Sequence record: LC680885.1 | Strand: one strand, 5' to 3' | DNA length: 64,000 nucleotides | Program-made: the position numbers and the translations under genes | Notes under the pieces: generated by a model | The model's input: the letters and a program-made list of their open reading frames with translations, nothing else | The model's database searches: none | What the model was told of the DNA's origin: nothing | In this document: in pieces, positions 1-64,000 of the stretch | Numbering within the stretch: position 1 is the first letter of the stretch | Layout of the letters: each line of letters starts with the position of its first letter

Positions 1-127
1 TTTTATAAGTATAATTATATAATTATTTCAATCATTGGTATGTTTATTTTTGAATTGAATAGAGAACATATTAAGTTAATATAGATTTTTAAATTAAAAA
101 TATTATAGAAAATATACAGAGATATAT

Positions 128-139
128 AACAACCTTTTA
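128..139 (+). promoter_or_regulatory. Putative late promoter AACA-N6-TA
   Basis: aacaacctttta 38 nt upstream of the 178 ORF; the same motif recurs before most late units. Confidence 0.55.
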
Positions 140-177
140 TTAAATATACAAAGAGAGCGAGGATTAAATGAGATATA

Positions 178-2721
178 ATGGCTATAGAATTTAATGATTT
201 TAATAGATTCAGTAAAGATGATTTAAGAAAATACAATCCTCTCTATTTTTATAAAGCATTTACTGAAGAAGATATAGAAAATTTAGATGATGTTATTAAA
301 TATTGTCAAGGTCTAATTATTAAAGATCAGTCAATGGCAGATAAATTAGAATCAAATGACTCAATGATGGAATCTGATTTATATATAAGAGCTAAAGATG
401 ATACGCTTGATGATTACTATTCAGTTTTCGATAGAGATAGTATATTAAGAACGTATAAAGAAAAAAATCCATACTATGGTAAATTAAGAAATTTATATGA
501 TATTGATCCATATGATTCAAGAACGACTAGCGATTTTCAAATAATAAAAGCACTTAATAAAACTTTAGATAATAAAGAAGAATCTATATTATTGGAAAGT
601 TATACAGAATCAGTTGAATATTTTAAAAAAGTAACTCATACTAGAGCGTTTAATAATCAAATATATTACAGAGAAATGTTTTATATGTATCTAATTAATG
701 CAACTCTACATAGATATATTAATAAAACTATGTATAGAATATTCGATGTTGATAGATATACAAGGAGAGATCTTAAAAATGCATTTATATCTAATGGTTT
801 GGATTACTTTGATGAGTTCCCACTTGAATATCAAAGAAGAACTTACAAAAGATTAAATGATTTAATTAGAAATAAAGGCACTAATGAAATATTTCCTATA
901 ATTGAAGAAATATTCTCTATTAATTCTATTGATATTAATAAATATTATCTAGCTAAGCATCCGAATGATTTGAAATTTTATAAAACTAATGTAAATGATA
1001 ATTTCAATCCTTATAAAAATAACCAATATAGCTACAATGAAATTGTCGATCTTGATCCATATTGGAGAAATACTAAAGAAGAAGTTATGGATAAAGCATT
1101 TAACGTTATACAAACTAAATATTTGTCTACTGATGCTGTTATAGATATAATTAATAACAGTAAATCTTTATCATTCTTATACAGTTTAATTAACTTAATG
1201 AAAGAAGATAAAAATATTATCGAAGATGACAGTTTCAATATGACTAATACAAGAATTAGTTCTAGAAAATTTAATGTCTTTGACGGAATTGTTACACTTA
1301 ATACACTTGTCATAAATTATATTAAATGGAATGATAACATTAAGAATGATAAAAATATGAATATATATGCGTATAATTTTAATTCAGATATAAAAGATAC
1401 TGTAGATGATATTCGTAATTATATTTATTCTAGACAATTTGATAAATCAGACTATACTGATTTTGCTAGAGAGTTAAATTTCCTTAATATTAAGAAATTT
1501 AAAAATAGAAATACATTAAGCTATGAAGATATCATAAATGAATATGAATCATCTGACTTAGCTCAAAGACAATTTAAATTCATCTCTGAAATGTTAACTG
1601 GTGAAAATGGATCAACTCAATTAGAATATTATATTGAAAATGATTTAATTATTGATGGTATGCGTTATTTATGGACTCAGATATCAAAACCAGAAAGAAA
1701 CTTCTTATTCAAAAATATTTCTTATTATGAAAACTTTATGAAGATATATAAGAAATTCTTAAATGTAATGGTAAGAGATGGAAGAATTGATAGAGAAGAT
1801 GTATATAAAATAATGATTGAAGACGAATCAATTGATAAAGAATTAAAAGATTTTGTTAAAATTATGAATGTTAGATTTTTAAATGAATCTTACGATAGAT
1901 ATAAAGACAATAAGAATGCTGAAAATATTGAAAATATAGTTACTGCAGTCAGAAAATCTATAGACTATTCAATTAAGAATAATCAATATACTTCTAAAAA
2001 ACAAATATCTAGATATCCTGCATTAAAATCATATATTTCAGATATATTAGTTTATGATGATTCTGATAAAGATTTAATAAATATTTATGATATTATTAAT
2101 ATGTATAAGCATAATGAAAAATTCCGTAAAGAACTAGAAGAATTAATATACAATGCGAATGATCCTCATTTAAGAGAAAAATTTATTACATTGCATAAAC
2201 AACTATTTATCAATAATTCTAGTAATGATGTATTTAATGGATTTAAGACCTATTCAGATTATCTTAAATTTAAGGAACCTGATTTGTATTATTATACTAT
2301 TGTAGAATCAGAAATATATGATGAAGATACATTTGATAGAGAAACTATCTTTAGAGAAAGAATTTTTGAATTAGTTAGTAGTATTGATAATCATTTAAAT
2401 TTAAAAGAACAGTATTTCACTAATAGTAATTTTGTAGGTATAGTTAATTTTATCAGAGATTATATTACTATTTTAATTACATTATTTAAATCTTATTCAA
2501 CTGATTTAATTTATACTAGTCTATTATTTAAATTAGATGATAAATTTGAAAATAGTATACATTTAATAGACGAAGTCAATGTTAAATATAGTGGAACTTC
2601 TAAAAAAGTAGATAAAATCAATACACTCGACAATAAAAATATCATTGATAAAATTAATAGAAAAGAAAGTATTGAGACTAAAGATGAATTAAAAATCTCA
2701 ATAATTAAGAAGGGAGATTAA
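178..2721 (+). CDS. Baseplate wedge protein (P2 gpI/T4 gp7-like)
   Basis: 847 aa ORF; LNDLIRNKGTNE matches the KGT motif of gpI/gp7-type wedge proteins; late promoter; structural context. Confidence 0.55.
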   Translation: MAIEFNDFNRFSKDDLRKYNPLYFYKAFTEEDIENLDDVIKYCQGLIIKDQSMADKLESNDSMMESDLYIRAKDDTLDDYYSVFDRDSILRTYKEKNPYYGKLRNLYDIDPYDSRTTSDFQIIKALNKTLDNKEESILLESYTESVEYFKKVTHTRAFNNQIYYREMFYMYLINATLHRYINKTMYRIFDVDRYTRRDLKNAFISNGLDYFDEFPLEYQRRTYKRLNDLIRNKGTNEIFPIIEEIFSINSIDINKYYLAKHPNDLKFYKTNVNDNFNPYKNNQYSYNEIVDLDPYWRNTKEEVMDKAFNVIQTKYLSTDAVIDIINNSKSLSFLYSLINLMKEDKNIIEDDSFNMTNTRISSRKFNVFDGIVTLNTLVINYIKWNDNIKNDKNMNIYAYNFNSDIKDTVDDIRNYIYSRQFDKSDYTDFARELNFLNIKKFKNRNTLSYEDIINEYESSDLAQRQFKFISEMLTGENGSTQLEYYIENDLIIDGMRYLWTQISKPERNFLFKNISYYENFMKIYKKFLNVMVRDGRIDREDVYKIMIEDESIDKELKDFVKIMNVRFLNESYDRYKDNKNAENIENIVTAVRKSIDYSIKNNQYTSKKQISRYPALKSYISDILVYDDSDKDLINIYDIINMYKHNEKFRKELEELIYNANDPHLREKFITLHKQLFINNSSNDVFNGFKTYSDYLKFKEPDLYYYTIVESEIYDEDTFDRETIFRERIFELVSSIDNHLNLKEQYFTNSNFVGIVNFIRDYITILITLFKSYSTDLIYTSLLFKLDDKFENSIHLIDEVNVKYSGTSKKVDKINTLDNKNIIDKINRKESIETKDELKISIIKKGD

Positions 2722-2726
2722 AAAGC

Positions 2727-3563
2727 TTGTTTAATTTTGATAGATTTTCAAGAAGACTTGTTGAAAGTAACGCTATGGAACAAGAAAAAATAGATGAGAT
2801 AAGCTCAAGAGTGGAAACAAGAGACTCTAACGCTATTAATATCAAATCAGATTTTAAAGAAGATATAGGAAATTATATTAAAGGTATTGTTAAATTTTCT
2901 AATCCTAGAACAGGTGAACTAATACATCAAGAAGAAAATTTAGTTTTAATGAGAACTCGTGTTTGGTTATTAGAAAAATTATTTGGTAAAGGTATACCTT
3001 CAAACTATAATGCAGATAGTACTCCTGATCGTACAATTTGTTTATTCTCGATTGGGTCAGGTGGAGCAGATGTTAACAATGCAGCTTTTTCTCCTTATAC
3101 AGTTAAGTATTCGGATCAAAAATTAAATAGACCAATTCCATTTGTAGTAGAAAATCCAGATAAAGAAAACTCTGATTTAACTGCAAATAATCCTAGTATG
3201 ATTGAAGAATTATCTGATGAACAGAGAAGAAAATATTATCTTCCTGAAGATAAACAAGATGGAACCACTAGTTTCTATGGTAAACGTTTTACTAATGCAA
3301 CTAAAGAAAATCCTCTTGGAGATTCAAAAGGATGGATTATTGATAATGAAGATGGTTCAGTAGCATTTTCATTAAAAATGTCAGTAGAACCAGATGAAGC
3401 TAGAGGTTCTATCGTAAATGAATTAGGTTTATGGTTAGCTAAATATAATGAAACTGAAAATAAATTTGATGGTACTGAATTAGCTACAAGACTTACATTT
3501 GATAGTCGTTCTTTAAAGAACTTATCAGATGGATTAGATATAGAATATATTATTTATATTTAA
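2727..3563 (+). CDS. Putative baseplate structural protein
   Basis: 278 aa, TTG start with AGGGAG RBS; EENLVL, LFSIGSGG and ELATRLTF segments resemble jumbo-phage baseplate/tail-fibre-base proteins. Confidence 0.45.
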   Translation: MFNFDRFSRRLVESNAMEQEKIDEISSRVETRDSNAINIKSDFKEDIGNYIKGIVKFSNPRTGELIHQEENLVLMRTRVWLLEKLFGKGIPSNYNADSTPDRTICLFSIGSGGADVNNAAFSPYTVKYSDQKLNRPIPFVVENPDKENSDLTANNPSMIEELSDEQRRKYYLPEDKQDGTTSFYGKRFTNATKENPLGDSKGWIIDNEDGSVAFSLKMSVEPDEARGSIVNELGLWLAKYNETENKFDGTELATRLTFDSRSLKNLSDGLDIEYIIYI

Positions 3564-3570
3564 TAAAATA

Positions 3571-3600
3571 ACCACAACGATAAATTAATATCGTTGTGGT
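3571..3600. terminator. Intrinsic terminator, probably bidirectional
   Basis: 12-bp inverted repeat accacaacgata/tatcgttgtggt between convergent genes; T-rich flank. Confidence 0.8.
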
Positions 3601-3604
3601 ATAT

Positions 3605-3823
3605 TTATTTTTTATCTTGTTCTTTTATCTCTTCTAATAGGATTTCATTAAAAGTAGATAACTTATCTATTACTTTTCTTTGATTTCTATTTTCTTTTTC
3701 TATCATATTAATTCTTATAGATATATCTTCCAAATTCTTAAGGATTAATTTAGTTCTTACAATTAATGGTAGACTTATTAATAAGAAATATATTAAGAGG
3801 CAAAGGATAACAAGCTGTATCAA
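3605..3823 (-). CDS. Small membrane-anchored coiled-coil protein
   Basis: 72 aa, TTG start with GGAGG RBS; one N-terminal hydrophobic helix followed by a charged coiled coil. Confidence 0.6.
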   Translation of the reverse strand: MIQLVILCLLIYFLLISLPLIVRTKLILKNLEDISIRINMIEKENRNQRKVIDKLSTFNEILLEEIKEQDKK

Positions 3824-3892
3824 TAGCGGTTTCCTCCAGTACTTACATTATAGAAAAAATTTTATAGAAAAGGGAGCGTTGATGAAAATACT

Positions 3893-4561
3893 ATGAATTA
3901 TAAAGAATCGTTTAAAGAATTTGACTTCAGCAGAGACTTTGAAGCTGTAGTCATAGATAACTCAGATTTTGATACAAAATATGAAGTTAAGCTATTTGTT
4001 TTTGAACTAATAATGACCACCTTGCAAGATTCCCCAAGAAATATCAAAAGAAATCTATATGCATCAAATATTATTAACATAGAAGATTTAGATATATCTG
4101 AGAATATTGATATTGGAAATTATTTAGTCTGTCAACCGTTGATGAATAATGATCTTGATAAACCTTTAAGAAAACCTGAATTATATGACAGAGTTTTACT
4201 TAAATTCCATAATGCAAATCCTAAATTCCCATATTATTACGATATGCATCTTCCAAGAAAATATAAACCTGAAGAACCTCATATTCCTAATAGAAGACAA
4301 ATCAAAGGGAACTATTATAGATTGCTTATGTATAGAGAAGAAAACATGACAGGAAATGACGTTAATGTAGTAGGAATAACATTAAACGGTCTAGGATATT
4401 CTGTCAATAAATATGATAGTAAAAACTATATATTCGATAGAACCATGTTAGAATCATTGTTACAATTCCAAAAAGATAATAACCTTAAACAAGATGGAGA
4501 CGTTGGACCAATTACATTTAACAAATTAATAGAAAAATACAATGCAATTAGTTATTGTTAG
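3893..4561 (+). CDS. Gp5/VgrG-type OB-fold protein with C-terminal peptidoglycan-binding domain (PG_binding_1)
   Basis: N-terminal FEAVVIDNSD...YDRVLLKFHNANPKFPYY is gp5 OB-fold-like; C-terminal GNDV...LGY...LLQFQKDNNLKQDGDVGPITFNKL is a classic PG_binding_1 signature. Confidence 0.65.
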   Translation: MNYKESFKEFDFSRDFEAVVIDNSDFDTKYEVKLFVFELIMTTLQDSPRNIKRNLYASNIINIEDLDISENIDIGNYLVCQPLMNNDLDKPLRKPELYDRVLLKFHNANPKFPYYYDMHLPRKYKPEEPHIPNRRQIKGNYYRLLMYREENMTGNDVNVVGITLNGLGYSVNKYDSKNYIFDRTMLESLLQFQKDNNLKQDGDVGPITFNKLIEKYNAISYC

Positions 4562-4578
4562 AAATGAGGAATTAAAAA

Positions 4579-5163
4579 ATGTATTATGAAATTAAACAAG
4601 ATAGACGAAGAAGAAGTAATACCTTTCAAACACATATAATAATTACTCATATGAATAATTTAATACTTAAAGAAAATAAATTTAGTGACAGAAATTTACT
4701 TAAAGGTTCTTATAAATATTCTTGGGGTAAAGTTCAGAATTATTTAATTAGACATGCTAATATTAGAGCATTACCTATGCATTATTATGTGGAATTAATA
4801 GATAAGGATTATGCTGTTATGGAAGGATTATCCGATTATAAACCTAGTTATTACCTTCAAGAATTAGCAGATAAAGGAATTATACCTCAGAAATATAAAA
4901 ATAGTATTTTAATAGCTGTGGCTGATGATTTTAATTTATATAATCCTGATGTGAGGATGTTTAAACATCTAGCAGATAAATTATTAGTGCCTTTATGTAA
5001 AAGACATCGATTAAGTTTTCATGAGATAAAATTATTAGATGAAATTTATAGAGATGACTATCTTGATCATCTTGATGAAAATCGTTTTGAAACTAAATCT
5101 ATGAATAGATTTGATAAACATAGATTAAAAAATCAATTTAATATTTATAATGTAATGAAATAA
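4579..5163 (+). CDS. Amidase_2/PGRP-fold protein, probably catalytically degenerate
   Basis: IIITH...PMHYYV...SILIAVADDF...LVPLCKRH...IKLLDEI follows the T7-lysozyme/amidase_2 layout but lacks the catalytic Tyr and the last His/Cys ligands. Confidence 0.5.
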   Translation: MYYEIKQDRRRRSNTFQTHIIITHMNNLILKENKFSDRNLLKGSYKYSWGKVQNYLIRHANIRALPMHYYVELIDKDYAVMEGLSDYKPSYYLQELADKGIIPQKYKNSILIAVADDFNLYNPDVRMFKHLADKLLVPLCKRHRLSFHEIKLLDEIYRDDYLDHLDENRFETKSMNRFDKHRLKNQFNIYNVMK

Positions 5164-5501
5164 AATTTATTTATATTTTGTTACTAACAATATAAATATA
5201 GAAATCTAAATTTCTATATTGTTTTACCTTTTGTTTTGTCTTATGTTTGTGCTCTGATTTCAAAGTCATTTTGCTCTTAACTTCGTATAGTATAAAACTT
5301 TGCTATTTATAATTTTTTTAGCTAAGTTAATAAAGCTTATAAGCTTTATTGGACAAACTGCCATGTCAAATTTATAAATAACTTACAATATATTAGCGTA
5401 TTAAGTTTTTATAATAAAAAAATTATTGCTTTCGCTTAATGATTAAATTTCTATTTTAATCTTTATTTATGATTTACTCCTTATATAAATAAAAAATAAA
5501 T

Positions 5502-5531
5502 CCCCAATACCATAGAAAAATGGTATTGGGG
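5502..5531 (-). terminator. Intrinsic terminator of the protease-neck operon
   Basis: ccccaatacca/tggtattgggg 11-bp stem followed by a T-run on the minus strand. Confidence 0.8.
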
Positions 5532-5538
5532 TATTTTA

Positions 5539-6252
5539 TTAACCGAAATATAATTTCTTTCTGTTACTATTAAATATAGAATAATTTTCCATCTTTTCTA
5601 CTAACTCTCTACGTTTATCTCTTGCTTCACGTAAATCATCCATATTAAGATTTAATTCTCCAAAAGTAGTTTGTAAGCTCTGGAATCTACTTCTCATAGC
5701 ATATAATGATATTTGAACATCATAAGAAGCTAATTCTAAGAAATAGTCATGCATATTATTTGGTACAGAACCAAAATGTTTATCATGATAAGTATTCAGA
5801 ACGATTAGTAAATTAACAGAACCAATTACAGCAGAACTTAATATTTCTATTTTATTAGGATGGTGATATCTAAAAGTAGATGGTGATAAATTAATTGCCA
5901 TTAAGTCAGACATCATTTGACTATCTATAGGATTTCCCATAGCGAATCCTGCATAAGGACTCATATTACCTGCATAACCTGTTAAATTAGTAATAGGATT
6001 ATTAGCACCAATTACTCTATTAATATTAACTATAGGATTCTCAGAATCTATATAGAACATATTTGTAGTTCCTTCTACTTTATCTTCCGGTTTTATAATT
6101 ACTCTTTCTTGTTTAGGATGAAATTTACTAAATGTAGGAATAGTGAATCTTTCTACTGTTTTAATAATTTCATCAGGTTTTAATTCTAAATCAGTGAACA
6201 TGAAACCTACGTCACGTTCAATATAGTTAAGTATTTCTGTATTGGTTAACAT
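5539..6252 (-). CDS. Neck/head-completion protein (T4 gp13-like)
   Basis: 237 aa; N-terminal ILNYIERDVG...ELKPDEI and C-terminal GELNLNMDDLREARDKRRELVEKM pattern; downstream of the prohead protease. Confidence 0.5.
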   Translation of the reverse strand: MLTNTEILNYIERDVGFMFTDLELKPDEIIKTVERFTIPTFSKFHPKQERVIIKPEDKVEGTTNMFYIDSENPIVNINRVIGANNPITNLTGYAGNMSPYAGFAMGNPIDSQMMSDLMAINLSPSTFRYHHPNKIEILSSAVIGSVNLLIVLNTYHDKHFGSVPNNMHDYFLELASYDVQISLYAMRSRFQSLQTTFGELNLNMDDLREARDKRRELVEKMENYSIFNSNRKKLYFG

Positions 6253-6276
6253 AACCTTTAATCACATCCATACATA

Positions 6277-8290
6277 TTATTTAAAGTTTCTATAGAAATC
6301 ATCAAGTCCATTAAGAACAGATTCTTCTAAGAAAACTTTGATAGTTTTATTACTTTCTCTAATTGAAGCTAATTGAGAACCTTTATCATAACTGATATTA
6401 GATTCATCAACTCCAGCAAATCCCATATCTTCTGCAATGTATTTCACATTATCTGAATTTTCTTTAATATAAGTTAAAACTTCTCTAGGAGAGAATTCAG
6501 TAATTTTACCATTAGCAAACATATCAATTGATTCATTTACCATTTGTAAATCATTAGGATTATAGTTATTATGACCTTCTGAAATAATATTTTGAATATA
6601 AGAATCTTGATGAGATGGAATTACTACCCAATCATAACAAATTAATCTTAAAGGCTTAGTAACTTCAACTTCACCAGAAGGTGTTCTATTAATTTTACTG
6701 AAACCACGCATTGAGAAAGATACGTCAGATTTTTGTCCAATTAATCCTTTCATATCTTTACCAGCTGCAGTTTGAGCTGTTTCTACTTCTCCCATTAATT
6801 TATTACCATTCCACCAAGTTCTAGTAACAATATGAGAAATATTGCGTTGATCAATATACATTTGACGTTTAGGTTCATCACTTAAGGGATGTCCTGATTC
6901 CATTATCTTCATATAAGTTCGTTAGACTTATACCGTCTTAAAAAGACTGCTCTATAATTTCTATAGAAGATGAGACCATATCAAAATCCTTTATAAGAAC
7001 AAAGGACCTCTCAAATTTCGATTTCACTTGAAATCTACTCCCTATAGGGATGGTCGTTGAACTATCCAATTAAAGTTAAATCTTTCTTTCTACAATTACA
7101 AATTTTTGTATTATGGAAGTCACACATATTGTATCTTTCATATTTTATGTCATTGAAGTTTCTTGTAGGTTTATAACAAATACAAAATTTGTATTGATTT
7201 TCTTTAGGTATTAAATAGAAATAGGGTCTAAGTAAATCTAAAAAATCTAGTATATCGTCAAATTTTTTCATACCAATATCTTTTATTTTTCCTTTTTCTC
7301 TCATGACTTTAAAATTTAAATTAAATTTTTCATTAACTTCTTTAACGAATTTTTCAATATCTTCATCTCTATATGAAGCTAAAGTTATTTTTAATCTTCT
7401 ACTTAAAGTTGGTTTTCTATTATTTGGTCTCTTTTGATAACCCACTGAAAGTGAGCCATCATCGATATACCAGTATAATAGAACTAAAGGATCAATAAAA
7501 TTTATTTCTGGTAATTTTCTAGAATTATCTTCATATCTTGATATTTCAATCATATTACGAATTAATTCTTTCTCTTTTGAGCTTATACTAAATCTTAAAG
7601 TATTAAAATGACCTTTTCTTATCTTATTAGTTTTGTAATGCTCACTAATAATATTGTATTTTCTATTTATATATTCTACTTCTTTTATGGACTCTTGAGT
7701 AAATCCTAGAGATGGATTAATATTATTTCCTCTCGGAGTTTCTATATGTCCATCACCAAGTAGACTTCCTAAAATAATAGAATTAACTTTTTCTTTTTCC
7801 ATATTAATCATTCCCTTAATTTTATAATTATTTGTTAAGGGTGTCCTAATTAATAGGTAAAAGAGGATAGCTGCTGATTATCCATTATTAACAGTACTTA
7901 GGACCTTATATTATTAAATGTATAAAAATAATAAAAGGCTTTTATTTCACCATATACCATCTTAACTATTGTTTCTACTTTTCAGTAACCATTAAGGTTA
8001 GTTAAGCTTTAGGAGTTCCCAGCAATTAAAGAGATTTCGACACTATATTACTATAGTGAAGGGCAAATTCTACCATAAAAAGTTCTTCTTGCTAATTTTT
8101 CTTGTATTACTGGACTATCTAAACCACTTTGAATAACATCTTTACGATAAACACGACCATTACGGTTTTGTCTATCCGCTTCTTGTAACTCAGCAATGAA
8201 TCTAACCGATTTATTATTATCTTGAACCACTTCTGGTTGAGAAGTTGTATTAGATTCATTAATAAGATAAGCTTTTATATCTTTAGACAT
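6277..8290 (-). CDS. Prohead core protease (T4 gp21-like), spliced: exon 1 8290-8072, exon 2 6900-6277, 280 aa
   Basis: Exon 1 LQEADRQNRNGRVY...TFYG joins in frame to ESGHP...SHIV...GEVE...FSMRG...YDWVVIPSH, restoring the gp21 GExxHP and SxRG catalytic motifs. Confidence 0.9.
7062..7811 (-). CDS. Intron-encoded LAGLIDADG homing endonuclease (likely start at ATG 7802)
   Basis: Two motifs IILGSLLGDGHI and LLYWYIDDGSL; lies in the P6 loop and its stop abuts the P7 strand; AAGGGA RBS fits ATG 7802. Confidence 0.88.
   Translation of the reverse strand: MINMEKEKVNSIILGSLLGDGHIETPRGNNINPSLGFTQESIKEVEYINRKYNIISEHYKTNKIRKGHFNTLRFSISSKEKELIRNMIEISRYEDNSRKLPEINFIDPLVLLYWYIDDGSLSVGYQKRPNNRKPTLSRRLKITLASYRDEDIEKFVKEVNEKFNLNFKVMREKGKIKDIGMKKFDDILDFLDLLRPYFYLIPKENQYKFCICYKPTRNFNDIKYERYNMCDFHNTKICNCRKKDLTLIG
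7825..7836 (-). promoter_or_regulatory. Intron-internal late promoter for the endonuclease, inside an RBS-sequestering hairpin (7813-7841)
   Basis: AACAaataatTA lies between arms CCCTTAA and TTAAGGG; the 3' arm contains the RBS. Confidence 0.65.
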
Positions 8291-8324
8291 TTATTTAACT
8301 TCCTTTCACATATTAAATTTAGAA

Positions 8325-8336
8325 TATTTAAATGTT
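8325..8336 (-). promoter_or_regulatory. Putative late promoter for the protease operon
   Basis: AACAtttaaaTA on the minus strand, 35 nt upstream of the protease start. Confidence 0.6.
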
Positions 8337-8350
8337 TGATAAGCAATTTT

Positions 8351-8362
8351 AACAATAGAATA
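8351..8362 (+). promoter_or_regulatory. Putative late promoter for the head operon
   Basis: AACAatagaaTA 28 nt upstream of ORF 8391. Confidence 0.6.
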
Positions 8363-8390
8363 TTAACCTTAATGAAAATATGAATAGGAT

Positions 8391-9422
8391 GTGAAATACT
8401 TGAAGAATTTCAATGAAGTAGAAAGTGAATTAAAATATTTCATAGAACAAACAGATAACGATTCTTTTCCTGTTGATTTATATGATAAATTAATTGATAT
8501 TGAAAAGTATGCAGATGTAGATTCTTTTACAAGTGATCAAGTTAGGAAATCGGTTAAATATCTTGTTGCTTTAAAAGATTCACTAGAAAGATTTGAAATT
8601 GAAAATGAACAGTCTGAAATGGCAGTTAATATGGTTCTTCATAAAATAGAATTTTTAAAAGATAAGTATAATACTCTTTATATTAATAAACGTGTTCCAA
8701 ATAATGGTTACATAGATAATTTATATAAAGAAGATTTCAGTTCTAATATTAATACAGAATTTAATTTTAAACAATTAACTGTAGCATTAGCTGAAAGCCC
8801 TGCTGATTCTAAACTAGAAAGAAAAGCTGTTATTAATTTCTTAATGGAAGGTAATATGAATTATCTTAATGAAGCTTATGACAATGAAGCTTATGACGAT
8901 GATGATGAAGATTATCTTGATGGTCTTGATAGTAGTTTTGAAACTTCTAAAGAACCTAAAGTTGCTGAAAAGAATTTAAATAGATTAATTGGTTCTGTTA
9001 AAAAAGCAACCGCTTCTTCTAAAAATATGAATGATAAACAATTAGCTAAAGCTAATCGCATTAGATTTGTAAGAGCTTTATTAACTGGAATTTTATTCTG
9101 TATCGGTTTAAAAATTAGTTCAGCAGCTATTGGTAAAGCTAAAACAGCTTTAATAGGGTTATTGACTGTAATTGTTTATAATGCAAGTAAAGGTAATGAA
9201 CTTAATAGACTTATCATTGTATTAGAAGAAAGAATCCAAACTTTAGAGAATAGAATTGATTCGACTGATGATGGAGAAAAGAGAAAAGAATTAAGAATAT
9301 TAAAATCAGATTTAGAAGGTCAACTTAAGAAAGCTAATTTCCAAAAGAAATCTATTGAGAAAACTAAAAATGCGATTTCTCGTGGAGATGTAAACGATAG
9401 TGGGTCAGCGTATGACTATTAA
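8391..9422 (+). CDS. Putative internal head/ejection protein
   Basis: 343 aa; acidic propeptide-like N-half with LNE-A sites, two hydrophobic helices, C-terminal coiled coil; head cluster. Confidence 0.4.
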   Translation: MKYLKNFNEVESELKYFIEQTDNDSFPVDLYDKLIDIEKYADVDSFTSDQVRKSVKYLVALKDSLERFEIENEQSEMAVNMVLHKIEFLKDKYNTLYINKRVPNNGYIDNLYKEDFSSNINTEFNFKQLTVALAESPADSKLERKAVINFLMEGNMNYLNEAYDNEAYDDDDEDYLDGLDSSFETSKEPKVAEKNLNRLIGSVKKATASSKNMNDKQLAKANRIRFVRALLTGILFCIGLKISSAAIGKAKTALIGLLTVIVYNASKGNELNRLIIVLEERIQTLENRIDSTDDGEKRKELRILKSDLEGQLKKANFQKKSIEKTKNAISRGDVNDSGSAYDY

Positions 9423-10086
9423 TAATAGAGATCTTTTATCTGAATCAATTAAAAAATTATTAAATGGTAATAATATTCTTAATGAAGCTGAAGATGATGA
9501 AACTAATAATGATTCTTCAGATACTAATACAGATGATACAAGTTCGGAAGATACTACTAATGATAATGAAGAATCTTCAGAAGAAAATTCAGAAACAGAA
9601 GAAGATAATCAAGATGATAGTAATGAAGATGATTCTAGTACAGATGACTCTGAAAGTGATTCAGAATTAGATGATGGTTCAGAAGAGAATTCAGATGAAG
9701 ACAATCCTTTAGACGATCAATCTGAAGAAGAAAATAATGAACCTAAAGAAACTAATTCTGATAAATATTTAAAATTACAAATATTTAATAAATTAAATGA
9801 TTTAATAGATGTTTCATTAAAATTTAAAGATATTGTAAATGAAAAGAATATGGAATCTTTTGATAAAAATGAAAAAGAAAAAATGAGTGAAATTACAGTA
9901 CAGACTTCAAATAATTTAGACAGTTTAATTGATAGTATTAATTTATTTAACAATAAATTTATAAATAATATTGATGCTGATAAATGTGAGAAACTTTATA
10001 AGAAGTTTGAAAATACTTATAATGAAATCTTCAATATTTATTTAAAAGAATACAATAAATTGAATAAAGACAAAAAAAGCAAATAG
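9400..10086 (+). CDS. Putative prohead scaffold/core protein
   Basis: 228 aa with an ~85 aa D/E/S/N-rich tract, immediately upstream of the major capsid gene; start could be GTG 9400 or ATG 9412. Confidence 0.5.
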   Translation: MGQRMTINNRDLLSESIKKLLNGNNILNEAEDDETNNDSSDTNTDDTSSEDTTNDNEESSEENSETEEDNQDDSNEDDSSTDDSESDSELDDGSEENSDEDNPLDDQSEEENNEPKETNSDKYLKLQIFNKLNDLIDVSLKFKDIVNEKNMESFDKNEKEKMSEITVQTSNNLDSLIDSINLFNNKFINNIDADKCEKLYKKFENTYNEIFNIYLKEYNKLNKDKKSK

Positions 10087-10135
10087 TTTTATATTTCAAA
10101 TTTTATTCCGTTTTATTAATATTTATAAAATTAAT

Positions 10136-10147
10136 AACATTAACATA
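10136..10147 (+). promoter_or_regulatory. Putative late promoter of the major capsid gene
   Basis: AACAttaacaTA in the AT-rich gap upstream of 10265. Confidence 0.55.
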
Positions 10148-10264
10148 TGAAAAGAAATATTTCATTACAAATAATGATTATTTTTTATAAACAAATTTAT
10201 ATAATAAAATTAATAAATATAAACTACACGCTAATATATTTAAGAAAAGGAGCAGAAAAAATTT

Positions 10265-11869
10265 ATGTTAAACCCAAACAGAATTAAAGATGAATTTTCG
10301 GTTCGTTTAGAAGATATCGAAAACTCTATTAATGAATCATATAACCTTAGTACTATCGGCGGAGATTTCGCTGCTATTGCTACTGACGATGCAGTATTTG
10401 AAAGCTATAAAGATCAATTATTAGAAGGTTTTGACGCTGCTGAAGGAGAAGCTTTAGCTGGAATGTTAGATAATACTCGTGAAGAAATCTTAATGGAATC
10501 TTCAATGGGACCTATCCAACCTTACGCTTCACTTTCTATGCCTATTTTAGTTAAACTTTGGGCTCGTTTAGCTTTAACTGAAGCTTTACCAACTCAAGTT
10601 GCTAACAAACCAAACTTTACAGTTCCAATCTTAACTCCATATGTTGTGGATGCAGATGGTAACAAACATGCTTTACCAGAATCAATTAACAATACACCTG
10701 AAACTTTAGTTGGATTAGTTCAAATTAAAGAAGATATCGCAGTTGAAGGTGGAAAAGTTACTGATTACGATTTATTTACTGGATTAAAAGAAGGTAAAGA
10801 AGTTCGTAAAGGTATTGACCGTTTAGATCGTAAATTCAAAATCGTTGAAGCTAAATGGAGTGATTCATTCGATGAACGTACTTCAGCTGCAGGATTCGTT
10901 GAATTAGGTTCTAATGTAGTTAAATTACAAGACAATGATACATTAGTAGGACAAATTAAATACCCTACAAATGGTGATGGTGAAGTTGAAACTGATACTA
11001 TCTTAGGTAAAGTAGATGTTTCTTCAGGTGAACTTACTTTGACTTCTGCTTCAGGTAAATTAACTGATGTTAAAGTTAAAGGTTATGTAGCTTCTGAACA
11101 ACATACTTCAGCTACAAACGTTGAACTTGGTTTAACTCGTAAAGACGTTGTTATTGATACAGCTCAACACATCGAAGCTACAGTACCTCTTGAAGTAATT
11201 CAAGATATGAAAGCTACTTACGATATCGATGGAGTTGCTCGTTTATCTGAAACTATGTCTCAATTATCTAGTCAAAAAGTTGACTTAGACATTATTGAAT
11301 TCTTAGATCACGAATATAAAGAAACTGATGCTAAATATCACTTCAGCTTCGATGTATTCCCACATAGTGATTACAGTGCTCACCCTAAAGATTGGTTAGA
11401 AGGTCTACGTGAAGTAATTGACCACACTACTCAATCAATGAAAAACGATTACAAACTATATGACGTTCAATTCGTTATCGTTGGTAACCCATTAGATGTT
11501 CGTTTAATCCCTAACGTTTCTTGGACTTTCAATGGTGGAGACCGTAACGCTGATGCTTATTCTAACGGAATCAAAATTAACTATTCATTAGGTGCTGCTT
11601 CAGGTACTGCTAACTACCGTATTATCGGTTCTGACTTAGTTCGTCAAGGTGAATTGACTATTATTGCAATTCCTCAACAAGACAACTATAAAACATTCAT
11701 GTTCTACCCTTACACATTCAACGTTGTAAATGGTGGAGGTTACCTAAATACTCGTAACCCTAATGTTCCTAACATGATGATGACTCGTAGATATACAGTT
11801 GAATCATTTGTTCCGATCATTGGACGTATTACAATCAAAAACAACAACGGTTCAGTATACGCTCGATAA
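10265..11869 (+). CDS. Major capsid protein (HK97 fold, T4 gp23-like)
   Basis: 534 aa; IQPYASLSMPILVKLWARLALTEALPTQVANKP resembles the gp23 N-arm/E-loop start; strong RBS; high-expression codons; downstream terminator. Confidence 0.85.
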   Translation: MLNPNRIKDEFSVRLEDIENSINESYNLSTIGGDFAAIATDDAVFESYKDQLLEGFDAAEGEALAGMLDNTREEILMESSMGPIQPYASLSMPILVKLWARLALTEALPTQVANKPNFTVPILTPYVVDADGNKHALPESINNTPETLVGLVQIKEDIAVEGGKVTDYDLFTGLKEGKEVRKGIDRLDRKFKIVEAKWSDSFDERTSAAGFVELGSNVVKLQDNDTLVGQIKYPTNGDGEVETDTILGKVDVSSGELTLTSASGKLTDVKVKGYVASEQHTSATNVELGLTRKDVVIDTAQHIEATVPLEVIQDMKATYDIDGVARLSETMSQLSSQKVDLDIIEFLDHEYKETDAKYHFSFDVFPHSDYSAHPKDWLEGLREVIDHTTQSMKNDYKLYDVQFVIVGNPLDVRLIPNVSWTFNGGDRNADAYSNGIKINYSLGAASGTANYRIIGSDLVRQGELTIIAIPQQDNYKTFMFYPYTFNVVNGGGYLNTRNPNVPNMMMTRRYTVESFVPIIGRITIKNNNGSVYAR

Positions 11870-11899
11870 GAGTAGTACTTTATCATTGTTATTTATATT

Positions 11900-11928
11900 A
11901 CCCATACATCTCTCTGAGGTGTATGGGT
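11900..11928 (+). terminator. Intrinsic terminator after the major capsid gene
   Basis: acccatacatc/ggtgtatgggt stem plus T-run. Confidence 0.8.
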
Positions 11929-11962
11929 TTATTTTATATCAAAAAGGAGAATATAATTCATT

Positions 11963-13117
11963 ATGAATTTACAAGAAGAACAACAATTAAATAAAATTAA
12001 TAAAATAATGAATATCAATGAAGATGCTTTTAATTTTAGTAAAAATACTTCATTATTGAGAGAAATAGATGAAGAATTTAAAACATTATTAGATAGTTAT
12101 AATTATGATAAATCTGATTTTGATTTAATTGATAAACATGAAATAAATAAAATATCTACTAATATTTCTAAAATCACTAAGAAGCTATTTAATACTAATA
12201 TGAAATTAAAATTTGTTGAAGCTGATCCTAAAGGAAAAGATAAATTTAGAGTTGAATCAATTGCAAGTACAATTATAAAACCAGAACAAATTAGAAATAC
12301 ATTAGATGGAATTTCTAAAATAGTTATAGAAGAAAAGAATGGAATATATTATTCTAAACCTAGAGAAATTGAAGTTTTTATGGAGTTATCATCTTTAAGA
12401 TACTTTTTAGAAATGAAAAAGAATTCTAAGAAGGTAGTTTTTTCTAATTTTAATGAAAGAGTTTGTACTTCAGTACTACTACATGAAATAGGTCATAATC
12501 TATTTTTACCTATTGAAATTAAAGTAATAACTCAAGGCAAAGAACCTGCTTTTGAGCTTAAATATAAAGACAATAAACCGGTACAATTTCAATATACTAA
12601 AGATATAGAAGCGGACACTGATAGAAATTTAAAATTAGCTGGTCCTATGATAATTTCTATGACACTAATGGTTGCTATTTTAACTTCATTAACAGGTGTA
12701 GCTGCTATAACTGGAATTACTTCTATTTTTTCTTTCTTTAAATTAGGATCAATGGATAATAAAAGAGTAGAAAAAATGAATTATAATCTATCTGAAAGAT
12801 CTGCTAATCAATTACCTGCTTTATATGGATATGCAAAAGAGAATATAATGCTTTACGATATGGTTTATGCTGCAACTAATAGTAAAATGGAAAAAACTAA
12901 AAATAATATTTTCAGTAAAATATTTAGAGGATTAATGTATCCTGGTAGATTATTTATTAGAAATTATAAAGACTATTCATCAGATTCCATTGATAATACT
13001 ATTAAGACTCTTAAATTTGAAATAAGTAACCCTAATAATAGTAAAGAAGTTAAAGAAAGTTTAAAACAACAACTTTCTGATATTCAAACTTTGATGAAGA
13101 AATCAGATAGAATGTAG
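11963..13117 (+). CDS. Putative virion zincin metallopeptidase with hydrophobic segment
   Basis: VLLHEIGH motif, downstream ERSAN as candidate third ligand, hydrophobic stretch PMIISMTLMVAILTSLTGVAAITGITSIFSFF. Confidence 0.5.
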   Translation: MNLQEEQQLNKINKIMNINEDAFNFSKNTSLLREIDEEFKTLLDSYNYDKSDFDLIDKHEINKISTNISKITKKLFNTNMKLKFVEADPKGKDKFRVESIASTIIKPEQIRNTLDGISKIVIEEKNGIYYSKPREIEVFMELSSLRYFLEMKKNSKKVVFSNFNERVCTSVLLHEIGHNLFLPIEIKVITQGKEPAFELKYKDNKPVQFQYTKDIEADTDRNLKLAGPMIISMTLMVAILTSLTGVAAITGITSIFSFFKLGSMDNKRVEKMNYNLSERSANQLPALYGYAKENIMLYDMVYAATNSKMEKTKNNIFSKIFRGLMYPGRLFIRNYKDYSSDSIDNTIKTLKFEISNPNNSKEVKESLKQQLSDIQTLMKKSDRM

Positions 13118-13142
13118 ATAAGAAAAGTGAGTTGAAATAAAT

Positions 13143-15176
13143 ATGACTACTAAACCAAAATTAAAGAAAAAAGTGTATTATGATTATAAAACTAATAATG
13201 TTAGTTTTTTAAGAGTAGCTAGAGATCTTAAGAAGAACAACGTTAGAAATTATGGTATTCCATTAACTTTATATGATAAAAATCTTGTGGGAGTAGATCC
13301 TTGGGATCCTGAACTTTCTGATGAAATGAAAACTCGTGTGTTAAGAGAAGCTAAAATTAATATATGGTTTTATCTAAGGGAAGTTATAAGAGTTCCTGTT
13401 CCTGGTGGTAAGGTTATGTATGAACTTCATAGAGGTAATATGGCTATGACTTTTTGTATGCTACATAACCTCGATACAGCTATAATGCTTCCACGTCAGC
13501 ACTATAAAACATATTCAGCTGTATGTTATTATTCATGGATAATGTTATTAGTAGGTAGTAACTATACAATGCTATTTACACATAAATCATATTCAGATAC
13601 AACGGAAAACTTAAAACGTCTTAAAAACTTATTTAAAGAGAAGTGTTTACCTGAATATGTATTAGCTAACTTTGGTGATAAAAATGATAGAGATAAGATT
13701 AATGAGTTTCAATTAGCTAGTAATAATAATACCATTAAAACAGTTTCACCACCAACCAATGCTGAATCTGCAAACAAGGCAGGAAGAGGTAGTACCGTTC
13801 CAATGGTTTGGCTAGATGAGTGGGCTTTCATTCCACATAATCAAACAATGTTTGAAGCAATGAGACCGGCAGTCTCTACAGCATCAGCTATAGCTAAAAA
13901 GAACGGTACACCTTATGGTCTTCTTATCACCACAACACCGAGTACTTTAGATGTACCTCAAGGACAGTTTTTCTTTGAACAAATGAATGATGCGGCTCAA
14001 TGGACAGAAAAAATATATGATTATTACATTAATTCTGAAGAAGAAGGTAACGAAAAATTAGAAGAATATATGGAAAGTAATTCAGGTAATTCATTCATCT
14101 ATATAGAATATTCATATAAAGAATTAGGTAAAGATGACACTTGGTTAGAAAAGCAAAAACGTCAAATTGGTTCTTTAGAAGCAGTTAAACGTGAAATACT
14201 CCTTGAATGGGCATTTAGTAACGATGATTCATTATTTGATGAAGAACAAATGTCAGAATTATCATTATATGCAAATAAAGAGATATATAATACTATTGAT
14301 TTTAAAATAAATGGTAAAACTTATTATGTTCATATGGTTAAAAAGATGGAAAATATGCATGAAAAGAACTGGCTTGTTGGTATTGACATATCTGGCGGTC
14401 TTGGTCGAGATAATACTGCATTTACTGTAGTTGATCCGGGTACATTAGAACCAGTAATGGTCTTCCAAAATAATATAATTAATGGTCCTACTTTCAGAAA
14501 ATTAATTAAAGAACTTATTACACTTTATATACCTAATGCAGTATTAATACCTGAACGTAACTATGCTGGTACAGTAATGATAGAAGATATGATTCAAACT
14601 GATAATATTGGAGATAATATTTTTTATTCATTAAAGAATAGAACAGCAGAAAAACAAGTTGAAGTTAATAAACAAGTATTTAATGAAATGCCTAGACATA
14701 GTACTAATAAAGTTACTAAACAAGTAAGAAGATATGGTATCGATACAACTAAAAAATCTCGTGACTTAATGCTTAATGAAATTTTATCAATGATAGTTGA
14801 AGAAAAGCCTTATCTGGTTAATAATAAACCATTATTCCAACAAATAAAATCTCTTCAAATGAAAAAAGGTAGAATTGATCATCCTGATGGCGGTCATGAT
14901 GACTTACTTATGAGTTATTTATTCTGCTTATACGCATACTATTATGAAAAAGATATTAAGAAATTTGTTAAAGTTAAATACGGTTCAATAGTATCTCCAA
15001 CTGGAGAAAATGCGGAAGAGATTGAAAAAGAAAGACAAGCTAGAAGAAAAGATATTGCATCCATAAAACGTATTGGTGGAATTATTGATGGTAATTCTCC
15101 TAGCAATCCTCTATTACAGAATAATAATTCCGCTCCAAATCAAAAATCAAAAAGAATAATGAATTTATTGGATTGA
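13143..15176 (+). CDS. terL: Terminase large subunit
   Basis: PRQHYKT (Walker A), VWLDEWAF (Walker B), ITTTP coupling motif, VGIDISGG and GHDDLLMS nuclease motifs. Confidence 0.92.
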   Translation: MTTKPKLKKKVYYDYKTNNVSFLRVARDLKKNNVRNYGIPLTLYDKNLVGVDPWDPELSDEMKTRVLREAKINIWFYLREVIRVPVPGGKVMYELHRGNMAMTFCMLHNLDTAIMLPRQHYKTYSAVCYYSWIMLLVGSNYTMLFTHKSYSDTTENLKRLKNLFKEKCLPEYVLANFGDKNDRDKINEFQLASNNNTIKTVSPPTNAESANKAGRGSTVPMVWLDEWAFIPHNQTMFEAMRPAVSTASAIAKKNGTPYGLLITTTPSTLDVPQGQFFFEQMNDAAQWTEKIYDYYINSEEEGNEKLEEYMESNSGNSFIYIEYSYKELGKDDTWLEKQKRQIGSLEAVKREILLEWAFSNDDSLFDEEQMSELSLYANKEIYNTIDFKINGKTYYVHMVKKMENMHEKNWLVGIDISGGLGRDNTAFTVVDPGTLEPVMVFQNNIINGPTFRKLIKELITLYIPNAVLIPERNYAGTVMIEDMIQTDNIGDNIFYSLKNRTAEKQVEVNKQVFNEMPRHSTNKVTKQVRRYGIDTTKKSRDLMLNEILSMIVEEKPYLVNNKPLFQQIKSLQMKKGRIDHPDGGHDDLLMSYLFCLYAYYYEKDIKKFVKVKYGSIVSPTGENAEEIEKERQARRKDIASIKRIGGIIDGNSPSNPLLQNNNSAPNQKSKRIMNLLD

Positions 15177-15184
15177 TTACAATA

Positions 15185-15216
15185 AAGGTAATGGCATAAT
15201 AATTTGTCATTACCTT
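15185..15216 (+). terminator. Intrinsic terminator after terL
   Basis: aaggtaatggca/tgtcattacctt stem followed by a T-run. Confidence 0.75.
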
Positions 15217-15354
15217 TTTATTATCACAAATTTTTATTATTCCATCTTAACTAATTTGTATAATAGAATTTCAAGAATAATTTTAAATTAGAATTTTTTC
15301 TAAATTTAATAGAATAATATAATATATAATAATAAAACGGATGGTGAAAATAAA

Positions 15355-16146
15355 TTGGCAAAAACATATTTAATTGACGATAAAGATGATTTAGAAATGG
15401 TAAAAGAAGAATATGATGAAGTCATTATGAATATATCTGAAGACATTATGATTGATAATATTAAAGAACAAATTGAAGATTCAAATTCAAGACAGTTCTA
15501 TATTAATCAATATCATAAAGATTTCTTTGAATACTTTGAAATTAGATTTAAATTTATTTTAGAAAGATATAAAGAAGATAATGATATCTTAATTAAAACT
15601 AAACAAGTTTATCATGATATTCTTAATGAAATTCAAGAATCTATTGAAAATACTTATCAGTTTTCTTTAGAATTTCCAGAAGATATTTTAATTGAAGATA
15701 AAGCTCAATACATTAAATCATTGTATAATTTCTTTGTATTAAATAAAAAAGAAACTTTAAATAATTTATTTATTAACTATATTGAGAAGAATATAATGCA
15801 ATTAGCTAAAACTTATAAAGATAGTATGGATGAAGATGTTATTAACTCTCTTTCATATAATAACTTAAAGAAAACTATTGATAATGATTATACACCTTTA
15901 GTATATTCTATTCCTGAAATTATTGATGGTATTCATATTTCTGATAATGAAGATGTAATAGAGACTATTATCTATGATGAAGAATCTGAATTAAATAACT
16001 ATCAAATTGATAAAATGTTAGTAGAACAATCTGTAACAGATGTTAGATTTGATAATCATTTAATTAATGTATTTAGAGATTCTTTTATAGAGAATAATGT
16101 ATTACATCGAGAAGTTCAATACTATTTTATAGATAAGTATAAATAA
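15355..16146 (+). CDS. Hypothetical protein (acidic)
   Basis: 263 aa ORF, TTG start with GGTGA RBS. Confidence 0.75.
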   Translation: MAKTYLIDDKDDLEMVKEEYDEVIMNISEDIMIDNIKEQIEDSNSRQFYINQYHKDFFEYFEIRFKFILERYKEDNDILIKTKQVYHDILNEIQESIENTYQFSLEFPEDILIEDKAQYIKSLYNFFVLNKKETLNNLFINYIEKNIMQLAKTYKDSMDEDVINSLSYNNLKKTIDNDYTPLVYSIPEIIDGIHISDNEDVIETIIYDEESELNNYQIDKMLVEQSVTDVRFDNHLINVFRDSFIENNVLHREVQYYFIDKYK

Positions 16147-16170
16147 TAACATATAAGGAGAAAAGCTAAA

Positions 16171-16917
16171 ATGACTGAAGATAAGAGCAAAGAATTAGAT
16201 TTAGAAAAATTAGAACAAGATATAGAACAAGCTAATGATGAATTCGAAAAAGAAAATGAAAAGATTGAGAAAGAGTTAGAAGAAACAAAAGAGGGAATTA
16301 ATAAAGAAATAGCTTCTTATTATGGTAAAGATAGTATTAGTCTTAATGACACTATTTCAGTAGATGCTAAGGTTAATAGATACCAAGAAAAATTAGACTT
16401 TATTAATGGAGATTTAAGTTTTGATAGTGAAGATGATATTCCTGAAAGACTTAAACCTTTTAAAAATATGGAAATAAAAGATACTAAACAAATTGAAAAT
16501 ATTATTCAACAAATTAAAGACAGTAAAGAAGCTAAACATCTTGTAGAAAATATTACTATTAGTAAATTACCAGTTAATGATAATAAACTTAAAAAAGTAA
16601 ATGAAAAATTAAATATGAAAATTTACAGATATAATAAGTTACATGGTAATGAAAATAATGAATATAATTACATTGATTTAGAAGATATTCATAATACTCT
16701 AAAAAATGCTTTAGACAACGATAGTTTCAAAGAATCAAATACATTATACAAATTTATGTGTGCATTAGGTTCATACATGTCGCAAAATTATGAAAAATAT
16801 CCTTACTATATAAAATCTCTTTCTGAAAACGTTGACTACATTGGAAAATTCGGTAATAAATTGGATCAGAACGAAGACTTTATCAAAGTAATAAATAGTA
16901 TTCTTAAGAAATACTAA
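16171..16917 (+). CDS. Hypothetical protein with N-terminal coiled coil
   Basis: 248 aa ORF with AAGGAG RBS. Confidence 0.75.
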   Translation: MTEDKSKELDLEKLEQDIEQANDEFEKENEKIEKELEETKEGINKEIASYYGKDSISLNDTISVDAKVNRYQEKLDFINGDLSFDSEDDIPERLKPFKNMEIKDTKQIENIIQQIKDSKEAKHLVENITISKLPVNDNKLKKVNEKLNMKIYRYNKLHGNENNEYNYIDLEDIHNTLKNALDNDSFKESNTLYKFMCALGSYMSQNYEKYPYYIKSLSENVDYIGKFGNKLDQNEDFIKVINSILKKY

Positions 16918-16919
16918 AA

Positions 16920-16927
16920 TATATTAT
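16920..16927 (+). promoter_or_regulatory. Putative early-type promoter core TATATTAT for the nrd operon
   Basis: TATATTAT 32 nt upstream of nrdH; same core as the longer early motif at 44402, 50536 and 56309. Confidence 0.4.
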
Positions 16928-16959
16928 TAAAAATTATAAGAAAGAGGTTTGATTAAAAG

Positions 16960-17199
16960 ATGGAACAAATTAAATTTTATACTAAGAATAACTGTGCTAA
17001 ATGTGGTTTCAGTAAAATGTTTTTAAATAATAAAGGCGTTGCTTATACTGAAATCAATATTGATGAAGATGAAAGTGCTAAAGAAGAACTTTTATCTAAA
17101 GGATACCAATCATTACCTGTAATTGATTTTGGAACAGATGTAATCGTTGGTAATGATCCTGCTAAATTAAATCAAATTTTATCTACAGTTACCGCTTAA
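16960..17199 (+). CDS. nrdH: Glutaredoxin-like NrdH-redoxin
   Basis: 79 aa; CAKC active site; GYQSLPVI; upstream of nrdI/E/F. Confidence 0.9.
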   Translation: MEQIKFYTKNNCAKCGFSKMFLNNKGVAYTEINIDEDESAKEELLSKGYQSLPVIDFGTDVIVGNDPAKLNQILSTVTA

Positions 17200-17223
17200 T
17201 TAAATATAAAGGAGTCTATAATT

Positions 17224-17424
17224 ATGCAAACTATTTTTAATAGTCCAGAAGAAGTAGATTTTAAAAAATTAGCTGAATTAGCTAGAAATAATGATAATGT
17301 ATTAAATACAAAAGCTGTTCATGAAGGAGAGTACAATTACAATTTCAGTATTGAAGGTTGGAATTACTCATTCAGTTCAGATGGAACTTATTGGAAATGG
17401 AATTATCAACAAGTTAATCAATAA
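17224..17424 (+). CDS. Small protein resembling the N-terminal domain of staphylococcal SceD/IsaA transglycosylases
   Basis: 66 aa with AAGGAG RBS; VDFKKLAELARNND..LN....EGEYNYNF...GWNYSFSSDGTYWKWNY matches the SceD/IsaA N-domain pattern as I recall it; no signal peptide or catalytic domain. Confidence 0.6.
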   Translation: MQTIFNSPEEVDFKKLAELARNNDNVLNTKAVHEGEYNYNFSIEGWNYSFSSDGTYWKWNYQQVNQ

Positions 17425-17442
17425 TAATGATTAATAAAAAAC

Positions 17443-17473
17443 GATCTATCACAGAGATAATCTGTGATGGATC
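17443..17473 (+). terminator. Intrinsic terminator inside the nrd cluster
   Basis: gatctatcacaga/tctgtgatggatc stem plus T-run between the mini-gene and nrdI. Confidence 0.7.
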
Positions 17474-17511
17474 TATTTTTAACGAAAAATTTTATATTTG
17501 GAGAGATTTAA

Positions 17512-17916
17512 ATGAAATTACTTTATTTCTCATTAACAGGAAATAGTAAAAAATTTGCTGAGAAATTAGATAGCTCTATAGTAGGAGAACCTATTGAACT
17601 TAATAGAGATAATTGTGATGATATTAAAATGGATGAAGAGTATGTATTAGTATGTGGATCTTACAATACTCCTCACGCTATTTACAATCATGTAGAAAAA
17701 TTCTTTAATAATGGTAATAATTTAGAATTATGTAAAGGTATAATTGGCTCAGGAAATAGAAACCTAAATTATCAATTCTTAACTACACCTAAAAGATTAT
17801 GTAGTGATTTTAATTTAGAATTGATTGCAGGAGTAGAATTGTTTGGAATTAAAAATGAACATTTAGAAGTAAATAAAAAATTAGAAGAGTTATCTAACTC
17901 TAGTATTATAAATTAA
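17512..17916 (+). CDS. nrdI: Class Ib ribonucleotide reductase flavodoxin NrdI
   Basis: YFSLTGNSKKF and GIIGSGNRN motifs. Confidence 0.92.
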   Translation: MKLLYFSLTGNSKKFAEKLDSSIVGEPIELNRDNCDDIKMDEEYVLVCGSYNTPHAIYNHVEKFFNNGNNLELCKGIIGSGNRNLNYQFLTTPKRLCSDFNLELIAGVELFGIKNEHLEVNKKLEELSNSSIIN

Positions 17917-17942
17917 TATATTGTAAGGAGACTTTTAATAAA

Positions 17943-20144
17943 ATGCCAAAAGAAATAGACTTAACTTCAGAAAAATTTAAAGATTATTCATATAACGAAT
18001 TAAACTCAAGAGGTTCACAATTAAAAGATGGTAATTTAGATTTAGAATTTGAATTAGCATCTGTTAAAAAATATTTCTTAGATTCAGTTAATAAGAATGT
18101 AAGATACTTTAAAACATATAAAGAAAAAATTAATTATTTAGTTGATAATGATTATATTGATGGAGACATGATCAGTAATTATGATTTTGAATTTATTAAA
18201 GGATTAATGAAAGAATTAATGGCTTATAAACATAGATTCACTCGTCTATTAGGAGCTAAGAAATTCTATGAACAGTATGCAATGAAAGATGATGCAGGAG
18301 AAATTTTATTAGAACTATATGAAGATAGAATTTTATTTGTAGCTTTATATTTAGCTGATGGTGATGAAGAATTAGCTAGAAATATTGCTAATGAAATTAT
18401 TACAGGTACTTTCCAACCTGCTACACCAACATTCCTTAATGCAGGTAGAGTACGTTCTGGGGAATTAGTAAGTTGTTTCTTATTAACTATGGAAGATTCT
18501 TTATCATCTATTTATAGAAATATTTCTAACGTGGCACAATTAAGTAAACGTGGTGGAGGAATTGGAGTATCTTTAAGTAATTTACGTGCTGACAATGATC
18601 CAATTAAAGGTGTTGAAGGAGCAGCTTCAGGAGTAGTTCCAGTTATGAAAGTATTTGAAGACACATTATCGTATGTAAATCAATTAGGGCAACGTAATGG
18701 TGCGGGTGCACTTTACTTAAATATTTTCCATAAAGATGTAGTAAAATTCTTAGATACTAAGAAAGAAAATGCTGATGAGAAAGTAAGATTAAAAACTATT
18801 TCATTAGGTTTAACAGTTCCAGATAAATATTATCAATTAGTTAAAGAAAATAAATCATTATATACATTTAGTCCATATGATATTAAAAAATATTACGATT
18901 TAGATTTCGATAGTATTGACTTTAATACTTACTATGATATCTTTGTAGATGATAAACGTATTAGCAAAGAGAAAATGTATGCTCGTGATTTAGAAACTAC
19001 TATTAGTAAATTACAACAAGAGTCTGGTTATCCTTATATCATTAATATTGACACTGCTAATAGAGCTAATCCAATTAGTCATGGTACAATTAAAATGAGT
19101 AACTTATGTAGTGAAATTTTACAAGTACAATACCCTTCATTAGTTGACGATAATCAACAATATGTTAAAACAGGAACAGACGTTTCATGTAACTTAGCTT
19201 CAACTATTGTACCTGGTTTAATGAAATCAGAAGACTTTGGTAAATCAGTTGGAACTATGTTAAGAAGTTTAAATTCAGTAGCAGAAAAATCTAATATTGA
19301 AGCTGTACCTACAGTTAAGAAAGCTAATGATCTATTCCATACAGTTGGTTTAGGTGCAATGGGATTACACACTTATTTAGCCGAAAATCATATTCAATAT
19401 GGATCAGAAGAATCTAAAGACTTTACTAATATTTATTTCATGTTATTAAACTATTGGACATTAGTTGAATCAAATAAAATTGCTAAAGAAAAAGATGAAT
19501 CATTCTACTTATTTGATAAAACTGAATATGCTGATGGTTCTTACTTTGATAAACGTTATATTGGTAAAAATATTCAACCACGTACTGAAAAAGTTAAAGA
19601 ACTATTTGAAGATATCTTTATTCCATCTGATAGTGATTGGGAACAATTAAGAAATAATATCGTTATGGATGGTTTATACAATCAAAATAGATTAGCTGTA
19701 GCACCTAATGGTTCTATTGGTTATGTTAGAGAAGTATCACCTTCAATTCACCCTATTGTTGAATTAATTGAAGAACGTGTAGAAGGTAAAACAGGTACTA
19801 CTTTCTATCCAGCACCAGGTATTACACCAGATAACTTTGATTACTTTAAGAAAAATGCTTATCAATTAGATATGAGAGATATGATTGATTTATATTCAGA
19901 AGCTCAATATCATGTAGATCAAGGTATTTCTATGAATATTTATTTAATGAATGAACTTGATCCAGATCTTTATGAATGGAAAAAAGATTCTTTAGATAAA
20001 GAAACTACTACTCGTGATATTAGTAGATTACGTAACTATGCTTACAGTAAAGGTATTAAATCTATGTATTATACTCGTATTTATTCACCAGACCATGATG
20101 AAAATTCTCAAGGTATTGTTGAATGTGAATCTTGCTCTATTTAA
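17943..20144 (+). CDS. nrdE: Class Ib ribonucleotide reductase alpha subunit
   Basis: FQPATPTFLNAG, LVSCFLL, SNLCSEI, SCNL, APNGS, C-terminal CESC; no ATP cone. Confidence 0.97.
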   Translation: MPKEIDLTSEKFKDYSYNELNSRGSQLKDGNLDLEFELASVKKYFLDSVNKNVRYFKTYKEKINYLVDNDYIDGDMISNYDFEFIKGLMKELMAYKHRFTRLLGAKKFYEQYAMKDDAGEILLELYEDRILFVALYLADGDEELARNIANEIITGTFQPATPTFLNAGRVRSGELVSCFLLTMEDSLSSIYRNISNVAQLSKRGGGIGVSLSNLRADNDPIKGVEGAASGVVPVMKVFEDTLSYVNQLGQRNGAGALYLNIFHKDVVKFLDTKKENADEKVRLKTISLGLTVPDKYYQLVKENKSLYTFSPYDIKKYYDLDFDSIDFNTYYDIFVDDKRISKEKMYARDLETTISKLQQESGYPYIINIDTANRANPISHGTIKMSNLCSEILQVQYPSLVDDNQQYVKTGTDVSCNLASTIVPGLMKSEDFGKSVGTMLRSLNSVAEKSNIEAVPTVKKANDLFHTVGLGAMGLHTYLAENHIQYGSEESKDFTNIYFMLLNYWTLVESNKIAKEKDESFYLFDKTEYADGSYFDKRYIGKNIQPRTEKVKELFEDIFIPSDSDWEQLRNNIVMDGLYNQNRLAVAPNGSIGYVREVSPSIHPIVELIEERVEGKTGTTFYPAPGITPDNFDYFKKNAYQLDMRDMIDLYSEAQYHVDQGISMNIYLMNELDPDLYEWKKDSLDKETTTRDISRLRNYAYSKGIKSMYYTRIYSPDHDENSQGIVECESCSI

Positions 20145-20159
20145 TTGGAGGTATTTAAT

Positions 20160-20378
20160 ATGACATTAAAAGAAAAATTTGAAAGTAAATATAGAAATTT
20201 AAATAAAGAACCAGAAATTTTAATTGTAGTAATTAAACTACCAAGCGGAGCTAAGGAAGTAATTTCCAATAGCTCTGACTTGGATAATAAAGTTCATTAT
20301 TACTTAGAAAATTATGATGATCAATTTAGACATGTTAGAGATAGCAATGTACAGATAATTGATTTCGTATTAGTTTAA
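20160..20378 (+). CDS. Small conserved Firmicutes-phage hypothetical protein
   Basis: 72 aa from ATG 20160 (GGAGG at 20146-20151); LPSGAKEVISN...KVHYYLENYD pattern. Confidence 0.7.
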   Translation: MTLKEKFESKYRNLNKEPEILIVVIKLPSGAKEVISNSSDLDNKVHYYLENYDDQFRHVRDSNVQIIDFVLV

Positions 20379-20403
20379 AAATAAAGAAAAAGGATGAAGT
20401 TAA

Positions 20404-21474
20404 ATGGATAGAGGAGATTTCTTAACAAGTTATACAAAAGATAAAGGTTATTATACACCTGTAAATTGGAATAGAGTAGATGATTATGTAGATATTATGA
20501 CATATGACACTTTAGTATCTCAATTTTGGACATCAACACGTATTCCAGTATCTAATGATATTAAAGCTTGGTCTAATACTGATGATTTAACTAAAGGAGT
20601 AGTTAATAAAGTATTTGCTGAATTAACTATTTTAGATACACTTCAATCTCGTGAAGGTTCTGATGCTTTAATGCATAGTGCATTAACTACATTAGAAGAA
20701 GATGTATTAAGAAATATCGGTTTTATGGAATCAATTCATGCTCGTAGTTATAGTACTATTTTTACTACATTATGTACTTCAAAAGAAGTAGATGAAAACT
20801 TTGAATGGGCAGAAAATAATAAATATGTACAAAAGAAAATTAAATTAATAAATGAAGCTTATCAATCTGGAGATATTCTTAAAATTCAAGCAGCTTCAGT
20901 ATTCTTAGAATCATTCTTATTCTATTCAGGTTTCTATACTCCTTTAAGATTAAAAGATAGTCTTAAATCAGTTCTTGAAATCATAAAATTAATCTTAAGA
21001 GATGAGTCTGTTCATGGTTCATATATTGGATATAAATTCAGTAAGAGATTTGAAAAATTAAGTGAAGAAGAAAAAAATGAAACTAAAATGTGGGTAAATA
21101 ACTTACTATTTGAACTTTATCAAGTTGAATGTGAATTCATTGAAGAAGTTTATACTGAAATTGGTTGGGCAGAAGATGTTAAATTATTCGCTCAATATAA
21201 TGCTAATAAAGCTCTATTAAATCTTAAATTAGATCCTATTTTCGAAACTACTGAAGAAGATGTAAACCCTATCGTAATGGCAGGATTAAAAACTTCTACA
21301 GGAAATCATGACTTTTTCTCTCAAGAAGGTAATGGTTATTTATTAGGTAAAGCTGAAAATACTAAAGAAGAAGATTATGATTCAATCGATATTAATGAAC
21401 TTAATAAGAATATCATTGATTCGTATAAAGATAAAGCAGATGATAGATTTAGTCATAGTTACTATATAGATTAA
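20404..21474 (+). CDS. nrdF: Class Ib ribonucleotide reductase beta subunit
   Basis: LDTLQ, MESIHARSY (radical Tyr), LESFLFYSGF, RDESVHG; all dimetal ligands present. Confidence 0.97.
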   Translation: MDRGDFLTSYTKDKGYYTPVNWNRVDDYVDIMTYDTLVSQFWTSTRIPVSNDIKAWSNTDDLTKGVVNKVFAELTILDTLQSREGSDALMHSALTTLEEDVLRNIGFMESIHARSYSTIFTTLCTSKEVDENFEWAENNKYVQKKIKLINEAYQSGDILKIQAASVFLESFLFYSGFYTPLRLKDSLKSVLEIIKLILRDESVHGSYIGYKFSKRFEKLSEEEKNETKMWVNNLLFELYQVECEFIEEVYTEIGWAEDVKLFAQYNANKALLNLKLDPIFETTEEDVNPIVMAGLKTSTGNHDFFSQEGNGYLLGKAENTKEEDYDSIDINELNKNIIDSYKDKADDRFSHSYYID

Positions 21475-21561
21475 TAAAAATTTTATTAAATGATTAACAA
21501 ATATAGTATAATAAAAATAAAAAAGGTAATTTGTTTTTATTATGATTAATTTGCATACATT

Positions 21562-21593
21562 TCCCCTAACATTCTTAATTGATTGTTAGGGGA
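21562..21593 (+). terminator. Intrinsic terminator after nrdF
   Basis: tcccctaaca/tgttagggga stem plus T-run. Confidence 0.75.
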
Positions 21594-21618
21594 TTTTTTA
21601 CGCCAAATTTTGATCTGT

Positions 21619-21630
21619 AACAAAGATATA
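21619..21630 (+). promoter_or_regulatory. Putative late promoter
   Basis: AACAaagataTA 34 nt upstream of ORF 21665. Confidence 0.6.
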
Positions 21631-21664
21631 TTAATTCAATTAATGGGAAAGGAGATAAAATGGA

Positions 21665-22411
21665 TTGAAACTTAAAGAACTTAAAAGAGATGGAAATTCT
21701 ATTATATTCACTGGTGAAATATTAGACATTTACATTCCAAGAGAACAATTCAAAAAAGGTTTATCAGAACATCGTGGTGAGTATATTAACACGTATGGAA
21801 TGTTTCAATTTGAAATAAAAACTGAGAAGCAAGCTGAAGAAGGTAAACAAGGTGTTTTAAGAAAAATGAAATATCCTAACCCTATCGATTTTAACTATGT
21901 AGAGAATTTTAAGTTTGATGGAAAACTGTCAGATAACATGGATTCAATACAGTATGAAGTCTTTAGACTAAGAACCGGATGTCAATTTGTAGCTAATGTT
22001 AATATAGAACAATCAGCTGAAACTGTTAAGAATTTCTTATTCTTATTCCATGCAGGTAAATTACCTACTTTTATAGATTATAATGATATTATTAAACTTC
22101 ATTATGATGTATTGGATAGTAATAAAGTAAACCTTAAATCTAATTCATTAACTTATGAATTGATTATTGCTGAATTATGTAGATATAAAGAAAATGTAGA
22201 AACGCCTTATAGAATAGCTTTAAATAAAAAACAAAATGTTGGTCCTTTAGATTATATTAATTACAATCTTAAAAAATTACCTAACCTTAATTCTACATTT
22301 GCTTCATTCACATTTGAAGGTATGGATGATACTATTGTGACATCTATAGGTAGAACTGCTAAAGGTGGAACAGAAAAACGTTCACCATTAGAAGACGTAA
22401 TGAAATATTAA
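21665..22411 (+). CDS. Probable C-terminal fragment of a phage multisubunit RNA polymerase beta-prime subunit
   Basis: YELIIAELCR resembles RpoC HIEVIVRQMLR; STFASFTFEG...SPLEDVM resembles SFISAASFQE...GLKENVI; late promoter. Confidence 0.5.
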   Translation: MKLKELKRDGNSIIFTGEILDIYIPREQFKKGLSEHRGEYINTYGMFQFEIKTEKQAEEGKQGVLRKMKYPNPIDFNYVENFKFDGKLSDNMDSIQYEVFRLRTGCQFVANVNIEQSAETVKNFLFLFHAGKLPTFIDYNDIIKLHYDVLDSNKVNLKSNSLTYELIIAELCRYKENVETPYRIALNKKQNVGPLDYINYNLKKLPNLNSTFASFTFEGMDDTIVTSIGRTAKGGTEKRSPLEDVMKY

Positions 22412-22434
22412 TATGAAAGGATGAATCTAATAAA

Positions 22435-22629
22435 ATGTTCTGGAAAGTATCAAAGAATCTCTTAAAGTTATCTAGAAGTATTTTAACATTCATTGAACTT
22501 AATTCAAATAAAAAGAAATATCCACCTTATTTAGCTTTTTTAGTATTCCAGAATAGTATAACAATAGATCAAGTTCCTAATGAATTTAAAGAAGAAGTTC
22601 AATATTTATTGGATGAAAGTTTTAAATAA
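22435..22629 (+). CDS. Small protein with XkdX/CD1375-like C-terminus
   Basis: 64 aa; AFLVFQNSITIDQVPNEFKEEVQYLL pattern; AAAGGA RBS. Confidence 0.45.
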   Translation: MFWKVSKNLLKLSRSILTFIELNSNKKKYPPYLAFLVFQNSITIDQVPNEFKEEVQYLLDESFK

Positions 22630-22667
22630 ATTATGATTGGTATCGTTGTATATACTTTTCTAAATTA

Positions 22668-22679
22668 AACATACTATTA
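22668..22679 (+). promoter_or_regulatory. Putative late promoter of the tail sheath gene
   Basis: AACAtactatTA upstream of 22758. Confidence 0.55.
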
Positions 22680-22757
22680 TAAAATTTAATTATAATATAA
22701 AATCTATTGAAATTAATCACATAGATGTAAATATTCGAAAGGAAGGTTACAAAACAT

Positions 22758-25700
22758 ATGGCAGACTTTATGTATCTCCATCCTTCTGTACAAACACAAA
22801 TCAACTCTTATCAAAATAATTACCCTACAGCTGAAGGTCCTGTAACATTATTTGCTGCAGACACTTTTGAAAAAGGTAAAGATGGAGTTATTGATTTTGT
22901 AGGTACTGAAGAAGAATTTATTTTTAAATATGGTGAACCAAACTATACGAAATACGGTCAAGCTGCTTATAACCTCGTGAACTGGTTACGTTCTGGTGGT
23001 CAAGCTTATGTATTACGTGTATTACCTAAAAATGCAACTTACTCTCATGCTATATTAAACGTACAAAGTAGAGTACAAAAAGATGGTAAAAAAGTTTTAA
23101 CGGATGCAAATGAATTAGTTAAAATTGATGATGTTAAAATTCGTCCAACAATTGCATTTGTTAAGAAAAATAATAGAAATATTGAAGAATTAGTTAACGA
23201 AATCACTTTAGATCGTGGTAATGAACAAACAGTAGACGGTTATAATAATAACTTCTTACTTTTAGCTTATCCAAATGGTCGTGGTGAATCTTATAATGAT
23301 TTAGGTATTCGTTTAACTTTAAATACTTCATATGACACTAGTGGTCGTACTGAACGTGTTTATAACTTAGAAGTACTTGAATTTGATGAATTTAGTAATG
23401 TTAATGTAATTGATGGTCCATTCTTAGTTACATTTGACCCAGATTCAATTTCAGATACTGGTGAATCAATGTTCATCGAAGAGGTTGTTAATCGTTATTC
23501 TAAATACGTTAACATCAAATTTAATCTAGAAAACTTCCAAAATCTAGCTAAAGAAATTAATCCTAATGTACATCCTGCAAGCATTGATGTTATTTCTGGT
23601 AAATCTAAAGTTAGTATTGATGGAACTCCTGAGACTTTTTACTCAGAAAAAACTAAACAATCTGAAGACATCCATATCACTTTACACCGTTACAATAATA
23701 AAGGTGTGCCAGTAACTATTAGTGGTAACCCTGTATTGAATAAACCTGATTTTAACGATCCAGTTGAAAATGCATTAATTTCATTAGACAATGGTATGCG
23801 TGAAAAAACTTTCGTTACAGATTCAGATCGTCTTTCTTACATGAGAGATCAATACAAAACTTTACGTTCTGATAGCTTTACTGAATTTAAATCATTATTA
23901 AATAAAATTATTGTACCGGCTAATGGTTTATTTGAAGATGATGCGGGTAGTTTACCTAAGACGATTAAAGACAATTTAGTTTCTGCAAAATTAACTCAAG
24001 AAGATGTAACTGCAGATATCAATGATGAAGAAGCAGTTGAAGAAGAATTAGCTGGAAAATTCAAACCTTCTGAAATTAATTTCGGTGGTAAACCTGCTGG
24101 AGCAGCTGAACGTTTAGTTCAAGATTATAACACTTATTTTGAAGATTCAAATGAAGAAAATCTTTCTGCAGTACTTTCAGGTACAGAAGAAATTGGTTCT
24201 TTATTATTAAACGAATTCTTAGATAACGGTAATAAACTTAACGCTGCTTACGAATTAGTTTATAAATCTAATTCAGGTATTTCTTCAAATCCTAAATATC
24301 AAGCTGATGTTAAAGAATTACGTGATGTATTGGCTCAAAAAGACCAAATCCGTATCTTTGGTATTCAACATAAATCTAATATCTTAGATATTACAAATGA
24401 TATTGCTGAATTACGTATTGGTATGAAATCAGTTACTAACTTAGAAGGTATGTCTAAAGTATTAAATGATACTGAAACAGAATTACGCTATGTAATTGAC
24501 AACTTAATGCCTGCTGTTCGTGAAGGACTTCCTAAAGAAGCAGTTGACTTTATTAACACTGTTCCTGATGGTGATGATGAAGATACAGAACGTGATTTAG
24601 TTTCTCCAGAAGCTATGTTAAACTCATTAGCTGACAAACAAATGTTAGTTGACGATATTAACTTAGGATTAATGGAAGACAATGCCGCTAACCGTGAAGA
24701 AGTATTCGTAGCTTGTAATGAAATCGCTAACCAATTAGTTGATTTAATTAACAGAGCTGTTTCAGTAGCTTCTGTATATAAAGTTGCTCGTGCGGTACGT
24801 ATTGCAGCTAATACAATCTATTATGATATTTCTATCTTCCGTAAAAATATTGATGAAATGATTCAAACTCGTTCTAACTATACAGAAAGAGATATTACAT
24901 TGAATGCTCATCAAAATATTGAATTAGCTGTTGCTAACTTGAATAAAGCTAACTCTAAATACTTCAATACAAATCTTATTGATGTATCTAGTCCAGTTAA
25001 ATTCTTATTCGGTTCTGACGGTGACTTCTCATATGCTGAAGATATTTCATATAAAGAACGTAAAAACTCTGTTAATCGTGAATTAATTAAAGCTTATAAA
25101 GGTTTAATTGATGAAGAAATTACTAACACTAAAGCTTATCCGTTTGATGTTGTTCTTGATGCTCGTTATTCTAACGAAGTTAAGTTCGCTATCTCTGAGT
25201 TAGCTAAAAATGTTCGTAAAGACTTTGTATTCTTAGCTGATACTGTTACTGATCGTTACCCAGTTAGTCCTGAAGATGCAATTAGATGGAGAAAAGAAGA
25301 ATTTGCTGTTTCTTCTGAGTATACAGCTATTTACTCTCAAGATTTAACTTACTATGATGAGTACACTGGTAGAGACATTCGTTTCACACCAACTTATCGT
25401 TTAGCTTCAATGATTCCTTATCAAGCTGTTAACTCTGGTTTACACTTCCCAATTGCAGGACCTAGACGTGGACTAGTTGAAGGACATAAAGCTTTATCTT
25501 GGGCTCCTAATGAACCTTATAAAGAAAAACTTTATACTTCTAAAATTAACTACATTGAAAAAGATATTGATAGAACTAAATTTGGTGCACAAATGACTTC
25601 TATTAAATCTGATGGTCCATTATCTAACTTGAACAACATCTTTACATTAAATCAAATTAAACGTGATGCAGAAACTCTTGTTTCTGATTACCAATTTGAA

Positions 25701-25910
25701 TTAAATGATGATGAAACTCGTTCAATTATGGGTACAGAGTTGAATGCTTATCTTACTCGTTATGTATCTAACCGTAGCTGTGAAACTATTCAAGCTGAAG
25801 TTAGTGCAGATGAATATGATAAATCTCAACGTATTGTACGTGTTAAAATTTCTGTTAAATTCAACAATGTTATTGAACGTATCTTCATTGACATTAATGT
25901 TGAAAAATAA
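22758..25910 (+). CDS. Tail sheath protein
   Basis: 1050 aa; N-terminal HPSV...EEEFIFKYGEP...GGQAYVLRV; C-terminal FELNDDETR...VKISVKFNNVIERIFIDI sheath signatures. Confidence 0.9.
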   Translation: MADFMYLHPSVQTQINSYQNNYPTAEGPVTLFAADTFEKGKDGVIDFVGTEEEFIFKYGEPNYTKYGQAAYNLVNWLRSGGQAYVLRVLPKNATYSHAILNVQSRVQKDGKKVLTDANELVKIDDVKIRPTIAFVKKNNRNIEELVNEITLDRGNEQTVDGYNNNFLLLAYPNGRGESYNDLGIRLTLNTSYDTSGRTERVYNLEVLEFDEFSNVNVIDGPFLVTFDPDSISDTGESMFIEEVVNRYSKYVNIKFNLENFQNLAKEINPNVHPASIDVISGKSKVSIDGTPETFYSEKTKQSEDIHITLHRYNNKGVPVTISGNPVLNKPDFNDPVENALISLDNGMREKTFVTDSDRLSYMRDQYKTLRSDSFTEFKSLLNKIIVPANGLFEDDAGSLPKTIKDNLVSAKLTQEDVTADINDEEAVEEELAGKFKPSEINFGGKPAGAAERLVQDYNTYFEDSNEENLSAVLSGTEEIGSLLLNEFLDNGNKLNAAYELVYKSNSGISSNPKYQADVKELRDVLAQKDQIRIFGIQHKSNILDITNDIAELRIGMKSVTNLEGMSKVLNDTETELRYVIDNLMPAVREGLPKEAVDFINTVPDGDDEDTERDLVSPEAMLNSLADKQMLVDDINLGLMEDNAANREEVFVACNEIANQLVDLINRAVSVASVYKVARAVRIAANTIYYDISIFRKNIDEMIQTRSNYTERDITLNAHQNIELAVANLNKANSKYFNTNLIDVSSPVKFLFGSDGDFSYAEDISYKERKNSVNRELIKAYKGLIDEEITNTKAYPFDVVLDARYSNEVKFAISELAKNVRKDFVFLADTVTDRYPVSPEDAIRWRKEEFAVSSEYTAIYSQDLTYYDEYTGRDIRFTPTYRLASMIPYQAVNSGLHFPIAGPRRGLVEGHKALSWAPNEPYKEKLYTSKINYIEKDIDRTKFGAQMTSIKSDGPLSNLNNIFTLNQIKRDAETLVSDYQFELNDDETRSIMGTELNAYLTRYVSNRSCETIQAEVSADEYDKSQRIVRVKISVKFNNVIERIFIDINVEK

Positions 25911-25918
25911 TTAAACTT

Positions 25919-25952
25919 ATAGGATACGGCTTAATATACAGTCGTATCCTAT
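25919..25952 (+). terminator. Intrinsic terminator after the sheath gene
   Basis: ataggatacggc/gtcgtatcctat stem plus T-run. Confidence 0.75.
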
Positions 25953-26063
25953 TTTATTATATAAATAAAGATCTTATATTAAATTATACGTATGAAGATG
26001 GTATATAAACTTCTATAATATACATTTATGTAAATAAGATTAATGAAAAGGAGAAAATAATAT

Positions 26064-26870
26064 ATGATTTTACCAAGTAAAAATCAGCGTGTGTTTGATA
26101 ATAACATCGCTAAGAACAAGTGGTTCTATAATGGGCATATGAATCTTCAAACTCTTGAGTTTGATCCATTCGTAACTGGTTATTCATTCATAGTATGGAC
26201 TAAGATTCCTTCTTGGGTTGAAAAACAATTCCCTGGTTTTAAAGCTATGACTCAAAAGAACTTTAAATCATTCCAAGGTTTAGAAAACATTGAAATGACT
26301 ACAAACGATTATATGCATACGTTTAACGGTAATAACTATCGTACAGCTGCTAGTATTACAAAAGGAAACACTGGTTTCCAAATGACTCACCAAGAATTCT
26401 CTGGTAGTCCAATTAAAAATATGTATCAATACTGGGTATCTGGTATCCGTGATCCTCGTACTGGTATTGCAACTTATCCTAAAATTCATAATTTAGAATA
26501 TGCTGCTAAAAACCATACAGGTGAATTATTATATATTCAAACTCGTCCGGATGCTAATAATACATCTAAAAATAATATTGAATTCGCTGCTTATTACACT
26601 GCAGTAATGCCTACTCGTATTTCTCTTGATCACCATAACTACACTATGGAAACTCATGAAGAAGCACAAATTGAGCAAGACTTTGCAGGTAATATGGAAA
26701 TTTCAGCACGTGTAAATGACTTTGCTAAGTCTAAACTTAATGAAATTTACAGCTTCACTGAACAAGGTATGTTTGATCCATCTGCACCTAAAACTGCTGG
26801 AGATAACTTATCTGATTTCGACTATAATAAAGGTGGAATCACTGGTTCAGGTAACGGAGATCTTAAATAA
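26064..26870 (+). CDS. Tail tube protein
   Basis: 268 aa directly after the sheath; DPFVTGYSFIVWTKIP and EFSGSPI...YWVSGIRDP motifs; near-consensus promoter TACA-N6-TA at 26021-26032. Confidence 0.75.
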   Translation: MILPSKNQRVFDNNIAKNKWFYNGHMNLQTLEFDPFVTGYSFIVWTKIPSWVEKQFPGFKAMTQKNFKSFQGLENIEMTTNDYMHTFNGNNYRTAASITKGNTGFQMTHQEFSGSPIKNMYQYWVSGIRDPRTGIATYPKIHNLEYAAKNHTGELLYIQTRPDANNTSKNNIEFAAYYTAVMPTRISLDHHNYTMETHEEAQIEQDFAGNMEISARVNDFAKSKLNEIYSFTEQGMFDPSAPKTAGDNLSDFDYNKGGITGSGNGDLK

Positions 26871-26890
26871 TAGATTTTCTCAAATAAAAT

Positions 26891-26920
26891 CCCCTAATAC
26901 TAAATTAATAGTATTAGGGG
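26891..26920. terminator. Bidirectional terminator
   Basis: cccctaatacta/tagtattagggg 12-bp stem between convergent genes. Confidence 0.8.
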
Positions 26921-26932
26921 AATATTTTTGAA

Positions 26933-29098
26933 TTATTTATTAATTCTACTGTATATATGACAAAATGTTATGTCGTCTAAATTTACTGTTTCATTTAATA
27001 ATCTGTCTTTCCAGTTTTCTCCAAGATCATATATCATTTCTGATAATACTTTCTCTGTATAATTTTGTAGAGGGACTAGTTTAGCATCATATTTACTGAA
27101 TTTTCGTATATAGTTTTCATAACTTAAATCGTCAGATACATATTTAATGGATTCAAATATATAAGGTTTAAATATCATATATCTATCAAAATCCATATCA
27201 TCATGAATCATTAATAATTTAGGTAAATAATAAGATTCAATAGGAACTTTAATTTCTAATCCTTGAATATTATTTTTATAATGAACTTCATATTTTAATT
27301 TTCTATCTTTCCAATCAAAATTATTAAGAGCATAATGTATAGGTTCTTCTTTAAGGTAATAATCAATTCCATCATTACTATATGATTGAACACTATCAAA
27401 CGATCTAGGATCGTTATCTGAATCAATATTATTTAACTCATTATCTTCATTAGTCATTACATAATCTTCATATATAAAATAATAATTTTTAATATTAGGA
27501 TACACTAAAGCTTTTTTATTGACATTTGAATGTTTTTTGACTGTATTTGAATTTATAATAAGAGAATCAAATAAGAAATTATTTTTGTCAGGTGTAGTTA
27601 TTTGTATATCATTTTCTTTTCTAAGATAAATTTCATTGATATATTCATCTATATTCATTTCTGGAAATCTCTTATATAAACCTAATGTACATAAATTGTT
27701 ATGATCTTCATGAACTTTAGCAATATAATTTTTACCATTAATATTTACTACCGCTTCTTCTTGTTTAGAATTCTTTATTTGATCATTATTAAATTTTCTT
27801 CTAAATAATATTTTGAAATCATACATTCCAGATTCAGATAAATTTAAAGTATTCTTAACAGTTCCTGTAGTTAAAGAAAATTTATCAGATAAACTACTAA
27901 CTTCTTCTATATTTGTAGTTTTATTATCTATTTTAAAAGTTTCTAAAGTTTTACCGGTTCCTTGATTATAAGAATCATTATCTATATAGAAATCTTTAAT
28001 AGGTACTATAGTTCTAGTTCCTACTTTAAAGTGATTTTCTTGTTTTGAATAGAAAGGATTTTTAGCTTCAGGAACTTCAACTTCTTCTAATAATATAACG
28101 TTTATATCATTTTCTTTAGTAGAGAAGTTTTTATCATATTCAAATTTAAATGTATGAGTTCCTTCTTCTAAATATAAAGGCGGTTCTTCAAAATATTCAT
28201 CTTTAGCATCATCATATTTTTCTAATATAGATCTAAACCATAATAAACTTTTATTCGTAGGAGTTCTAAAATAACTTCCCACATTATCTATAAATACTTT
28301 ATTCACTGTACCATTATTATAATGATTTCCAGCTTTAAATCTTACTTCATAATGGGATGATTTAGGAATATTAATTTTCATTTCTAATATTCCATCTTCT
28401 ATAGTCACATATCCTTTTCCTAAGAACCTATCATAACCTGAATCTCTCTTATAAGCTCCATCAAATTCACTTTCTCTAGTTCTATAAACATCACCTAGAT
28501 ATGCATCATAGAATATTCTTCCATCTTCTACTAATCCATTATATATAATGCCATCTATTAATTCAGATTCTTTTAATATTTTTTGATTAAACGCATAGTC
28601 TTTAGGATAATTATTATTATCTTTATAGACTGGTGGATAAGGTTCAATTTTCACCTCACTTTCTACCAGATTGTTAAAATTTAAATCTTCATACTCAATA
28701 TTACCTATATAATTGGTATCATATATTCTTTCCATTTTACCTAAGTAATTATAATATATTGTAAATAAATCATATTTTAATTCACCAATTAATTCATAAG
28801 GTCTTTCTTCATAAACTAAAACATCTTTAGTTAATTCATTTTGATTTAATATAGGATTTTCAATTCCATATTCTTTTTTAATATATGAAGCTGATTCAAA
28901 TAAATTAACCTCACCATCTTCTTTAAAAGATAATTTTTTGTATTCATCAGAATCAAATTCTATTTTTAATAATAATTTTTCTTTCTTTTTAGTTTTAGTT
29001 GTAATCAATGGTCTATTTTCATTATCTTTAATTTTAGTAATAACGATTTCACCATTATTATTTTTATCAATTAACTCTTCTATTCTATAAAGCTTCAT
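26933..29098 (-). CDS. Putative tail/baseplate protein with tandem CBM6/CBM35-like beta-sandwich domains
   Basis: 721 aa; ESEF.GA....GY....GKGYV...INIPKSSHYEVRF...LEEGTHTFKF, plus a second NLSESGMYDFKI...VNING...IYLRKENDIQI repeat. Confidence 0.45.
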   Translation of the reverse strand: MKLYRIEELIDKNNNGEIVITKIKDNENRPLITTKTKKKEKLLLKIEFDSDEYKKLSFKEDGEVNLFESASYIKKEYGIENPILNQNELTKDVLVYEERPYELIGELKYDLFTIYYNYLGKMERIYDTNYIGNIEYEDLNFNNLVESEVKIEPYPPVYKDNNNYPKDYAFNQKILKESELIDGIIYNGLVEDGRIFYDAYLGDVYRTRESEFDGAYKRDSGYDRFLGKGYVTIEDGILEMKINIPKSSHYEVRFKAGNHYNNGTVNKVFIDNVGSYFRTPTNKSLLWFRSILEKYDDAKDEYFEEPPLYLEEGTHTFKFEYDKNFSTKENDINVILLEEVEVPEAKNPFYSKQENHFKVGTRTIVPIKDFYIDNDSYNQGTGKTLETFKIDNKTTNIEEVSSLSDKFSLTTGTVKNTLNLSESGMYDFKILFRRKFNNDQIKNSKQEEAVVNINGKNYIAKVHEDHNNLCTLGLYKRFPEMNIDEYINEIYLRKENDIQITTPDKNNFLFDSLIINSNTVKKHSNVNKKALVYPNIKNYYFIYEDYVMTNEDNELNNIDSDNDPRSFDSVQSYSNDGIDYYLKEEPIHYALNNFDWKDRKLKYEVHYKNNIQGLEIKVPIESYYLPKLLMIHDDMDFDRYMIFKPYIFESIKYVSDDLSYENYIRKFSKYDAKLVPLQNYTEKVLSEMIYDLGENWKDRLLNETVNLDDITFCHIYSRINK

Positions 29099-29128
29099 TG
29101 TAATAACTCAACTCTCTTCTATAATATT

Positions 29129-30589
29129 TTATGATAATGCACTTCCAATAGCACTGTTAGGATGAGGGTTTGCTTGAGATTTATAACCGTAAATAGTATC
29201 ATCTATTTGTTGTTTAAATACTCTTCCTTTTAAAACTTGCATACTTCTTGAATACTGATTTTGCATATTAATTTGAGCTTTATCTATAATTGATAGTTGA
29301 TCTCTTCTAATACCTGCTAAACAATCAATATAAGAAATTAAACCTGTATTAAATTTCATACGTTGGAATGATTTTGATGCCATTAAGTTAGGGTACATAT
29401 CTCTTACATTTAGTGAAACTGTTATTTCTCTAGGGAAACCATCTGCTGTCCATGTACCTTCTTCTCCACGAACTATATTCATTGATGTTATAATACCTGT
29501 ATGACATTCAAATCTACCAGGACAGTTTGCTCTAACAATGAATGGTTGTTTATATGAGAAAATAGAATCTTGTAAAGGTAAAGCTAATACCAATAATGAC
29601 ATGAACGGTAAATATACATTTTCAAAAATAGATTGAGGATCTCCATACGCACTATAGAATTTAAATTCTAAGTTATAAGTACGGTCAAAAGTTGAGTTCA
29701 TCCATACATCAGGATAATACATTGATGCTCCATCTAAATTTTCCATAAAGTTACCAACTATACCACCTAATACTGGCATATTTGCAACCATATCATTAAT
29801 GCTATCTTTAATAGATCTTGTAATTTTACCTAAAATAGAAGCTCCTCCAATACGAGCCATTTCTTTTTCTTCACGTATTTCTTGGTTTTTATTATTAATC
29901 TGAGAAGCTATATCAGATTGATTATACTCATGCATTGCTGATTCAGATACACTAGTAGCTTTATCCGCATAATAAGCTAAACCATAGTTTTTGTCATCTA
30001 AAGATCCACCTAAATCAAATGATCCTTTTAATCCCATAGATGCATGTAATTGACTTCCCATGGTTTGTACGTATTTATAATATTCACTCATTTTAGGTTC
30101 AAAACTAACCATACGTCCATCTTTAGTATTACCTATACCAACTAATCCAGCTGTAGTATTTGCCAATCTATCTAAACCTTCTCCAAAACTCCATAATTTA
30201 CCTTCACCCGGTTTACCAAATAGTTTACCGTTCAATTTAGGCATACCTGGCATTATAAATACTAAAGGTAAGTCTAATTCAAATGTTCTTTTATATATTC
30301 TTCTATTAGGGTCATCTAAACTAGAGTAGTACATAGGCATTCCAAATACATCTAGTTCACCTTTAACATTTCTCAATTTAGTTTTATCGGAAGCACCATA
30401 TTCAGAAATATTACGAGTATTACCTGTAGCATCTTTAAATACACCTAAATCATTCTGACTTGGATCATATTCTTGGAAATCATAATCACCTTTAGTTTCA
30501 TCAGGTTTAGGTATTAAAGCAATATCGTCATCACTAATATCTAAAGGTTTCGTACTACCTTTTTCATTTTTATCTTTTTCTTCTGCCAA
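29129..30589 (-). CDS. Baseplate tail-tube cap/initiator (T4 gp48/gp54-like)
   Basis: YPDVWMNSTFDRTYNLEFKF...PFIVRA...GIITSMNI...WTADGFPREITVSL tube-fold signature. Confidence 0.65.
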   Translation of the reverse strand: MAEEKDKNEKGSTKPLDISDDDIALIPKPDETKGDYDFQEYDPSQNDLGVFKDATGNTRNISEYGASDKTKLRNVKGELDVFGMPMYYSSLDDPNRRIYKRTFELDLPLVFIMPGMPKLNGKLFGKPGEGKLWSFGEGLDRLANTTAGLVGIGNTKDGRMVSFEPKMSEYYKYVQTMGSQLHASMGLKGSFDLGGSLDDKNYGLAYYADKATSVSESAMHEYNQSDIASQINNKNQEIREEKEMARIGGASILGKITRSIKDSINDMVANMPVLGGIVGNFMENLDGASMYYPDVWMNSTFDRTYNLEFKFYSAYGDPQSIFENVYLPFMSLLVLALPLQDSIFSYKQPFIVRANCPGRFECHTGIITSMNIVRGEEGTWTADGFPREITVSLNVRDMYPNLMASKSFQRMKFNTGLISYIDCLAGIRRDQLSIIDKAQINMQNQYSRSMQVLKGRVFKQQIDDTIYGYKSQANPHPNSAIGSALS

Positions 30590-30630
30590 TATTATTCACT
30601 TCCTTTAATTTCATTTATTTTGAAATAATA

Positions 30631-30670
30631 TATGCGGATATGACATATAATAAACTGTCATATCCGCATA
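30631..30670 (-). terminator. Strong hairpin after the 1960 aa tail gene
   Basis: 15-bp perfect stem tatgcggatatgaca/tgtcatatccgcata. Confidence 0.7.
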
Positions 30671-30720
30671 ATCTTTACTATATAAAAGAGTTGTTCTTCT
30701 ATTTATTCAAATCATTAACT

Positions 30721-33700
30721 TTATTTACCTGAAAATACTGGTATAGCAGATCTCACGTCAATATTGAATTGATCTCCATAAGCTCTATTAATAGCTTCTT
30801 GAAGATCAGAATCTCCTTGTGAAGGTCCATTATTATTACCTGGATTGATAATAATAGTACTTCCGTTTCCATTATTACCACCTGTACCAGGATTATATGG
30901 ATCATTAGGATTAACAATGACATTACCATTATTATTATTACCATTAGCTCCATTGTTTCCATTTTGTCCATTATTTCCAGTATTGCCGTTGCTACCATTA
31001 TTTCCATTTGCACCGTTAATAATATCTGGGTTATTTTGTAAATTATCTTTAATGATTTTATCAATTTCTTTATTAATTTCTTTGATAATTACATTACCTT
31101 TAGAATCAACTAAGTCACCTTTATTATTGATAGTTGTGTTATTAAAGATATTATCACCTTTATTAATAGTAGTGTTATTACCTTTAAATGACATTTTTCT
31201 AAGCTGATCTAACATCTTAGCTGTATTCTTATCAATATTACTTGTATGCTTATTAATTTCATCTAAATCCATACGTTTTTGCTTATCAACTTTCATAGGT
31301 CCATTTTTGTAAGACACTGTAGAGTTATTATAATTATTAGTAATATTATAAATATTTCTTACAGTATTATTATCACCTTGAATTGTTTGATGAGTAGTAG
31401 AATTGTTGGTTGTAGTTCCCGGTGAAGTATAGTTATTATTAACTATGGTAGAATTAGTATTCCCCCCATTATTAATTACAGTACTTCCGCCAGAAGAACT
31501 TCCTGATCCTTGTTGTTGAGATTGACCTGGCATTGATGAAGATGATCCATCTTGACCAGTTGTACCAGATTCACCATCTTCTCCATCAGATCCTGATGAA
31601 CCTGATGAGCCAGAGTCTCCTGATTCACCATCTTCTCCATCAGATCCTGATGAACCTGATTCAGATTTCTTCTTACCAGCTTCAGATTTAAGCTTTTCTT
31701 GTTGTTCTTGATCTATTTTTTTGGCTTCTTCGTAATCAATACCATATATTTGAGCGTAACGTTTCATTAAACGATCATTTAATGCTTCTTGTTCTTCTTC
31801 ATCCATACGGTTATCGTCACGTCCAGTAATGGATCCGTACCAAGTACCATTTTTGAAACTATATTCTGAAGCTCCTGGTGAACCTCCTGATTCTGAACCT
31901 TCATCACTTGAGCTTCCGCTATCAGAGCCTCCTTCACCATATCTCATATATCCATCAATTCCCCATTTAGGGTTTTTATATTTATTAGCGCTGTTAATAA
32001 CAACACCATCAACGCCATTAGCTTCTACTTGTTTACCTCCACCAATGTACATTGTAACGTGTTCTATATTATCACATAAAATAATGTCACCTGGTTTAAG
32101 GTCTTTGGGACTTTTAGCTTTAATTTTCTCAAAAGGCGTATCTCCATTCCAGAATGAATGAGTAGTGGCGTTTTTATCCATATCTAAACCAGCTTTTACA
32201 TAAGCTCTAGCTATCAAACTAGAACAGTCAAAAGAATTAGCTCCTTGTCTGTTAGGTTGTGAATATTTTGCACCAACCTGTTTCTTAGCCCATGCAACAG
32301 CTTTATCAATTTTGGCTTTTTGACTTCCGCCACCACCACCGCCTCTTTGTATAGGTGGATTGCCTTTAATTATTCCTGTTCTACGTGAGCTTTTGTTTTT
32401 TCCTGATGTAGATGAAACCATGTTAGAAAATTTACTAATATCATTTGTATCAGCTATAACTGAACCGGCTCCACCTCCACCAGCTCCTCCACCTTTTTTC
32501 TTAGTAGATTTTTTACCAGAACCACTGAATTGTTTGATAAAAGCATTACCAGAAGAAATACGTGACCCTAAAGCAGGAACGCCAGCTCTTTCATATTTAC
32601 TTACCCAAGAAGCAGCTGCTTGTTCTACTGTTTTAGTAGTTTTAAGGTGAGATAAGGCAGCACTTTCTGATCCACTTAATTCTTTCCATAAATAATCTAA
32701 TTGTAAGTCTAAATCAGACCATTTTTTACCTTTTTCTTTAGCATATTTCATTAAACCTTGTCTACGAGTATTATCCCATTGAGCAATACCAATACCATAA
32801 CCAGAAATAGCACTATTAGCTTTTGCTTCATCAAATTTGGCATCTCCTTGAACACGATCAGCTTTCATTCCAGATTCATGTGCAAAGTTACCTAAAACAC
32901 CAGCAGTTTGTTCATCAGAAAGTCCTTTATCTTTAAGGAAATTCCAAATTTTCTCTGCACCTTCACCTTCAATTCCGGCTGCATCACTTCCTGAAGATGA
33001 TGCTGAACTTGATGAAGATGATCCAGAGCCAGCCATAAAACCAGCCATGATATCATTCATCATTCCTCCGAGCTTGTCAAACCAGTCTCCAATAGTGTTA
33101 ACTACTTCTCCACCTGGTTCATTTATATCTAATTTAGATTTTTTCTTTTTCTTCTTACTTAGTAGAGAATAAAAAGGAGACATACGCATCATAGTTTCTG
33201 CTAATTTCTTAGGAGCCTTTTTAAGTTTACTCATAAGATTTTTAGGCATTAATTTATTCATTTGATGACCAATTCTACCCATTACTGATAATGGTGAATT
33301 TTTCATAGCTCCGTCTACATCTTTTTTAATGTCGTCTCTAGTTTTTCCTGCTGATTCTTCTACTTGTTTCTTAGCATCTTTGTTAGCTTTATCTGACATT
33401 CCATTCATTTCAGCTATTTCTTTTTTAGCTCTATCAGATGCTTCACTTTCAATTCCTTCTTGATATGAGCTTAATTCTTCTTTACTAGCTTCAGTCATTT
33501 CTTTACTCATATTTCCCATTTCTTCTTCATGACTAGAGAATTTGTCTTTTAACCATCCCCAACCAGATTTAATTAATCCAGTTCCTCCTTGAAGAAGCAT
33601 AGAAGTCATACCAGTTAAATTACTTAAGCCTTTACCGGCTAATGCTAAAGGAGCCATCATTAACATAGAAGCACCACCGACAACTTTTTTAATCAACCCA

Positions 33701-36603
33701 CCAAAGCCACTTGATTTTTCTTCCATAGCCATATCAGTTTGATCTCCAAAGCTTTTAGCCATACCTGTAGTTTTCTGAACCATGTTCATACCTAAACCAA
33801 ATGCTGGTTTTACAATTGATTTATATAATCCCATTCCAGCTAATCCTAATAAAGGAGTAGAAGCTAATAAAGGATTATCTTTAATAAAACCGCCTATAAT
33901 TGAAGATTTATCTACAGAACCACCCATTTTAGTATCAACTGAAGGATCAACTGCAAAATTTTCTCCACCAGGTTGAGTTGAATCTAATTTCTCTTGTTCT
34001 TTTTTAGTTTTAGAAGGATGATCATTGAATCCAATAATGCTACCTAATGTTTTAATTGGATGTTTTAATGATTCTATAGGATGAGTTATTGTTCTAATAA
34101 TATCTGGTCCAGCTAATGCCAATGATGCAATTTGTCCAATACCAGGTATAGCATTTACTCCAACACGAGCACCTACTTTAGCTCCTGCTTTAAGTAATCC
34201 TTTACCTACAGCTTTTTTAGCACCTTTTCCAGCAGCCATTTTAGCAGCTCTAGCTTTAAGTTTTCCTTTAAGTCTACTACCTGCACCAGCCATTAAAGCA
34301 CCACTAGCAGCAAATTTGCCAGTTAAAGAACCACCCATGCTAGTTACTTTACCACCTAATTTAGTATTAGATAATTTACCTATTTTTTCTTTAACAAGAT
34401 CTTTACCTTTGTTTTTATATTTATCAAATTTTTCTTTGAGATGTTTATTACCCTCAATAAAATCTTGAGCTTCTCCTACTTTATCTGCAAAATCTTTATC
34501 ATCTGAATTGTCAGAAGATTTAGCTTGTCCATTTTCTAAAGTTTGTTCATTAGGAATAATAGTAGATCTATTATCTTCATCTTTAATATTATCATTTCTT
34601 GTATTATCAGATTTTCTACTTTGATTTGTATTAGAAGATGCTGTAGAAGTATTTTTATTTAAAGTTTGCTCTCTAGGATCTATTTCTCTAGAAACATTAT
34701 CATTAGGTTGATTTACATCACTAATTATACCACTTGAATTACTGTCACTAGAATTACTGTTATATCTTTTCTCAGGTATTTTGCTATTTATTCTAGATAC
34801 AATTTGTTTAATTTCACTTATATCTTTATTAACGATATTGAAGTTAATATTATCGTATACTGCATCTTTATTAGTGCTAAGAATACCACTTCCATTTTCA
34901 TTATTTAATTTAGAAGTAATATTTTTAGAAGTACCTTTTCTTTTATTTTCATCATTAAGAGCATTTATAGAACTACTAGATAGTTTCTTCTTAATATCTT
35001 TAGATTCTTTATTTAATTGCATTCTAGTTTTAGTTAAACTAGTTTTAGCTTCTTTATCATTAAATAATTTATCTAGGAGAATATTAAATGGATCATTCGG
35101 GTCATTTGATTTAACCTGATCAAGTTCATTGCTTTTATTAATATTTTTAGAAATAATTTCTTTAATCTTAGATGTAGCTTTATTTTTGTTATCTTCATTA
35201 CTGAAAAGATCAATTCCCATTTCAGAAGCTATATTTTCAAATTCTTTAGTAAAACTAGATTCTTTGATAGTTTTATTAACTTTTTCTTCTATATCATCTT
35301 TAATAGATTTAGAAGTTTTAAATGAACCTGAATCATAGTCATAATGAATTTCTTGACCATCTTCTGAAGTTAAACCAACTATTTTGGATAAATAACCAGG
35401 TATAACTGTATTAAGTGTATTATGAGTTTCCACATCAAAAGCAACTTTTTGATGTCTATCTTTTCTGTTAGCAGTTGATATACCACCAGTTACACTATCA
35501 AATATTTTGTCAATTAATTTACTTTTACCTGATTTGACATCCTCAAGAAGATCATCTCTTCTTTTGTCTCTTTTTCGTTGTTTAGTACCATCTTTATCAT
35601 CTTTACCAAAAGGATTAATTTTTTTATTGGCAAATTTACCGACTGCTTTTTCTATAAAAGTATTTTCATTATTAAGGAAATCAAAAGCTTTACCTTTAGC
35701 TACATCGACTAAACCTAAACTTTTGATACCTTGTTTTTTAGAACCAATAACTTCTTTAAGTAATTCAGTTCCTTGTTTTTTAATAAAGTCTTTAGCTTTA
35801 TCTTTGAATCCTTCTTCTTGAGATCCTTCTAATATACTTGATAAAGTTATATTAGATAAGAATAGATCTTCTAATGAATTACTATTTTTAATTTCAGATA
35901 TATTTTTAATTTTAGTATTCTGTCTAATAGCATTACTAGTTTGAATTAAACCATTTAAATTCTGGAACATACTTTCTCTAATACTATCATTAGCTTCTCT
36001 CATTAAGTTAAGATTATCAATCATAGAAGTAAAACCAGTAGTATTTATTTGAGAAAGATTAGATACAGAAGAAGTTAATAGAGCTGTAGATTTAGCAGAA
36101 GAACCGCCATCATTAATAACTGTTGTGGAAGATACTATTCTAGATTTATTATCATCTTCTTCGTCAAAGTCATCAAATTCAAAATCACCATCTAAAGAAT
36201 CATCTGTGTCAGAATCCATATCTGAAAAACTATCGTCAAAACTAAAATCTTCAAAATCACCACCGACATCCATGCCCATGTTATTGAAGTTTTTTAATGA
36301 TTCTTTATCTTGGATTGTTTCTCCAGTTTTAAATGTATTCTTAGTAGATTCTAAAGCTTCTTTAGATAAATCTTTAGTAGATTCACTTATCTTTTGTAAT
36401 TGTTTTTTCTTTTTATTCTTTAATTCTTTGACAGCCTTTAATGGATTATTCTGATCCATCATACGCTTCATGTCATTAGATTTCATTTTATTTAAATTTT
36501 TATTAAATTCAATATCTATATATTTTCTAGAAGATTTAGAGGAGGAGTTATTTCTAAACTCCTTCTCTATCTTGCTAGTGTTAAATTTCTTATCTCTAGC
36601 CAA
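30721..36603 (-). CDS. Giant tail-associated lysin/tape-measure-like protein: phage tail lysozyme (Phage_lysozyme2) plus NlpC/P60
   Basis: IWNFLKDKGLSDEQTAGVLGNFAHESG...GIGIAQW (about 32530-32960); FDCSSL...EHVTMYIGGGKQVEA Cys-His-Glu (about 31940-32310); AGGAGGTG RBS with TTG start. Confidence 0.85.
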   Translation of the reverse strand: MARDKKFNTSKIEKEFRNNSSSKSSRKYIDIEFNKNLNKMKSNDMKRMMDQNNPLKAVKELKNKKKKQLQKISESTKDLSKEALESTKNTFKTGETIQDKESLKNFNNMGMDVGGDFEDFSFDDSFSDMDSDTDDSLDGDFEFDDFDEEDDNKSRIVSSTTVINDGGSSAKSTALLTSSVSNLSQINTTGFTSMIDNLNLMREANDSIRESMFQNLNGLIQTSNAIRQNTKIKNISEIKNSNSLEDLFLSNITLSSILEGSQEEGFKDKAKDFIKKQGTELLKEVIGSKKQGIKSLGLVDVAKGKAFDFLNNENTFIEKAVGKFANKKINPFGKDDKDGTKQRKRDKRRDDLLEDVKSGKSKLIDKIFDSVTGGISTANRKDRHQKVAFDVETHNTLNTVIPGYLSKIVGLTSEDGQEIHYDYDSGSFKTSKSIKDDIEEKVNKTIKESSFTKEFENIASEMGIDLFSNEDNKNKATSKIKEIISKNINKSNELDQVKSNDPNDPFNILLDKLFNDKEAKTSLTKTRMQLNKESKDIKKKLSSSSINALNDENKRKGTSKNITSKLNNENGSGILSTNKDAVYDNINFNIVNKDISEIKQIVSRINSKIPEKRYNSNSSDSNSSGIISDVNQPNDNVSREIDPREQTLNKNTSTASSNTNQSRKSDNTRNDNIKDEDNRSTIIPNEQTLENGQAKSSDNSDDKDFADKVGEAQDFIEGNKHLKEKFDKYKNKGKDLVKEKIGKLSNTKLGGKVTSMGGSLTGKFAASGALMAGAGSRLKGKLKARAAKMAAGKGAKKAVGKGLLKAGAKVGARVGVNAIPGIGQIASLALAGPDIIRTITHPIESLKHPIKTLGSIIGFNDHPSKTKKEQEKLDSTQPGGENFAVDPSVDTKMGGSVDKSSIIGGFIKDNPLLASTPLLGLAGMGLYKSIVKPAFGLGMNMVQKTTGMAKSFGDQTDMAMEEKSSGFGGLIKKVVGGASMLMMAPLALAGKGLSNLTGMTSMLLQGGTGLIKSGWGWLKDKFSSHEEEMGNMSKEMTEASKEELSSYQEGIESEASDRAKKEIAEMNGMSDKANKDAKKQVEESAGKTRDDIKKDVDGAMKNSPLSVMGRIGHQMNKLMPKNLMSKLKKAPKKLAETMMRMSPFYSLLSKKKKKKSKLDINEPGGEVVNTIGDWFDKLGGMMNDIMAGFMAGSGSSSSSSASSSGSDAAGIEGEGAEKIWNFLKDKGLSDEQTAGVLGNFAHESGMKADRVQGDAKFDEAKANSAISGYGIGIAQWDNTRRQGLMKYAKEKGKKWSDLDLQLDYLWKELSGSESAALSHLKTTKTVEQAAASWVSKYERAGVPALGSRISSGNAFIKQFSGSGKKSTKKKGGGAGGGGAGSVIADTNDISKFSNMVSSTSGKNKSSRRTGIIKGNPPIQRGGGGGGSQKAKIDKAVAWAKKQVGAKYSQPNRQGANSFDCSSLIARAYVKAGLDMDKNATTHSFWNGDTPFEKIKAKSPKDLKPGDIILCDNIEHVTMYIGGGKQVEANGVDGVVINSANKYKNPKWGIDGYMRYGEGGSDSGSSSDEGSESGGSPGASEYSFKNGTWYGSITGRDDNRMDEEEQEALNDRLMKRYAQIYGIDYEEAKKIDQEQQEKLKSEAGKKKSESGSSGSDGEDGESGDSGSSGSSGSDGEDGESGTTGQDGSSSSMPGQSQQQGSGSSSGGSTVINNGGNTNSTIVNNNYTSPGTTTNNSTTHQTIQGDNNTVRNIYNITNNYNNSTVSYKNGPMKVDKQKRMDLDEINKHTSNIDKNTAKMLDQLRKMSFKGNNTTINKGDNIFNNTTINNKGDLVDSKGNVIIKEINKEIDKIIKDNLQNNPDIINGANGNNGSNGNTGNNGQNGNNGANGNNNNGNVIVNPNDPYNPGTGGNNGNGSTIIINPGNNNGPSQGDSDLQEAINRAYGDQFNIDVRSAIPVFSGK
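31568..31660. repeat. Tandem direct repeat, 39 nt x2 at 54-nt period, encoding an SGSSGSDGEDGES linker
   Basis: gattcaccatcttctccatcagatcctgatgaacctgat at 31568-31606 and 31622-31660. Confidence 0.9.
31658..31878. repeat. 221-nt module copy A (copy B at 37141-37361)
   Basis: Gap-free manual alignment: 23 differences, about 18 synonymous; 3 amino-acid changes in about 74. Confidence 0.9.
34040..34083. repeat. 44-nt identical segment shared with 39247-39290 (HPIESLKHPIKTLGS)
   Basis: ctacctaatgttttaattggatgttttaatgattctataggatg occurs in both giant genes. Confidence 0.9.
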
Positions 36604-36626
36604 TTATTAGTTCCACCTCCTGCTAT

Positions 36627-39600
36627 CTATTTCAATTCTTCTAATAAACGGTCTAATTCTTTAGTAGAAGCTAATGTATTTCTATCTATATTAGCTAACA
36701 TTCTTACTAAATCATCTGAATACCATAATTTTTCATAATCATAGGTATAACCAGAGTTACCATTTTCAATTTTAGAATTTTTATGATTGTTTACAATTTT
36801 ATTATAATGGTTAGTTACTCGGTTTTTACCTTTTATAAATTCTTTATTCACATTTTCATTATTAATGACATTACTTTGTCCATTTTGATAGTTGTTATTA
36901 ACTGTTTTAGTATTTTTACTACCTTGATTATTGACATTGTTATTACCTCTATTAATATTAGAAAAACCACTATTAGCTAATGTTGGTAATTGGAATACCG
37001 GAGGATTTCCGATATTCTTATTATTAGTTATTTGAGATCTTGATTCTTGTGGTTTAGATGGCGATGCTGAAGAATCAGAACTATCTGAAGATTCTTCATC
37101 TCCAGAATCTTCACTTCCAGATCCTGATGAACCTGATCCGGATTCAGATTTCTTCTTACCGGCTTCAGATTTTTTCTTTTCTTGTTGTTCTTGATCGATC
37201 TTTTTAGCTTCTTCATAGTCAATACCGTATATCTGAGCATAACGTTTCATTAATCTATCATTTAATTCTTCTTGCTCGTCTTCATCCATACGGTTATCAT
37301 CACGACCAGTTATTGAACCATACCAAGTACCATTTTTGAAACTATATTCTGAAGCTCCTGGACCTGATTCACTATTTCCTTCTTTATCATCTTCATCACT
37401 TTTAGAAGCAGAAGAACTAGATCCTCCTCCGCCAATAGTCTCTTTAATTGTACTTGCTAAAGCTTTCTTACCTTTACTATTCGGATGAACACCTAAACCA
37501 TCATTTTCAATCATATCAGAACTGGCTTTACTATTCCAGTCTATTACTTTTGAATCTGAACTTTCAATAGCTTTATTAGTTGCTTCAATAATATCAGAAA
37601 TATCAGATCCTTTTCTCTTTTCAGGATCTACATACGTATTAACAAAGTATACATCTGCTTTGTCATACATATCTTCTATTTCTTTAACATTACCTGTAGT
37701 TAATCCTCCATTAGTACCTAATTGCACTATAATTGCATTTTTATCTTTATTGTATTTCTTTTTGTTGGATTCTAATACATTTTTACCATTAGGCGAAGGA
37801 CCTCCACTTGAATAAGTTCTTGAAGGAACTGCATTAATTTGAATTTTACTAACTGATTTTCTTATTTCAGAAGCAGCTCCTGCACCTATGGAGTCACCTA
37901 CCATAAATACTTTATTGTAGGATTTACCTCCACCGCCTCCACCAGTTACCGTTTTAGCTATTTTTCTAATGGCTTCAGGAGTATTACTGAATGGAAATCT
38001 ATCTTTAATAAAATTATCAACTCGTTTTTTAATCTTCTTAATATTGTATATATCTGAATTGTAAATCTTAGTTTTTTCTTTTTCTGCCTTTTCTTCAGTT
38101 TTCTTCTGATTATTTTCTAATTTATTTAAAAGAGCTCTATCATTTCTTACTTCTTTAGCTCTTTGTCTTTTAGCTTCTTTGACTTCTTGTGATTTATAAC
38201 CACCGTCTACCATTTTTACAGTAGGATCAAATGCAGCTCCACCTTTTTTACCTTTTTTAGATTTTCCAGCTTTACTACCTTTGTCTTCATCACTACCGCC
38301 TTTAGAACCTTTTAAAGGAGCTTTAATCCAAGGTGATGGATCTACAGAGTTTTTCTCCATAGCCCAACCGCCTGGTTTACCTTTATTTATTTGGAAGTGA
38401 AGGTGACCTGAACCAGCAGTATTAGCACCAGTGTTACCTGAGATTGCTATAACTTGTCCAATTTTAACTTTATCGCCCTTTTTAACTAATTGTTTAGTTA
38501 AATGCATATACGTACTATAGATGTTACCAGGTGATTTAACTTGAACAATATTACCTCCACCCGGATCGGTGTTTGATCTAATAACTGTACCTTCTACCAT
38601 ACATTTAACTTTTTGACCTGGAAGCATACCTATATCAATACCATAGTGCTTTCCTCCGTTAAATGATAAACCAGAATAGTTACCATATGGTTGCCAAATC
38701 GCAGCACTTGGTATTTTTTTCATCCAAGCACCAACTGTGCCATCTGGTATTTGATTAATAGAACCAGGTACAATTTTCTTAGTATTCATATCTACTTCGC
38801 CAGCTTCACCTGAAACTTCAGGTTCACCGTCTCCACCAGAATCGCCACCACTGGAATTTTTCATTTTAGACATTGCAACAACCATTTCTTCCATTTTAAC
38901 TAAGAAACGACTGAACCAATCTCCGATTTCTCCTTTACCATATTTAGAGAAATCAATTCCGCCTTTAGCTATTTGATACAAACTACCTAGAGGTGTACTC
39001 ATGAACATATCTTTTTGAATATCTTCTTCAGCTTTTGGTCCTGATTTCATTTTATTATCAGTAATTGTTTTAAACATATCTCCACCAACTTTAGCTAGTG
39101 GGAACATAGGAGATGCTCTAAACATTAGTTTAGAAGTACTTAATATTAATCTACCTAAACCTGTTTGATCTTCAGTATGTTTTTCTTCTTTACTTTTAGC
39201 TTCATCTTCTATTTTATCACCAGGATGTTCACCAATTCCGAAGAAACTACCTAATGTTTTAATTGGATGTTTTAATGATTCTATAGGATGTTTAATAGTT
39301 TTAATGATATCAGGAGCCCACATTGCTGCACCAATTACTGGTCCAACAAATGGTATGAATGGTAAGGCTGTTTTCAAACCTGCTTTTAATGCAAATTTTC
39401 CTCCAGCTTTCATTGCACCTTTACCAAATAATTTATTTTTAGCTTTACCTATAGCACCAAAAGCTTTTCCTCCAAGTTTCTTAGCTCCACCGAATAAACC
39501 TTTACCGATAGATTTAGCTCTGTTAAAACCTTTAGAAGCAAATTTACTTATTCCTTTAGTTGCAGCTGAAGCATTCTTTTTATTAAATATTTTAGATATA

Positions 39601-42600
39601 CCACTTTTAGCTACTTTTCCTATAGTTTTACCGGCACTTAATCCTTTTTTAACTAATCCTGCACCTTTACCTATAACCATTTTACCTAAAGATTTAACAG
39701 AAGGTAATTTATCTTTAGCAAATTTTCCAATACCTTTAAATACATTACCTATTTTTTTAGGAGCACCTTTAATACCTCTAAATAATTTTCCTAATCCAAA
39801 TTTTCCAGCTATATTTTTAATTCCGCCACCTATTTTACCTAACATGCCAGGCATACTAGTAAAGAATTTACCTATTCCGCTTGGTAATAATTTAGATAAT
39901 AATTTAGGTCCAAATTTAGCAGCTAAGAATCCTCCAGCACCCAACATTGCAGCGTTACCTAAGAATCCTCCAGCAGATGCTAAGAATCCTTTCTTACCAG
40001 GTTCTAGATCTTTTTTACCATTTTTACCTTTCATTAATGAACCTAATACAGCTGCAGAAGTTCCAGCAAATAAAACTGGCCCCATTTTACTAAAATCAAG
40101 CATACCATTCATCATTTTTTTAGCACCAATGGATTTTTCAGCTTCTCCACCTTTTCCAAAGTTTATATTGCCTCTAATGGATTCAGCAATTTCTTTTTTA
40201 TTGGAACCTGTTATTTTAGACATAACATCTTCCCCAGATTTTCCTGCATCGGCAGTTGAAAGGCCTTGTTTCATTCTTTCTAAAGCTCCAGCATCTTGAG
40301 AATCTTCCATATCTTTTTTAATAGTTGGATCATTGCCAAAAGCAGTTTTAACTAAATCGATTATTGTACTCTTAGCTTTCTTTTCTTTTTCCTCTCTAGT
40401 TAAATCATCTATCGTTTTGCTTGGTTCTTTAGTGTAAGCATCTTTATTAGCTTCATTATTATTAATTGATAATTTATTTAAACCAGGAATATTCTTCATT
40501 AAATCCATTAATGGATTATTATCTATAATACTAGATTGATTTATATTCTGATAAGGATATTCATCATCTTGATCTGGTTGAGTATTTTCTTGAGTTGAAT
40601 TAACTCTACTAGATGCAGAAGAAACCATATCTTTAATAGCACTTGTAGGATTTTCTTTGTATTCTTTAGCTTTACTAACAGCATTAGAAAGACTATTTAA
40701 TTTATCCATTACAGAAGCATGAGCTTCATTATTTCCGTTATTTCCACTTAGAATAGGGAAACTTTTACCTTTATCTATGATACTATTGATCGTATTAACT
40801 TTATTATTAATAAATTCTTTATTATTATTAATATTATCATTACTGAAATTATTATCTAATTTTCTTTCTATTTCTAAGAAAATATTTTTAATTTCTTCTA
40901 AATCACTATTTTCCCAGTTAATATTACCAAAATCTTTAATCTGATTAATATTATCATTATTATTAGATCTAGAATAAGTCGAATTAGATTTATTTAAACC
41001 TTCTATTTCAGTAAATGCCATTATTCTTGAATTATCTTTTTTATCAAGTGTTTTTGAAATAGATTTCTTAATATTGAATAAATCAGTATTAAATTTAGCT
41101 GAATTCTTTTCAAACACTTCAGATAATGACTCAGTATTAACATTTATATTTTTCTGATTAACTATTTCTTTAAGTTTAGAAGTTTTTTGGATAGGTTTGT
41201 CTATTTTAGTTAATTCAGCTAAAACTTCTTTAGTTCTTTCTTCATCATTATCTAATTTAGATAATAATTCTTTACCTAAATAAGTATCTTTAAAATTAAA
41301 TAACGAATCTGATTTAATCTTATCCAAATCTTTTTTCTTAGCCGAACCTCGATTTTCCCAAACACCTTTTCGGTAATTATAGATACTACCTAATTCAGCA
41401 TTATCTGCTAATCCGCCTGAACGACCTTCTTTTTTGGCTATCAAATTACCTTGAAGTCTAGATAAGAAGTCTGGTATAACTTTATTAATAGACGTATGAG
41501 ATTCCATATCAAATTGAACAGGAGTATCTTTTTTACGTTTATTTTTTAGAGAAATTCCACCCTTACCATCACCTAATACTTCTTCTTTAAATTGATCTAA
41601 TCTACCTGAAAGAGCATTTCCTAAATTAGATATATACTTATTATCATTACCAGTTAATCTTTCTAAACCTTTAGTAAGTTTACTATCTTCATCAAGATTT
41701 CTATTAATAAGCATAGAACCTATATTTTGTGGATCAAATCTTTTATTCAATCTATTAAATATATTTTTATTATCGCCTTCAGGATCATAACCACCAATAT
41801 CACCGTAAAGAAGCTTATTAAATGCAATTTTAGCTCCTTGAGTTGCAGCAAATTCAATAGGATTTTTAGCTACACCCATTAACATTGATTTAAGTTGGTC
41901 TCCTGACATCATACCCATTAATAAATTTTCAGGATTAGTTTTCTCATCCAAATATTTTAATAAACTAATATTACCATTCAATATAGAATGTAATTTACTT
42001 TGTTTATTTCTTTTGGTATTTTCTTCCATTATTGTATTTTGATATATACCATCCTGTATTGTACTTAAATTTGATAAAGCTGAATCTACGAGACTGTTAG
42101 TTGCTTGCATTGATAAAGAATAATTATTCAGTGCAATATTTGTTCCAACAAATCCTCTTTGATTTATCTCAGCTAAATTATTCATTGCTACTAGAGGTGA
42201 ATTTGTTATTTTAGATTTCTTTTTATCTGATAAACTAACAATTTCAGATTTAGTCCCATCAGGATTATCAATATATTCTGTTACTGATTCATATTCAGGT
42301 TTTTCATTAGATAATTTTTCATTACTACTTGAAAAAAGATCATTTTCATTAGATTTATTTTTTAGTGTTTTTAATAAATCATTAGTAGAACCTTTAACTT
42401 CAGAAAATTTCTTTAATCTTCTTTCATCATTGTTGAATAATTTTAAACCTGAATCTCCCACTATAGCATCTAATGATGGATTAGATTTTATAAACGCATT
42501 AAAAAGAATACGACCAGTATTTTTAGAAGCATTTTTAATGACAGTTGATTTATTATTATTTTCTAATTGTCTAATATTCTTTTTATTTCTATTATTTTTA

Positions 42601-42605
42601 GCCAA
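36627..42605 (-). CDS. Giant tail-associated protein: M23 (LytM/lysostaphin-like) endopeptidase plus OatA-C-like SGNH hydrolase
   Basis: PYGNY...GGKHYGIDI...YMHL...GHLHFQ (about 38325-38700); FMVGDS...QLGTNG...DVYFV...IDW...DGLGVHP (about 37440-37920). Confidence 0.85.
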   Translation of the reverse strand: MAKNNRNKKNIRQLENNNKSTVIKNASKNTGRILFNAFIKSNPSLDAIVGDSGLKLFNNDERRLKKFSEVKGSTNDLLKTLKNKSNENDLFSSSNEKLSNEKPEYESVTEYIDNPDGTKSEIVSLSDKKKSKITNSPLVAMNNLAEINQRGFVGTNIALNNYSLSMQATNSLVDSALSNLSTIQDGIYQNTIMEENTKRNKQSKLHSILNGNISLLKYLDEKTNPENLLMGMMSGDQLKSMLMGVAKNPIEFAATQGAKIAFNKLLYGDIGGYDPEGDNKNIFNRLNKRFDPQNIGSMLINRNLDEDSKLTKGLERLTGNDNKYISNLGNALSGRLDQFKEEVLGDGKGGISLKNKRKKDTPVQFDMESHTSINKVIPDFLSRLQGNLIAKKEGRSGGLADNAELGSIYNYRKGVWENRGSAKKKDLDKIKSDSLFNFKDTYLGKELLSKLDNDEERTKEVLAELTKIDKPIQKTSKLKEIVNQKNINVNTESLSEVFEKNSAKFNTDLFNIKKSISKTLDKKDNSRIMAFTEIEGLNKSNSTYSRSNNNDNINQIKDFGNINWENSDLEEIKNIFLEIERKLDNNFSNDNINNNKEFINNKVNTINSIIDKGKSFPILSGNNGNNEAHASVMDKLNSLSNAVSKAKEYKENPTSAIKDMVSSASSRVNSTQENTQPDQDDEYPYQNINQSSIIDNNPLMDLMKNIPGLNKLSINNNEANKDAYTKEPSKTIDDLTREEKEKKAKSTIIDLVKTAFGNDPTIKKDMEDSQDAGALERMKQGLSTADAGKSGEDVMSKITGSNKKEIAESIRGNINFGKGGEAEKSIGAKKMMNGMLDFSKMGPVLFAGTSAAVLGSLMKGKNGKKDLEPGKKGFLASAGGFLGNAAMLGAGGFLAAKFGPKLLSKLLPSGIGKFFTSMPGMLGKIGGGIKNIAGKFGLGKLFRGIKGAPKKIGNVFKGIGKFAKDKLPSVKSLGKMVIGKGAGLVKKGLSAGKTIGKVAKSGISKIFNKKNASAATKGISKFASKGFNRAKSIGKGLFGGAKKLGGKAFGAIGKAKNKLFGKGAMKAGGKFALKAGLKTALPFIPFVGPVIGAAMWAPDIIKTIKHPIESLKHPIKTLGSFFGIGEHPGDKIEDEAKSKEEKHTEDQTGLGRLILSTSKLMFRASPMFPLAKVGGDMFKTITDNKMKSGPKAEEDIQKDMFMSTPLGSLYQIAKGGIDFSKYGKGEIGDWFSRFLVKMEEMVVAMSKMKNSSGGDSGGDGEPEVSGEAGEVDMNTKKIVPGSINQIPDGTVGAWMKKIPSAAIWQPYGNYSGLSFNGGKHYGIDIGMLPGQKVKCMVEGTVIRSNTDPGGGNIVQVKSPGNIYSTYMHLTKQLVKKGDKVKIGQVIAISGNTGANTAGSGHLHFQINKGKPGGWAMEKNSVDPSPWIKAPLKGSKGGSDEDKGSKAGKSKKGKKGGAAFDPTVKMVDGGYKSQEVKEAKRQRAKEVRNDRALLNKLENNQKKTEEKAEKEKTKIYNSDIYNIKKIKKRVDNFIKDRFPFSNTPEAIRKIAKTVTGGGGGGKSYNKVFMVGDSIGAGAASEIRKSVSKIQINAVPSRTYSSGGPSPNGKNVLESNKKKYNKDKNAIIVQLGTNGGLTTGNVKEIEDMYDKADVYFVNTYVDPEKRKGSDISDIIEATNKAIESSDSKVIDWNSKASSDMIENDGLGVHPNSKGKKALASTIKETIGGGGSSSSASKSDEDDKEGNSESGPGASEYSFKNGTWYGSITGRDDNRMDEDEQEELNDRLMKRYAQIYGIDYEEAKKIDQEQQEKKKSEAGKKKSESGSGSSGSGSEDSGDEESSDSSDSSASPSKPQESRSQITNNKNIGNPPVFQLPTLANSGFSNINRGNNNVNNQGSKNTKTVNNNYQNGQSNVINNENVNKEFIKGKNRVTNHYNKIVNNHKNSKIENGNSGYTYDYEKLWYSDDLVRMLANIDRNTLASTKELDRLLEELK
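37141..37361. repeat. 221-nt module copy B
   Basis: About 90% identical to 31658-31878. Confidence 0.9.
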
Positions 42606-42638
42606 ACTTCAAATTCACCCCTAACATGATTTTCTTAA

Positions 42639-42650
42639 TACATATATGTT
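42639..42650 (-). promoter_or_regulatory. Putative late promoter of the giant tail operon
   Basis: AACAtatatgTA on the minus strand, 34 nt upstream of TTG 42605. Confidence 0.6.
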
Positions 42651-42697
42651 TCTATCAGATTCATATAGATTAAATTAAAGGATAAAAAAAATAAAAT

Positions 42698-42749
42698 ATT
42701 CACCCTAACACAAATAATCCAATTAAGGACTAAATGTGTTAGGGTGAAT
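42698..42749 (-). terminator. Intrinsic terminator of the HU/NTPase operon
   Basis: 15-bp stem attcaccctaacaca/tgtgttagggtgaat with a T-tract on the minus strand. Confidence 0.75.
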
Positions 42750-42754
42750 TAATA

Positions 42755-43423
42755 TTATTTATTCTTGACTACATCTTGTATTTTATTCAATACACTATCT
42801 AAATTTTTAGTATAAACTAAATTAGTAAATAATACATCTAATAAAAATACTATCGTTTTATGAGTGATATAAAATAAATTATTAACTATTTTATCTTGTT
42901 CTTCTTCGCTAATTTCTTCTTTATCTTGATGATATTTTCTATTAGGTAATGAACGTCTACTTAATCCCATATATTCAACTAAATATTCATTTAATTTCGT
43001 TTTAATATCATCAAGTCTATCATAATCACTAATACTCTTATCGTTAGCTAAAAGAAGAGTTTTGTTATAATCGATATTACTTGTTTGAAGAAATTTATTG
43101 TCCATATATTTACTTAATAATGTTGAATTGATAGATATTAAGTAAAGAATAATATCTAATAATTCTTTTGATGCATTATTAATATATTCAAACTTCTGAG
43201 ACTGATTGTATTCAGGATTATTAGTAATTTGATTTATTTCATAATTAAATTCATGAATTTCTTCAACTATTTGAGGTATGAATCTATCTACCATTTGATG
43301 TAATTCCTCATTACCAAAATCGTAACGAGAAATTACATTTACATGATTTATATACATAGCACTTATATCTAATTCAATAGATTCTCTTTTCTTATAAAAA
43401 TGTTTCATTGACAATTCCTCCAT
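42755..43423 (-). CDS. All-alpha NTP pyrophosphatase-like protein (dimeric dUTPase/MazG-like)
   Basis: IVEEIHEF and KELLDIILYL acidic helical motifs; substrate not inferable. Confidence 0.4.
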   Translation of the reverse strand: MEELSMKHFYKKRESIELDISAMYINHVNVISRYDFGNEELHQMVDRFIPQIVEEIHEFNYEINQITNNPEYNQSQKFEYINNASKELLDIILYLISINSTLLSKYMDNKFLQTSNIDYNKTLLLANDKSISDYDRLDDIKTKLNEYLVEYMGLSRRSLPNRKYHQDKEEISEEEQDKIVNNLFYITHKTIVFLLDVLFTNLVYTKNLDSVLNKIQDVVKNK

Positions 43424-43437
43424 GTTTTTAATTGGTC

Positions 43438-44349
43438 TTATCTAAAACGTTTTTTGTATTCTTCTTCATATTTAGCATTGACATCTGAAACTTTAATATC
43501 TTTACCATCATCTGTTTTAAAGTTATCTTTATCAATTTCTTCACCTTTAATTACTTCTTTATCTTCATTTTCTACTTTAGCTACCATAGCAATATGAGGT
43601 GGTACAAATGATGCTTGTTTAACTGTTTCCATTTTAGCATTATGAATACGACCTTTAATTAATTTACGAGAGAAATGTACATTTTTCATAGTTAATGTTT
43701 TACCTTTAACTAATGCATTTTCTCTAAGTGCATCAATTTCATTAATAATATCACTTAATTCTTTTTTAGAATATCTATTATCTTCTAGATTTGTTACTAA
43801 GTCATTAATAAGTTCTTCTTTAGTATAAGATTTCTCACTGAATTTTTTAACATTTTTCTTTCTACTAGTCATTTTCTTTTTACCAACCTTCTGATTTGAT
43901 TTAGTTTTTGTACTTTGTTTCTTTTCTTTTAATACTGGATTCTTAACTTCTTCTTTAGTCTCTTCTTGCTTAGTTTCTACTTTATCCTCTTCTTGTTTAG
44001 TTTCTTTTTGCTTAATTTCTTTTGCTTTCTCTGGATTTAAACCTGAAGCTGTTACAGTTACTTTATCATAAGAACTTTCTGTTGGAATATCCTTAAGATT
44101 AATTTCAACATCTTTAAGTTCATCTGAATTGATGAAAATTTCTTTTTTATCATAATTAATCTTAATAACATCATCATCTTCAGGAATTAAAACTAAATTC
44201 TTTCTGTCATATTTCTCTGGAATAGTTTCGATATCAAATGTAATTGTATCTCCTTCATATCCTTGTTCTTCTGATAATTTAATCTTAGCTGACTCTAATA
44301 CAGTTAAATCCTCTTTTTCTTTTGTAACTTTCTTTCTTGTAATTGCCAT
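43438..44349 (-). CDS. HU/IHF-like DNA-binding protein with long charged N-terminal extension
   Basis: C-terminal YTKEELINDL...SKKELSDIINEI...ALVKGKTLTM...FSRKLIKGR...VPPH matches the HU fold; ATG 44349 fits the RBS better than TTG 44355. Confidence 0.65.
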   Translation of the reverse strand: MAITRKKVTKEKEDLTVLESAKIKLSEEQGYEGDTITFDIETIPEKYDRKNLVLIPEDDDVIKINYDKKEIFINSDELKDVEINLKDIPTESSYDKVTVTASGLNPEKAKEIKQKETKQEEDKVETKQEETKEEVKNPVLKEKKQSTKTKSNQKVGKKKMTSRKKNVKKFSEKSYTKEELINDLVTNLEDNRYSKKELSDIINEIDALRENALVKGKTLTMKNVHFSRKLIKGRIHNAKMETVKQASFVPPHIAMVAKVENEDKEVIKGEEIDKDNFKTDDGKDIKVSDVNAKYEEEYKKRFR

Positions 44350-44401
44350 ATCCAAATCTCTCCTTATATAAAATAATTTGAAGCTAATATTCTTACTAAC
44401 T

Positions 44402-44423
44402 TCATTAAAATAATATATATTTA
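44402..44423 (-). promoter_or_regulatory. Putative early promoter TAAATATATATTATTTTAATGA
   Basis: 22 nt identical to 50536-50557 (+); contains TATATTAT. Confidence 0.65.
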
Positions 44424-44701
44424 TATTATTAATTGAAGTTTATAAATTTTTATTATTAGAGTTTTTCTATGATCCAGAGTATTAATATATTTTATTAATT
44501 AAAAATATATTTATTAATAATATTTATATTAATATTAATTATTAAATTTATAATTACTTACTAATATAAGTAATATATTAATACAAAATTTTAAAAATTT
44601 ATAAATAAAAATTTTATAAAATCTGAATAACCAATTTATATTAATTAAAAAATCAATGACGTTTAAAAATATAATAAATTTGATTGAGGTGTATTAAGAT
44701 A

Positions 44702-45910
44702 ATGGGTTTAAATAAAAAACAAGAAGAAGGATTAAGATTAGCTAAAGAATGGTATAATAATGATAGTCATAGACCTTTTGTATTATCAGGTATTGCTGGA
44801 AGTGGGAAGTCATTTACAATGACTAAAATAATTGATTCTTTAGGCTTACATGAAGCTAATGTTTCTTTTATAGCATATACAGGAATGGCTGCAGGTGTAT
44901 TAGTCAAAAGAGGTTTGAATGCTACTACAATCCATAGAACTATTTATAATCATTTTATGGATGAAAAAACTGGTAAAGTGAATTTTAGATTAAAAGATGA
45001 ATTACCGAGAGATATTAAATTAATAATTATAGACGAAGTTTCAATGGTTCCTATGAAGATGATAGAAGAAATTCAAAGTTTTGGAATACCTATACTATGT
45101 TTAGGAGATCCAGCACAGCTTAAAAGTTTATCAGGAAGAAATGAATTACTAGATAAACCTGATATATTCTTAGATGAACCAGTAAGACAATCATTAGATA
45201 ATCCTATACTTGTTGCAGCTAATTTAGTTCGTAATGGTAAAGATTTAGAATATGGTTCATATGGAGATAATGTACATGTAATTACTTCAGATGAATTGAC
45301 TTTAGATATGTATCAGAATGCAGATCAAGTTCTAATGAGCTATAATAGAACAGTGGATCAATTTAATAGATTCTATAGAAGTCAAATATTAAATATTGAT
45401 GTTGAAAATAATCCATTTCCTAAAGAAGATGAAAAAATTATTTGTCTAAAGAATAATTGGTCTAAAGTAGTTAATGAAGGTAATATAACTCAGTACTTAA
45501 CTAATGGTTTGATTGGTAATATAACTAGATCTGGTAAAAAGAAACCTATGACTAAATCAACTCAGTTGGATTTTAAACCTAAAGGTTTTGAATTAGAAAG
45601 GTTTAGTAGAATATATTACGATGATTTAATTTTTGAAGGTACTATTGGAGATCAACAAGAACTATTTGATTTAAGATTCAAAGATAATGAAATTAATAAA
45701 ATATTTAAGAAACGATATGTAACTGAAATGTCTGATTTTGGTATGAAAGTAAATCCATTTAATTTTGCATACGGAATTACTATTCATAAATCTCAAGGTT
45801 CTGAATTTGATAATGTAATAGTATTTAGTGAAAATATGAGTAAAGATAGATTCAAGTCATTATATACAGCTATTACTCGTGCTAAAAAGAATTTGATTGT
45901 AGTTCAATAA
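44702..45910 (+). CDS. RecD/Dda-like SF1B helicase
   Basis: GIAGSGKS, IIIDEVSMV, LGDPAQL, YGITIHKSQGSEF, YTAITRAK; GAGGTG RBS supports ATG 44702. Confidence 0.92.
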   Translation: MGLNKKQEEGLRLAKEWYNNDSHRPFVLSGIAGSGKSFTMTKIIDSLGLHEANVSFIAYTGMAAGVLVKRGLNATTIHRTIYNHFMDEKTGKVNFRLKDELPRDIKLIIIDEVSMVPMKMIEEIQSFGIPILCLGDPAQLKSLSGRNELLDKPDIFLDEPVRQSLDNPILVAANLVRNGKDLEYGSYGDNVHVITSDELTLDMYQNADQVLMSYNRTVDQFNRFYRSQILNIDVENNPFPKEDEKIICLKNNWSKVVNEGNITQYLTNGLIGNITRSGKKKPMTKSTQLDFKPKGFELERFSRIYYDDLIFEGTIGDQQELFDLRFKDNEINKIFKKRYVTEMSDFGMKVNPFNFAYGITIHKSQGSEFDNVIVFSENMSKDRFKSLYTAITRAKKNLIVVQ

Positions 45911-45930
45911 TATGTATAAGGATGATATAA

Positions 45931-46182
45931 GTGGATAATAATAATGTAAGTAGTAAAATCAATAAAAATCAATTACAAACAGCAATGAATAATATGTCTA
46001 AAAATATAAATGGTATAAGTAGAAAGATAACAGGACAAGATAAAATTGATGAAATTAATAAACTTAAAAGAGAAAATGAAGAATTACATCGTTTTCTCTT
46101 TAAGATCTATCAAGATGATGAATTTGATAGGAAAGAATTGAAGAAAATTATATTTAAAGATGTAAATAAAAAATTTAAATAA
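45931..46182 (+). CDS. Small coiled-coil protein, KENFK-tail family variant
   Basis: 83 aa; ends KDVNKKFK. Confidence 0.7.
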   Translation: MDNNNVSSKINKNQLQTAMNNMSKNINGISRKITGQDKIDEINKLKRENEELHRFLFKIYQDDEFDRKELKKIIFKDVNKKFK

Positions 46183-46184
46183 GG

Positions 46185-46391
46185 GTGATTAATTTGAATT
46201 CAGATATCCGAATAGATAGAAGTGGCCTTTATATACAATCTAATGAGAAGCAGATGAAAGGACAAATTAAAATTATAGAAGAAAACAAAAAATTAAAAGA
46301 TTTTATTATTGATATTAAAAATAATGGTGGCTATGATGAAAAGGAATTAAATAAAATAGTAAATGAAATTGTTAAGGAGAATTTAAAATAA
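46185..46391 (+). CDS. Small coiled-coil protein, KENFK-tail family
   Basis: 68 aa; ends EIVKENLK. Confidence 0.7.
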   Translation: MINLNSDIRIDRSGLYIQSNEKQMKGQIKIIEENKKLKDFIIDIKNNGGYDEKELNKIVNEIVKENLK

Positions 46392-46846
46392 TGTCAAATG
46401 AAAAAGTTATTGCTAAAGAATTAACGTTAGACCAGAAAATTAAAATGTTAGAACCAAAGATAGATGAAGAGACTTATTTAAGACCATTAAGTCAAGTGGA
46501 TGAGTCTTTTTATAATGAAGTTATTAAAGATGAATTAATTGAGAAAATTAATAATGAAGACCATAAATTTGAAAATAATTTCGATTATCATATATTTAAA
46601 AATGGACCAATACAATTACTAGGTTTCATTTATAAATTTGAATTTAATGAAAATGCAGTAAATGTTAAAAAAGAAAAACCTAATGAAGGTAATATCTATT
46701 TTGGAAGCTTTATATTAAATAATAAAAATAAAAAAGATGATTCAATATATTTACTTAGAGTTGATAGCAGCTTAGTTGATTTTAGTCTATTAGAAAATAA
46801 AAAATATAAAGAATTTGGTAGAAACTTATTTAAATTAATTAAATAG
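46391..46846 (+). CDS. Hypothetical protein
   Basis: 151 aa; translationally coupled; AAGGAG RBS. Confidence 0.75.
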   Translation: MSNEKVIAKELTLDQKIKMLEPKIDEETYLRPLSQVDESFYNEVIKDELIEKINNEDHKFENNFDYHIFKNGPIQLLGFIYKFEFNENAVNVKKEKPNEGNIYFGSFILNNKNKKDDSIYLLRVDSSLVDFSLLENKKYKEFGRNLFKLIK

Positions 46847-46857
46847 GAGTGATATAA

Positions 46858-47136
46858 ATGGATAAAGAAATCGAAGATTTAGCAGGAAAAATAAATAATC
46901 TAGAAATTGACCTTAAAGGGATGAATTACAGATTATCTAATGATAAACAAGTTATTGATTTTGAAATAAATAAAATTAATGAATATATTAAATTTTTACA
47001 TGAAGAAAATCAAAGCATCAAAAAAGAAAATATGTTGTTAAAAGAAGCAATAGTGTCTATTTCTAAACATACAGAATTTAAGAATGATTATATAAATAAA
47101 CTGTCTAAAGAAATTGTTAAAGAAAATTTTAAATAA
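46858..47136 (+). CDS. Small coiled-coil protein, KENFK-tail family
   Basis: 92 aa; ends EIVKENFK. Confidence 0.75.
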   Translation: MDKEIEDLAGKINNLEIDLKGMNYRLSNDKQVIDFEINKINEYIKFLHEENQSIKKENMLLKEAIVSISKHTEFKNDYINKLSKEIVKENFK

Positions 47137-47156
47137 TAAAGAGATGTGATTTTATT

Positions 47157-47432
47157 TTGAATAATGAAAAAAGTTTAATTAAGCGTATGGAAGATTTAGA
47201 AGAACGTACTAGAATGAATGAAATTAAATTAAATACTATGAAAGATAATTATCATTATATAAATGACATTATAGGCACATTAATTAATAGAATAGAAAAT
47301 TCTAATCAAACTAATGAAAAGAAATTAGATGAAATAAGATTAGAGTTAGTCCGTCTTTCTAACGAATTAAATTCACATTCTGAAGTAACTAAAAAGTATC
47401 TAAAGAATTTTATCAAAGATAATCTTAAATAA
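47157..47432 (+). CDS. Small coiled-coil protein, KENFK-tail family
   Basis: 91 aa; ends FIKDNLK. Confidence 0.75.
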   Translation: MNNEKSLIKRMEDLEERTRMNEIKLNTMKDNYHYINDIIGTLINRIENSNQTNEKKLDEIRLELVRLSNELNSHSEVTKKYLKNFIKDNLK

Positions 47433-47436
47433 AGGA

Positions 47437-47724
47437 ATGAAGTGTATGAAGACTATTAAAAGAATAATTGGTTCAGAAGAATTTATCAATACGGTAAAGA
47501 AAACTATAGCTAGAACTAAGAAAGCAGAAGAAAAATTTTATGATTTAAATAATAGAGTTGATAAAGCTTTATCTTTAGCTAGTAGAGTTGTTGAAGATAA
47601 TAAAGAAAAAGAAAGACAAATTAAAGAGCTAAAAGAAGCTTTATCTAAAGAAAAAATTAATAACAGAAGCATAAAATCCCGATATAATAGATTATTATAT
47701 AAAAATGGAAATGGAGGGAAATAA
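47437..47724 (+). CDS. Small coiled-coil hypothetical protein
   Basis: 95 aa ORF in the same operon. Confidence 0.7.
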   Translation: MKCMKTIKRIIGSEEFINTVKKTIARTKKAEEKFYDLNNRVDKALSLASRVVEDNKEKERQIKELKEALSKEKINNRSIKSRYNRLLYKNGNGGK

Positions 47725-47729
47725 TAATT

Positions 47730-47957
47730 ATGAACTCAAATATTAATTTTAATGATAATGGATCATCTATGGATGAACTATATTCAAGAATGCAACTTAG
47801 AGCCGCTAAACAAGTAGAAAAAGATATATTGGGAGATAATGAAAAAGATTCCCTAGAAAAAGAAGTAAAAGAACTTAGAGAACTTGTTCTTGAAGTAGCT
47901 AAAAAGTATGATGTTAAAGAAATAAAAGAATATCTAGTTAGAAAAAATATGAAATAG
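47730..47957 (+). CDS. Small coiled-coil protein, KENFK-tail family variant
   Basis: 75 aa; ends LVRKNMK. Confidence 0.7.
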   Translation: MNSNINFNDNGSSMDELYSRMQLRAAKQVEKDILGDNEKDSLEKEVKELRELVLEVAKKYDVKEIKEYLVRKNMK

Positions 47958-47982
47958 TGTTTAAGAAAAGAGTTGAATAAAA

Positions 47983-48174
47983 TTGGTTGAAAATGATTTA
48001 GATATCTTTAAAGCAATTGAAAAAGCAACTAATAATATCTTAGATAAAAATGAAAAACTAAAAAGTGAGAATTTAGAACTTAAAGAATTGATATTAGATA
48101 TTTCTAAAGAATATAATATAAAAGATAAAAGAATAACTGAAATAAAAGTTGATCTAGCAAAAAATAAGAGGTAA
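47983..48174 (+). CDS. Small coiled-coil protein
   Basis: 63 aa; ENLELKELILDISKEY shares the module of its neighbours. Confidence 0.55.
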   Translation: MVENDLDIFKAIEKATNNILDKNEKLKSENLELKELILDISKEYNIKDKRITEIKVDLAKNKR

Positions 48175-48197
48175 TGACAAATTAATGTCATTACCTC
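48168..48197. terminator. Bidirectional terminator
   Basis: gaggtaatgaca/tgtcattacctc 12-bp stem between convergent genes. Confidence 0.8.
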
Positions 48198-48210
48198 AAT
48201 TATACTGCTT

Positions 48211-50439
48211 TTAGTCATCATATTTATCTTTATATTCATAATAACTATCAAATTGAACTTCTAAACCTGAGAAAGCTGAAATGAATCCCATTCTACCTTC
48301 CATATTGATATTTTCAATATCTTTAAAATCAACATCTGGTTTACGATAATTGAAATTCTTATTTTTGTCTATAAATATTCTAATTCTATTTTCATTTTTA
48401 ATAATCTTGATATACTTGTTATTAATGTCTAATGGAACATGATTAGTTAAAAATAATTGTTTTTCTGATTCATCTTGGAATATTTCTTTAGGTTTTCCAA
48501 ATACTTTATCAATTTCATAGAAACCAGTTTTCATTATACGGTCAGGATCTTTCATTACATCTCCATCATTTAGATCAAAGTAAGGAACATCCCAATTTTC
48601 TTGTTGAGAAGCTATCCAAAGCATGTAACCTGAATTGAGTTGAGTGTTATAATCAAATACGATTCCTGCTCCACCAGTTTTATTTTTATTAATTACTTTA
48701 AATGTCATAATATAATTTTTAGGGAATTTAAAGTTTTGACTATACACATAATTTAATGCATCATCATCGAATTTAGTTGTTCCATCTATGAAGCTGATAT
48801 ATCCATAATTACCTAATGACTGTTTAGATAAAGTTTTATTATAAAATCCTGTATAAGTTTGAGTTTCTACAGGGAATGTACCATATGATCTTAATGCAAC
48901 TATCATAGGATTAAAGTATATTCCTGATCTACTCTCATCATAGAAATAATCAGAACCATCTGGATTTTTAAGTGAATAATTATACTCCAACTCAACATTA
49001 TACCAATCTTCTTTAGTTACGATAAATGTATTATCGAATTCTTCATGACTAATTCCAGCTATTTCAAATTCATCTAAACTAACTTGAATTATTTCATTTG
49101 GATCAACGTCATCAACAAAATTTGTTAATTTGACTTCTATTTCCATTCTCTTAATATTTTTCATATTGTACATCATATGTTTAAGATATGATTTTTGACC
49201 TTGAGTATTATAATTTTTATTATTTGAAGGGAATATATTTTCTACTTTTTTAACTTTACCTGTATTTGATGTTAATGTGATATCATAAACTAACTTAGCT
49301 GTAGGATGATTATTATCTTTAAAGTTAGTTGAATATCCCATATTAAAAGCAAAGAAATCATAATTTAATAAACGTTTAATATTCATTCTAGGATTTTCAT
49401 TTTCATCATCTAAAGTTATTTTAACAAATGATGCAGAATTTTCATCTTCTTTATCAGATTTACTTAAAATATCTCCTTTAACTTCATATAAACCGGTTTC
49501 TTGATTAAAACTTACTGAAGATAATCTTGTTGATTCAAGATTAGAATGACTTACATCTTCATCATTAGCTTTTCTTAAATCAAATATAGCTGTAGGTGCT
49601 TTAAATTGATAGTTCTCTGTAGCATTAATTATATTAAAACCTTTTCGATCTGTTATTTTTAATTTAGATGTACCATTTTGTAAAGGTGCAAATAAATATT
49701 TCTCTCCTGGTTTAAAATACATTTTACCTTGAAATTTACGTGAAAAACCTTTTTTGTAAAATAGATGTGGTAGAGTTTTTAAACCATCGTTATTAAGTGT
49801 AAATGGTTCTACTAAATCTTTATTATCTGTATCAGGTCTATAGAATTTATGCTCATGAACTTCATGTCTTTCTCTTAGATATCTATCAGAAGTGATATTT
49901 TCTAATTTATCTTCAAAATCAGTTTCAGGTACAAACGGTATAATTCTAGGATCGTTATAACCCGGAGTAACTCTACCGGATTTTTCTTCAGTACTTTTCA
50001 TCATGTGTTTAAAAATAGGCTTGGGATTATTTTCAGTGCCTAATATTTCATTTTCTTCATTAATAATCTTATTTAAATCATTAATGACAGTCTCTGGGAA
50101 AATTTTTACAGTATCTGTATTAAATTGATCTACTGTTTGCATATCATTAACAAAAAGTAAAAGATACCAAAGATCAGTAGTTCCATATAGTTCATTAGAT
50201 AGATATTCAGGCCGATAGTGATATGATTTTGATAAGTCATAATCTATTAAATCTCTTTTAAGTACATTTTCATATTTTTTTAGTAATGGTAAACTAAAGA
50301 CAGCTTGTTTTTCAAATAAATACCATTCTGATATATTATTAAGTAATATTTTATTCGTCTTGGAGTATTCTATTTCATCAGACATTTCAGGTACATCATT
50401 TCTACCCATATTGTTATTTCCTACGTCACGAATAAGCAA
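48211..50439 (-). CDS. Baseplate wedge gp53/LysM-like protein with C-terminal lectin-like beta-sandwich domains
   Basis: YHYRPEYLSNELYGTTDLWYLLLFVN is the gp53/tail-X signature; C-terminal GGAGIVF...GYMLWI...GRMGF is ConA/DUF1080-like. Confidence 0.6.
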   Translation of the reverse strand: MLIRDVGNNNMGRNDVPEMSDEIEYSKTNKILLNNISEWYLFEKQAVFSLPLLKKYENVLKRDLIDYDLSKSYHYRPEYLSNELYGTTDLWYLLLFVNDMQTVDQFNTDTVKIFPETVINDLNKIINEENEILGTENNPKPIFKHMMKSTEEKSGRVTPGYNDPRIIPFVPETDFEDKLENITSDRYLRERHEVHEHKFYRPDTDNKDLVEPFTLNNDGLKTLPHLFYKKGFSRKFQGKMYFKPGEKYLFAPLQNGTSKLKITDRKGFNIINATENYQFKAPTAIFDLRKANDEDVSHSNLESTRLSSVSFNQETGLYEVKGDILSKSDKEDENSASFVKITLDDENENPRMNIKRLLNYDFFAFNMGYSTNFKDNNHPTAKLVYDITLTSNTGKVKKVENIFPSNNKNYNTQGQKSYLKHMMYNMKNIKRMEIEVKLTNFVDDVDPNEIIQVSLDEFEIAGISHEEFDNTFIVTKEDWYNVELEYNYSLKNPDGSDYFYDESRSGIYFNPMIVALRSYGTFPVETQTYTGFYNKTLSKQSLGNYGYISFIDGTTKFDDDALNYVYSQNFKFPKNYIMTFKVINKNKTGGAGIVFDYNTQLNSGYMLWIASQQENWDVPYFDLNDGDVMKDPDRIMKTGFYEIDKVFGKPKEIFQDESEKQLFLTNHVPLDINNKYIKIIKNENRIRIFIDKNKNFNYRKPDVDFKDIENINMEGRMGFISAFSGLEVQFDSYYEYKDKYDD

Positions 50440-50472
50440 AATTATTTCACTTCCATTCTTATTTTGTTATAA

Positions 50473-50484
50473 TAAATGCATGTT
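50473..50484 (-). promoter_or_regulatory. Putative late promoter
   Basis: AACAtgcattTA 34 nt upstream of TTG 50439. Confidence 0.6.
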
Positions 50485-50535
50485 AAAGTTCGAATGAGCA
50501 TATTAATAAAAAACTAAAAATTTCAACTAATATTT

Positions 50536-50557
50536 TAAATATATATTATTTTAATGA
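50536..50557 (+). promoter_or_regulatory. Putative early promoter TAAATATATATTATTTTAATGA
   Basis: Identical to 44402-44423 (-). Confidence 0.65.
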
Positions 50558-50623
50558 GATTGAGATGGAATTAATCTTAATACTCAAAAATAAAAATTTT
50601 TAATTACAAGGAGAGATTTGGAT

Positions 50624-52168
50624 ATGGCAAAAGTAAAATACTCACAAACAAAATTATTGGTAAGAGGAGCATTTAGATCAGATGAAATTATCAACGTAGT
50701 TGGTGATGGCGGAATTGGTAAAACACAAATGATGAGAGATATTGCAGAAGAAGATAATATGAACTTCATTACTATCGCTGCAAATAACCTTAAAGAAGGG
50801 GAATTATCTTTACCAATGTTATCACAAAAAGATAATGAAGTTATCTATGCTCCAATGGATAAAATTAAGTTAGCTAATAGTCTTTTTGAGAGATATAAAG
50901 AGTATCAAAGAGAAGGTGGAAAACAATATTCACGTAAAGACCTTTCTTTAAAATCTGTTGATGAATTAAAAGAAATTTATGTGAAATTGACTGGTAAAGA
51001 TGTTGTTGATTATTATGAGGATACTCATGAAAACTATGTTAATAAAGTATTTAACAAAGCTAGAGTTAAAAATGTTAAATATAGTAAAAATGATTTAATG
51101 AAAAAATCATTTAATGAATTAAATGAAATCTTTGTAGAATTAACTGGTAAAGAATTAAGAGATAAAATTGGTAAAGGTTTCTATATCAAAGAAATTTTAG
51201 AAGCAGTTCCAAGACCTTATACTCTATTATTTATTGACGAAATTGGACGTACAGACCAACAAGTACAATCAGAGTTAATGAACTTCTTATTAGAACGTCA
51301 AGTAAATGGTTATCATTTACCACCTAACGTTAAGATTGCATTAGCACAAAACCCATCTTCAGACATGCCAGGATTTGAAGACTCAGAATACGCAGCAACT
51401 TCTATGGATAACGCAGTAAGTTCTCGTATTACATTTGTACACATGGTTCCTGATATTGAAAGTTGGGTAGACTTTGCTACTAAATATAAAGATGGTTCAG
51501 AAAAGCAAAATATTCATCCATCTATTGTTGAGTTCGTAACTGAAAAAGAAAGTACTGAATATTTATTCAGACCTCATAAAGAAGCTGGTAAAGACTTCAA
51601 TGATACTAACCCACGTTCTTGGGAAATGATTTCTAATATGTTATATGTATTAGAAGAAGATGATTTATTTAAATTCTCTAATAGTGAAGAAGAGAAACGT
51701 AAGAAGAAAGATACTTTACAATTCTTCACTGAAGGTAAAATTAATAGTGATTTAGCAAACTTATTTGTTAAATTCTATATTGAAAAACAAGCTAAATTAC
51801 CTCGTCCAAGTGATATTTTATTTGAATATGATAAAGGTAAAATGGTTCCTCGTAAAGAATTAGCTAAACAACACATTGAAGCTATTGAAAGTCAATCAAC
51901 TATTAGACAATTAACATTGAAAACTTCAATGATTAACTATCTTAAAAATAATCCTGATTTAGCTGAAGAACAAGTTATTCAAATTGCTGTAGAAGCTTTA
52001 TTATTAGGTAAAGTTGAAACTAATGCTACACCAATTAGATTAATTTCTAGACTTTCAGAATCTACTGAAGAGTCAGACCAAGAATTATATGAGAAATTCA
52101 CTGATAATGAATTATACAGTGATAAAGCATTTGCATTATACGAACAAATGGTAGGAAGCTTAGGATAA
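50624..52168 (+). CDS. MoxR-like AAA+ ATPase
   Basis: GDGGIGKT, LFIDEIGR, LAQNP, AVSSRI, NPRSWE; ATG 50624 fits the RBS; paired with a VWA gene. Confidence 0.85.
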   Translation: MAKVKYSQTKLLVRGAFRSDEIINVVGDGGIGKTQMMRDIAEEDNMNFITIAANNLKEGELSLPMLSQKDNEVIYAPMDKIKLANSLFERYKEYQREGGKQYSRKDLSLKSVDELKEIYVKLTGKDVVDYYEDTHENYVNKVFNKARVKNVKYSKNDLMKKSFNELNEIFVELTGKELRDKIGKGFYIKEILEAVPRPYTLLFIDEIGRTDQQVQSELMNFLLERQVNGYHLPPNVKIALAQNPSSDMPGFEDSEYAATSMDNAVSSRITFVHMVPDIESWVDFATKYKDGSEKQNIHPSIVEFVTEKESTEYLFRPHKEAGKDFNDTNPRSWEMISNMLYVLEEDDLFKFSNSEEEKRKKKDTLQFFTEGKINSDLANLFVKFYIEKQAKLPRPSDILFEYDKGKMVPRKELAKQHIEAIESQSTIRQLTLKTSMINYLKNNPDLAEEQVIQIAVEALLLGKVETNATPIRLISRLSESTEESDQELYEKFTDNELYSDKAFALYEQMVGSLG

Positions 52169-52175
52169 CAATTAT

Positions 52176-52206
52176 AGATAATGGAGATTATTAGTCTCCA
52201 TTATCT
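52176..52206 (+). terminator. Hairpin/attenuator between the AAA and VWA genes
   Basis: agataatggaga/tctccattatct 12-bp stem followed by a T-rich tract. Confidence 0.6.
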
Positions 52207-52232
52207 TCATTTATTTTTTTATAATTAGGAGA

Positions 52233-54170
52233 GTGAATTTGATAATGAATGATAATAGAACAATTAAAGTAATTAGAAAAGAAATATTAGACGAAGTACA
52301 AGAATCGATTGTAAATGATAGACAGTTAGATAAAAAGAAATTAACGAAGCTTGGAGAAGAATTAATTGAAAATAGTATTTTTGTGTTGTATACTTCTGAT
52401 GTTGATATTTATGGAGTAATGTTAATGACTGTAGAAAAGATCATTGACATTGAAATTCCAGAACCAACTTTCTCAGTATTTGATGAAGAAAAAGGTTATA
52501 AGATTGGTATTAATCCAGTGTTATTAGCCACTATGGTTGATAAAGATGAAGAAATAGTTTCTATGTTCCTACATGAAGTTATCCATGTAGCTCATGGACA
52601 TTTAATTGAATTTAGAATGTTAAGAAATAAAGAAGATTCTCAATTAAAAATGTTAAGTCACTTAGGAATGGATTTATCAGTATTTGAAATTGAAGAAGAC
52701 TTCCAATTAGGTAAACGTGAAGCTAATACAAGTAAAAAAGTTTTACCTGAAATTGCACCTAATGTAGATAAGATTGAAAAGTATATTCAAGATAAATTTA
52801 ATAAAACAAATTTTAAATTAAATCATAATGATGCTTCTCACTATTATATTAAACAATTAGTAGATATCTACAAAGAAAATAATGAAGAAGATATGTTTGA
52901 TTCTATGGGTGAATCTATGCAAAATATGATTCAAGAATCTTCAGAAAAACAGAATGAACGTGATGAAGATTCATTGAATGAAGAAAATGAAATGTTGAAA
53001 GACATGTTAGAAGATTTAAAAGACATTGAAGATAAAAATGATTTATCTAGTAAATTAGAAGATAATAAACTAGAAGAAAACAAAGTTAATGATTTTGAAA
53101 ATAAAGCTCAAGATTATATGAATAAATTAGATGAAATGAATCAAAATGATGAAGAGAATAGTAATGATACTCAAAATCAGAAAAATATAGAAGAGAAAAT
53201 GAATGATTTACTAGATTCAATGAGAAATAATACTTCAGATAATAAATTTAATAGTAAAGATAATAATGATTTATCTGATAAAATACAAGAAATGAAATCA
53301 GATATATTAAATCAAATGATTCAGAATAATATGCAACAGGGTTCTCAAGGTATGCAAGGTGAAGATGGTGGAATGCAAGACGGACAAAATGTTTCTGATA
53401 TGGGAAGTAACATGACTATGTCATCTTCTTTAGATGGAAATTCTAAATATGCAGATAAATTTGATTCCAATCCTCTTGAAGGAGATGCTACAGAGGAAAG
53501 AATGAAAGACCAATTGTATGATTTATTAGAAAGTGCTAGTAGTAATAGTCGTGGTGATACACCTAATCATATTAAAGAACAAATTGAAATTCTAAAACGT
53601 AAACCTAAGATTAAATGGCAAGATTATCTTAAAGCTAAAGTAGGTAAAAAACGTTCTTCTAGTACGAAAACTATTTTAAGAAGAAATAGAAGACAACCTT
53701 ATCGTAGTGATGTACGTGGAACTTTACCTGGTAGAAAATTAGGTAAAGTATTTGCGGCTATTGACACTTCAGGTTCAATGGGTAGAAATGAAATTGAAGA
53801 AATTATTGCTGAATTGTATTATATTAGTAGTGATATGAAAATTGATTTAGTTTTATTATTCTTTTCAACTGGTGTTGAAGAAGTAGTTGAAGTAAACAGA
53901 CCAAATCAATTTAATGATTATGTAATGGGTCGTGGCGGAACTTACTTCAGTTCTGTATTTGATTTCTTAAATGAAACTGATAACAAACGTAAATATTCAG
54001 TATCAAAAGATGATACTCTATTATTCTTCTCAGATGGTTTTGGAGAACCTGAGGTGGAATACGGTGTATTAACTGATGTTGTTTGGGTTATTACTGAAGA
54101 TGAAAATAATCTTTCAGTTAGAGATCCAAAAGGTAAAGTACTAAAATTAGAAATAGATAATAAAAGATAA
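52233..54170 (+). CDS. DUF2201-type metallopeptidase-like/VWA domain protein
   Basis: FLHEVIHVAHGH; MIDAS AIDTSGSM, GRGGT, FFSDGFG. Confidence 0.85.
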   Translation: MNLIMNDNRTIKVIRKEILDEVQESIVNDRQLDKKKLTKLGEELIENSIFVLYTSDVDIYGVMLMTVEKIIDIEIPEPTFSVFDEEKGYKIGINPVLLATMVDKDEEIVSMFLHEVIHVAHGHLIEFRMLRNKEDSQLKMLSHLGMDLSVFEIEEDFQLGKREANTSKKVLPEIAPNVDKIEKYIQDKFNKTNFKLNHNDASHYYIKQLVDIYKENNEEDMFDSMGESMQNMIQESSEKQNERDEDSLNEENEMLKDMLEDLKDIEDKNDLSSKLEDNKLEENKVNDFENKAQDYMNKLDEMNQNDEENSNDTQNQKNIEEKMNDLLDSMRNNTSDNKFNSKDNNDLSDKIQEMKSDILNQMIQNNMQQGSQGMQGEDGGMQDGQNVSDMGSNMTMSSSLDGNSKYADKFDSNPLEGDATEERMKDQLYDLLESASSNSRGDTPNHIKEQIEILKRKPKIKWQDYLKAKVGKKRSSSTKTILRRNRRQPYRSDVRGTLPGRKLGKVFAAIDTSGSMGRNEIEEIIAELYYISSDMKIDLVLLFFSTGVEEVVEVNRPNQFNDYVMGRGGTYFSSVFDFLNETDNKRKYSVSKDDTLLFFSDGFGEPEVEYGVLTDVVWVITEDENNLSVRDPKGKVLKLEIDNKR

Positions 54171-54178
54171 TTCAAATT

Positions 54179-54210
54179 ACGTCAATGGATATTAATTTAT
54201 CCATTGACGT
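54179..54210 (+). terminator. Intrinsic terminator
   Basis: acgtcaatggata/tatccattgacgt 13-bp stem. Confidence 0.75.
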
Positions 54211-54247
54211 TTATATTTAAAATTTTTTACTTAAAGGAGATTAAACA

Positions 54248-56311
54248 ATGTTAAAAAAGACTACAGAAAATGAATTAGAAAAGTTATTCAATGTCACTAT
54301 TTATAATGAAGAATTTTCTAATTTAAAACCTATGTATAATAGAAAAGATACTGAAACTAGAACTAAATTAAATGACAATCAAAATTCTAGAGTGTATGAG
54401 AATTTAATAAATTTCATTAATTATTCTAAAGCAGGAATGACACACATGTTTTTAACTCGTTCTAATAAATATAGAGATAAATATATTGATTTTCTAAGAA
54501 ATAGACTTGGTAAGGAAGATTTATTAGATGAGGTTGAATTTGAATATACAGATAGATATTTCAGATCTTTCATATATAATATAGATATAATTAGAAGAAG
54601 TGAATATCAAACACATCAATCTATAGAAAATGACTCTAAATTAGAAGATTCATTCTTATTAAGAAATGGAAATACAAATATAGATAGCTTTAAAACGGAT
54701 AATGGTTTATCTATAGAATTTTTAGATAAAGATGTAAAGAAAGATTTTTTAGATAAGAACAAACAAATTAGTTTAGAATCTTTGCTAGCTATCGATACGA
54801 TGGTGTCTAATTCATTAAGAAAGAAATGGTTAAAATCAATTGAAAAAGAAGAATTACCTGATATGAATATTATATTTAAAGAAGTTCCAGAAGTAGTAAT
54901 TATACTAGCAAACAGTATATATGAAAGATCAAATTTCAAATTATCATATGTAGATAGAAGTGTTATTAATATACACGCAGACGTTTCAGATGTTTTTGAA
55001 TCAATACTAACTTTAACTTCTAATTTTAATTATAAATTAATATTAGATTTAATAGATGAAGATTACTTAAGTAAAAATTTAAATCATTTCAAAGCTTCTG
55101 AATTTTCTTTATCTGACAATAATGACATTGATAATATATTTAGTATAATCGGAATTATTAAAAAACAAACGGACGTTATTAATAAATTTATAGAAAAAAG
55201 CAAATCAGATAATCTAGAAGACAATATTAATTTAATAATTAAAGAAAATGAAATAGATGATGACTTTGGAGAAATATTAAAAGTTTATATTGATAGTGTA
55301 TTATCTAAATTTAGAGAATATATTGAAGATGATACCAATATATTAAAAGATTCATCTAAGGTTTTAATAGGTGAAAATCTATTTGATTTCTTTATGAAAT
55401 TAGATGATCTCGAAATTTTAATGATTAGAAATATATACAGAGTTTTAGATAGTAATGTATATAATCCTGTAATCAGAGATGTTAAAGAATCACAAGAAAA
55501 AGTTATGAATGGAATAGTAGATTATTTTAAAAATAATACTAAAAAATTATCTTTAGATTTATCTAATATCGATATAAGTAGATTGAAAGATAGTTCTTTC
55601 ACATTATTAAACGATTTCATAACAAATGGAGAAGTAAGTAATCTTCGTATGAAACCTAATGAAGCTAATATAGAGTATTTCTATAAATTAAGTGTGGATA
55701 AAGAATTAAACCGTGACATATTAAATAGTAATATACAATATATGAAACAGGAATTATTAAAAGGTTTTAATGATGATTCTAAAATGACTTCGAATGCTAT
55801 TATTGAATTTGATAATTTTAATATTAATTTTGCTGTAATAGAAAATAATTCATATAATAATGAAATAGAAATAATGATGCAAGGAGTTACTTTTAAGAAA
55901 AAATTAACTGATGAGGATATTGCTACTATCTTTTTATATTCACATAAAGAAGTTAGTATATATCAAGACAAAAAATTAGTTATCATGGATAGAAATTATT
56001 TCTCTAGAAGAGGTATAAATAAATTTATAAATAATATGAATAATGTCTTCACTGATTTAGATGGAGAAAGTTTATCTAAATATATGTCTTTAATTTATAA
56101 TTTATTATCTTTATCAGATAATTCTTTTGAGGAAGATAAAGCAATTTATAATACTCTATATTACAATAAATTTGAATATATTAATAAAGAAAATGAGTTA
56201 AAAGTTGATAGTTATATTAATATGATTAATAATAAAGATGTAACAGATGATTTTAAAAAGAAATTTAAAAAGGTAAGATCTAAGTATTTAGTTTCTAGAA
56301 TATTTATTTAA
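54248..56311 (+). CDS. Hypothetical protein
   Basis: 687 aa ORF, AAGGAG RBS. Confidence 0.8.
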   Translation: MLKKTTENELEKLFNVTIYNEEFSNLKPMYNRKDTETRTKLNDNQNSRVYENLINFINYSKAGMTHMFLTRSNKYRDKYIDFLRNRLGKEDLLDEVEFEYTDRYFRSFIYNIDIIRRSEYQTHQSIENDSKLEDSFLLRNGNTNIDSFKTDNGLSIEFLDKDVKKDFLDKNKQISLESLLAIDTMVSNSLRKKWLKSIEKEELPDMNIIFKEVPEVVIILANSIYERSNFKLSYVDRSVINIHADVSDVFESILTLTSNFNYKLILDLIDEDYLSKNLNHFKASEFSLSDNNDIDNIFSIIGIIKKQTDVINKFIEKSKSDNLEDNINLIIKENEIDDDFGEILKVYIDSVLSKFREYIEDDTNILKDSSKVLIGENLFDFFMKLDDLEILMIRNIYRVLDSNVYNPVIRDVKESQEKVMNGIVDYFKNNTKKLSLDLSNIDISRLKDSSFTLLNDFITNGEVSNLRMKPNEANIEYFYKLSVDKELNRDILNSNIQYMKQELLKGFNDDSKMTSNAIIEFDNFNINFAVIENNSYNNEIEIMMQGVTFKKKLTDEDIATIFLYSHKEVSIYQDKKLVIMDRNYFSRRGINKFINNMNNVFTDLDGESLSKYMSLIYNLLSLSDNSFEEDKAIYNTLYYNKFEYINKENELKVDSYINMINNKDVTDDFKKKFKKVRSKYLVSRIFI

Positions 56312-56322
56312 ATATATATTAT
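56309..56322 (+). promoter_or_regulatory. Putative early promoter TAAATATATATTAT followed by a 5' hairpin (56326-56355)
   Basis: Third copy of the early motif, upstream of ORF 56384. Confidence 0.55.
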
Positions 56323-56383
56323 ATAATTGAGTTGGTAATTGAACTTATCAACTCAATTTAATTTTTAATTAATAGGAGATGAA

Positions 56384-57571
56384 ATGGATATGAGTAAAGC
56401 AATAAAAGATTTATTTATCAATTACAATATATCTTATATTGAAGTTAATGAAGATCATGAACTTAATGAAATTGATAAAGAAGAATTATTAAAAATATTA
56501 GATTTTGATATTAAATTTGAAAAGGAAGAAATTTTAATAAGTGATAATATTAAAATAAATAATTTTAACGGTAATAAGTTAATAAATTTTGTATTTAATT
56601 ATTACTATACAGATAATGAATCACTAAAAGTATTTTTAAAAGACGTTATCAAAGATATTATTATGTATGGATATAAAGAAGATAGAAAAATAAGTCTAAA
56701 TATAAATCAATTACCTTTAGTATTTTATATAAATAAATTTTGTAAAGATAATGACATTAAAAATATTAAATTCTTTTATACTTTTAAAAATTCTTATGGG
56801 AATTTTTCATTTGGTTTATTAAAAGAAGAACATCTAGATGAATTTATTGATGATATAGAAGAAATAAGCAATAATAAGTTCTTCAATTTAAATAGTGGAT
56901 TATTAGATAATGACTTAATAATTAATGGAAATGAAAAGAAATTTATGAAGCTAATATCAAGTTTAATAGATTTAGATATGTCACATAAGGGTAATATATT
57001 TAAATTAAAAATGATAAATTATTTTTATAAATTATTTAATAGTTATATTAATAGTAAAGAAGATTTAGAATATGCAGATGAATTAATGAAGTTTAAAATA
57101 GATAGTCTTAAATATGGTGAATTTAATAAATATTATCTATATGAAAGATTTATAATCGGTATAGATAATTTATATGAACAAGAATTCTTAGGATATAATA
57201 CAAGAATGAATTATAATTATTTTATTGATAAAATACAAAAAATTGAAGATGAAGATGAAGTTAAATATATTTCAAAAATTGTTTTCTTTACATTAATAGA
57301 TGATATTTATAATGAAGCATCATTCTTTTTATCTTTTAGAACAGTCAATAAATATACTGATATTGCAGTTAAAGAAATATTGAAATTGATTGAAGACAAT
57401 CTTACAGAAAATCAGAAGAAACAATTTGTCAGAGAATATATGAGTATGAAAGATAGTTCATTTTATGCTTCAAATGAAAAATATAATCAAACATCTACAC
57501 TTGTTAAAATGTCTAAAGGGAAATTGAAAAAATTAATTATGAATGAAACAGTTAAAAAGACATTTATTTAA
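56384..57571 (+). CDS. Hypothetical protein
   Basis: 395 aa; ends TVKKTFI. Confidence 0.8.
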   Translation: MDMSKAIKDLFINYNISYIEVNEDHELNEIDKEELLKILDFDIKFEKEEILISDNIKINNFNGNKLINFVFNYYYTDNESLKVFLKDVIKDIIMYGYKEDRKISLNINQLPLVFYINKFCKDNDIKNIKFFYTFKNSYGNFSFGLLKEEHLDEFIDDIEEISNNKFFNLNSGLLDNDLIINGNEKKFMKLISSLIDLDMSHKGNIFKLKMINYFYKLFNSYINSKEDLEYADELMKFKIDSLKYGEFNKYYLYERFIIGIDNLYEQEFLGYNTRMNYNYFIDKIQKIEDEDEVKYISKIVFFTLIDDIYNEASFFLSFRTVNKYTDIAVKEILKLIEDNLTENQKKQFVREYMSMKDSSFYASNEKYNQTSTLVKMSKGKLKKLIMNETVKKTFI

Positions 57572-57585
57572 AGGAGAATCAGCTT

Positions 57586-58299
57586 ATGTTAGTTAAAAAA
57601 GAAAAATTAAAGAATAGAAATGATATCAGAATAGATCATATTATAAGTATTAATTTAGATGATCCTTCTGCACTTAATATGGTTTCATTCCAATTATTAA
57701 TAGAAAGTAATATTCTGAGTTGTTATATTAATAACAACTTAGATACTACTTTATTTACTAAAAAAGAATTAGATAAATATAATAAATTCATAGATTTTGC
57801 TATTGATAATTTTGAATCAAATGGTTTATTTATAAATAAAAAACCAGATGAATTTCTAACTGGTTTAATAAGAAAAGCTTCTATTTCTAGATTATTTAAA
57901 ATGATCGATCCAATTGATAAAACTATCAGCAATGAAAATTTATTTATTACCAGATTAAAAAATATTAGACATAATATAAATGAAACTGATAGTAAAGATT
58001 TAGCTTACTTCTTATATACTAACTTTAGAGAAGATGTTCCGTTAGATAGATTAAAAGGTTTAATGTCTAACCCACATTTAACATCATTATTTGAGTATTT
58101 AATGAATGGTAATTTAATAATGGAGATTGATGAGCAATTGTTAAATAAATGGATTATGTTTATTGATTATGAAATAGATGGCCTTAAAGGATCCATTTAT
58201 CATAGATTAAGACATAGTTTAGTTAATGTAATCAATAAGTATAATAATATACAAGAAGCTAAAGGTTATTTAGGGTATGAAAGATTAGAATTAGAATAA
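57586..58299 (+). CDS. Hypothetical protein
   Basis: 237 aa, AAGGAG RBS. Confidence 0.8.
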   Translation: MLVKKEKLKNRNDIRIDHIISINLDDPSALNMVSFQLLIESNILSCYINNNLDTTLFTKKELDKYNKFIDFAIDNFESNGLFINKKPDEFLTGLIRKASISRLFKMIDPIDKTISNENLFITRLKNIRHNINETDSKDLAYFLYTNFREDVPLDRLKGLMSNPHLTSLFEYLMNGNLIMEIDEQLLNKWIMFIDYEIDGLKGSIYHRLRHSLVNVINKYNNIQEAKGYLGYERLELE

Positions 58300-58332
58300 A
58301 CTTAAAAAGTTTAGTGAGAAGGGAAATTTTGA

Positions 58333-58992
58333 ATGAAAAAATTTAGAGATGAATTAATAAATCACTATACAAATTTATTGAGATTCAACGATGATTCTTT
58401 TTATTATAGATTAAAAATTAATTATTTGAATTTCGATTTCTCTAAAGATGTAAATTTAAGAAAAAATAATGTGTTTAAATTAAATTATAAAATCAGCTTT
58501 TTCCTATATTTTAAAATTTTAATAAAAGATTTTATTTCAAATAATTTAGATGAAAATGGTGTATCATTATTATTTTCAGATAGTGTTAATAATAATAATT
58601 TTATTTCTACATTATTTGTTAAGAATAATTCTGATATTGAATTGAAACTAGATTTGGGTGTGTATTATGAACTAGATGAAACTAAAATAGTTCTAATAGA
58701 TTTAAATGAAGAGTTTAATATAGAATATTCAGATGATAGTATTATAATTCATACAGATGAAGATAATTTTGAAAATGTAGTTTATTCTATTCTAAACAAA
58801 ATCAAATTCATCTTAGAAGGAAATATATATGCATTTAGCATATCTTTATTTGGCAATGGAAAAATAGGAGATAGTAATATATTTTATTTAGAAGAGATTG
58901 AAAATATATTTAACTCTAGAAAAAATAGTATAATTGAAGAACTTTCTGAAAGTGAAGTTAAAAAATATAAAATCAAAGAAGGGTTTAAATAG
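58333..58992 (+). CDS. Hypothetical protein, KENFK-tail family
   Basis: 219 aa; ends KIKEGFK. Confidence 0.75.
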   Translation: MKKFRDELINHYTNLLRFNDDSFYYRLKINYLNFDFSKDVNLRKNNVFKLNYKISFFLYFKILIKDFISNNLDENGVSLLFSDSVNNNNFISTLFVKNNSDIELKLDLGVYYELDETKIVLIDLNEEFNIEYSDDSIIIHTDEDNFENVVYSILNKIKFILEGNIYAFSISLFGNGKIGDSNIFYLEEIENIFNSRKNSIIEELSESEVKKYKIKEGFK

Positions 58993-58994
58993 TA

Positions 58995-59606
58995 ATGGGT
59001 GATATTAAATTTAATGAAGAATATATGTCAGTTAAAATTTATAAGTTAATTAATTTGTTTGAGTTTCAACAAACAACTCGTAAAAGAGCATTTTCAAACC
59101 ATAATTCTGAAAGTGATGAAAATGAGCTTAATATGTATATAGGTAAAAATGACAATAAAAATATGATTGACATTTTTACTAGTTCTTTCTTTTTATACAA
59201 TCAATTTAAAGATGTTTGCAGTTTAGTATTTAACAATGGTAATACTATTATTGCAGAAATTGAGATATTAAATAAAAATAAATTGTCAATTGAAATTAAT
59301 TCAGAAATCTTAATTGATGATAGTGAAATTAAAAATTTCATTATCAAAAATGATTTTAGTGTAGGAGATGGATTCTTAGGCTTAATTATTGAAAATGATA
59401 AAGAAAAAATTCTTAAATTATTTTTAGAATCATTGTCTGATAGTTATTTTTGGATAAACAAGAAAAGAAGTTTAAATATATCTGATTCTAAAAAAATTAA
59501 ATTTAAAAAATATTTAGAAGATTTATATAAAATGAAAGATTTTTATAGTAAAGAAATCACTGAAAAAGAATATAAAGAAAATATAGTAAAAGATAATTTC
59601 AAATAA
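58995..59606 (+). CDS. Hypothetical protein, KENFK-tail family
   Basis: 203 aa; ends YSKEITEKEYKENIVKDNFK. Confidence 0.75.
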   Translation: MGDIKFNEEYMSVKIYKLINLFEFQQTTRKRAFSNHNSESDENELNMYIGKNDNKNMIDIFTSSFFLYNQFKDVCSLVFNNGNTIIAEIEILNKNKLSIEINSEILIDDSEIKNFIIKNDFSVGDGFLGLIIENDKEKILKLFLESLSDSYFWINKKRSLNISDSKKIKFKKYLEDLYKMKDFYSKEITEKEYKENIVKDNFK

Positions 59607-59697
59607 TATAATCCCAATACTTATTAATGTAATTAACAAATTTAAAAGATTAAAAATTATTTAGTTTACGAAAGATTAGAACTGGAGTGATATTTTA

Positions 59698-60339
59698 ATG
59701 GAAGAGATTTATCTTGATAAAAGATTTGATAGTGAATATTTTAAAATAAAAACTAGAGATATGATAAACTCTGTAAGATTTACTAAAGAACCAAACTTTG
59801 ATTTAATTATAAATAACCGTAAAGAAGAAAAAATTTTATATACTAAAAATGACAGTATTAGAAATTTATTTATTGAATCTTTTATCTTGTATTTAAATAA
59901 TATTACAGACGTTTATACATTTAGTATATCAATCAGTAATATTAAGTTAATTTTTAGTTTAAGATACAATCATACGAATAAAGATACCAAATTTTTAATT
60001 TATATAATAGAAAATGATAAATTTAATTATGAAAAAGATGTATCTGAATTAGAAAAAATATTAAATGACATATCTTCTTTAGTAAATAAAGAATACTATA
60101 TATCTAAAGGTAGTTTTATAATAGACTATTTAGATATAGAAAAAATTGATAAGATATTATATTACATTAATAAATTAGATGATCTTCGTATAATGTTAGA
60201 TGATTCAGAAAAAGAAGGAAAATCGTATTTAAGTTACAACTCTTTTCTTAAAGAACTTTATTTAAAAAGAAACCTATATTCTAAAAGTATTACTAAAAAG
60301 GAATATACTGATAATTTAGTTAAAGAAAATTTTAAATAA
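59698..60339 (+). CDS. Hypothetical protein, KENFK-tail family
   Basis: 213 aa; ends YSKSITKKEYTDNLVKENFK. Confidence 0.75.
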   Translation: MEEIYLDKRFDSEYFKIKTRDMINSVRFTKEPNFDLIINNRKEEKILYTKNDSIRNLFIESFILYLNNITDVYTFSISISNIKLIFSLRYNHTNKDTKFLIYIIENDKFNYEKDVSELEKILNDISSLVNKEYYISKGSFIIDYLDIEKIDKILYYINKLDDLRIMLDDSEKEGKSYLSYNSFLKELYLKRNLYSKSITKKEYTDNLVKENFK

Positions 60340-60344
60340 TATAA

Positions 60345-60377
60345 TCCCAATACCTATTACATCAATAGGTATTGGGA
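60345..60377. terminator. Bidirectional terminator
   Basis: cccaatacctatt/aataggtattggg stem between convergent genes. Confidence 0.8.
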
Positions 60378-60394
60378 AAAATTTAAATTATTTT

Positions 60395-60691
60395 TTATTT
60401 CATGCTGTCTAATTCAGCTAATTTTAATTTAGCTTTAGTTGCATATTTTTGACGAATTATGTCACGCCATTTTTTACGAGCACGAGCAGCTTTTTGATAT
60501 TTAAAATAGATTGGATCTTGAGCTTCTTTAGCTGCAACTAATGCTAATTGGTTTAATCTACGTTTACGTTTAGTACGTTCATCTAAACGCATGATATTTT
60601 GTTCACGTAAAAGAGCTTCATCAGTTGCTTGCATAATTTGCTCTTCTAGTGGAGTAATGTTATTTTTCATAATGGAAGATCTTCCTTTCAA
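60395..60691 (-). CDS. Small basic protein, possibly virion-associated
   Basis: 98 aa (start may be ATG 60670); LLREQNIMRLD...AAKEAQDPIY...RQKYATKA resembles conserved jumbo-phage small proteins. Confidence 0.6.
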   Translation of the reverse strand: MKGRSSIMKNNITPLEEQIMQATDEALLREQNIMRLDERTKRKRRLNQLALVAAKEAQDPIYFKYQKAARARKKWRDIIRQKYATKAKLKLAELDSMK

Positions 60692-60817
60692 TTATTTTTA
60701 TTATTCATTATAATGATTATAAGAAATATGTTTTATTTAAGAAATATGAAAAAATTATTGAACCATAATAACTTATCTTATATAAGTATGAATCTATAAG
60801 GAGATGAGAATTTATTT

Positions 60818-62752
60818 ATGTCTAATCAAGATAATAAATATGAACGTAAAAGAGCTATAACAGGATATTTAGAAAATTTAATCAAATTAATTAAAATAAG
60901 AAAACCTGATATTGATAATGAAAAGTTAATTAATACTTGTAGAGAGTATATTAAAAAACATGTAGATCCAGCTTTAATAGAAATATCTGGACAAAAAATG
61001 AATGTGGATACAACTTTAAGACAAATTATAGATAATAATTTAATTGTAACTGGTTCTGGTTCTATTTATCAGCCTCAATCACAAAGAAAAAATTTAAATG
61101 CAGACATGTTAAAAGACTTTATAGATTCTCGTAAAGTAGCTAAACATAATATGTTTATATATAAAGGTAAAGATGATGTTTTACATGATAAATATATGAA
61201 CGAACAAAAAACAATTAAGATCTTGGCTAACAGTTATTACGGTGCTATGATTCAAAAGAATAGTACATTCTATGATGCTAATTCAGGTCCAGCAACTACA
61301 TATAGTGGTGTTGATATTGTAACTACTTCAGCAATAGCTTTAGAAAGATTTATAGGTGGAAAAATATTCTTTATGAAAATTGATGAAATATATCATTATA
61401 TATTAAGAATAATCAATGAAGAATATAAAGATCATGATATTAAAATAAAAACAATTCCAACTGATATGGAAATTTTAGAAGGTTTAGTTTCTAATGTTGA
61501 AGAATCTTTTAGCGAAGAAGAATATCTTAAATTAGAAGAAGTATTTAGTAAATTAAGTCAAGAAGATAAAAATAAGGTATATTTCAAAAATAACTTATTT
61601 GGTTTAATTGATCATACTGATATATTTGAGAATAAAATTAGTAAAATGACTGGTAGAGAAGATTTCTTAGATCCGAACGAACCACCTGAAGATATGATTC
61701 CATTATTAGATGAATTATTTGAAATATTAAAAGATTGGGTTATATACAACTATCAAGATTATAATAGAATGTATAGAATGAATTACAAGAAACGTAGAAG
61801 TGTTCTCACAATTGACACAGATTCAAATTTCGTTCACTTAGATCCATTATACGAAAAAATGAAATCATTAAAACCTGAAGATTTTCCTTTAGCAGAAAAT
61901 GGTTTAGAAGATAAATTAGAAGAACGTGTAGGTAATATATCTATTATTAACTATCAAATAACTAAATTATTAGAATTATCTTACTATGGATTCTGTAAAG
62001 ATGTAGGATTAGAAGAAGAACATTTAGGTTTAATATCAATGAAAAATGAATTTTTACTTGATAAACAATTAACAACAGATAAAAAGAAAACTTATGCATC
62101 ATCAGTAATTCAACAAGAAGGTAATTTAATTCAACCTCCAGATTTAGATGTTAAAGGTATGGCTATTAGAAAAGTTAACACTAATAAACGTATTAGAGAA
62201 TTATTTACTGAAATATTACAAAAAGATATTTTAGAAAATAAAACTGGTGTAGATCGTATTAAGATAATACGTAAATTTAAAGATATTGAAGAAATGATTA
62301 AGAAATCATTAGATAATGGAGAAATTGAATTCTTAAAACCGTTTAAAGCTAATAATGCTGAAGTGTATAAAGATCCTTATTCTCAAATGGCTTATAGAGC
62401 TGCTTTAGCATGGAATATAATGTTCCCAGAAAAGGAAATAGCACTACCTGCTAAGATATTAGCAGTTAAATTAAATATTAGTACATTTGGAGATATTAAG
62501 AATAAGATAACTGATGAAAATACTTTAAATAGATTTAGAGAAGTATTTAAGAATGAAAGTTTAGTTAAAAATGGTTTAAATGTAATTGCAGTTGAAGGTA
62601 ATACAATTCCTGAAGAGTTTAGACCTTTTATTGACTATGATAGTATGATTGAAGATCATATTAAACCAGGTAAAGATATTATTGAATCTATAGGAGTTAG
62701 AGTATTGGAATCTTCAAATAGCTCATTTGTATCTAATATGATTAAATTCTAA
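60818..62752 (+). CDS. Family B DNA polymerase, palm/thumb part of a split enzyme
   Basis: KTIKILANSYYG (motif B), TIDTDS (motif C), KKKTYA, VKGMAIRK; no exonuclease motifs or clear motif A. Confidence 0.8.
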   Translation: MSNQDNKYERKRAITGYLENLIKLIKIRKPDIDNEKLINTCREYIKKHVDPALIEISGQKMNVDTTLRQIIDNNLIVTGSGSIYQPQSQRKNLNADMLKDFIDSRKVAKHNMFIYKGKDDVLHDKYMNEQKTIKILANSYYGAMIQKNSTFYDANSGPATTYSGVDIVTTSAIALERFIGGKIFFMKIDEIYHYILRIINEEYKDHDIKIKTIPTDMEILEGLVSNVEESFSEEEYLKLEEVFSKLSQEDKNKVYFKNNLFGLIDHTDIFENKISKMTGREDFLDPNEPPEDMIPLLDELFEILKDWVIYNYQDYNRMYRMNYKKRRSVLTIDTDSNFVHLDPLYEKMKSLKPEDFPLAENGLEDKLEERVGNISIINYQITKLLELSYYGFCKDVGLEEEHLGLISMKNEFLLDKQLTTDKKKTYASSVIQQEGNLIQPPDLDVKGMAIRKVNTNKRIRELFTEILQKDILENKTGVDRIKIIRKFKDIEEMIKKSLDNGEIEFLKPFKANNAEVYKDPYSQMAYRAALAWNIMFPEKEIALPAKILAVKLNISTFGDIKNKITDENTLNRFREVFKNESLVKNGLNVIAVEGNTIPEEFRPFIDYDSMIEDHIKPGKDIIESIGVRVLESSNSSFVSNMIKF

Positions 62753-62756
62753 ATAA

Positions 62757-63353
62757 TTGAATGAGGTATTTATTATGGAAAAATACTATAAATTTAATTT
62801 ATTTGAGTGCATACTAAAAAATATTGGTATGCACTCAGATAAATATGAAAATTTGATAAGTAATATAAATAAAAATTTTACATCTTTATATTTTTATGAC
62901 TATGAGATTAATAATAGTGATATAGATAAATTGATATATGATAACATTCAAAAACAATTAATTGATGATAGTTATTTTTTATTTGAAATCAATAATAAAG
63001 AAGAAAGACTATTAGTTGATTTTGAAAATAACCTTTTATATGATAAATATAATGAGAAAATAGGAATGGTTTCTTTAAATAGGATTACTTCTTCTAGAGT
63101 AAATTTATTTTCAGATTTTGAGAATAAATATAGAGATTTAATATTTATGGAAAAAGAAGATATAAAATATGAAAATTTAATTGATATGGGATTTAATATT
63201 GTTACTACTTTTGAAATTTCTACCGTATGTAAAAATAAAATAAATAATTTTAGTTACTTTGGTTTTGATATTAAAGATAATAAAAATAATCTATTAATTG
63301 AATGTGATGAAAAAGAATTCAAAATTAATAAAGTTAAGAATAATTTTATATAA
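62757..63353 (+). CDS. Hypothetical protein, KENFK-tail family variant
   Basis: 198 aa; ends NKVKNNFI. Confidence 0.7.
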   Translation: MNEVFIMEKYYKFNLFECILKNIGMHSDKYENLISNINKNFTSLYFYDYEINNSDIDKLIYDNIQKQLIDDSYFLFEINNKEERLLVDFENNLLYDKYNEKIGMVSLNRITSSRVNLFSDFENKYRDLIFMEKEDIKYENLIDMGFNIVTTFEISTVCKNKINNFSYFGFDIKDNKNNLLIECDEKEFKINKVKNNFI

Positions 63354-63411
63354 TTAGAAAAGTTAAAAGATAAATTTATTAATGATTATGAATAAGGAGA
63401 CTTTGAATTTT

Positions 63412-64000
63412 ATGTATAAAGAAGATGAAATGAATACAGGTCATATAGTTGCTGATTGTGATGAAGTTTTAGTAAATATTTCCCCTAAGATAGTTCAATT
63501 AATGCATGAAGATTTTGATTATTACAGTCAATTCTTTAGACTATCTCCAGAGTATAATTACGGTACTCATTACAATACAGTTCTTAATCGTCCTGAATAT
63601 TATATTGACCAATGGTTAGTAAGAAAAGATGTTTATGAAAGATTTTCTGAAGATGAAGTTAATGAAGCTAGAAATAGGTTACAAAATGAAATTATATTTA
63701 AAAAAGATTTATACGATACATTAGAACCAACAAATTTAGCTAAAAGTTTATCATATACAATCAATACACCTTTAATGAATAGATTATCAATTGTAACTAA
63801 AACTTCTGATAATAACTTAAAATCTAAAGAGAAATTTTTGAAAACTTTATTTAGAGGAAGTATGGAAAAGGTTGATATTTATTATCTTGAATCAGATGAA
63901 AAGAAATCAGATGTAATTAATACATTAGGTTATGTTACTAGAATATATGAGGATGAAGTTAGTAATATTAAAGACATTATTATGAATTGTGATAATGTTA
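63412..64000 (+). CDS. HAD-superfamily phosphatase (5'-nucleotidase-like), truncated by the window end
   Basis: Not in the ORF track; open from ATG 63412 to the window end; ADCDEVL (DxD), IVTK, KSDVI, IYEDEVSN motifs; AAGGAG RBS. Confidence 0.7.
   Translation, partial: MYKEDEMNTGHIVADCDEVLVNISPKIVQLMHEDFDYYSQFFRLSPEYNYGTHYNTVLNRPEYYIDQWLVRKDVYERFSEDEVNEARNRLQNEIIFKKDLYDTLEPTNLAKSLSYTINTPLMNRLSIVTKTSDNNLKSKEKFLKTLFRGSMEKVDIYYLESDEKKSDVINTLGYVTRIYEDEVSNIKDIIMNCDNV

What the first reader, a model, noticed from the sequence alone, without database searches (positions are those of the whole stretch)
6277..8290. Prohead protease split by a LAGLIDADG group I intron right before the catalytic His motif
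Seen: splicing 8072 to 6900 gives YG|ESGHP. The P1 pairing (UGGU exon with GCC), the P10 pairing (AUUU with exon-2 GAAU), the GUAA-capped P2 and P7 GACCA/UGGUC (a compensatory variant of GACUA/UAGUC) are all present. Knowledge: phage group I introns usually sit in DNA-metabolism genes and mostly carry HNH or GIY-YIG nucleases; LAGLIDADG is typical of organellar/archaeal elements. Inference: capsid maturation depends on splicing, and the two ORF-track fragments are one gene.
Basis: partly seen in the sequence, partly recalled or inferred. Interest (0 to 1): 0.7.

Follow-up and report, generated by a model that had tools for sequence, protein, structure and literature searches.

The report
Group I intron splitting phage protease gene

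Summary
The window is Staphylococcus jumbo phage S6. On the minus strand, exon 1 (8290..8072) and exon 2 (6900..6277) flank a 1171-nt insert (8071..6901). Removing the insert gives an 843-nt ORF whose protein is identical to the uninterrupted gene of phage PALS_2.

The joined protein is a T4 gp21-like prohead protease (Pfam S77, 36.9 bits). The insert lies between Gly73 and Glu74, three codons before His77, which aligns with the catalytic His85 of T4 gp21.

The insert is an IA2-like group I intron:
- The last exon base is U and the last intron base is G.
- A covariance model built from 35 other phage introns hits the window once (7062..6945, 75.9 bits, E 2.8e-12).
- Thirty-eight of 73 proposed base pairs show compensatory changes among seven related introns.

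The P6 loop holds an I-SceI-like LAGLIDADG nuclease ORF (7802..7062).

The finding is not new. GenBank annotates the 95.5%-identical MarsHill copy as a joined protease gene with a LAGLIDADG nuclease, Korn et al. list this gene as intron-disrupted, and phage AR9 has a homologous ORF-less intron 9 nt downstream.

Side finding: relatives carry 154–184-nt mini-introns in the same gene, separated by micro-exons of 6 and 11 nt.

The parts
8072..8290 (-). Exon 1 of the prohead protease gene (codons 1-73, ending ...TAT GGT)
   Evidence: Collinear with PALS_2 CDS nt 1-219; matches PHROG 31489 head maturation protease, E 7e-13.
6901..8071 (-). Group I intron, 1171 nt, IA2-like. Starts AGAAUUUGCC, ends ...AUAAUG (last G at 6901).
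   Evidence: Absent from PALS_2, DC4 and SA1. Obeys the U|...G| rule. Model R1 hit. Seven-intron covariation.
8051..8053 (-). In-frame stop (TAG) seven codons into the intron, inside the 5' strand of P2; it ends translation that reads through from exon 1
   Evidence: ORF 8051..8290 ends ...FYGRICPSL*.
8062..8068 (-). Internal guide sequence AUUUGCC. GCC pairs with exon-1 GGU (P1); AUUU pairs with exon-2 GAAU (P10).
   Evidence: Seven contiguous pairs with the ligated exons GGU|GAAU. P1 is invariant and P10 covaries with exon 2 in seven introns.
8041..8058 (-). P2 hairpin CACUAUA-GUAA-UAUAGUG
   Evidence: Recovered in the minimum-energy fold. All 7 pairs show compensatory changes and 100% of cells are paired.
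8029..8034 (-). P3 5' strand UCUCUU (pairs with GAGAGG at 7012..7007)
   Evidence: 87.5% of cells paired, 4 of 6 pairs compensatory.
7872..8024 (-). P4 (UGCUGG 8024..8019 with UCAGCA 7877..7872) enclosing P5 and a large P5 extension
   Evidence: P4 is invariant in 7 introns. The fold recovers P4, P5 and the extension. The 5' part of the intron is 68.7% identical over 188 nt (E 2e-14) to the Listeria phage LPJP1 rpoB intron, which passes the Rfam RF00028 gathering score at 58.9 bits.
7865..7870 (-). P6 5' strand CUAUCC (pairs with GGAUAG at 7067..7062); the nuclease ORF lies in the P6 loop
   Evidence: P6 covaries: S6 CUAUCC/GGAUAG, L132 a 13-bp stem, AR9 a 10-bp stem.
7790..7864 (-). Hairpin that base-pairs the Shine-Dalgarno-like AAGGGA and both candidate AUGs of the nuclease ORF
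   Evidence: -18.2 kcal/mol against -7.5 for shuffles, z -4.76, 0 of 200 shuffles as stable. The three MarsHill differences here are one C-to-U opposite a G and two in loops.
7062..7802 (-). LAGLIDADG homing endonuclease ORF (246 aa from AUG 7802; 249 aa if from AUG 7811). Its stop codon UAG (7064..7062) lies in the 3' strand of P6.
   Evidence: PF03161, E 2e-19. PHROG 11023. I-SceI structures, E 2.5e-6, with the second motif YWYIDDG aligned to YWFMDDG. MarsHill ortholog 93% identical.
6945..7062 (-). Catalytic 3' domain: J6/7 UUCAAC; P7 GACCA (7055..7051) with UGGUC (6978..6974); P7.1 (7050..7039); P7.2 (7035..7020); P3 3' strand (7012..7007); P8 (7006..6987); J8/7 (6986..6979); P9 (6967..6951)
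   Evidence: R1: 75.9 bits, E 2.8e-12, full model, no non-standard pair. Rfam RF00028 truncated match, 18.9 bits, E 0.006. The fold recovers all helices.
6901..6947 (-). P9.1 (6947..6935), P9.2 (6931..6913) and the tail AUGAAGAUAAUG ending in the terminal G
   Evidence: The same architecture is seen in AR9, LPJP1, L132 and L134.
6277..6900 (-). Exon 2 (codons 74-280). His77 codon 6891..6889, Ser136 codon 6714..6712, Asp163 codon 6633..6631.
   Evidence: Collinear with PALS_2 CDS nt 220-843. Peptidase_S77. Aligns to 5JBL. Residue numbers.

Best explanation
The insert is a mobile group I intron of the phage IA2 type. It lies between codons 73 and 74 of a T4 gp21-like prohead (head-maturation) serine protease gene.

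Splicing. The gene is transcribed as one pre-mRNA. Ribosomes that read through from exon 1 stop at a UAG seven codons into the intron. The RNA folds into the P3-P8 core with P7.1/P7.2. The guide sequence AUUUGCC holds exon 1 (GGU, with the U·G pair at the cut) and exon 2 (GAAU). An exogenous guanosine attacks after U8072, then the freed exon 1 attacks after G6901. This joins GGU|GAA and restores the motif YGESGHP, which contains the catalytic His77.

Mobility. The P6 loop encodes a monomeric, I-SceI-like LAGLIDADG endonuclease. Its ribosome-binding site and start codon are buried in a stable hairpin. In a mixed infection the enzyme is expected to cut an intron-less protease allele near the insertion point, in uracil-containing phage DNA. 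The break is then repaired from the intron-bearing copy, which spreads the intron (homing).

Shown here by computation: the precise insertion, the splice-site rules, the conserved and covarying ribozyme structure, the protein families, and the link between this nuclease lineage and this gene.

Inferred, not shown: splicing itself and whether it is unaided, nuclease activity and target, translational control by the hairpin, and the dependence of head maturation on splicing.
For: Precise insertion relative to three intron-less alleles; the spliced protein is identical to that of PALS_2.

Ribozyme:
- U before and G at the end of the insert.
- R1 model, built from 35 other phage introns, hits only this site in the window: 75.9 bits, E 2.8e-12.
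- Thirteen introns in the loci that supplied R1's training sequences pass the Rfam RF00028 gathering score. One is L042, which has the same GACCA/UGGUC P7.
- The S6 3' half alone gives a truncated RF00028 match, E 0.006.
- The 5' half is homologous to the RF00028-positive LPJP1 and Goslar introns.
- In seven related introns 92.4% of cells are paired against 40-45% in slid controls. Thirty-eight of 73 pairs have compensatory changes, and P10 covaries with exon 2.
- The RNA parts are more conserved between S6 and MarsHill (14 differences in 421 nt) than the ORF (56 in 750).

Proteins: protease assignment and catalytic residues; nuclease family.

Nuclease lineage tied to this gene:
- Only 11 homologs were found in 5.8 billion proteins.
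- P0001 is the MarsHill ortholog.
- The three whose contigs I read (P0002, P0005, P0011) all sit in an intron of this same gene.

Other:
- Start-site hairpin, z -4.76.
- Intron-less alleles differ from S6 by clustered synonymous changes at the site: 5 of the 8 PALS_2 differences fall in CDS nt 222-228, and DC4 differs at nt 216 and 219.
- S6 has U-DNA (PMC8150378).
Against: - No RNA or biochemical data for S6 were available.
- Rfam finds nothing in the whole window or in the 5' half. The 808-nt P6 loop and the large P5 extension explain this, but it means the curated threshold is not met by S6 itself.
- P1 is only 3 bp.
- Thermodynamic z-scores of the two RNA halves are unremarkable.
- The structure scored was derived from S6, which favours it over the slid controls. 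Only seven sequences were used and two are near-identical.
- P7 complementarity was a selection criterion for the R1 training set, so the 100% pairing of that helix is by construction.
Confidence: 0.92

Rival explanations
1. The intron is real but does not self-splice efficiently. The LAGLIDADG protein, or a host or phage factor, acts as a maturase needed to fold the AT-rich ribozyme with its 3-bp P1.
For: P1 is only 3 bp. Folding energies are no better than shuffles. LAGLIDADG proteins with maturase activity are known, including one in a bacterial 23S rRNA intron (PMC3984707).
Against: The homologous AR9 and LPJP1 introns have the same GGU/GCC P1 and no ORF, so an intron-encoded protein cannot be obligatory for the family. 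The nuclease start site is sequestered in a hairpin, which fits poorly with a protein needed in stoichiometric amounts for splicing.
Confidence: 0.08
2. The nuclease ORF is a decaying or inactive passenger: the intron persists by vertical descent and no longer homes.
For: The ORF diverges faster than the RNA between S6 and MarsHill (7.5% against 3.3%). ORF-less derivatives are common in relatives. All three intron-less alleles already differ at the presumed target, so few susceptible targets may remain.
Against: The ORF is intact in S6, MarsHill and at least three divergent metagenomic phages at 51-74% identity, with both LAGLIDADG motifs and their acidic residues retained. This indicates purifying selection on the protein.
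Confidence: 0.2
3. There is no splicing. A nuclease cassette split the gene into two separately translated polypeptides that assemble, as with the split RNA polymerase genes of these phages. Exon 2 would start at the in-frame AUG at 6912.
For: ORF 6277..6912 begins with an in-frame AUG, giving MKIM-ESGHP. Split genes are common in this phage group.
Against: A complete, covarying ribozyme surrounds the ORF. There is no Shine-Dalgarno sequence upstream of 6912. The same conserved AUGAAGAU in AR9 is out of frame with exon 2, and in LPJP1 it is GUGAAGGU, so it is an RNA element and not a start codon. ORF-less mini-introns in relatives leave fragments as short as 6 nt, which cannot be independent genes.
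Confidence: 0.02

Closest known systems
Staphylococcus phage MarsHill CPT_MarsHill_065/064 (MW248466.1; Korn et al., bioRxiv 10.1101/2020.12.14.422802)
   Same: Orthologous locus, 95.5% identical over 2.2 kb. Same insertion site, same intron, nuclease 93% identical. It is annotated as a joined 'prohead core scaffold and protease' CDS with an internal 'LAGLIDADG homing endonuclease'. The paper lists the gene as intron-disrupted.
   Different: There the exon junction was predicted from a protein alignment only. In the text I could read, no intron class, RNA structure or splice-site reasoning is given. The S6 record itself calls all five ORFs hypothetical.
Bacillus phage AR9 / PBS1 g114 intron (KU878088.1)
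   Same: Same gene, a homologous intron (70% identity over 160 nt of the 3' domain), the same GGU/GCC P1 and the same helix set. R1 scores it 94.3 bits, but AR9 is one of R1's training sequences.
   Different: ORF-less and 345 nt long. It is inserted 9 nt further downstream (GGT|CAC), directly before the His codon. Its guide sequence is changed (GGGUUGCC) to match its own exon 2. Rfam misses it even at E<=1.
T4 td intron with I-TevI (recalled from memory, not tested here)
   Same: A phage IA2 group I intron with P7.1/P7.2, the nuclease ORF looped out of P6, and nuclease translation restrained by an RNA hairpin over the ribosome-binding site. It is inserted at codons of a conserved active-site region.
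   Different: I-TevI is a GIY-YIG enzyme and the host gene is for nucleotide metabolism. Here the nuclease is LAGLIDADG, the host gene is a virion-assembly protease and the DNA contains uracil.
I-SceI (PDB 1R7M, 3OOR)
   Same: The best solved relative of the ORF (E 2.5e-6). It is a monomeric two-motif LAGLIDADG enzyme of similar length, encoded in a group I intron.
   Different: It is from yeast mitochondrial 21S rRNA. Only the second half aligns confidently. The target and activity of the S6 protein are unknown.
LAGLIDADG-bearing group I intron in a Bastillevirinae (Nitunavirus) DNA polymerase gene (PMC11878797)
   Same: Same PHROG (11023) of LAGLIDADG nuclease inside a phage group I intron.
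   Different: A different host gene (DNA polymerase) and phage group. That study also reports that Rfam gives only partial hits when a nuclease ORF splits the ribozyme, as seen here.

Membership tests
Group I intron | 5' splice site follows a U that forms a U·G pair with the internal guide (P1) | tested here: met
   Exon 1 ends GGU. GCC at 8064..8062 pairs G-C, G-C, U·G. The pairing is invariant in 7 related introns.
Group I intron | Last intron nucleotide is G | tested here: met
   G at 6901. It is the only frame-preserving junction that also has U at -1.
Group I intron | Conserved catalytic core: P3-P8 with the P7 helix (R and S elements), J6/7 and J8/7 | tested here: met
   R1: 75.9 bits, E 2.8e-12. 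GUUCAACGACCA and GAUAUGGUC are present. P3, P7 and P8 covary.
Group I intron | P4-P6 domain | tested here: met
   P4 UGCUGG/UCAGCA is invariant; P5 and P6 covary. The region is homologous to the RF00028-positive LPJP1 and Goslar introns.
Group I intron | Score at or above the Rfam RF00028 gathering threshold (operational criterion) | tested here: inconclusive
   No hit on the window or the 5' half. The 3' half alone scores 18.9 bits against a threshold of 50, E 0.006, truncated. The 808-nt P6 loop cannot be spanned by the model. ORF-less relatives score 58-98 bits.
Group I intron | Guanosine-dependent self-splicing | not testable with these tools
   Needs in vitro transcription and splicing, or RT-PCR.
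Group I intron, subgroup IA2 | Extra helices P7.1 and P7.2 between P7 and the 3' strand of P3 | tested here: met
   UCCC-UAUA-GGGA (7050..7039) and GAUUUC-AAGU-GAAAUC (7035..7020). Both covary in 35 introns. That these helices define IA2 is recalled knowledge, consistent with PMC3984707.
LAGLIDADG homing endonuclease | LAGLIDADG fold with two motifs, each carrying an acidic catalytic residue | tested here: met
   PF03161, 70.5 bits against a cut-off of 25. Motifs LGSLLGDGHI and LLYWYIDDGS. The second aligns to the I-SceI motif.
LAGLIDADG homing endonuclease | Encoded within a self-splicing element, separate from the host reading frame | tested here: met
   The ORF lies in the P6 loop. The exon-1 frame stops at 8053..8051, and the ORF starts at 7802 with its own SD-like AAGGGA.
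LAGLIDADG homing endonuclease | Site-specific cleavage of the intron-less allele | not testable with these tools
   Indirect only: the lineage is found only in this gene, and synonymous changes cluster at the site in intron-less alleles.
Peptidase S77 (T4 gp21-like prohead protease) | Pfam PF03420 at or above the gathering score on the full-length protein | tested here: met
   36.9 bits against 27 on the PALS_2 protein, which is identical to spliced S6. Exon 2 alone scores 20.5 bits, below the cut-off.
Peptidase S77 (T4 gp21-like prohead protease) | Catalytic His and Ser conserved | tested here: met
   His77 and Ser136 align to the two Ala positions of the 5JBL chain. These correspond to residues 85 and 140 after a 19-residue tag (their identity as His85 and Ser140 is recalled). 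The alignment E-value is weak (0.018).
Intein (considered and rejected) | In-frame protein insertion without stop codons | tested here: not met
   The exon-1 frame hits UAG after 7 codons, and the nuclease ORF is a separate cistron.
Group II intron (considered and rejected) | Domain V / RF00029-type RNA and a reverse-transcriptase ORF | tested here: not met
   No Rfam hit of that kind. The ORF is a LAGLIDADG protein, not a reverse transcriptase.

The most novel reading that the evidence does not exclude
The active-site codons of the prohead protease gene are an invasion hot spot for group I introns in this jumbo-phage clade. I found six insertion points in two clusters:
- After CDS nt 219, 223 and the AR9 site at +9, all around His77.
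- After nt 483, 489 and 494, around the conserved Asp163.

Most occupants are ORF-less mini-introns of only 154-184 nt. They lack P7.1/P7.2 and in some cases P2, and have almost no P8. Rfam does not detect them. Some are separated by micro-exons of 6 nt (LY01) or 11 nt (AH12, Machias), which must serve as P10 partner of one intron and P1 partner of the next.

If these RNAs splice unaided, they would be smaller than the smallest natural self-splicing group I intron I can recall (Azoarcus tRNA-Ile, about 205 nt; from memory, not checked). They would also impose an order on splicing.

For S6 itself, the unexcluded novelty is a LAGLIDADG enzyme whose natural substrate is uracil-DNA.
Probability: 0.45. 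Interest if true: 0.6.

Novelty: already known. Interest (0 to 1): 0.3.

Why it matters
For S6, the practical result is a corrected annotation. Three of the five 'hypothetical' ORFs under the match resolve into one essential head-maturation protease gene plus a homing endonuclease gene.

Biologically it is a clean example of a known rule: mobile introns and their nucleases settle on the codons of catalytic residues, where the target cannot easily mutate away.

Three points go beyond the existing annotation of MarsHill.

1. The intron is now placed in a defined, covarying group I family, with an exact junction that can be tested by RT-PCR.
2. Standard Rfam screening is blind to these introns. 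It misses S6, the ORF-less AR9 copy and all the mini-introns. Intron surveys of jumbo phages that rely on Rfam, such as the one in the DC4 paper, will therefore under-count.
3. S6 carries uracil-DNA. Its LAGLIDADG enzyme is thus a natural candidate for studying how this widely engineered nuclease family reads DNA that lacks thymine methyl groups.

Tried and rejected
Searches that found nothing:
- Rfam on the whole window at gathering threshold: nothing.
- Rfam in E-value mode on 6700..8300: only chance-level sRNA/miRNA matches.
- Rfam on the 5' half alone: nothing.
- Rfam on the relatives' mini-introns and on AR9: nothing.

Weak or uninformative tests:
- A count of the R-element motif in the window is uninformative: 1 found, 1.3 expected.
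- Folding-energy z-scores of the two ribozyme halves are not significant: -0.77 and -1.61.
- NCBIfam has no model for either protein.
- My first idea for P9 (AUCUUC/GAAGAU closing the whole 3' tail) was dropped. AR9 lacks the complementary strand and the two MarsHill changes there are not compensatory.

Literature:
- The AR9 genome paper (PMC13189113) and the journal version of Korn et al. (PMC8428398) are not held. I could not check whether the AR9 g114 junction was mapped experimentally.
- A text search for the smallest known group I intron and for the T4 gp21 catalytic residues returned nothing.

Rejected readings: intein, group II intron and 'two separate polypeptides' (see the membership tests and rivals).

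Script failures: a first attempt to pull family 3' domains by script had an indexing error, corrected. Searches also failed and were rerun.
Full report
IDENTITY OF THE WINDOW AND THE OBSERVATION. The region 6200..8400 is 100% identical, at the same coordinates, to Staphylococcus phage S6 (LC680885.1). S6 is a 267-kb jumbo phage, and its record calls all five ORFs under the match 'hypothetical'. The gene lies on the minus strand. ORF 8290..8051 (79 aa) and ORF 6912..6277 (211 aa) flank ORF 7811..7062 (249 aa).

Nine sister phages match the region. PALS_2, DC4 and SA1 carry the gene as one uninterrupted 843-nt ORF. Aligning S6 to PALS_2 places the insert between 8072 and 6900. Joining those two positions gives an 843-nt ORF with no internal stop, and its protein is identical to that of PALS_2. 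A one-base slide of both boundaries gives the same protein. Only 8072/6900 leaves a U as the last exon base and a G (6901) as the last intron base.

THE HOST GENE. The full-length protein matches three sources:
- Pfam Peptidase_S77 above the curated cut-off (36.9 against 27 bits).
- PHROG head-maturation-protease families (E 4e-24).
- Weakly, the T4 gp21 structure 5JBL (E 0.018).

In the 5JBL alignment, His77 (GESGHP) and Ser136 (SFSMRG) fall on the two alanines of the crystallised chain. After a 19-residue tag these are residues 85 and 140. From memory, those are the catalytic His85 and Ser140, mutated to inactivate the enzyme. The intron thus sits between Gly73 and Glu74, three codons before the catalytic histidine. 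Both catalytic residues are in exon 2 and the first 73 residues are in exon 1. An active full-length protease therefore requires joining of the exons. That is an inference.

THE INSERT IS A GROUP I INTRON. Rfam finds nothing in the whole window or in 6700..8300. The reason is architectural: the ribozyme is split by an 808-nt P6 loop and has a large P5 extension. Given only the 3' half (7072..6893), Rfam's Intron_gpI is the top match as a 5'-truncated alignment. It scores 18.9 bits, E 0.006, below the gathering score.

I then looked for relatives. The 3' part is 70% identical to an intron in the same gene of Bacillus phages AR9 and PBS1. The 5' part is 68.7% identical over 188 nt to an intron in rpoB of Listeria phage LPJP1, and matches an annotated Intron_gpI of phage Goslar. 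LPJP1 and Goslar both pass the Rfam gathering score (58.9 and 67.7 bits). The motif TTAATTGCTGGRAACTCCT (P3/J3-4/P4/P5) occurs in more than 114 viral contigs.

From those loci and AR9, I aligned 35 3' domains, excluding S6 and MarsHill. The proposed helices P7, P7.1, P7.2, P8 and P9 are paired in 99.3% of cells, against 32-42% when partners are slid. Nineteen of 24 pairs have compensatory changes. P7 complementarity was a selection criterion, so that helix's 100% is by construction.

The covariance model R1 built from this alignment hits the 64-kb window exactly once. The hit is at 7062..6945 on the minus strand, over the full model, at 75.9 bits and E 2.8e-12, with no non-standard pair. Thirteen introns in the loci that supplied the training sequences pass the Rfam gathering score (58-98 bits). 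One is L042, which has the same P7 variant as S6, GACCA/UGGUC.

WHOLE-INTRON STRUCTURE. By hand, checked against folding and coordinates, the structure is:
- P1: GGU/GCC.
- P10: AUUU/GAAU.
- P2: CACUAUA-GUAA-UAUAGUG.
- P3: UCUCUU/GAGAGG.
- P4: UGCUGG/UCAGCA.
- P5 with a long extension.
- P6: CUAUCC/GGAUAG, enclosing the ORF.
- J6/7: UUCAAC.
- P7: GACCA/UGGUC.
- P7.1, P7.2, P8, P9, P9.1 and P9.2, then the terminal G.

P7.1 and P7.2 between P7 and the 3' strand of P3 mark the IA2 type typical of phages.

I scored this structure on an alignment of seven introns: S6, MarsHill, three metagenomic relatives, AR9 and LPJP1, with ORFs removed. 92.4% of cells pair, against 40-45% for slid partners. Thirty-eight of 73 pairs have changes on both sides. 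All seven P2 pairs covary. The fourth P7 pair is U-A in four sequences and C-G in three. P1 is invariant, and P10 changes together with exon 2.

The guide sequences make the same point directly:
- S6 and L132: AUUU-GCC with exon 2 GAAU.
- L135: CUUU-GCC with GAAG.
- LPJP1: AUUUU-GCCG with GAAAU.
- AR9: AGGGUUGCC, which by hand pairs ACCCU of exon 2 beyond one C/U mismatch next to the splice junction. The contiguous-only script scores AR9's P10 as 0-1 bp.

Caveats: the structure was derived from S6, only seven sequences were used, and two of them are nearly identical.

Between S6 and MarsHill, the RNA parts differ at 14 of 421 positions and the ORF at 56 of 750. An in-frame UAG (8053..8051) stops read-through from exon 1. 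This feature is noted for many group I introns in protein genes (PMC3984707).

THE ORF. It matches LAGLIDADG_2 (E 2e-19), PHROG 11023 and I-SceI structures (E 2.5e-6). In the I-SceI alignment YWYIDDG aligns to YWFMDDG. Both motifs (LGSLLGDGHI and LLYWYIDDGS) keep their acidic residues. The likely start is AUG 7802, 9 nt after AAGGGA, as annotated in MarsHill.

The 75 nt around the start fold into a hairpin that pairs the ribosome-binding site and both AUGs. It is far more stable than shuffles (z -4.76). The three MarsHill differences in it are one wobble-compatible change and two loop changes. I read this as restraint of nuclease translation, by analogy with T4 I-TevI (from memory). It is not shown.

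Only S6, MarsHill and, distantly, BpSp match by tblastn in 50,697 phage records. Only 11 proteins match in the 5.8-billion-protein collection. One of them (P0001) is the MarsHill ortholog. The three whose contigs I read lie in this same gene of uncultured relatives:
- L132 (P0002): same site (TATGGT|...|GAATCC).
- L135/L136 (P0005): same site.
- L134 (P0011): the AR9 site, GGT|CAT.

Each of these has an R1-positive ribozyme (72-97 bits). The nuclease lineage is therefore tied to this target.

SIGNS OF HOMING PRESSURE. PALS_2 differs from S6 at 8 of 843 exon positions. Five of them lie in nt 222-228, immediately 3' of the insertion point (219|220), and all are synonymous. They include a Ser codon switch, TCA to AGT, that cannot arise by single synonymous steps. 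DC4 shares S6's downstream sequence but differs at nt 216 and 219 (TAC GGG), which removes the splice-site U. SA1 resembles PALS_2. Co-conversion of flanks with the intron, or selection of cleavage-resistant alleles, would explain this. Neither is demonstrated.

WHAT IS ALREADY KNOWN. GenBank annotates MarsHill (95.5% identical here) with a two-piece 'prohead core scaffold and protease' CDS and an internal 'LAGLIDADG homing endonuclease'. The junction there was predicted by alignment to the AR9 protein. Korn et al. list the prohead scaffold/protease among intron-disrupted genes of MarsHill, Madawaska, Machias and AR9. AR9 g114 is annotated as a joined CDS. LAGLIDADG nucleases of the same PHROG occur in a Bastillevirinae group I intron.

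The review literature does say that phage introns mostly carry GIY-YIG, HNH, PD-(D/E)xK or EDxHD enzymes, and that nucleases target codons of critical residues. What this analysis adds is the intron class, the structure, the exact junction and the family context.

SIDE OBSERVATIONS IN RELATIVES. Madawaska, PB50, LY01, AH12 and Machias lack the S6 intron. Instead they carry ORF-less introns of 154-184 nt after CDS nt 223, 483, 489 or 494. Removing them under the U/G rule restores an 843-nt ORF that is 261-278/280 identical to PALS_2. Each has canonical R and S elements and a guide sequence matching its own exons. R1 detects them weakly (27-40 bits) and Rfam not at all.

LY01 has a 6-nt micro-exon and AH12/Machias an 11-nt one between two introns. 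The Machias record joins only three exons where four are needed. With the AR9 site, this makes six insertion points in two clusters. One cluster is around His77. The other is around Asp163, which aligns with an Asp of T4 gp21.

S6 is one of the few phages known to carry uracil-DNA (PMC8150378), so the nuclease's natural substrate lacks thymine methyl groups.

VERDICT. Confidence is 0.92 that this is a spliced group I intron with a LAGLIDADG homing nuclease inside a gp21-like protease gene. It is already known through the MarsHill annotation and publication, so overall interest is modest (0.3). The mini-introns and the Rfam blind spot are the parts worth following.

Noticed in passing
L003:834-988 and 1255-1438; L004:834-997 and 1264-1443; L005:836-989, 1250-1430 and 1437-1620; L007:834-987, 1248-1426 and 1438-1596; L008:829-982, 1243-1421 and 1433-1591: Relatives of S6 carry ORF-less mini group I introns of 154-184 nt in the same protease gene, at four further sites (after CDS nt 223, 483, 489, 494). 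Removing them restores a full 843-nt ORF. Each guide sequence matches its own exons. Rfam misses them; my model R1 scores them at 27-40 bits.
   Followed up: partly
L005:1431-1436 (TACGAT); L007:1427-1437 and L008:1422-1432 (TATGACTGGGT): Micro-exons of 6 and 11 nt lie between two adjacent mini-introns. The guide of the upstream LY01 intron pairs with all six micro-exon bases, which also form P1 of the downstream intron. Splicing order may therefore be constrained.
   Followed up: partly
L135:2534-3707 and L136 (same sequence): A metagenomic copy of the S6-type intron, seen in two samples. The only frame-preserving junction puts an A, not a G, at the last intron position (...AGTTATA|GAAGCTGGG), although P1, P10 and P7 look intact.
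   Followed up: no
L010:1082-1426 (minus strand), AR9: The homologous ORF-less intron of AR9 is inserted 9 nt downstream of the S6 site, directly before the His codon. L134 has a LAGLIDADG-bearing intron at that AR9 site. The same intron/nuclease family therefore occupies two sites within one presumed recognition sequence. Rfam does not detect the AR9 intron even at E<=1.
   Followed up: partly
window 6892-6898 and 6901-flanking exon bases; CDS nt 216-228 in L001, L006, L009: Intron-less alleles differ from S6 by clustered synonymous changes right at the insertion point (5 of 8 differences for PALS_2; TAC GGG in DC4). This suggests co-conversion or nuclease-resistant variants.
   Followed up: partly
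L008 (Machias CPT_Machias_065); L004 (PB50 WPH64110-WPH64112); L005 and L007: Annotation problems in public records. The Machias join has three exons where four are needed. PB50 exon fragments are labelled 'terminase large subunit' and 'homing endonuclease'. In LY01, AH12 and S6 the fragments are 'hypothetical'.
   Followed up: partly
L014:176-1491 (Bacillus phage vB_BpuM-BpSp, 192 kb region): Four R1-positive group I 3' domains lie within 1.5 kb of a stretch with no annotated gene. This is probably another heavily interrupted gene.
   Followed up: no
window 7790-7864 (minus strand): A very stable hairpin (z -4.76) buries the ribosome-binding site and both start codons of the nuclease ORF.
   Followed up: partly
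window 9400-10086 (+) and 10265-11869 (+): An extremely acidic Asp/Glu/Ser/Asn-rich 228-aa ORF lies just upstream of a gp23-like major capsid gene (Pfam Gp23, 21.2 bits, below cut-off). It may be a scaffold or internal head protein and a likely substrate of the protease.
   Followed up: no
window 5539-6252 (minus strand): The ORF downstream of the protease has only sub-threshold Pfam matches (ABC_toxin_N, 18.3 bits against a cut-off of 27; DUF7484). I treat these as chance. The SA1 record calls the ortholog a virion protein.
   Followed up: no

What the first reader, a model, noticed from the sequence alone, without database searches (positions are those of the whole stretch)
7800..7841. td/I-TevI-style switch: endonuclease RBS locked in a hairpin and freed by an internal late promoter
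Seen (minus strand): CCCTTAA-caaataattataaaa-TTAAGGG-aatgattaat-ATG. The RBS is in the 3' arm of a 7-bp stem, and AACAaataatTA starts transcription inside the loop, so such transcripts lack the 5' arm. Knowledge: the T4 td intron controls I-TevI with the same logic. Inference: translation from the pre-mRNA is blocked, protecting splicing and limiting nuclease toxicity. This also independently supports the AACA-N6-TA promoter.
Basis: partly seen in the sequence, partly recalled or inferred. Interest (0 to 1): 0.65.

Follow-up and report, generated by a model that had tools for sequence, protein, structure and literature searches.

The report
Hairpin-gated intron endonuclease in phage S6
A selfish DNA-cutting enzyme gene inside a self-splicing intron of a giant Staphylococcus phage has its ribosome landing site folded away on the long host-gene RNA and carries its own late promoter that starts RNA inside the fold; this is the trick phage T4 uses, rebuilt here with a different polymerase and conserved in relatives.

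Summary
The window is Staphylococcus jumbo phage S6, bases 1-64000. On the minus strand, CCCTTAA (7841-7835) pairs with TTAAGGG (7819-7813, the Shine-Dalgarno). AACA-N6-TA (7836-7825) lies between the arms, and the ATG is at 7802.

It sits in the P6 loop of a 1171-nt group I intron (8071-6901) that splits the prohead protease gene. It precedes a LAGLIDADG_2 endonuclease gene.

An outer helix also buries the AUG: -13 kcal/mol, against about 0 for RNA started at 7825.

Genome-wide, AACA-N6-TAT behaves as a real promoter. There are 45 copies where about 180 are expected, and 34 of them are intergenic. The site here scores above the median promoter.

AR9 intron endonucleases g146 and g147 have mapped late starts with the same kind of motif and leader length.

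Nine distinct relatives (32-74% identity) keep the same order of arm, promoter and SD arm. Each 5' segment pairs best with its own leader (4 of 20000 permutations).

No transcript start has been mapped in S6. The host gene is itself late, so the gate sorts transcripts rather than times.

It is a new member of the T4 td/I-TevI kind of control. A copy of the homing site overlaps the promoter and may be an operator.

The parts
8325..8336 (-). Predicted late promoter of the host (prohead protease) gene: AACA-N6-TA followed by T, predicted start 8325, 35-nt leader
   Evidence: A back-to-back partner promoter for the divergent gene lies at 8351-8362 (+).
8072..8290 (-). Exon 1 of the prohead core scaffold/protease gene (73 codons, ends ...TATGGT)
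   Evidence: Alignment with the uninterrupted PALS_2 gene and with MarsHill.
6901..8071 (-). Group I intron, 1171 nt. U at the last exon-1 base, G at the last intron base.
   Evidence: boundaries against the intron-less allele. (RF00028 positions 126-253 on 7072-6950, E 0.0064). (ORF-less introns in the same gene of Madawaska are RF00028 hits).
7865..7870 (-). P6 5' strand CTATCC; closes the loop that holds the ORF cassette
   Evidence: an ORF-less variant replaces 7066-7866 with a 12-nt loop.
7835..7851 (-). Copy of the exon-2 side of the homing site (AATTAGGACA-CCCTTAA). It overlaps the inner 5' arm and the first two bases of AACA. Candidate operator.
   Evidence: 2 of 40000 random genome 40-mers align as well. 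The GG.CATCC block is kept in all relatives.
7847..7857 (-). Outer helix, 5' strand (CCUAUUAAUUA)
7835..7841 (-). Inner hairpin, 5' arm CCCTTAA; absent from RNA started at 7825
7825..7836 (-). Predicted internal late (nvRNAP-type) promoter AACAAATAATTA; predicted start A7825, T at +2, 23-nt leader
   Evidence: The same 12-mer occurs in five mapped AR9 late promoters.
7813..7819 (-). Inner hairpin, 3' arm TTAAGGG, which contains the Shine-Dalgarno AAGGG
7799..7810 (-). Outer helix, 3' strand; includes the start codon ATG 7802-7800
7062..7802 (-). LAGLIDADG_2 homing endonuclease ORF (246 aa). Its last two codons and the stop (GGATAG, 7067-7062) form the P6 3' strand.
6950..7072 (-). Ribozyme core 3' part (J6/7-P7, P8, P7', P9)
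6277..6900 (-). Exon 2 of the protease gene. It starts GAATCAGGACATCCCTTAAG; 6899-6882 is the sequence copied upstream of the endonuclease gene.
   Evidence: (Peptidase_S77, weak).

Best explanation
The prohead protease gene of phage S6 is split by a mobile group I intron. The P6 loop of that intron carries a LAGLIDADG endonuclease gene with a 64-nt control region.

On any RNA that reads in from upstream, meaning the pre-mRNA started at 8325 and also the excised intron, the control region folds into a two-part helix. The helix buries the Shine-Dalgarno, the AUG and the first codons, so ribosomes do not load. The ribozyme core can then fold undisturbed, including P6, whose 3' strand is the end of the ORF.

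The phage's non-virion RNA polymerase also starts at A7825, from an AACA-N6-TAT promoter placed between the two arms. These short RNAs lack both 5' strands. They have an open 23-nt leader and are the only templates for the endonuclease.

Shown here: the anatomy, the predicted folds, the promoter statistics, and conservation with co-variation.
Shown in AR9 but inferred for S6: that such intron promoters fire late.
Inferred: that translation is blocked, and that this protects splicing or limits nuclease dose.

The host gene uses the same promoter class. The device therefore separates two kinds of RNA made at the same time. Only in the Bacillus phage BpSp homologue, which sits in an nvRNAP beta gene whose AR9 orthologue is already expressed at 5 min, would it act as a timer as in T4.
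For: Anatomy.

Folds: the 72-nt read-through context is -13.0 kcal/mol, against -0.4 for RNA started at 7825. Unpaired probability of -17..+3 is 0.17 against 0.55-0.67. The structure is kept in a 302-nt fold. The region ranks 2 of 273 genes for pairedness and 3 of 32 promoter-led genes for unmasking.

Promoter: AACA-N6-TA occurs 184 times genome-wide, against 268-348 at other spacings. 43 copies are intergenic. AACA-N6-TAT occurs 45 times, 34 of them intergenic, and 32 lie 15-130 nt before a start. The PWM score is 13.6 bits, above all 131 in-gene hits. The gp226 homologue keeps V206/I207. S6 DNA carries uracil.

AR9: late starts are mapped 25 and 24 nt before the intron endonucleases g146 and g147, inside late gene g145. 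At 40 min their RNA exceeds that of the host gene.

Family: 8 of 10 distinct cassettes have AACA-N6-T[AG], giving 21-32-nt leaders. One has N7 and one has AACT. Ten of 11 are more paired in the long form. Mean self duplex is -9.55 kcal/mol against -6.89 for cross pairings, matched by 4 of 20000 permutations. BpSp gp156 (32% identical, different gene, different intron loop) has TTACACC / promoter / GGTGTAA, with 0 of 200 shuffles as paired.
Against: No 5' end, splice junction or protein data exist for S6. The public RNA runs held only contigs of relatives.

The minimal hairpin alone is no better than 15% of shuffles.

The SD (AAGGG, 10-nt spacing) is weak, so expression may be low in any case.

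In most relatives the per-sequence shuffle control is not significant taken alone. L024 shows no unmasking.

AR9 g146 and g147 have the promoter but little differential folding, so the hairpin is not a general rule in these phages.

The conserved 5' block (GG.CATCC) may be kept for a DNA-level reason.

Host gene and endonuclease share one promoter class, so there is no temporal separation in S6.
Confidence: 0.7

Rival explanations
1. The internal promoter is real, but the helix has no regulatory role. It is only a peripheral stem of the P6 extension, or a by-product of AT-rich sequence. The endonuclease is translated, or not, regardless of it.
For: The minimal hairpin has z -1.09. Several relatives are individually non-significant against shuffled upstream sequence. 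AR9 g146 and g147 work without clear unmasking.
Against: The region ranks 2 of 273 genes for start-site pairing. Self pairing beats cross pairing with 4 of 20000 permutations as good. The same design occurs in BpSp with unrelated arm sequences and in a different intron loop.
Confidence: 0.15
2. The conserved block upstream of the promoter (AGGACA-CCCTTAA; GG.CATCC in relatives) is mainly a DNA operator. The endonuclease binds this copy of its own target half-site and shuts off its promoter, as I-TevI does. On this reading the RNA pairing with the SD is secondary. This is compatible with the main explanation as an added layer.
For: 17 of 19 matches to exon-2 positions +2..+19, with 2 of 40000 random 40-mers as good. 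The GG lies outside the stem yet is kept in 9 of 10 cassettes. The element abuts and overlaps AACA. S6 and MarsHill differ at the same base in both copies.
Against: CATCC is also what an anti-SD arm needs to be. The third base of the block does not follow the local exon in L023, L024, L026 or L028. S6 has a 1-nt deletion in the copy. There are no binding data. No LAGLIDADG autorepressor was found in the literature.
Confidence: 0.25
3. The internal promoter mainly serves downstream genes. It would restore expression of the gene after the protease (5539-6252) that the 1.2-kb insertion might weaken, as with promoters embedded in T4 seg/mob genes. Endonuclease expression would be incidental.
For: Transcripts from 7825 must run through exon 2 into the next gene.
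Against: The promoter keeps a fixed 21-32-nt distance to the endonuclease start and a fixed place between the arms in all relatives. In AR9 the RNA of g146 and g147 rises above that of the host gene.
Confidence: 0.1
4. Both features are chance: an AT-rich motif and a short palindrome with no function.
For: AT-rich genome (25% GC). Only one close relative, MarsHill, carries the identical element, with no informative change in the stems.
Against: The motif is four-fold depleted and is positioned like the other promoters. At the observed genome frequency, the chance of a correctly oriented copy in the ~20-nt slot is about 0.002. The design is conserved across 51-74% identical relatives and in BpSp.
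Confidence: 0.03

Closest known systems
T4 td intron / I-TevI (also I-TevII in nrdD, I-TevIII in nrdB, segB, and Aeh1 mobE)
   Same: An endonuclease ORF lies in a loop of a group I intron (P6 region), and its 3' end reaches into the core. A stable RNA structure hides the SD on read-through RNA. A late promoter just upstream starts RNA that cannot form the structure. A homing-site-like sequence overlaps that promoter (PMC2988022).
   Different: The enzyme is LAGLIDADG, not GIY-YIG or HNH. The promoter is AACA-N6-TA(T), read by a phage multisubunit nvRNAP on uracil DNA, not TATAAATA read by modified host RNAP. The S6 host gene is itself late, so the gate is not temporal. Nothing has been tested experimentally.
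AR9 g146 and g147 (endonucleases in introns of the late vRNAP beta' gene g145)
   Same: Same phage group and same promoter class. Primary late 5' ends are mapped 25 and 24 nt before the start codons. The g146 promoter is the identical 12-mer AACAAATAATTA.
   Different: Different endonuclease families (Hef-like, VSR-type). The predicted start sites are little changed between long and short RNA. The published paper does not discuss them as intron genes.
AR9 g190 (HNH endonuclease with its own early promoter inside an intron of late gene g189)
   Same: An intron-borne endonuclease gene with a private promoter, uncoupled from its host gene.
   Different: Early (vRNAP) promoter, so it is expressed before the host gene. 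No hairpin logic has been described.
I-SceI (closest solved structure)
   Same: A single-chain, two-motif LAGLIDADG enzyme of similar length. phmmer E 2.5e-6 over the second domain.
   Different: A yeast mitochondrial rRNA intron enzyme. Similarity is low, and no regulatory parallel is known to me.

Membership tests
T4-type endonuclease control (SD-sequestering structure relieved by an internal late promoter) | Endonuclease ORF embedded in a longer transcription unit or intron | tested here: met
   ORF 7802-7062 lies inside intron 8071-6901 of the protease gene.
T4-type endonuclease control (SD-sequestering structure relieved by an internal late promoter) | An RNA structure that pairs SD and AUG forms only on RNA that starts upstream | tested here: met
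   Prediction only: -13.0 against -0.4 kcal/mol; unpaired probability 0.17 against 0.55-0.67; rank 2 of 273 genes; co-variation with 4 of 20000 permutations as good.
T4-type endonuclease control (SD-sequestering structure relieved by an internal late promoter) | Transcription start lies between the 5' arm and the SD | tested here: inconclusive
   A promoter motif of full quality is in the loop and AR9 offers precedents. No 5' end has been mapped in S6.
T4-type endonuclease control (SD-sequestering structure relieved by an internal late promoter) | Endonuclease is translated from the short RNA but not the long RNA | not testable with these tools
   Needs toeprinting, reporter assays or ribosome profiling.
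T4-type endonuclease control (SD-sequestering structure relieved by an internal late promoter) | Host gene is early or middle and the endonuclease is late (temporal switch) | tested here: not met
   The S6 host gene has its own AACA-N6-TAT at 8336-8324, as do relatives. The feature is probably met in BpSp, whose host gene is the orthologue of AR9 g089, already expressed at 5 min.
AR9-type nvRNAP late promoter | AACA-N6-T-A/G with the last base as the start | tested here: met
   7836-7825. Consensus from PMC5312081.
AR9-type nvRNAP late promoter | The motif acts as a signal in this genome: enriched before genes, purged elsewhere | tested here: met
AR9-type nvRNAP late promoter | The genome encodes the specificity subunit (gp226) with its uracil pocket, and the DNA contains uracil | tested here: met
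   S6 130989-132287 is 30% identical, E 4e-40, with V206/I207 kept. Uracil DNA is from the literature only.
Group I intron | Precise insertion relative to an intron-less allele; U before the 5' splice site; G as the last intron base | tested here: met
   Exon 1 plus exon 2 gives 280 codons in frame, equal to PALS_2.
Group I intron | Conserved core scored by Rfam RF00028 | tested here: inconclusive
   The whole intron and the 5' half gave no hit. The 3' part gave 18.9 bits, E 0.0064, below the gathering score of 50. Sister ORF-less introns gave 43.9 and 35.1 bits. I did not search an ORF-deleted joined model.
Group I intron | Self-splicing | not testable with these tools
   The contigs in the RNA runs came from intron-less relatives, not from spliced S6 RNA.
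LAGLIDADG_2 homing endonuclease (PF03161) | Pfam match above the cut-off, and two LAGLIDADG motifs with acidic residues | tested here: met
   70.6 bits against a cut-off of 25. Motifs LLGDG and YIDDG are visible.
LAGLIDADG_2 homing endonuclease (PF03161) | Cleaves the intron-less allele | not testable with these tools
   Presence and absence among S6-like phages fits mobility.
I-TevI-type autorepression operator | A sequence resembling the homing site overlaps the endonuclease's own promoter | tested here: met
   7851-7835 against 6899-6882, with 2 of 40000 random 40-mers as good. The block is kept in relatives.
I-TevI-type autorepression operator | The endonuclease binds the site without cutting it and lowers promoter output | not testable with these tools
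   No data.

The most novel reading that the evidence does not exclude
The control region may be a three-layer device that arose independently of T4. The layers would be a private nvRNAP promoter, an RNA lock on the start site, and an operator. The operator would be the copy of the exon-2 half of the homing site (7851-7835), which overlaps the -11 element of the promoter. An I-SceI-like LAGLIDADG enzyme would bind it and repress its own transcription. If so, this would be, as far as I could find, the first LAGLIDADG homing endonuclease to act as a transcriptional autorepressor, and the first regulator described for a jumbo-phage nvRNAP promoter.
Probability: 0.25. Interest if true: 0.7.

Novelty: new member of a known kind. 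Interest (0 to 1): 0.5.

Why it matters
It shows that the T4 solution to hosting a nuclease gene inside a ribozyme has been reached again. That solution keeps ribosomes off the pre-mRNA and gives the nuclease its own promoter inside the lock. Here it appears in a very different phage lineage, with a different polymerase, promoter grammar and enzyme family. This argues that the conflict between translation and intron folding is general.

It also gives the first genome-wide sequence evidence that Staphylococcus jumbo phages use the AR9 late promoter, refined to AACA-N6-TAT. An earlier de novo search did not find that motif.

It supplies about ten natural variants for testing. It points to a possible protein regulator of nvRNAP promoters.

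It also corrects the S6 annotation, which lists exon 1, the endonuclease and exon 2 as three hypothetical proteins.

Tried and rejected
- Rfam over the whole window, over the intron and over its 5' half found nothing. Only the 3' part gave a weak RF00028 match. I did not search a joined, ORF-deleted or spliced model. Comparisons with the exons were made exon by exon.
- No whole genome was held for the window. I rebuilt S6 from six annotated stretches.
- Public RNA runs were contigs only. X2 and X3 carry an intron-less relative, not spliced S6 RNA. X1 carries relatives of the intron. None gives 5'-end information.
- IMG/VR held no relative of the endonuclease.
- RNAalifold on a MAFFT alignment of ten control regions failed, because the arms shift register between sequences. 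I replaced it with the self-versus-cross duplex test.
- The apparent co-variation between operator-like site and exon in S6 and MarsHill (base +9) does not hold in L023, L024, L026 or L028. I no longer count it as evidence.
- In BpSp the region upstream of the endonuclease does not resemble exon C. Instead a 12-nt exact repeat of the 3' arm lies at the end of the preceding intron. This is unexplained.
- AR9 g146 and g147 show no clear hairpin unmasking.
- I tried to draw P1 and P10 by eye and found only short pairings (GGU/GCC, GAAU/AUUU). I make no claim on them.
Full report
IDENTITY AND CONTEXT. The window is bases 1-64000 of Staphylococcus phage S6 (LC680885.1, 100% identity). S6 is an AR9/PBS1-like jumbo phage. 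Its DNA is reported to carry uracil instead of thymine, and it grows at 30 C.

The finding lies on the minus strand inside an insertion that splits the prohead core scaffold/protease gene. I aligned S6 with MarsHill (same insertion, 95% identical) and with PALS_2 (uninterrupted gene). This fixes exon 1 at 8290-8072, the insertion at 8071-6901 (1171 nt) and exon 2 at 6900-6277. The last exon base is U and the last inserted base is G. Exon 1 plus exon 2 read through in frame to 280 codons, as in PALS_2.

The 3' part (7072-6950) matches the group I intron model RF00028 from J6/7 to P9 (E 0.0064, below the gathering score). The whole insertion and its 5' half gave no match. The 800-nt ORF in a loop is the expected reason for the whole insertion.

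Madawaska, PB50 and LY01 carry small ORF-less group I introns 4 nt downstream and at other places in the same gene (43.9 and 35.1 bits). They share the core words with the S6 intron.

A metatranscriptome contig (X1) holds the same intron with positions 7066-7866 replaced by a 12-nt loop. The ORF and its 64-nt leader are therefore a cassette in the P6 loop, closed by CTATCC (7870-7865) and GGATAG (7067-7062). GGATAG is the last two codons plus the stop codon of the ORF.

The ORF (7802-7062, 246 aa) is a LAGLIDADG_2 endonuclease (PF03161, 70.6 bits). It has two motifs, and its closest solved relative is I-SceI.

THE OBSERVATION. Taken alone, the 7-bp hairpin is not exceptional: -6.4 kcal/mol, with 30 of 200 shuffles as good.

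With 20 more bases upstream the fold becomes a two-part helix. CCUAUUAAUUA (7857-7847) pairs with 7810-7799, which includes the AUG. Energies are:
- -13.0 kcal/mol for 72 nt (8 of 200 shuffles as good);
- -15.6 kcal/mol at 30 C;
- -18.4 kcal/mol in a longer context.

RNA begun at 7825 has -0.4 kcal/mol. The helix is kept in the MFE and centroid of a 302-nt fold of the intron 5' half.

Across all 273 S6 genes, this start region (-17..+3) is the second most paired: 0.17 unpaired against a median of 0.54.

IS AACA-N6-TA A PROMOTER IN THIS PHAGE? In AR9, 94 mapped late starts carry AACA-N6-T-A/G, with the last base as the start (PMC5312081). The MarsHill authors could not recover the motif de novo in the Staphylococcus phages.

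I rebuilt the S6 genome and counted.
- AACA-N6-TA occurs 184 times, against 268-348 for spacings N2-N10. Of these, 43 are intergenic (23%, where 7.4% of the genome is intergenic).
- The 33 well-placed sites have T at +2 in 30 cases. The 131 in-gene sites have it in 10.
- The sharpened motif AACA-N6-TAT occurs 45 times, where composition predicts about 180 and other spacings give 51-126. Of the 45, 34 are intergenic and 32 lie 15-130 nt before a start.
- In the window, the count is 13 against 31.4 +/- 5.9 expected.

The site at 7836-7824 scores 13.6 bits on a matrix built without it. That is above the median of the good sites (12.1) and above every in-gene hit (maximum 13.0). Its 23-nt leader is within the observed 22-118 nt range.

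S6 also encodes a homologue of the AR9 specificity subunit gp226, with the uracil-pocket residues V206/I207 kept.

EXPERIMENTAL PRECEDENT IN AR9. Table S3 of the AR9 transcriptome lists primary late starts for g146 and g147. Both are endonuclease genes inside introns of the late gene g145 (vRNAP beta'). Their leaders are 25 and 24 nt. The g146 promoter is the same 12 letters as the S6 site. At 40 min their RNA (722 and 469) exceeds that of g145 (298). The paper's text does not mention them as intron genes. Their start regions, however, fold much the same in long and short RNA.

COMPARATIVE TEST. The only other phage-collection homologue is BpSp gp156 (32% identical). It sits in a group I intron of the nvRNAP beta gene, which is the orthologue of AR9 g089, already expressed at 5 min. 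Its arrangement is:
- 5' arm TTACACC, then a loop holding AACA-N6-TA;
- 3' arm GGTGTAA, holding the SD, then ATG;
- predicted leader 24 nt;
- -10.9 kcal/mol against 0 for the short RNA;
- 0 of 200 upstream shuffles as paired.

There the cassette lies in L5 and the ORF reads through P5', P4' and P6.

A protein search found eleven homologues at 51-93% identity: MarsHill's own endonuclease and ten on metagenome contigs. DNA could be fetched for eight of the ten, one of them on two identical contigs. All lie in the same place in protease genes.

Every one shows the same order of elements: a block GG.CATCC, then AACA-N6-T[AG], then an SD complementary to the block. Of the ten distinct cassettes, eight have the exact motif, L020 has N7 and L027 has AACT. 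Leaders are 21-32 nt.

Ten of eleven are more paired in the long form than in the short form. Column-wise co-variation could not be scored, because the arms shift register. Instead I paired the 18 nt that end two bases into AACA with each leader. Own partners give -9.55 kcal/mol on average, against -6.89 for foreign partners. Only 4 of 20000 permutations do as well.

The host gene in three of these relatives carries AACA-N6-TAT 31 nt before its start.

MECHANISM. First, the lock is larger and also covers the AUG. Second, in S6 and its protease-intron relatives the host gene is late as well (promoter at 8336-8325). The device therefore separates two RNA species rather than two times.

Read-through RNA, and also the excised intron, keep the lock. 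Only RNA started at 7825 is open. The ORF's last codons form P6, so ribosomes on pre-mRNA would unfold the core. This is the rationale shown experimentally for td. In BpSp the same design would give a true early-to-late switch.

Promoter activity in S6, the translation block and its benefit are all inferred.

A SECOND LAYER? Positions 7851-7835 (AATTAGGACA-CCCTTAA) repeat exon-2 positions +2..+19 (6899-6882) with one mismatch and one missing base. Only 2 of 40000 random genome 40-mers align as well under composition-aware scoring. With plain scoring the figure is 150 of 20000. The copy overlaps the inner 5' arm and the first bases of AACA.

The core GG.CATCC (the Gly-His-Pro codons of the target) is kept in all relatives, including the GG that lies outside the stems. 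This is the arrangement of the I-TevI operator.

Three points count against it. CATCC is also what an anti-SD arm requires. The third base does not follow the local exon in four relatives. And I found no report of a LAGLIDADG autorepressor. I rate an operator function at about one in four.

KNOWN OR NEW. [quoted passage not shown] I found no description of it in jumbo phages. It is a new member of that kind, reached with another polymerase, promoter and enzyme family.

Noticed in passing
window 7835-7851 (-) and 6882-6899 (-): The region just upstream of the endonuclease promoter copies the first 19 bases of exon 2, the downstream half of the homing site. Only 2 of 40000 random 40-mers align as well. 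The core GG.CATCC is kept in all relatives. It may be an operator, or a relic.
   Followed up: partly
whole S6 genome (L007-L012); window sites 139, 8325, 8362, 10147, 10201, 21630, 22679, 42639, 50473: The S6 late promoter appears to be AACA-N6-TAT. There are 45 copies where about 180 are expected, and 34 are intergenic. The T at +2 is in 30 of 33 upstream sites. N7 spacing also looks partly used (51 copies, 13 intergenic). This has not been reported for the Staphylococcus jumbo phages.
   Followed up: yes
window 8324-8363: Two predicted late promoters lie back to back (8336-8324 on the minus strand, 8351-8363 on the plus strand). They drive the protease gene and the divergent gene at 8400.
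   Followed up: no
S6 184658-184688 (L010 34658-34688, +): S6_1660, a staphylococcal-nuclease homologue (PF00565), also has a predicted late start inside a hairpin that pairs its start region (unpaired 0.29 in long RNA, 0.69 in short RNA). This is a second nuclease with the same design. The tail-tube-like gene at 141686 looks similar.
   Followed up: partly
L004 (Madawaska), L005 (PB50), L006 (LY01), aligned to window 6260-8330: The protease gene is an intron hot spot. These phages carry small ORF-less group I introns 4 nt downstream of the S6 site and at one or two further sites. PB50 and LY01 annotate the exon pieces as separate genes, one of them as 'terminase large subunit'.
   Followed up: partly
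window 7066-7866, run X1: A metatranscriptome contig carries the same intron without the ORF cassette; a 12-nt loop closes P6. ORF-containing and ORF-less forms therefore coexist in nature.
   Followed up: partly
window 8072, run X8: A contig identical to exon 1 continues after 8072 with 10 letters unlike either the S6 intron or exon 2. It may be yet another insertion at the same site.
   Followed up: no
L013 1313-1326 and 1303-1314 / 1443-1454: In BpSp the nvRNAP beta gene has three introns within about 90 coding bases, leaving a 14-nt mini-exon. A 12-nt exact repeat of the endonuclease 3' arm and start (AGGTGTAATTAT) lies at the end of the preceding intron, matched by 7 of 20000 random draws. 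It could compete for the 5' arm.
   Followed up: partly
window 6277-6903, 7062-7802, 8051-8290: The S6 record annotates exon 1, the endonuclease and exon 2 as three hypothetical proteins. The 'start' ATG of S6_0070 (6903-6901) is in fact the last three bases of the intron.
   Followed up: yes

What the first reader, a model, noticed from the sequence alone, without database searches (positions are those of the whole stretch)
17224..17424. Stand-alone cytoplasmic copy of the SceD/IsaA N-terminal domain
Seen: a 66 aa ORF with a good RBS: VDFKKLAELARNNDNVLNTKAVHEGEYNYNFSIEGWNYSFSSDGTYWKWNY. Knowledge (from memory): staphylococcal lytic transglycosylases SceD and IsaA begin, after the signal peptide, with a domain of the form L..LA..N...LN..PI..G.Y...F...G..Y.F.S.GT...W.Y. 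Here both the signal peptide and the catalytic domain are missing. Inference: a captured host domain used as a mimic or dominant-negative of a cell-wall-remodelling enzyme or its partner. It is also a strong host indicator.
Basis: partly seen in the sequence, partly recalled or inferred. Interest (0 to 1): 0.7.

Follow-up and report, generated by a model that had tools for sequence, protein, structure and literature searches.

The report
Phage stand-alone IsaA/SceD wall-binding domain
A jumbo Staphylococcus phage carries a small, conserved gene that encodes only the non-catalytic N-terminal domain of the host wall enzymes IsaA and SceD; this gene family is already catalogued and common in staphylococcal phages, but its function has not been tested.

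Summary
The window is Staphylococcus jumbo phage S6, and 17224-17424 (+) is its annotated gene S6_0180. It has a Shine-Dalgarno site and a terminator hairpin directly downstream. [quoted passage not shown] It has no signal peptide and no catalytic domain.

It is not a one-off. Signal-peptide-less stand-alone NCD genes occur in at least four lineages of Staphylococcaceae phages (PHROG 3504). The nrdH-NCD-nrdI arrangement is kept in diverged jumbo phages, and dN/dS is 0.16-0.22.

In a SA2-like siphovirus the gene sits 20 nt after holin-endolysin. In phage K the homologue (gp227) is transcribed late, and its protein was detected in phage preparations.

My best reading is a non-enzymatic wall-binding module. 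It would accumulate inside the cell and reach the wall only when holin breaches the membrane. This is inferred, not shown.

"Cytoplasmic mimic/dominant-negative" is untested. Direct capture from S. aureus is not supported. GenBank labels such as "transglycosylase" or "isaA" are over-annotations.

The finding is a new member of a known kind and of moderate interest.

The parts
17209..17214 (+). Shine-Dalgarno sequence AAGGAG, 9 nt upstream of the ATG
   Evidence: Read directly from the sequence.
17224..17424 (+). CDS S6_0180, 66 aa plus stop: stand-alone IsaA-like_N (NCD) protein
   Evidence: ORF list. Annotated CDS in LC680885.1. phrog_3504 E 2.8e-16 and phrog_3310 E 1.3e-13. PF27330. dN/dS 0.155 against LY01 and 0.22 against SA1.
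17245..17412 (+). The NCD itself (residues 8-63). Predicted helix at 13-21, short helix at 26-29, and a three-stranded antiparallel sheet at 39-43, 46-52 and 57-63
   Evidence: HMM envelope 8-63. AlphaFold2 model with mean pLDDT 86.2. 10 of 29 residues in 35-63 are aromatic.
17224..17244 (+). N-terminal extension M-x-TIF-x, specific to the jumbo-phage subfamily. It is hydrophilic and is not a signal peptide
   Evidence: Alignments A2 and A3. SA1 and LY01 translations. Hydropathy.
17443..17483 (+). Intrinsic-terminator-like hairpin (13-bp stem, 5-nt loop) followed by a T-run, 19 nt after the stop codon
   Evidence: one search found 3 terminator-like sites in 15100-18000 against 0.3 expected from shuffles. 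A terminator is annotated at the equivalent place in MarsHill and Madawaska.
16960..17199 (+). nrdH (glutaredoxin-like), the upstream neighbour 24 nt away on the same strand. Probably in the same transcription unit
   Evidence: Pfam Glutaredoxin E 1e-11. Annotation. The nrdH-NCD order is kept in LY01, SA1 and a 56%-identical homologue.
17512..17916 (+). nrdI, the downstream neighbour after the terminator. It opens nrdI-nrdE-(77 aa ORF)-nrdF
   Evidence: Pfam Flavodoxin_NdrI E 2.4e-23. Annotation.
15184..15227 (+). Upstream terminator-like hairpin after the terminase gene. Together with 17443-17483 it brackets a putative four-gene unit: S6_0150, S6_0160, nrdH, NCD
   Evidence: Gene order. That these form one unit is inferred.

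Best explanation
S6_0180 is a non-enzymatic, soluble copy of the IsaA/SceD N-terminal conserved domain (NCD, Pfam IsaA-like_N). It is a small helix-plus-three-stranded-sheet module. In IsaA, the N-terminal region that contains this domain carries non-covalent cell-wall binding.

The phage makes the protein inside the infected cell without a signal peptide. I propose that, like an endolysin, it reaches the staphylococcal wall only when holin breaches the membrane at the end of infection. There it would occupy the wall sites that NCD-bearing host (IsaA/SceD) and phage (Tgl) transglycosylases use. It would act as a lysis-associated or post-lysis wall-binding factor, for example by displacing wall-bound host enzymes or coating wall debris.

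Shown: gene, homology, fold prediction, purifying selection, lack of export signal and of catalytic domain, and the genomic contexts in other phages.

Inferred: wall binding by this protein, holin-dependent access, and any downstream benefit.
For: Homology to the NCD is strong (PF27330).

Koedijk et al. 2017 (PMC5557936) define the NCD as IsaA residues 30-84. They show that the N-region containing it binds S. aureus cell walls without the C-terminal domain and is surface exposed.

The most conserved polar stretch of the family (N23, L27-N28, H33-E34-G35, S52-D53-G54) is retained in S6.

Jeotgalicoccus encodes secreted proteins made of two or three tandem NCDs with no catalytic domain, the usual layout of a binding repeat.

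The gene is kept under purifying selection, with dN/dS 0.155 and 0.22, and in conserved synteny in diverged jumbo phages.

Stand-alone copies without a signal peptide exist in four phage lineages:
- In a SA2-like siphovirus the gene starts 20 nt after holin-endolysin (CHAP-Amidase_2-SH3_5).
- The fRuSau02 homologue RS_041 was detected as protein by LC-MS/MS in purified phage (PMC5618024).
Against: - No experiment addresses any stand-alone NCD.
- In S6 the gene sits with nucleotide-metabolism genes, not lysis genes, and I could not assign its timing. There is no convincing AR9-type early or late promoter upstream.
- The protein is acidic (pI 4.6). Most wall-binding modules of staphylococcal lysins are basic (my knowledge).
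- The DC4 virion proteome does not list the orthologue.
- The fRuSau02 'structural' list also contains NrdE, NrdF, ligase and RNase H, so it proves expression, not location.
- The predicted fold has no significant match in the PDB, so structure gives no independent functional hint.
Confidence: 0.4

Rival explanations
1. Intracellular mimic or trans-acting inhibitor. The free NCD binds a partner of IsaA/SceD, or their catalytic domain, and acts as a dominant-negative or PepSY-like inhibitor of lytic transglycosylases. The partner could be a host enzyme before export, or IsaA/SceD/Tgl enzymes after release.
For: It has no signal peptide and lies in an operon with nrdH, which suggests expression during the metabolic phase. 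The NCD profile picks up PepSY-repeat proteins at its hairpin motif. hhalign of NCD against those repeats gives probability 89%, E 2e-6, over 29 columns. PepSY domains act as peptidase pro-domain inhibitors, and YpeB, which carries PepSY domains, partners the spore lytic transglycosylase SleB (my knowledge).
Against: IsaA and SceD are exported by Sec and act outside the membrane, so a cytoplasmic protein does not meet the mature enzymes. No NCD sequence reaches Pfam PepSY even at E 10. Foldseek does not return PepSY structures. Each individual match to a PepSY repeat scores only 12-18 bits. S6-like phages lack the full-length Tgl that might need regulating.
Confidence: 0.2
2. Virion-associated adhesin or decoration. 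The small NCD protein is carried on the particle and helps it hold on to the staphylococcal wall.
For: The Kayvirus homologue RS_041 and its neighbour RS_042 were found in purified fRuSau02 particles and are annotated as structural. gp226 and gp227 are co-expressed late with morphogenesis genes.
Against: The fRuSau02 list of 78 proteins includes obvious non-structural enzymes, and its authors discuss carry-over. Neither gp227 nor gp226 matches any chain of a solved structure. The S6-like orthologue is absent from the DC4 virion proteome. The gp226 partner family is absent from jumbo phages. The S6 gene is not in a structural module.
Confidence: 0.15
3. Free binding subunit of a lytic enzyme. 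As with the extra free cell-wall-binding domains of some endolysins, the NCD associates with a phage hydrolase and supplies or multiplies its wall-targeting module.
For: In the SA2-like siphovirus the gene lies directly after the endolysin. Precedent of free CBD subunits in the enterococcal Lys170 and clostridial CTP1L endolysins (my knowledge).
Against: It is a separate gene, not an internal start in a lysin gene. The neighbouring SA2-like endolysin already has its own SH3_5 domain and no NCD. S6 has no NCD-bearing enzyme with which to form a hetero-oligomer (one tblastn place per record).
Confidence: 0.1
4. Decaying remnant of a transglycosylase gene with no function of its own.
For: It is short and lacks the enzyme part. 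Several databases still call it a transglycosylase.
Against: dN/dS is 0.16-0.22, comparable with nrdI next door. The frame is intact, with its own SD and terminator. Length and synteny are conserved across jumbo phages down to 56% identity. A comparable 57-68-aa stand-alone form is kept in four phage lineages. The homologous protein has been detected.
Confidence: 0.05

Closest known systems
NCD (N-terminal conserved domain) of S. aureus IsaA and SceD; Pfam PF27330 IsaA-like_N (Koedijk et al. 2017, PMC5557936)
   Same: The same domain by sequence: 39-50% identity over about 55 residues, with all family-invariant residues present (G35, Y37, F41). Same predicted helix plus three-stranded sheet. 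Restricted to Staphylococcaceae and their phages.
   Different: In IsaA/SceD the domain follows a Sec signal peptide and is tethered by a low-complexity linker to a catalytic domain (PF06737/SLT). S6_0180 has neither, and it carries a subfamily-specific M-x-TIF N-terminal extension.
Kayvirus small protein: phage K gp227 = fRuSau02 RS_041 = G1 ORF245 (PHROG 3504)
   Same: A stand-alone NCD of 57 aa without signal peptide, followed by a terminator. It is a member of PHROG 3504, which S6_0180 matches at E 2.8e-16.
   Different: About 41-43% identity and a separate clade in the tree. It is always paired with the gp226 family (phrog_3319), which jumbo phages lack. These phages also carry a full-length secreted Tgl. 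Late expression and protein detection are documented for it, not for S6.
Secreted phage transglycosylase Tgl of Twort-like phages (SEP1 gp165, Twort Tgl)
   Same: A phage-encoded protein carrying the same NCD.
   Different: It is a complete enzyme with signal peptide, NCD, linker and catalytic domain, 219-245 aa long. S6-like phages have only the NCD.
Free cell-wall-binding-domain subunits of phage endolysins (Lys170, CTP1L, CD27L; from my knowledge)
   Same: A non-catalytic wall-binding module made on its own by a phage, without signal peptide, acting at lysis.
   Different: Those arise from an in-frame internal start within the endolysin gene and oligomerise with the identical domain of the full-length enzyme. 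Here it is an independent gene of a different fold family with no cognate enzyme in S6.
PepSY domain (PF03413), as in YpeB, the partner of the spore lytic transglycosylase SleB
   Same: The order helix, loop, then an aromatic/acidic hairpin motif ([DE]G.Y...F...G..Y.F). Weak profile-profile similarity. An association with lytic transglycosylases.
   Different: No NCD sequence reaches the Pfam PepSY model. Foldseek gives no match to PepSY structures. Only 29 columns align.

Membership tests
Pfam PF27330 IsaA-like_N / NCD of Koedijk et al. | Significant match to the family profile over the whole domain of about 55 residues | tested here: met
   Precomputed PF27330 hit for this exact protein, named IsaA-like_N. 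My own profile built from A3 covers residues 8-63 at 97 bits. BLASTP E 1e-17 to a SceD-type NCD. The local Pfam copy predates the family and gives no hit.
Pfam PF27330 IsaA-like_N / NCD of Koedijk et al. | Non-covalent binding to the staphylococcal cell wall | not testable with these tools
   Shown only for the IsaA N-region (PMC5557936). It needs a binding assay with the phage protein.
PHROG 3504 (small phage proteins of unknown function) | Match to the 57-position profile | tested here: met
   E 2.8e-16, residues 9-62 on profile positions 2-55 of 57.
IsaA/SceD-type lytic transglycosylases (as several GenBank records label this protein) | C-terminal catalytic domain (PF06737 Transglycosylase-like, or SLT PF01464) | tested here: not met
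   No Pfam domain in the 66-aa protein at E up to 1. The protein ends 3 residues after the NCD. Full-length relatives do show PF06737/PF01464. No catalytic domain elsewhere in the window.
IsaA/SceD-type lytic transglycosylases (as several GenBank records label this protein) | N-terminal Sec signal peptide (secreted, wall-associated protein) | tested here: not met
   Maximum hydropathy over 11 residues is -0.01, against at least 2.0 in host and phage full-length proteins. An in-frame stop 8 codons upstream excludes a longer N-terminus.
PepSY (PF03413) | Match to the Pfam model, or a structural match to PepSY domains | tested here: not met
   No PepSY hit for any of 22 NCD sequences at E up to 10. 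No PepSY structure among Foldseek PDB matches. The only positive signal is hhalign probability 89% over 29 columns against PepSY repeats of two proteins, which I treat as a lead only.
Free CBD subunits of endolysins | Translated from an internal in-frame start of a lysin gene, and identical to the lysin's own binding domain | tested here: not met
   It is an independent gene between nrdH and nrdI. There is only one NCD-encoding place in the S6 genome.
Virion structural proteins | Presence in purified particles | tested here: inconclusive
   The Kayvirus homologue is listed in the fRuSau02 LC-MS/MS set, which also holds non-structural enzymes. The S6-like orthologue DC4_00248 is not mentioned in the DC4 structural-proteome section; it occurs once in the main text, in the lytic-protein section.

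The most novel reading that the evidence does not exclude
The free NCD is a trans-acting regulator. It would be a PepSY-like module that phages of Staphylococcaceae release or deploy to block IsaA/SceD-family lytic transglycosylases, or to occupy their wall sites. Possible effects are altered daughter-cell separation or wall turnover, or masking of wall debris so that progeny virions are not lost to it. If true, the NCD of IsaA/SceD itself would be a regulatory domain analogous to YpeB-SleB, not merely an anchor.
Probability: 0.12. Interest if true: 0.6.

Novelty: new member of a known kind. Interest (0 to 1): 0.35.

Why it matters
The NCD of IsaA is the epitope of a protective human monoclonal antibody and a vaccine candidate region (PMC5557936). 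However, its molecular ligand and fold are unknown.

At least four lineages of staphylococcal phages keep a minimal, signal-peptide-less 57-68-aa version under purifying selection. This argues that the domain has an autonomous activity worth assaying. It also offers a naturally minimal construct for structure and binding studies.

On the practical side, the result corrects database labels. Records and one paper count this 66-aa protein among the 'lytic enzymes/transglycosylases' of jumbo phages, although it has no catalytic domain. The family is also a clean taxonomic marker for phages of Staphylococcaceae.

None of this changes current understanding unless the function is established.

Tried and rejected
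- **Local Pfam and NCBIfam scans of the ORF.** No meaningful hit. The Pfam family exists only in a newer release and surfaced through precomputed annotations.
- **PDB sequence searches with the ORF, the NCD profile, phage K gp227 and gp226.** Nothing significant; a WW-domain match at E 0.16 is noise.
- **Foldseek of the pLDDT-86 model.** No PDB match with E <= 0.001; the best is E 1.2. BFVD returns only family members.
- **PepSY relationship.** A weak, local hhalign signal was not confirmed by Pfam scans of 22 NCDs. I kept it only as a lead.
- **Split-enzyme idea** (a catalytic domain encoded elsewhere in S6). tblastn with the SceD-type and Tgl-type catalytic domains showed no jumbo staphylococcal phage among the rows shown and nothing in the window.
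- **Timing of expression from promoter motifs.** The AR9 early consensus has three exact copies elsewhere in the window, none upstream of this unit. TATATTAT at 16920 is not informative, with 28 copies seen against about 42 expected from base composition. No AACA-N6-T[AG] lies in the upstream intergenic stretches I read.
- **The 515A1 'structural protein' label.** The 515A1 papers hold no virion proteomics. The label is identical to the experimentally based fRuSau02 annotation and probably derives from it.
- **One literature search returned only irrelevant hits.**
- **Phylogeny of a 56-column domain.** It is only partly resolved, so the origin of the S6 copy remains tentative.

Full report
**What is there.** The window is identical to Staphylococcus phage S6 (LC680885.1), a 267-kb jumbo phage of the AR9/PBS1-like, uracil-DNA group, at the same coordinates. 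The ORF at 17224-17424 (+) is its annotated CDS S6_0180, 'hypothetical protein'. It has an AAGGAG Shine-Dalgarno site 9 nt upstream. An in-frame stop 8 codons upstream rules out a longer N-terminus. A 13-bp terminator-like hairpin with a T-run starts 19 nt after the stop. The gene lies 24 nt behind nrdH. After the hairpin come nrdI, nrdE, a 77-aa ORF and nrdF. A second terminator-like hairpin after the terminase gene (15184-15217) suggests a four-gene unit of S6_0150, S6_0160, nrdH and this ORF. That unit is an inference.

**Is the resemblance real?** Yes.
- The protein matches PHROG 3504, a 57-position profile of small phage proteins, at E 2.8e-16.
- It matches the PHROG 'transglycosylase' family 3310 only at positions 26-82 of 231, at E 1.3e-13.
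- BLASTP against a SceD-type protein of S. schweitzeri gives 27/54 identities, E 1e-17, confined to the stretch right after the signal peptide.
- The large protein collection carries a precomputed Pfam hit, PF27330, named IsaA-like_N. My local Pfam copy is older and finds nothing.
- A profile of ten such domains, searched against 1.84 billion representatives, found only 72 clusters. Nearly all are either 220-250-aa IsaA/SceD-like proteins with the domain at residues 25-90, or 57-68-aa stand-alone proteins.
- Genome hits come from Staphylococcus, Salinicoccus, Jeotgalicoccus and Corticicoccus, and cluster names add Macrococcus. Phage hits are all Staphylococcus or Mammaliicoccus phages.

Koedijk et al. 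2017 described this domain as the NCD of IsaA (residues 30-84). They found it only at the N-termini of IsaA/SceD-type proteins. They showed that the N-region containing it binds the S. aureus cell wall non-covalently and is surface exposed (PMC5557936).

**What is missing.** The S6 protein has no hydrophobic N-terminal segment, whereas every full-length relative has one. It ends three residues after the domain, so it has no catalytic domain. Full-length relatives carry PF06737 or SLT. The S6 genome holds a single NCD-encoding place. The window holds no IsaA/SceD/Tgl-type catalytic domain. Searches of the phage collection with both catalytic-domain types listed no jumbo staphylococcal phage. 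Labels such as 'isaA: putative transglycosylase' (DC4), 'transglycosylase SLT domain-containing protein' (SA1, PB50) and its listing among DC4's lytic enzymes (PMC10638138) are therefore over-annotations.

**Is it a functional gene?** The arrangement nrdH-NCD-(nrdI) is kept in LY01, in SA1 (a S. lentus phage) and in a metagenomic relative only 56% identical. dN/dS is 0.155 against LY01 (dS 0.51) and 0.22 against SA1 (dS 0.94), similar to nrdI next door. A subfamily-specific N-terminal motif, M-x-TIF, is also conserved.

AlphaFold2 with a 22-sequence alignment gives a confident model (mean pLDDT 86). It shows a helix at 13-21, a short helix at 26-29 and a three-stranded antiparallel sheet at 39-63. 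The strands alternate aromatic and polar residues, with 10 aromatics in 29 residues. Foldseek finds no significant PDB match and, among viral models, only family members.

**The wider family changes the picture.** Stand-alone, signal-peptide-less NCD genes occur in at least four phage lineages.
1. S6-like jumbo phages.
2. Twort-like Herelleviridae. Phage K gp227 (57 aa) follows gp226 (phrog_3319) in a two-gene unit between terminators. The same genomes also encode a complete secreted transglycosylase Tgl with its own NCD.
3. A SA2-like 89-kb siphovirus, where the 57-aa gene starts 20 nt after holin and a CHAP-Amidase_2-SH3_5 endolysin.
4. An unassigned phage-like contig with a full-length IsaA-like gene, a nuclease gene and a 61-aa NCD gene.

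[quoted passage not shown] The identical fRuSau02 protein RS_041 was detected by LC-MS/MS in purified phage. However, that list of 78 proteins also includes NrdE, NrdF, ligase and RNase H, so it shows expression rather than location (PMC5618024). Jeotgalicoccus species encode secreted proteins with two or three tandem NCDs and no catalytic domain. That is typical of a binding repeat acting on its own.

**Origin.** In a maximum-likelihood tree of 72 NCDs (56 columns, many forks unresolved), the jumbo-phage copies group with the small ORFs of Sciuriunavirus phages and a Macrococcus caseolyticum IsaA-like protein (support 87/85). They sit apart from the Kayvirus gp227 clade (96/93), the phage Tgl clade and S. 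aureus-complex SceD. Direct capture from S. aureus is therefore not supported. The gene looks like an old phage family exchanged among phages of Staphylococcaceae.

**Most likely mechanism.** I read the protein as a non-enzymatic wall-binding module. The missing signal peptide need not mean a cytoplasmic target. Canonical endolysins also lack one and reach the wall through holin lesions (established knowledge). The lysis-cassette position in one lineage and the late expression in another both fit such a route. At the wall it would occupy the sites used by NCD-bearing enzymes. Whether that aids lysis, displaces host enzymes or masks debris cannot be decided here.

The weak points are these:
- The S6 gene sits among nucleotide-metabolism genes.
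- Its timing is unknown, and no convincing AR9-type promoter lies upstream.
- The protein is acidic, pI 4.6.
- No stand-alone NCD has ever been assayed.

**Rivals.** They are listed in full in the Rival explanations section.
- A cytoplasmic mimic or trans-inhibitor gains a little from a local profile similarity to PepSY repeats. Pfam scans and Foldseek do not confirm that similarity.
- A virion adhesin rests on one permissive proteome. The DC4 proteome and the PDB do not back it.
- A free binding subunit of a lysin lacks a cognate enzyme in S6.
- A decaying remnant is contradicted by purifying selection and conserved synteny.

**Verdict.** It is unproven about function and probably wrong about direct host capture. 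The family is already catalogued (Pfam PF27330, PHROG 3504) and the gene is already in GenBank. It is thus a new member of a known kind with unknown function, and of moderate interest.

Noticed in passing
window 16960-21474: A complete class Ib ribonucleotide reductase cluster in the phage: nrdH, (NCD gene), nrdI, nrdE (733 aa), a 77-aa ORF (phrog_3915, unknown function) and nrdF. In LY01 and SA1 an extra ORF of about 240 aa is inserted next to nrdI (L020:2212-2925; L021:1746-2489). It may be a mobile endonuclease, but I did not examine it.
   Followed up: partly
window 44410-44422 (-), 50537-50549 (+), 56310-56322 (+): Three exact copies of the 13-nt early promoter consensus of Bacillus phage AR9 (AAATATATATTAT). 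They are likely virion-RNAP early promoters of S6. By count alone they are not above shuffled expectation, but all three share further flanking bases.
   Followed up: partly
L043:3113-5174 (ENA contig k141_2214, a SA2-like siphovirus): Holin, a CHAP-Amidase_2-SH3_5 endolysin and a 57-aa IsaA-like_N gene lie in a row, with the last starting 20 nt after the endolysin stop. This looks like a three-gene lysis cassette.
   Followed up: partly
P0003 (Jeotgalicoccus, 246 aa); P0011 and P0068 (Jeotgalicoccus-type, 244 and 210 aa): These are secreted bacterial proteins made of one to three NCD copies without any catalytic domain. In P0011 and P0068 the copies follow an unrelated N-terminal region.
   Followed up: partly
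P0014 and P0059 against alignment A3: The NCD profile picks up the helix-loop-hairpin motif of PepSY repeats in RsgI-like proteins, at 12-18 bits per repeat. hhalign gives probability 89% over 29 columns. This is a possible distant relationship between the NCD and PepSY, unconfirmed by Pfam or Foldseek.
   Followed up: partly
L001:4484-5180 (phage K gp226-gp227); L039:3594-4204: In Twort-like phages the small NCD gene always follows a 136-160-aa gene of unknown function (phrog_3319), and in phage K and fRuSau02 the pair lies between terminators. That partner family is absent from the jumbo phages.
   Followed up: partly
GenBank records MW218148.1 (SA1), WPH64098.1 (PB50), MZ779063.1 (DC4), MN091626.1 (PALS_2), KX171212.1: The 64-67-aa NCD-only proteins are labelled 'transglycosylase SLT domain-containing protein', 'isaA putative transglycosylase' or similar, although no SLT or catalytic domain is present.
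   Followed up: yes
L033 and L036 (JBEAMH01, titled S. aureus strain MH_19I_MKU): Both SceD-like genes of this 'S. aureus' assembly group tightly with those of S. equorum and Staphylococcus sp. S9/NAM3COL9, not with the S. aureus complex. The assembly may be misnamed.
   Followed up: no
L031:2414-3130: The SceD-like gene of Staphylococcus sp. NAM3COL9 runs into a masked stretch (N). I left it out of the alignments and did not fill it.
   Followed up: no
window 16960-17424: nrdH and the NCD ORF are in the same reading frame, separated by one TAA and 8 codons. The frame relation is not kept in LY01, so it is probably a coincidence.
   Followed up: yes
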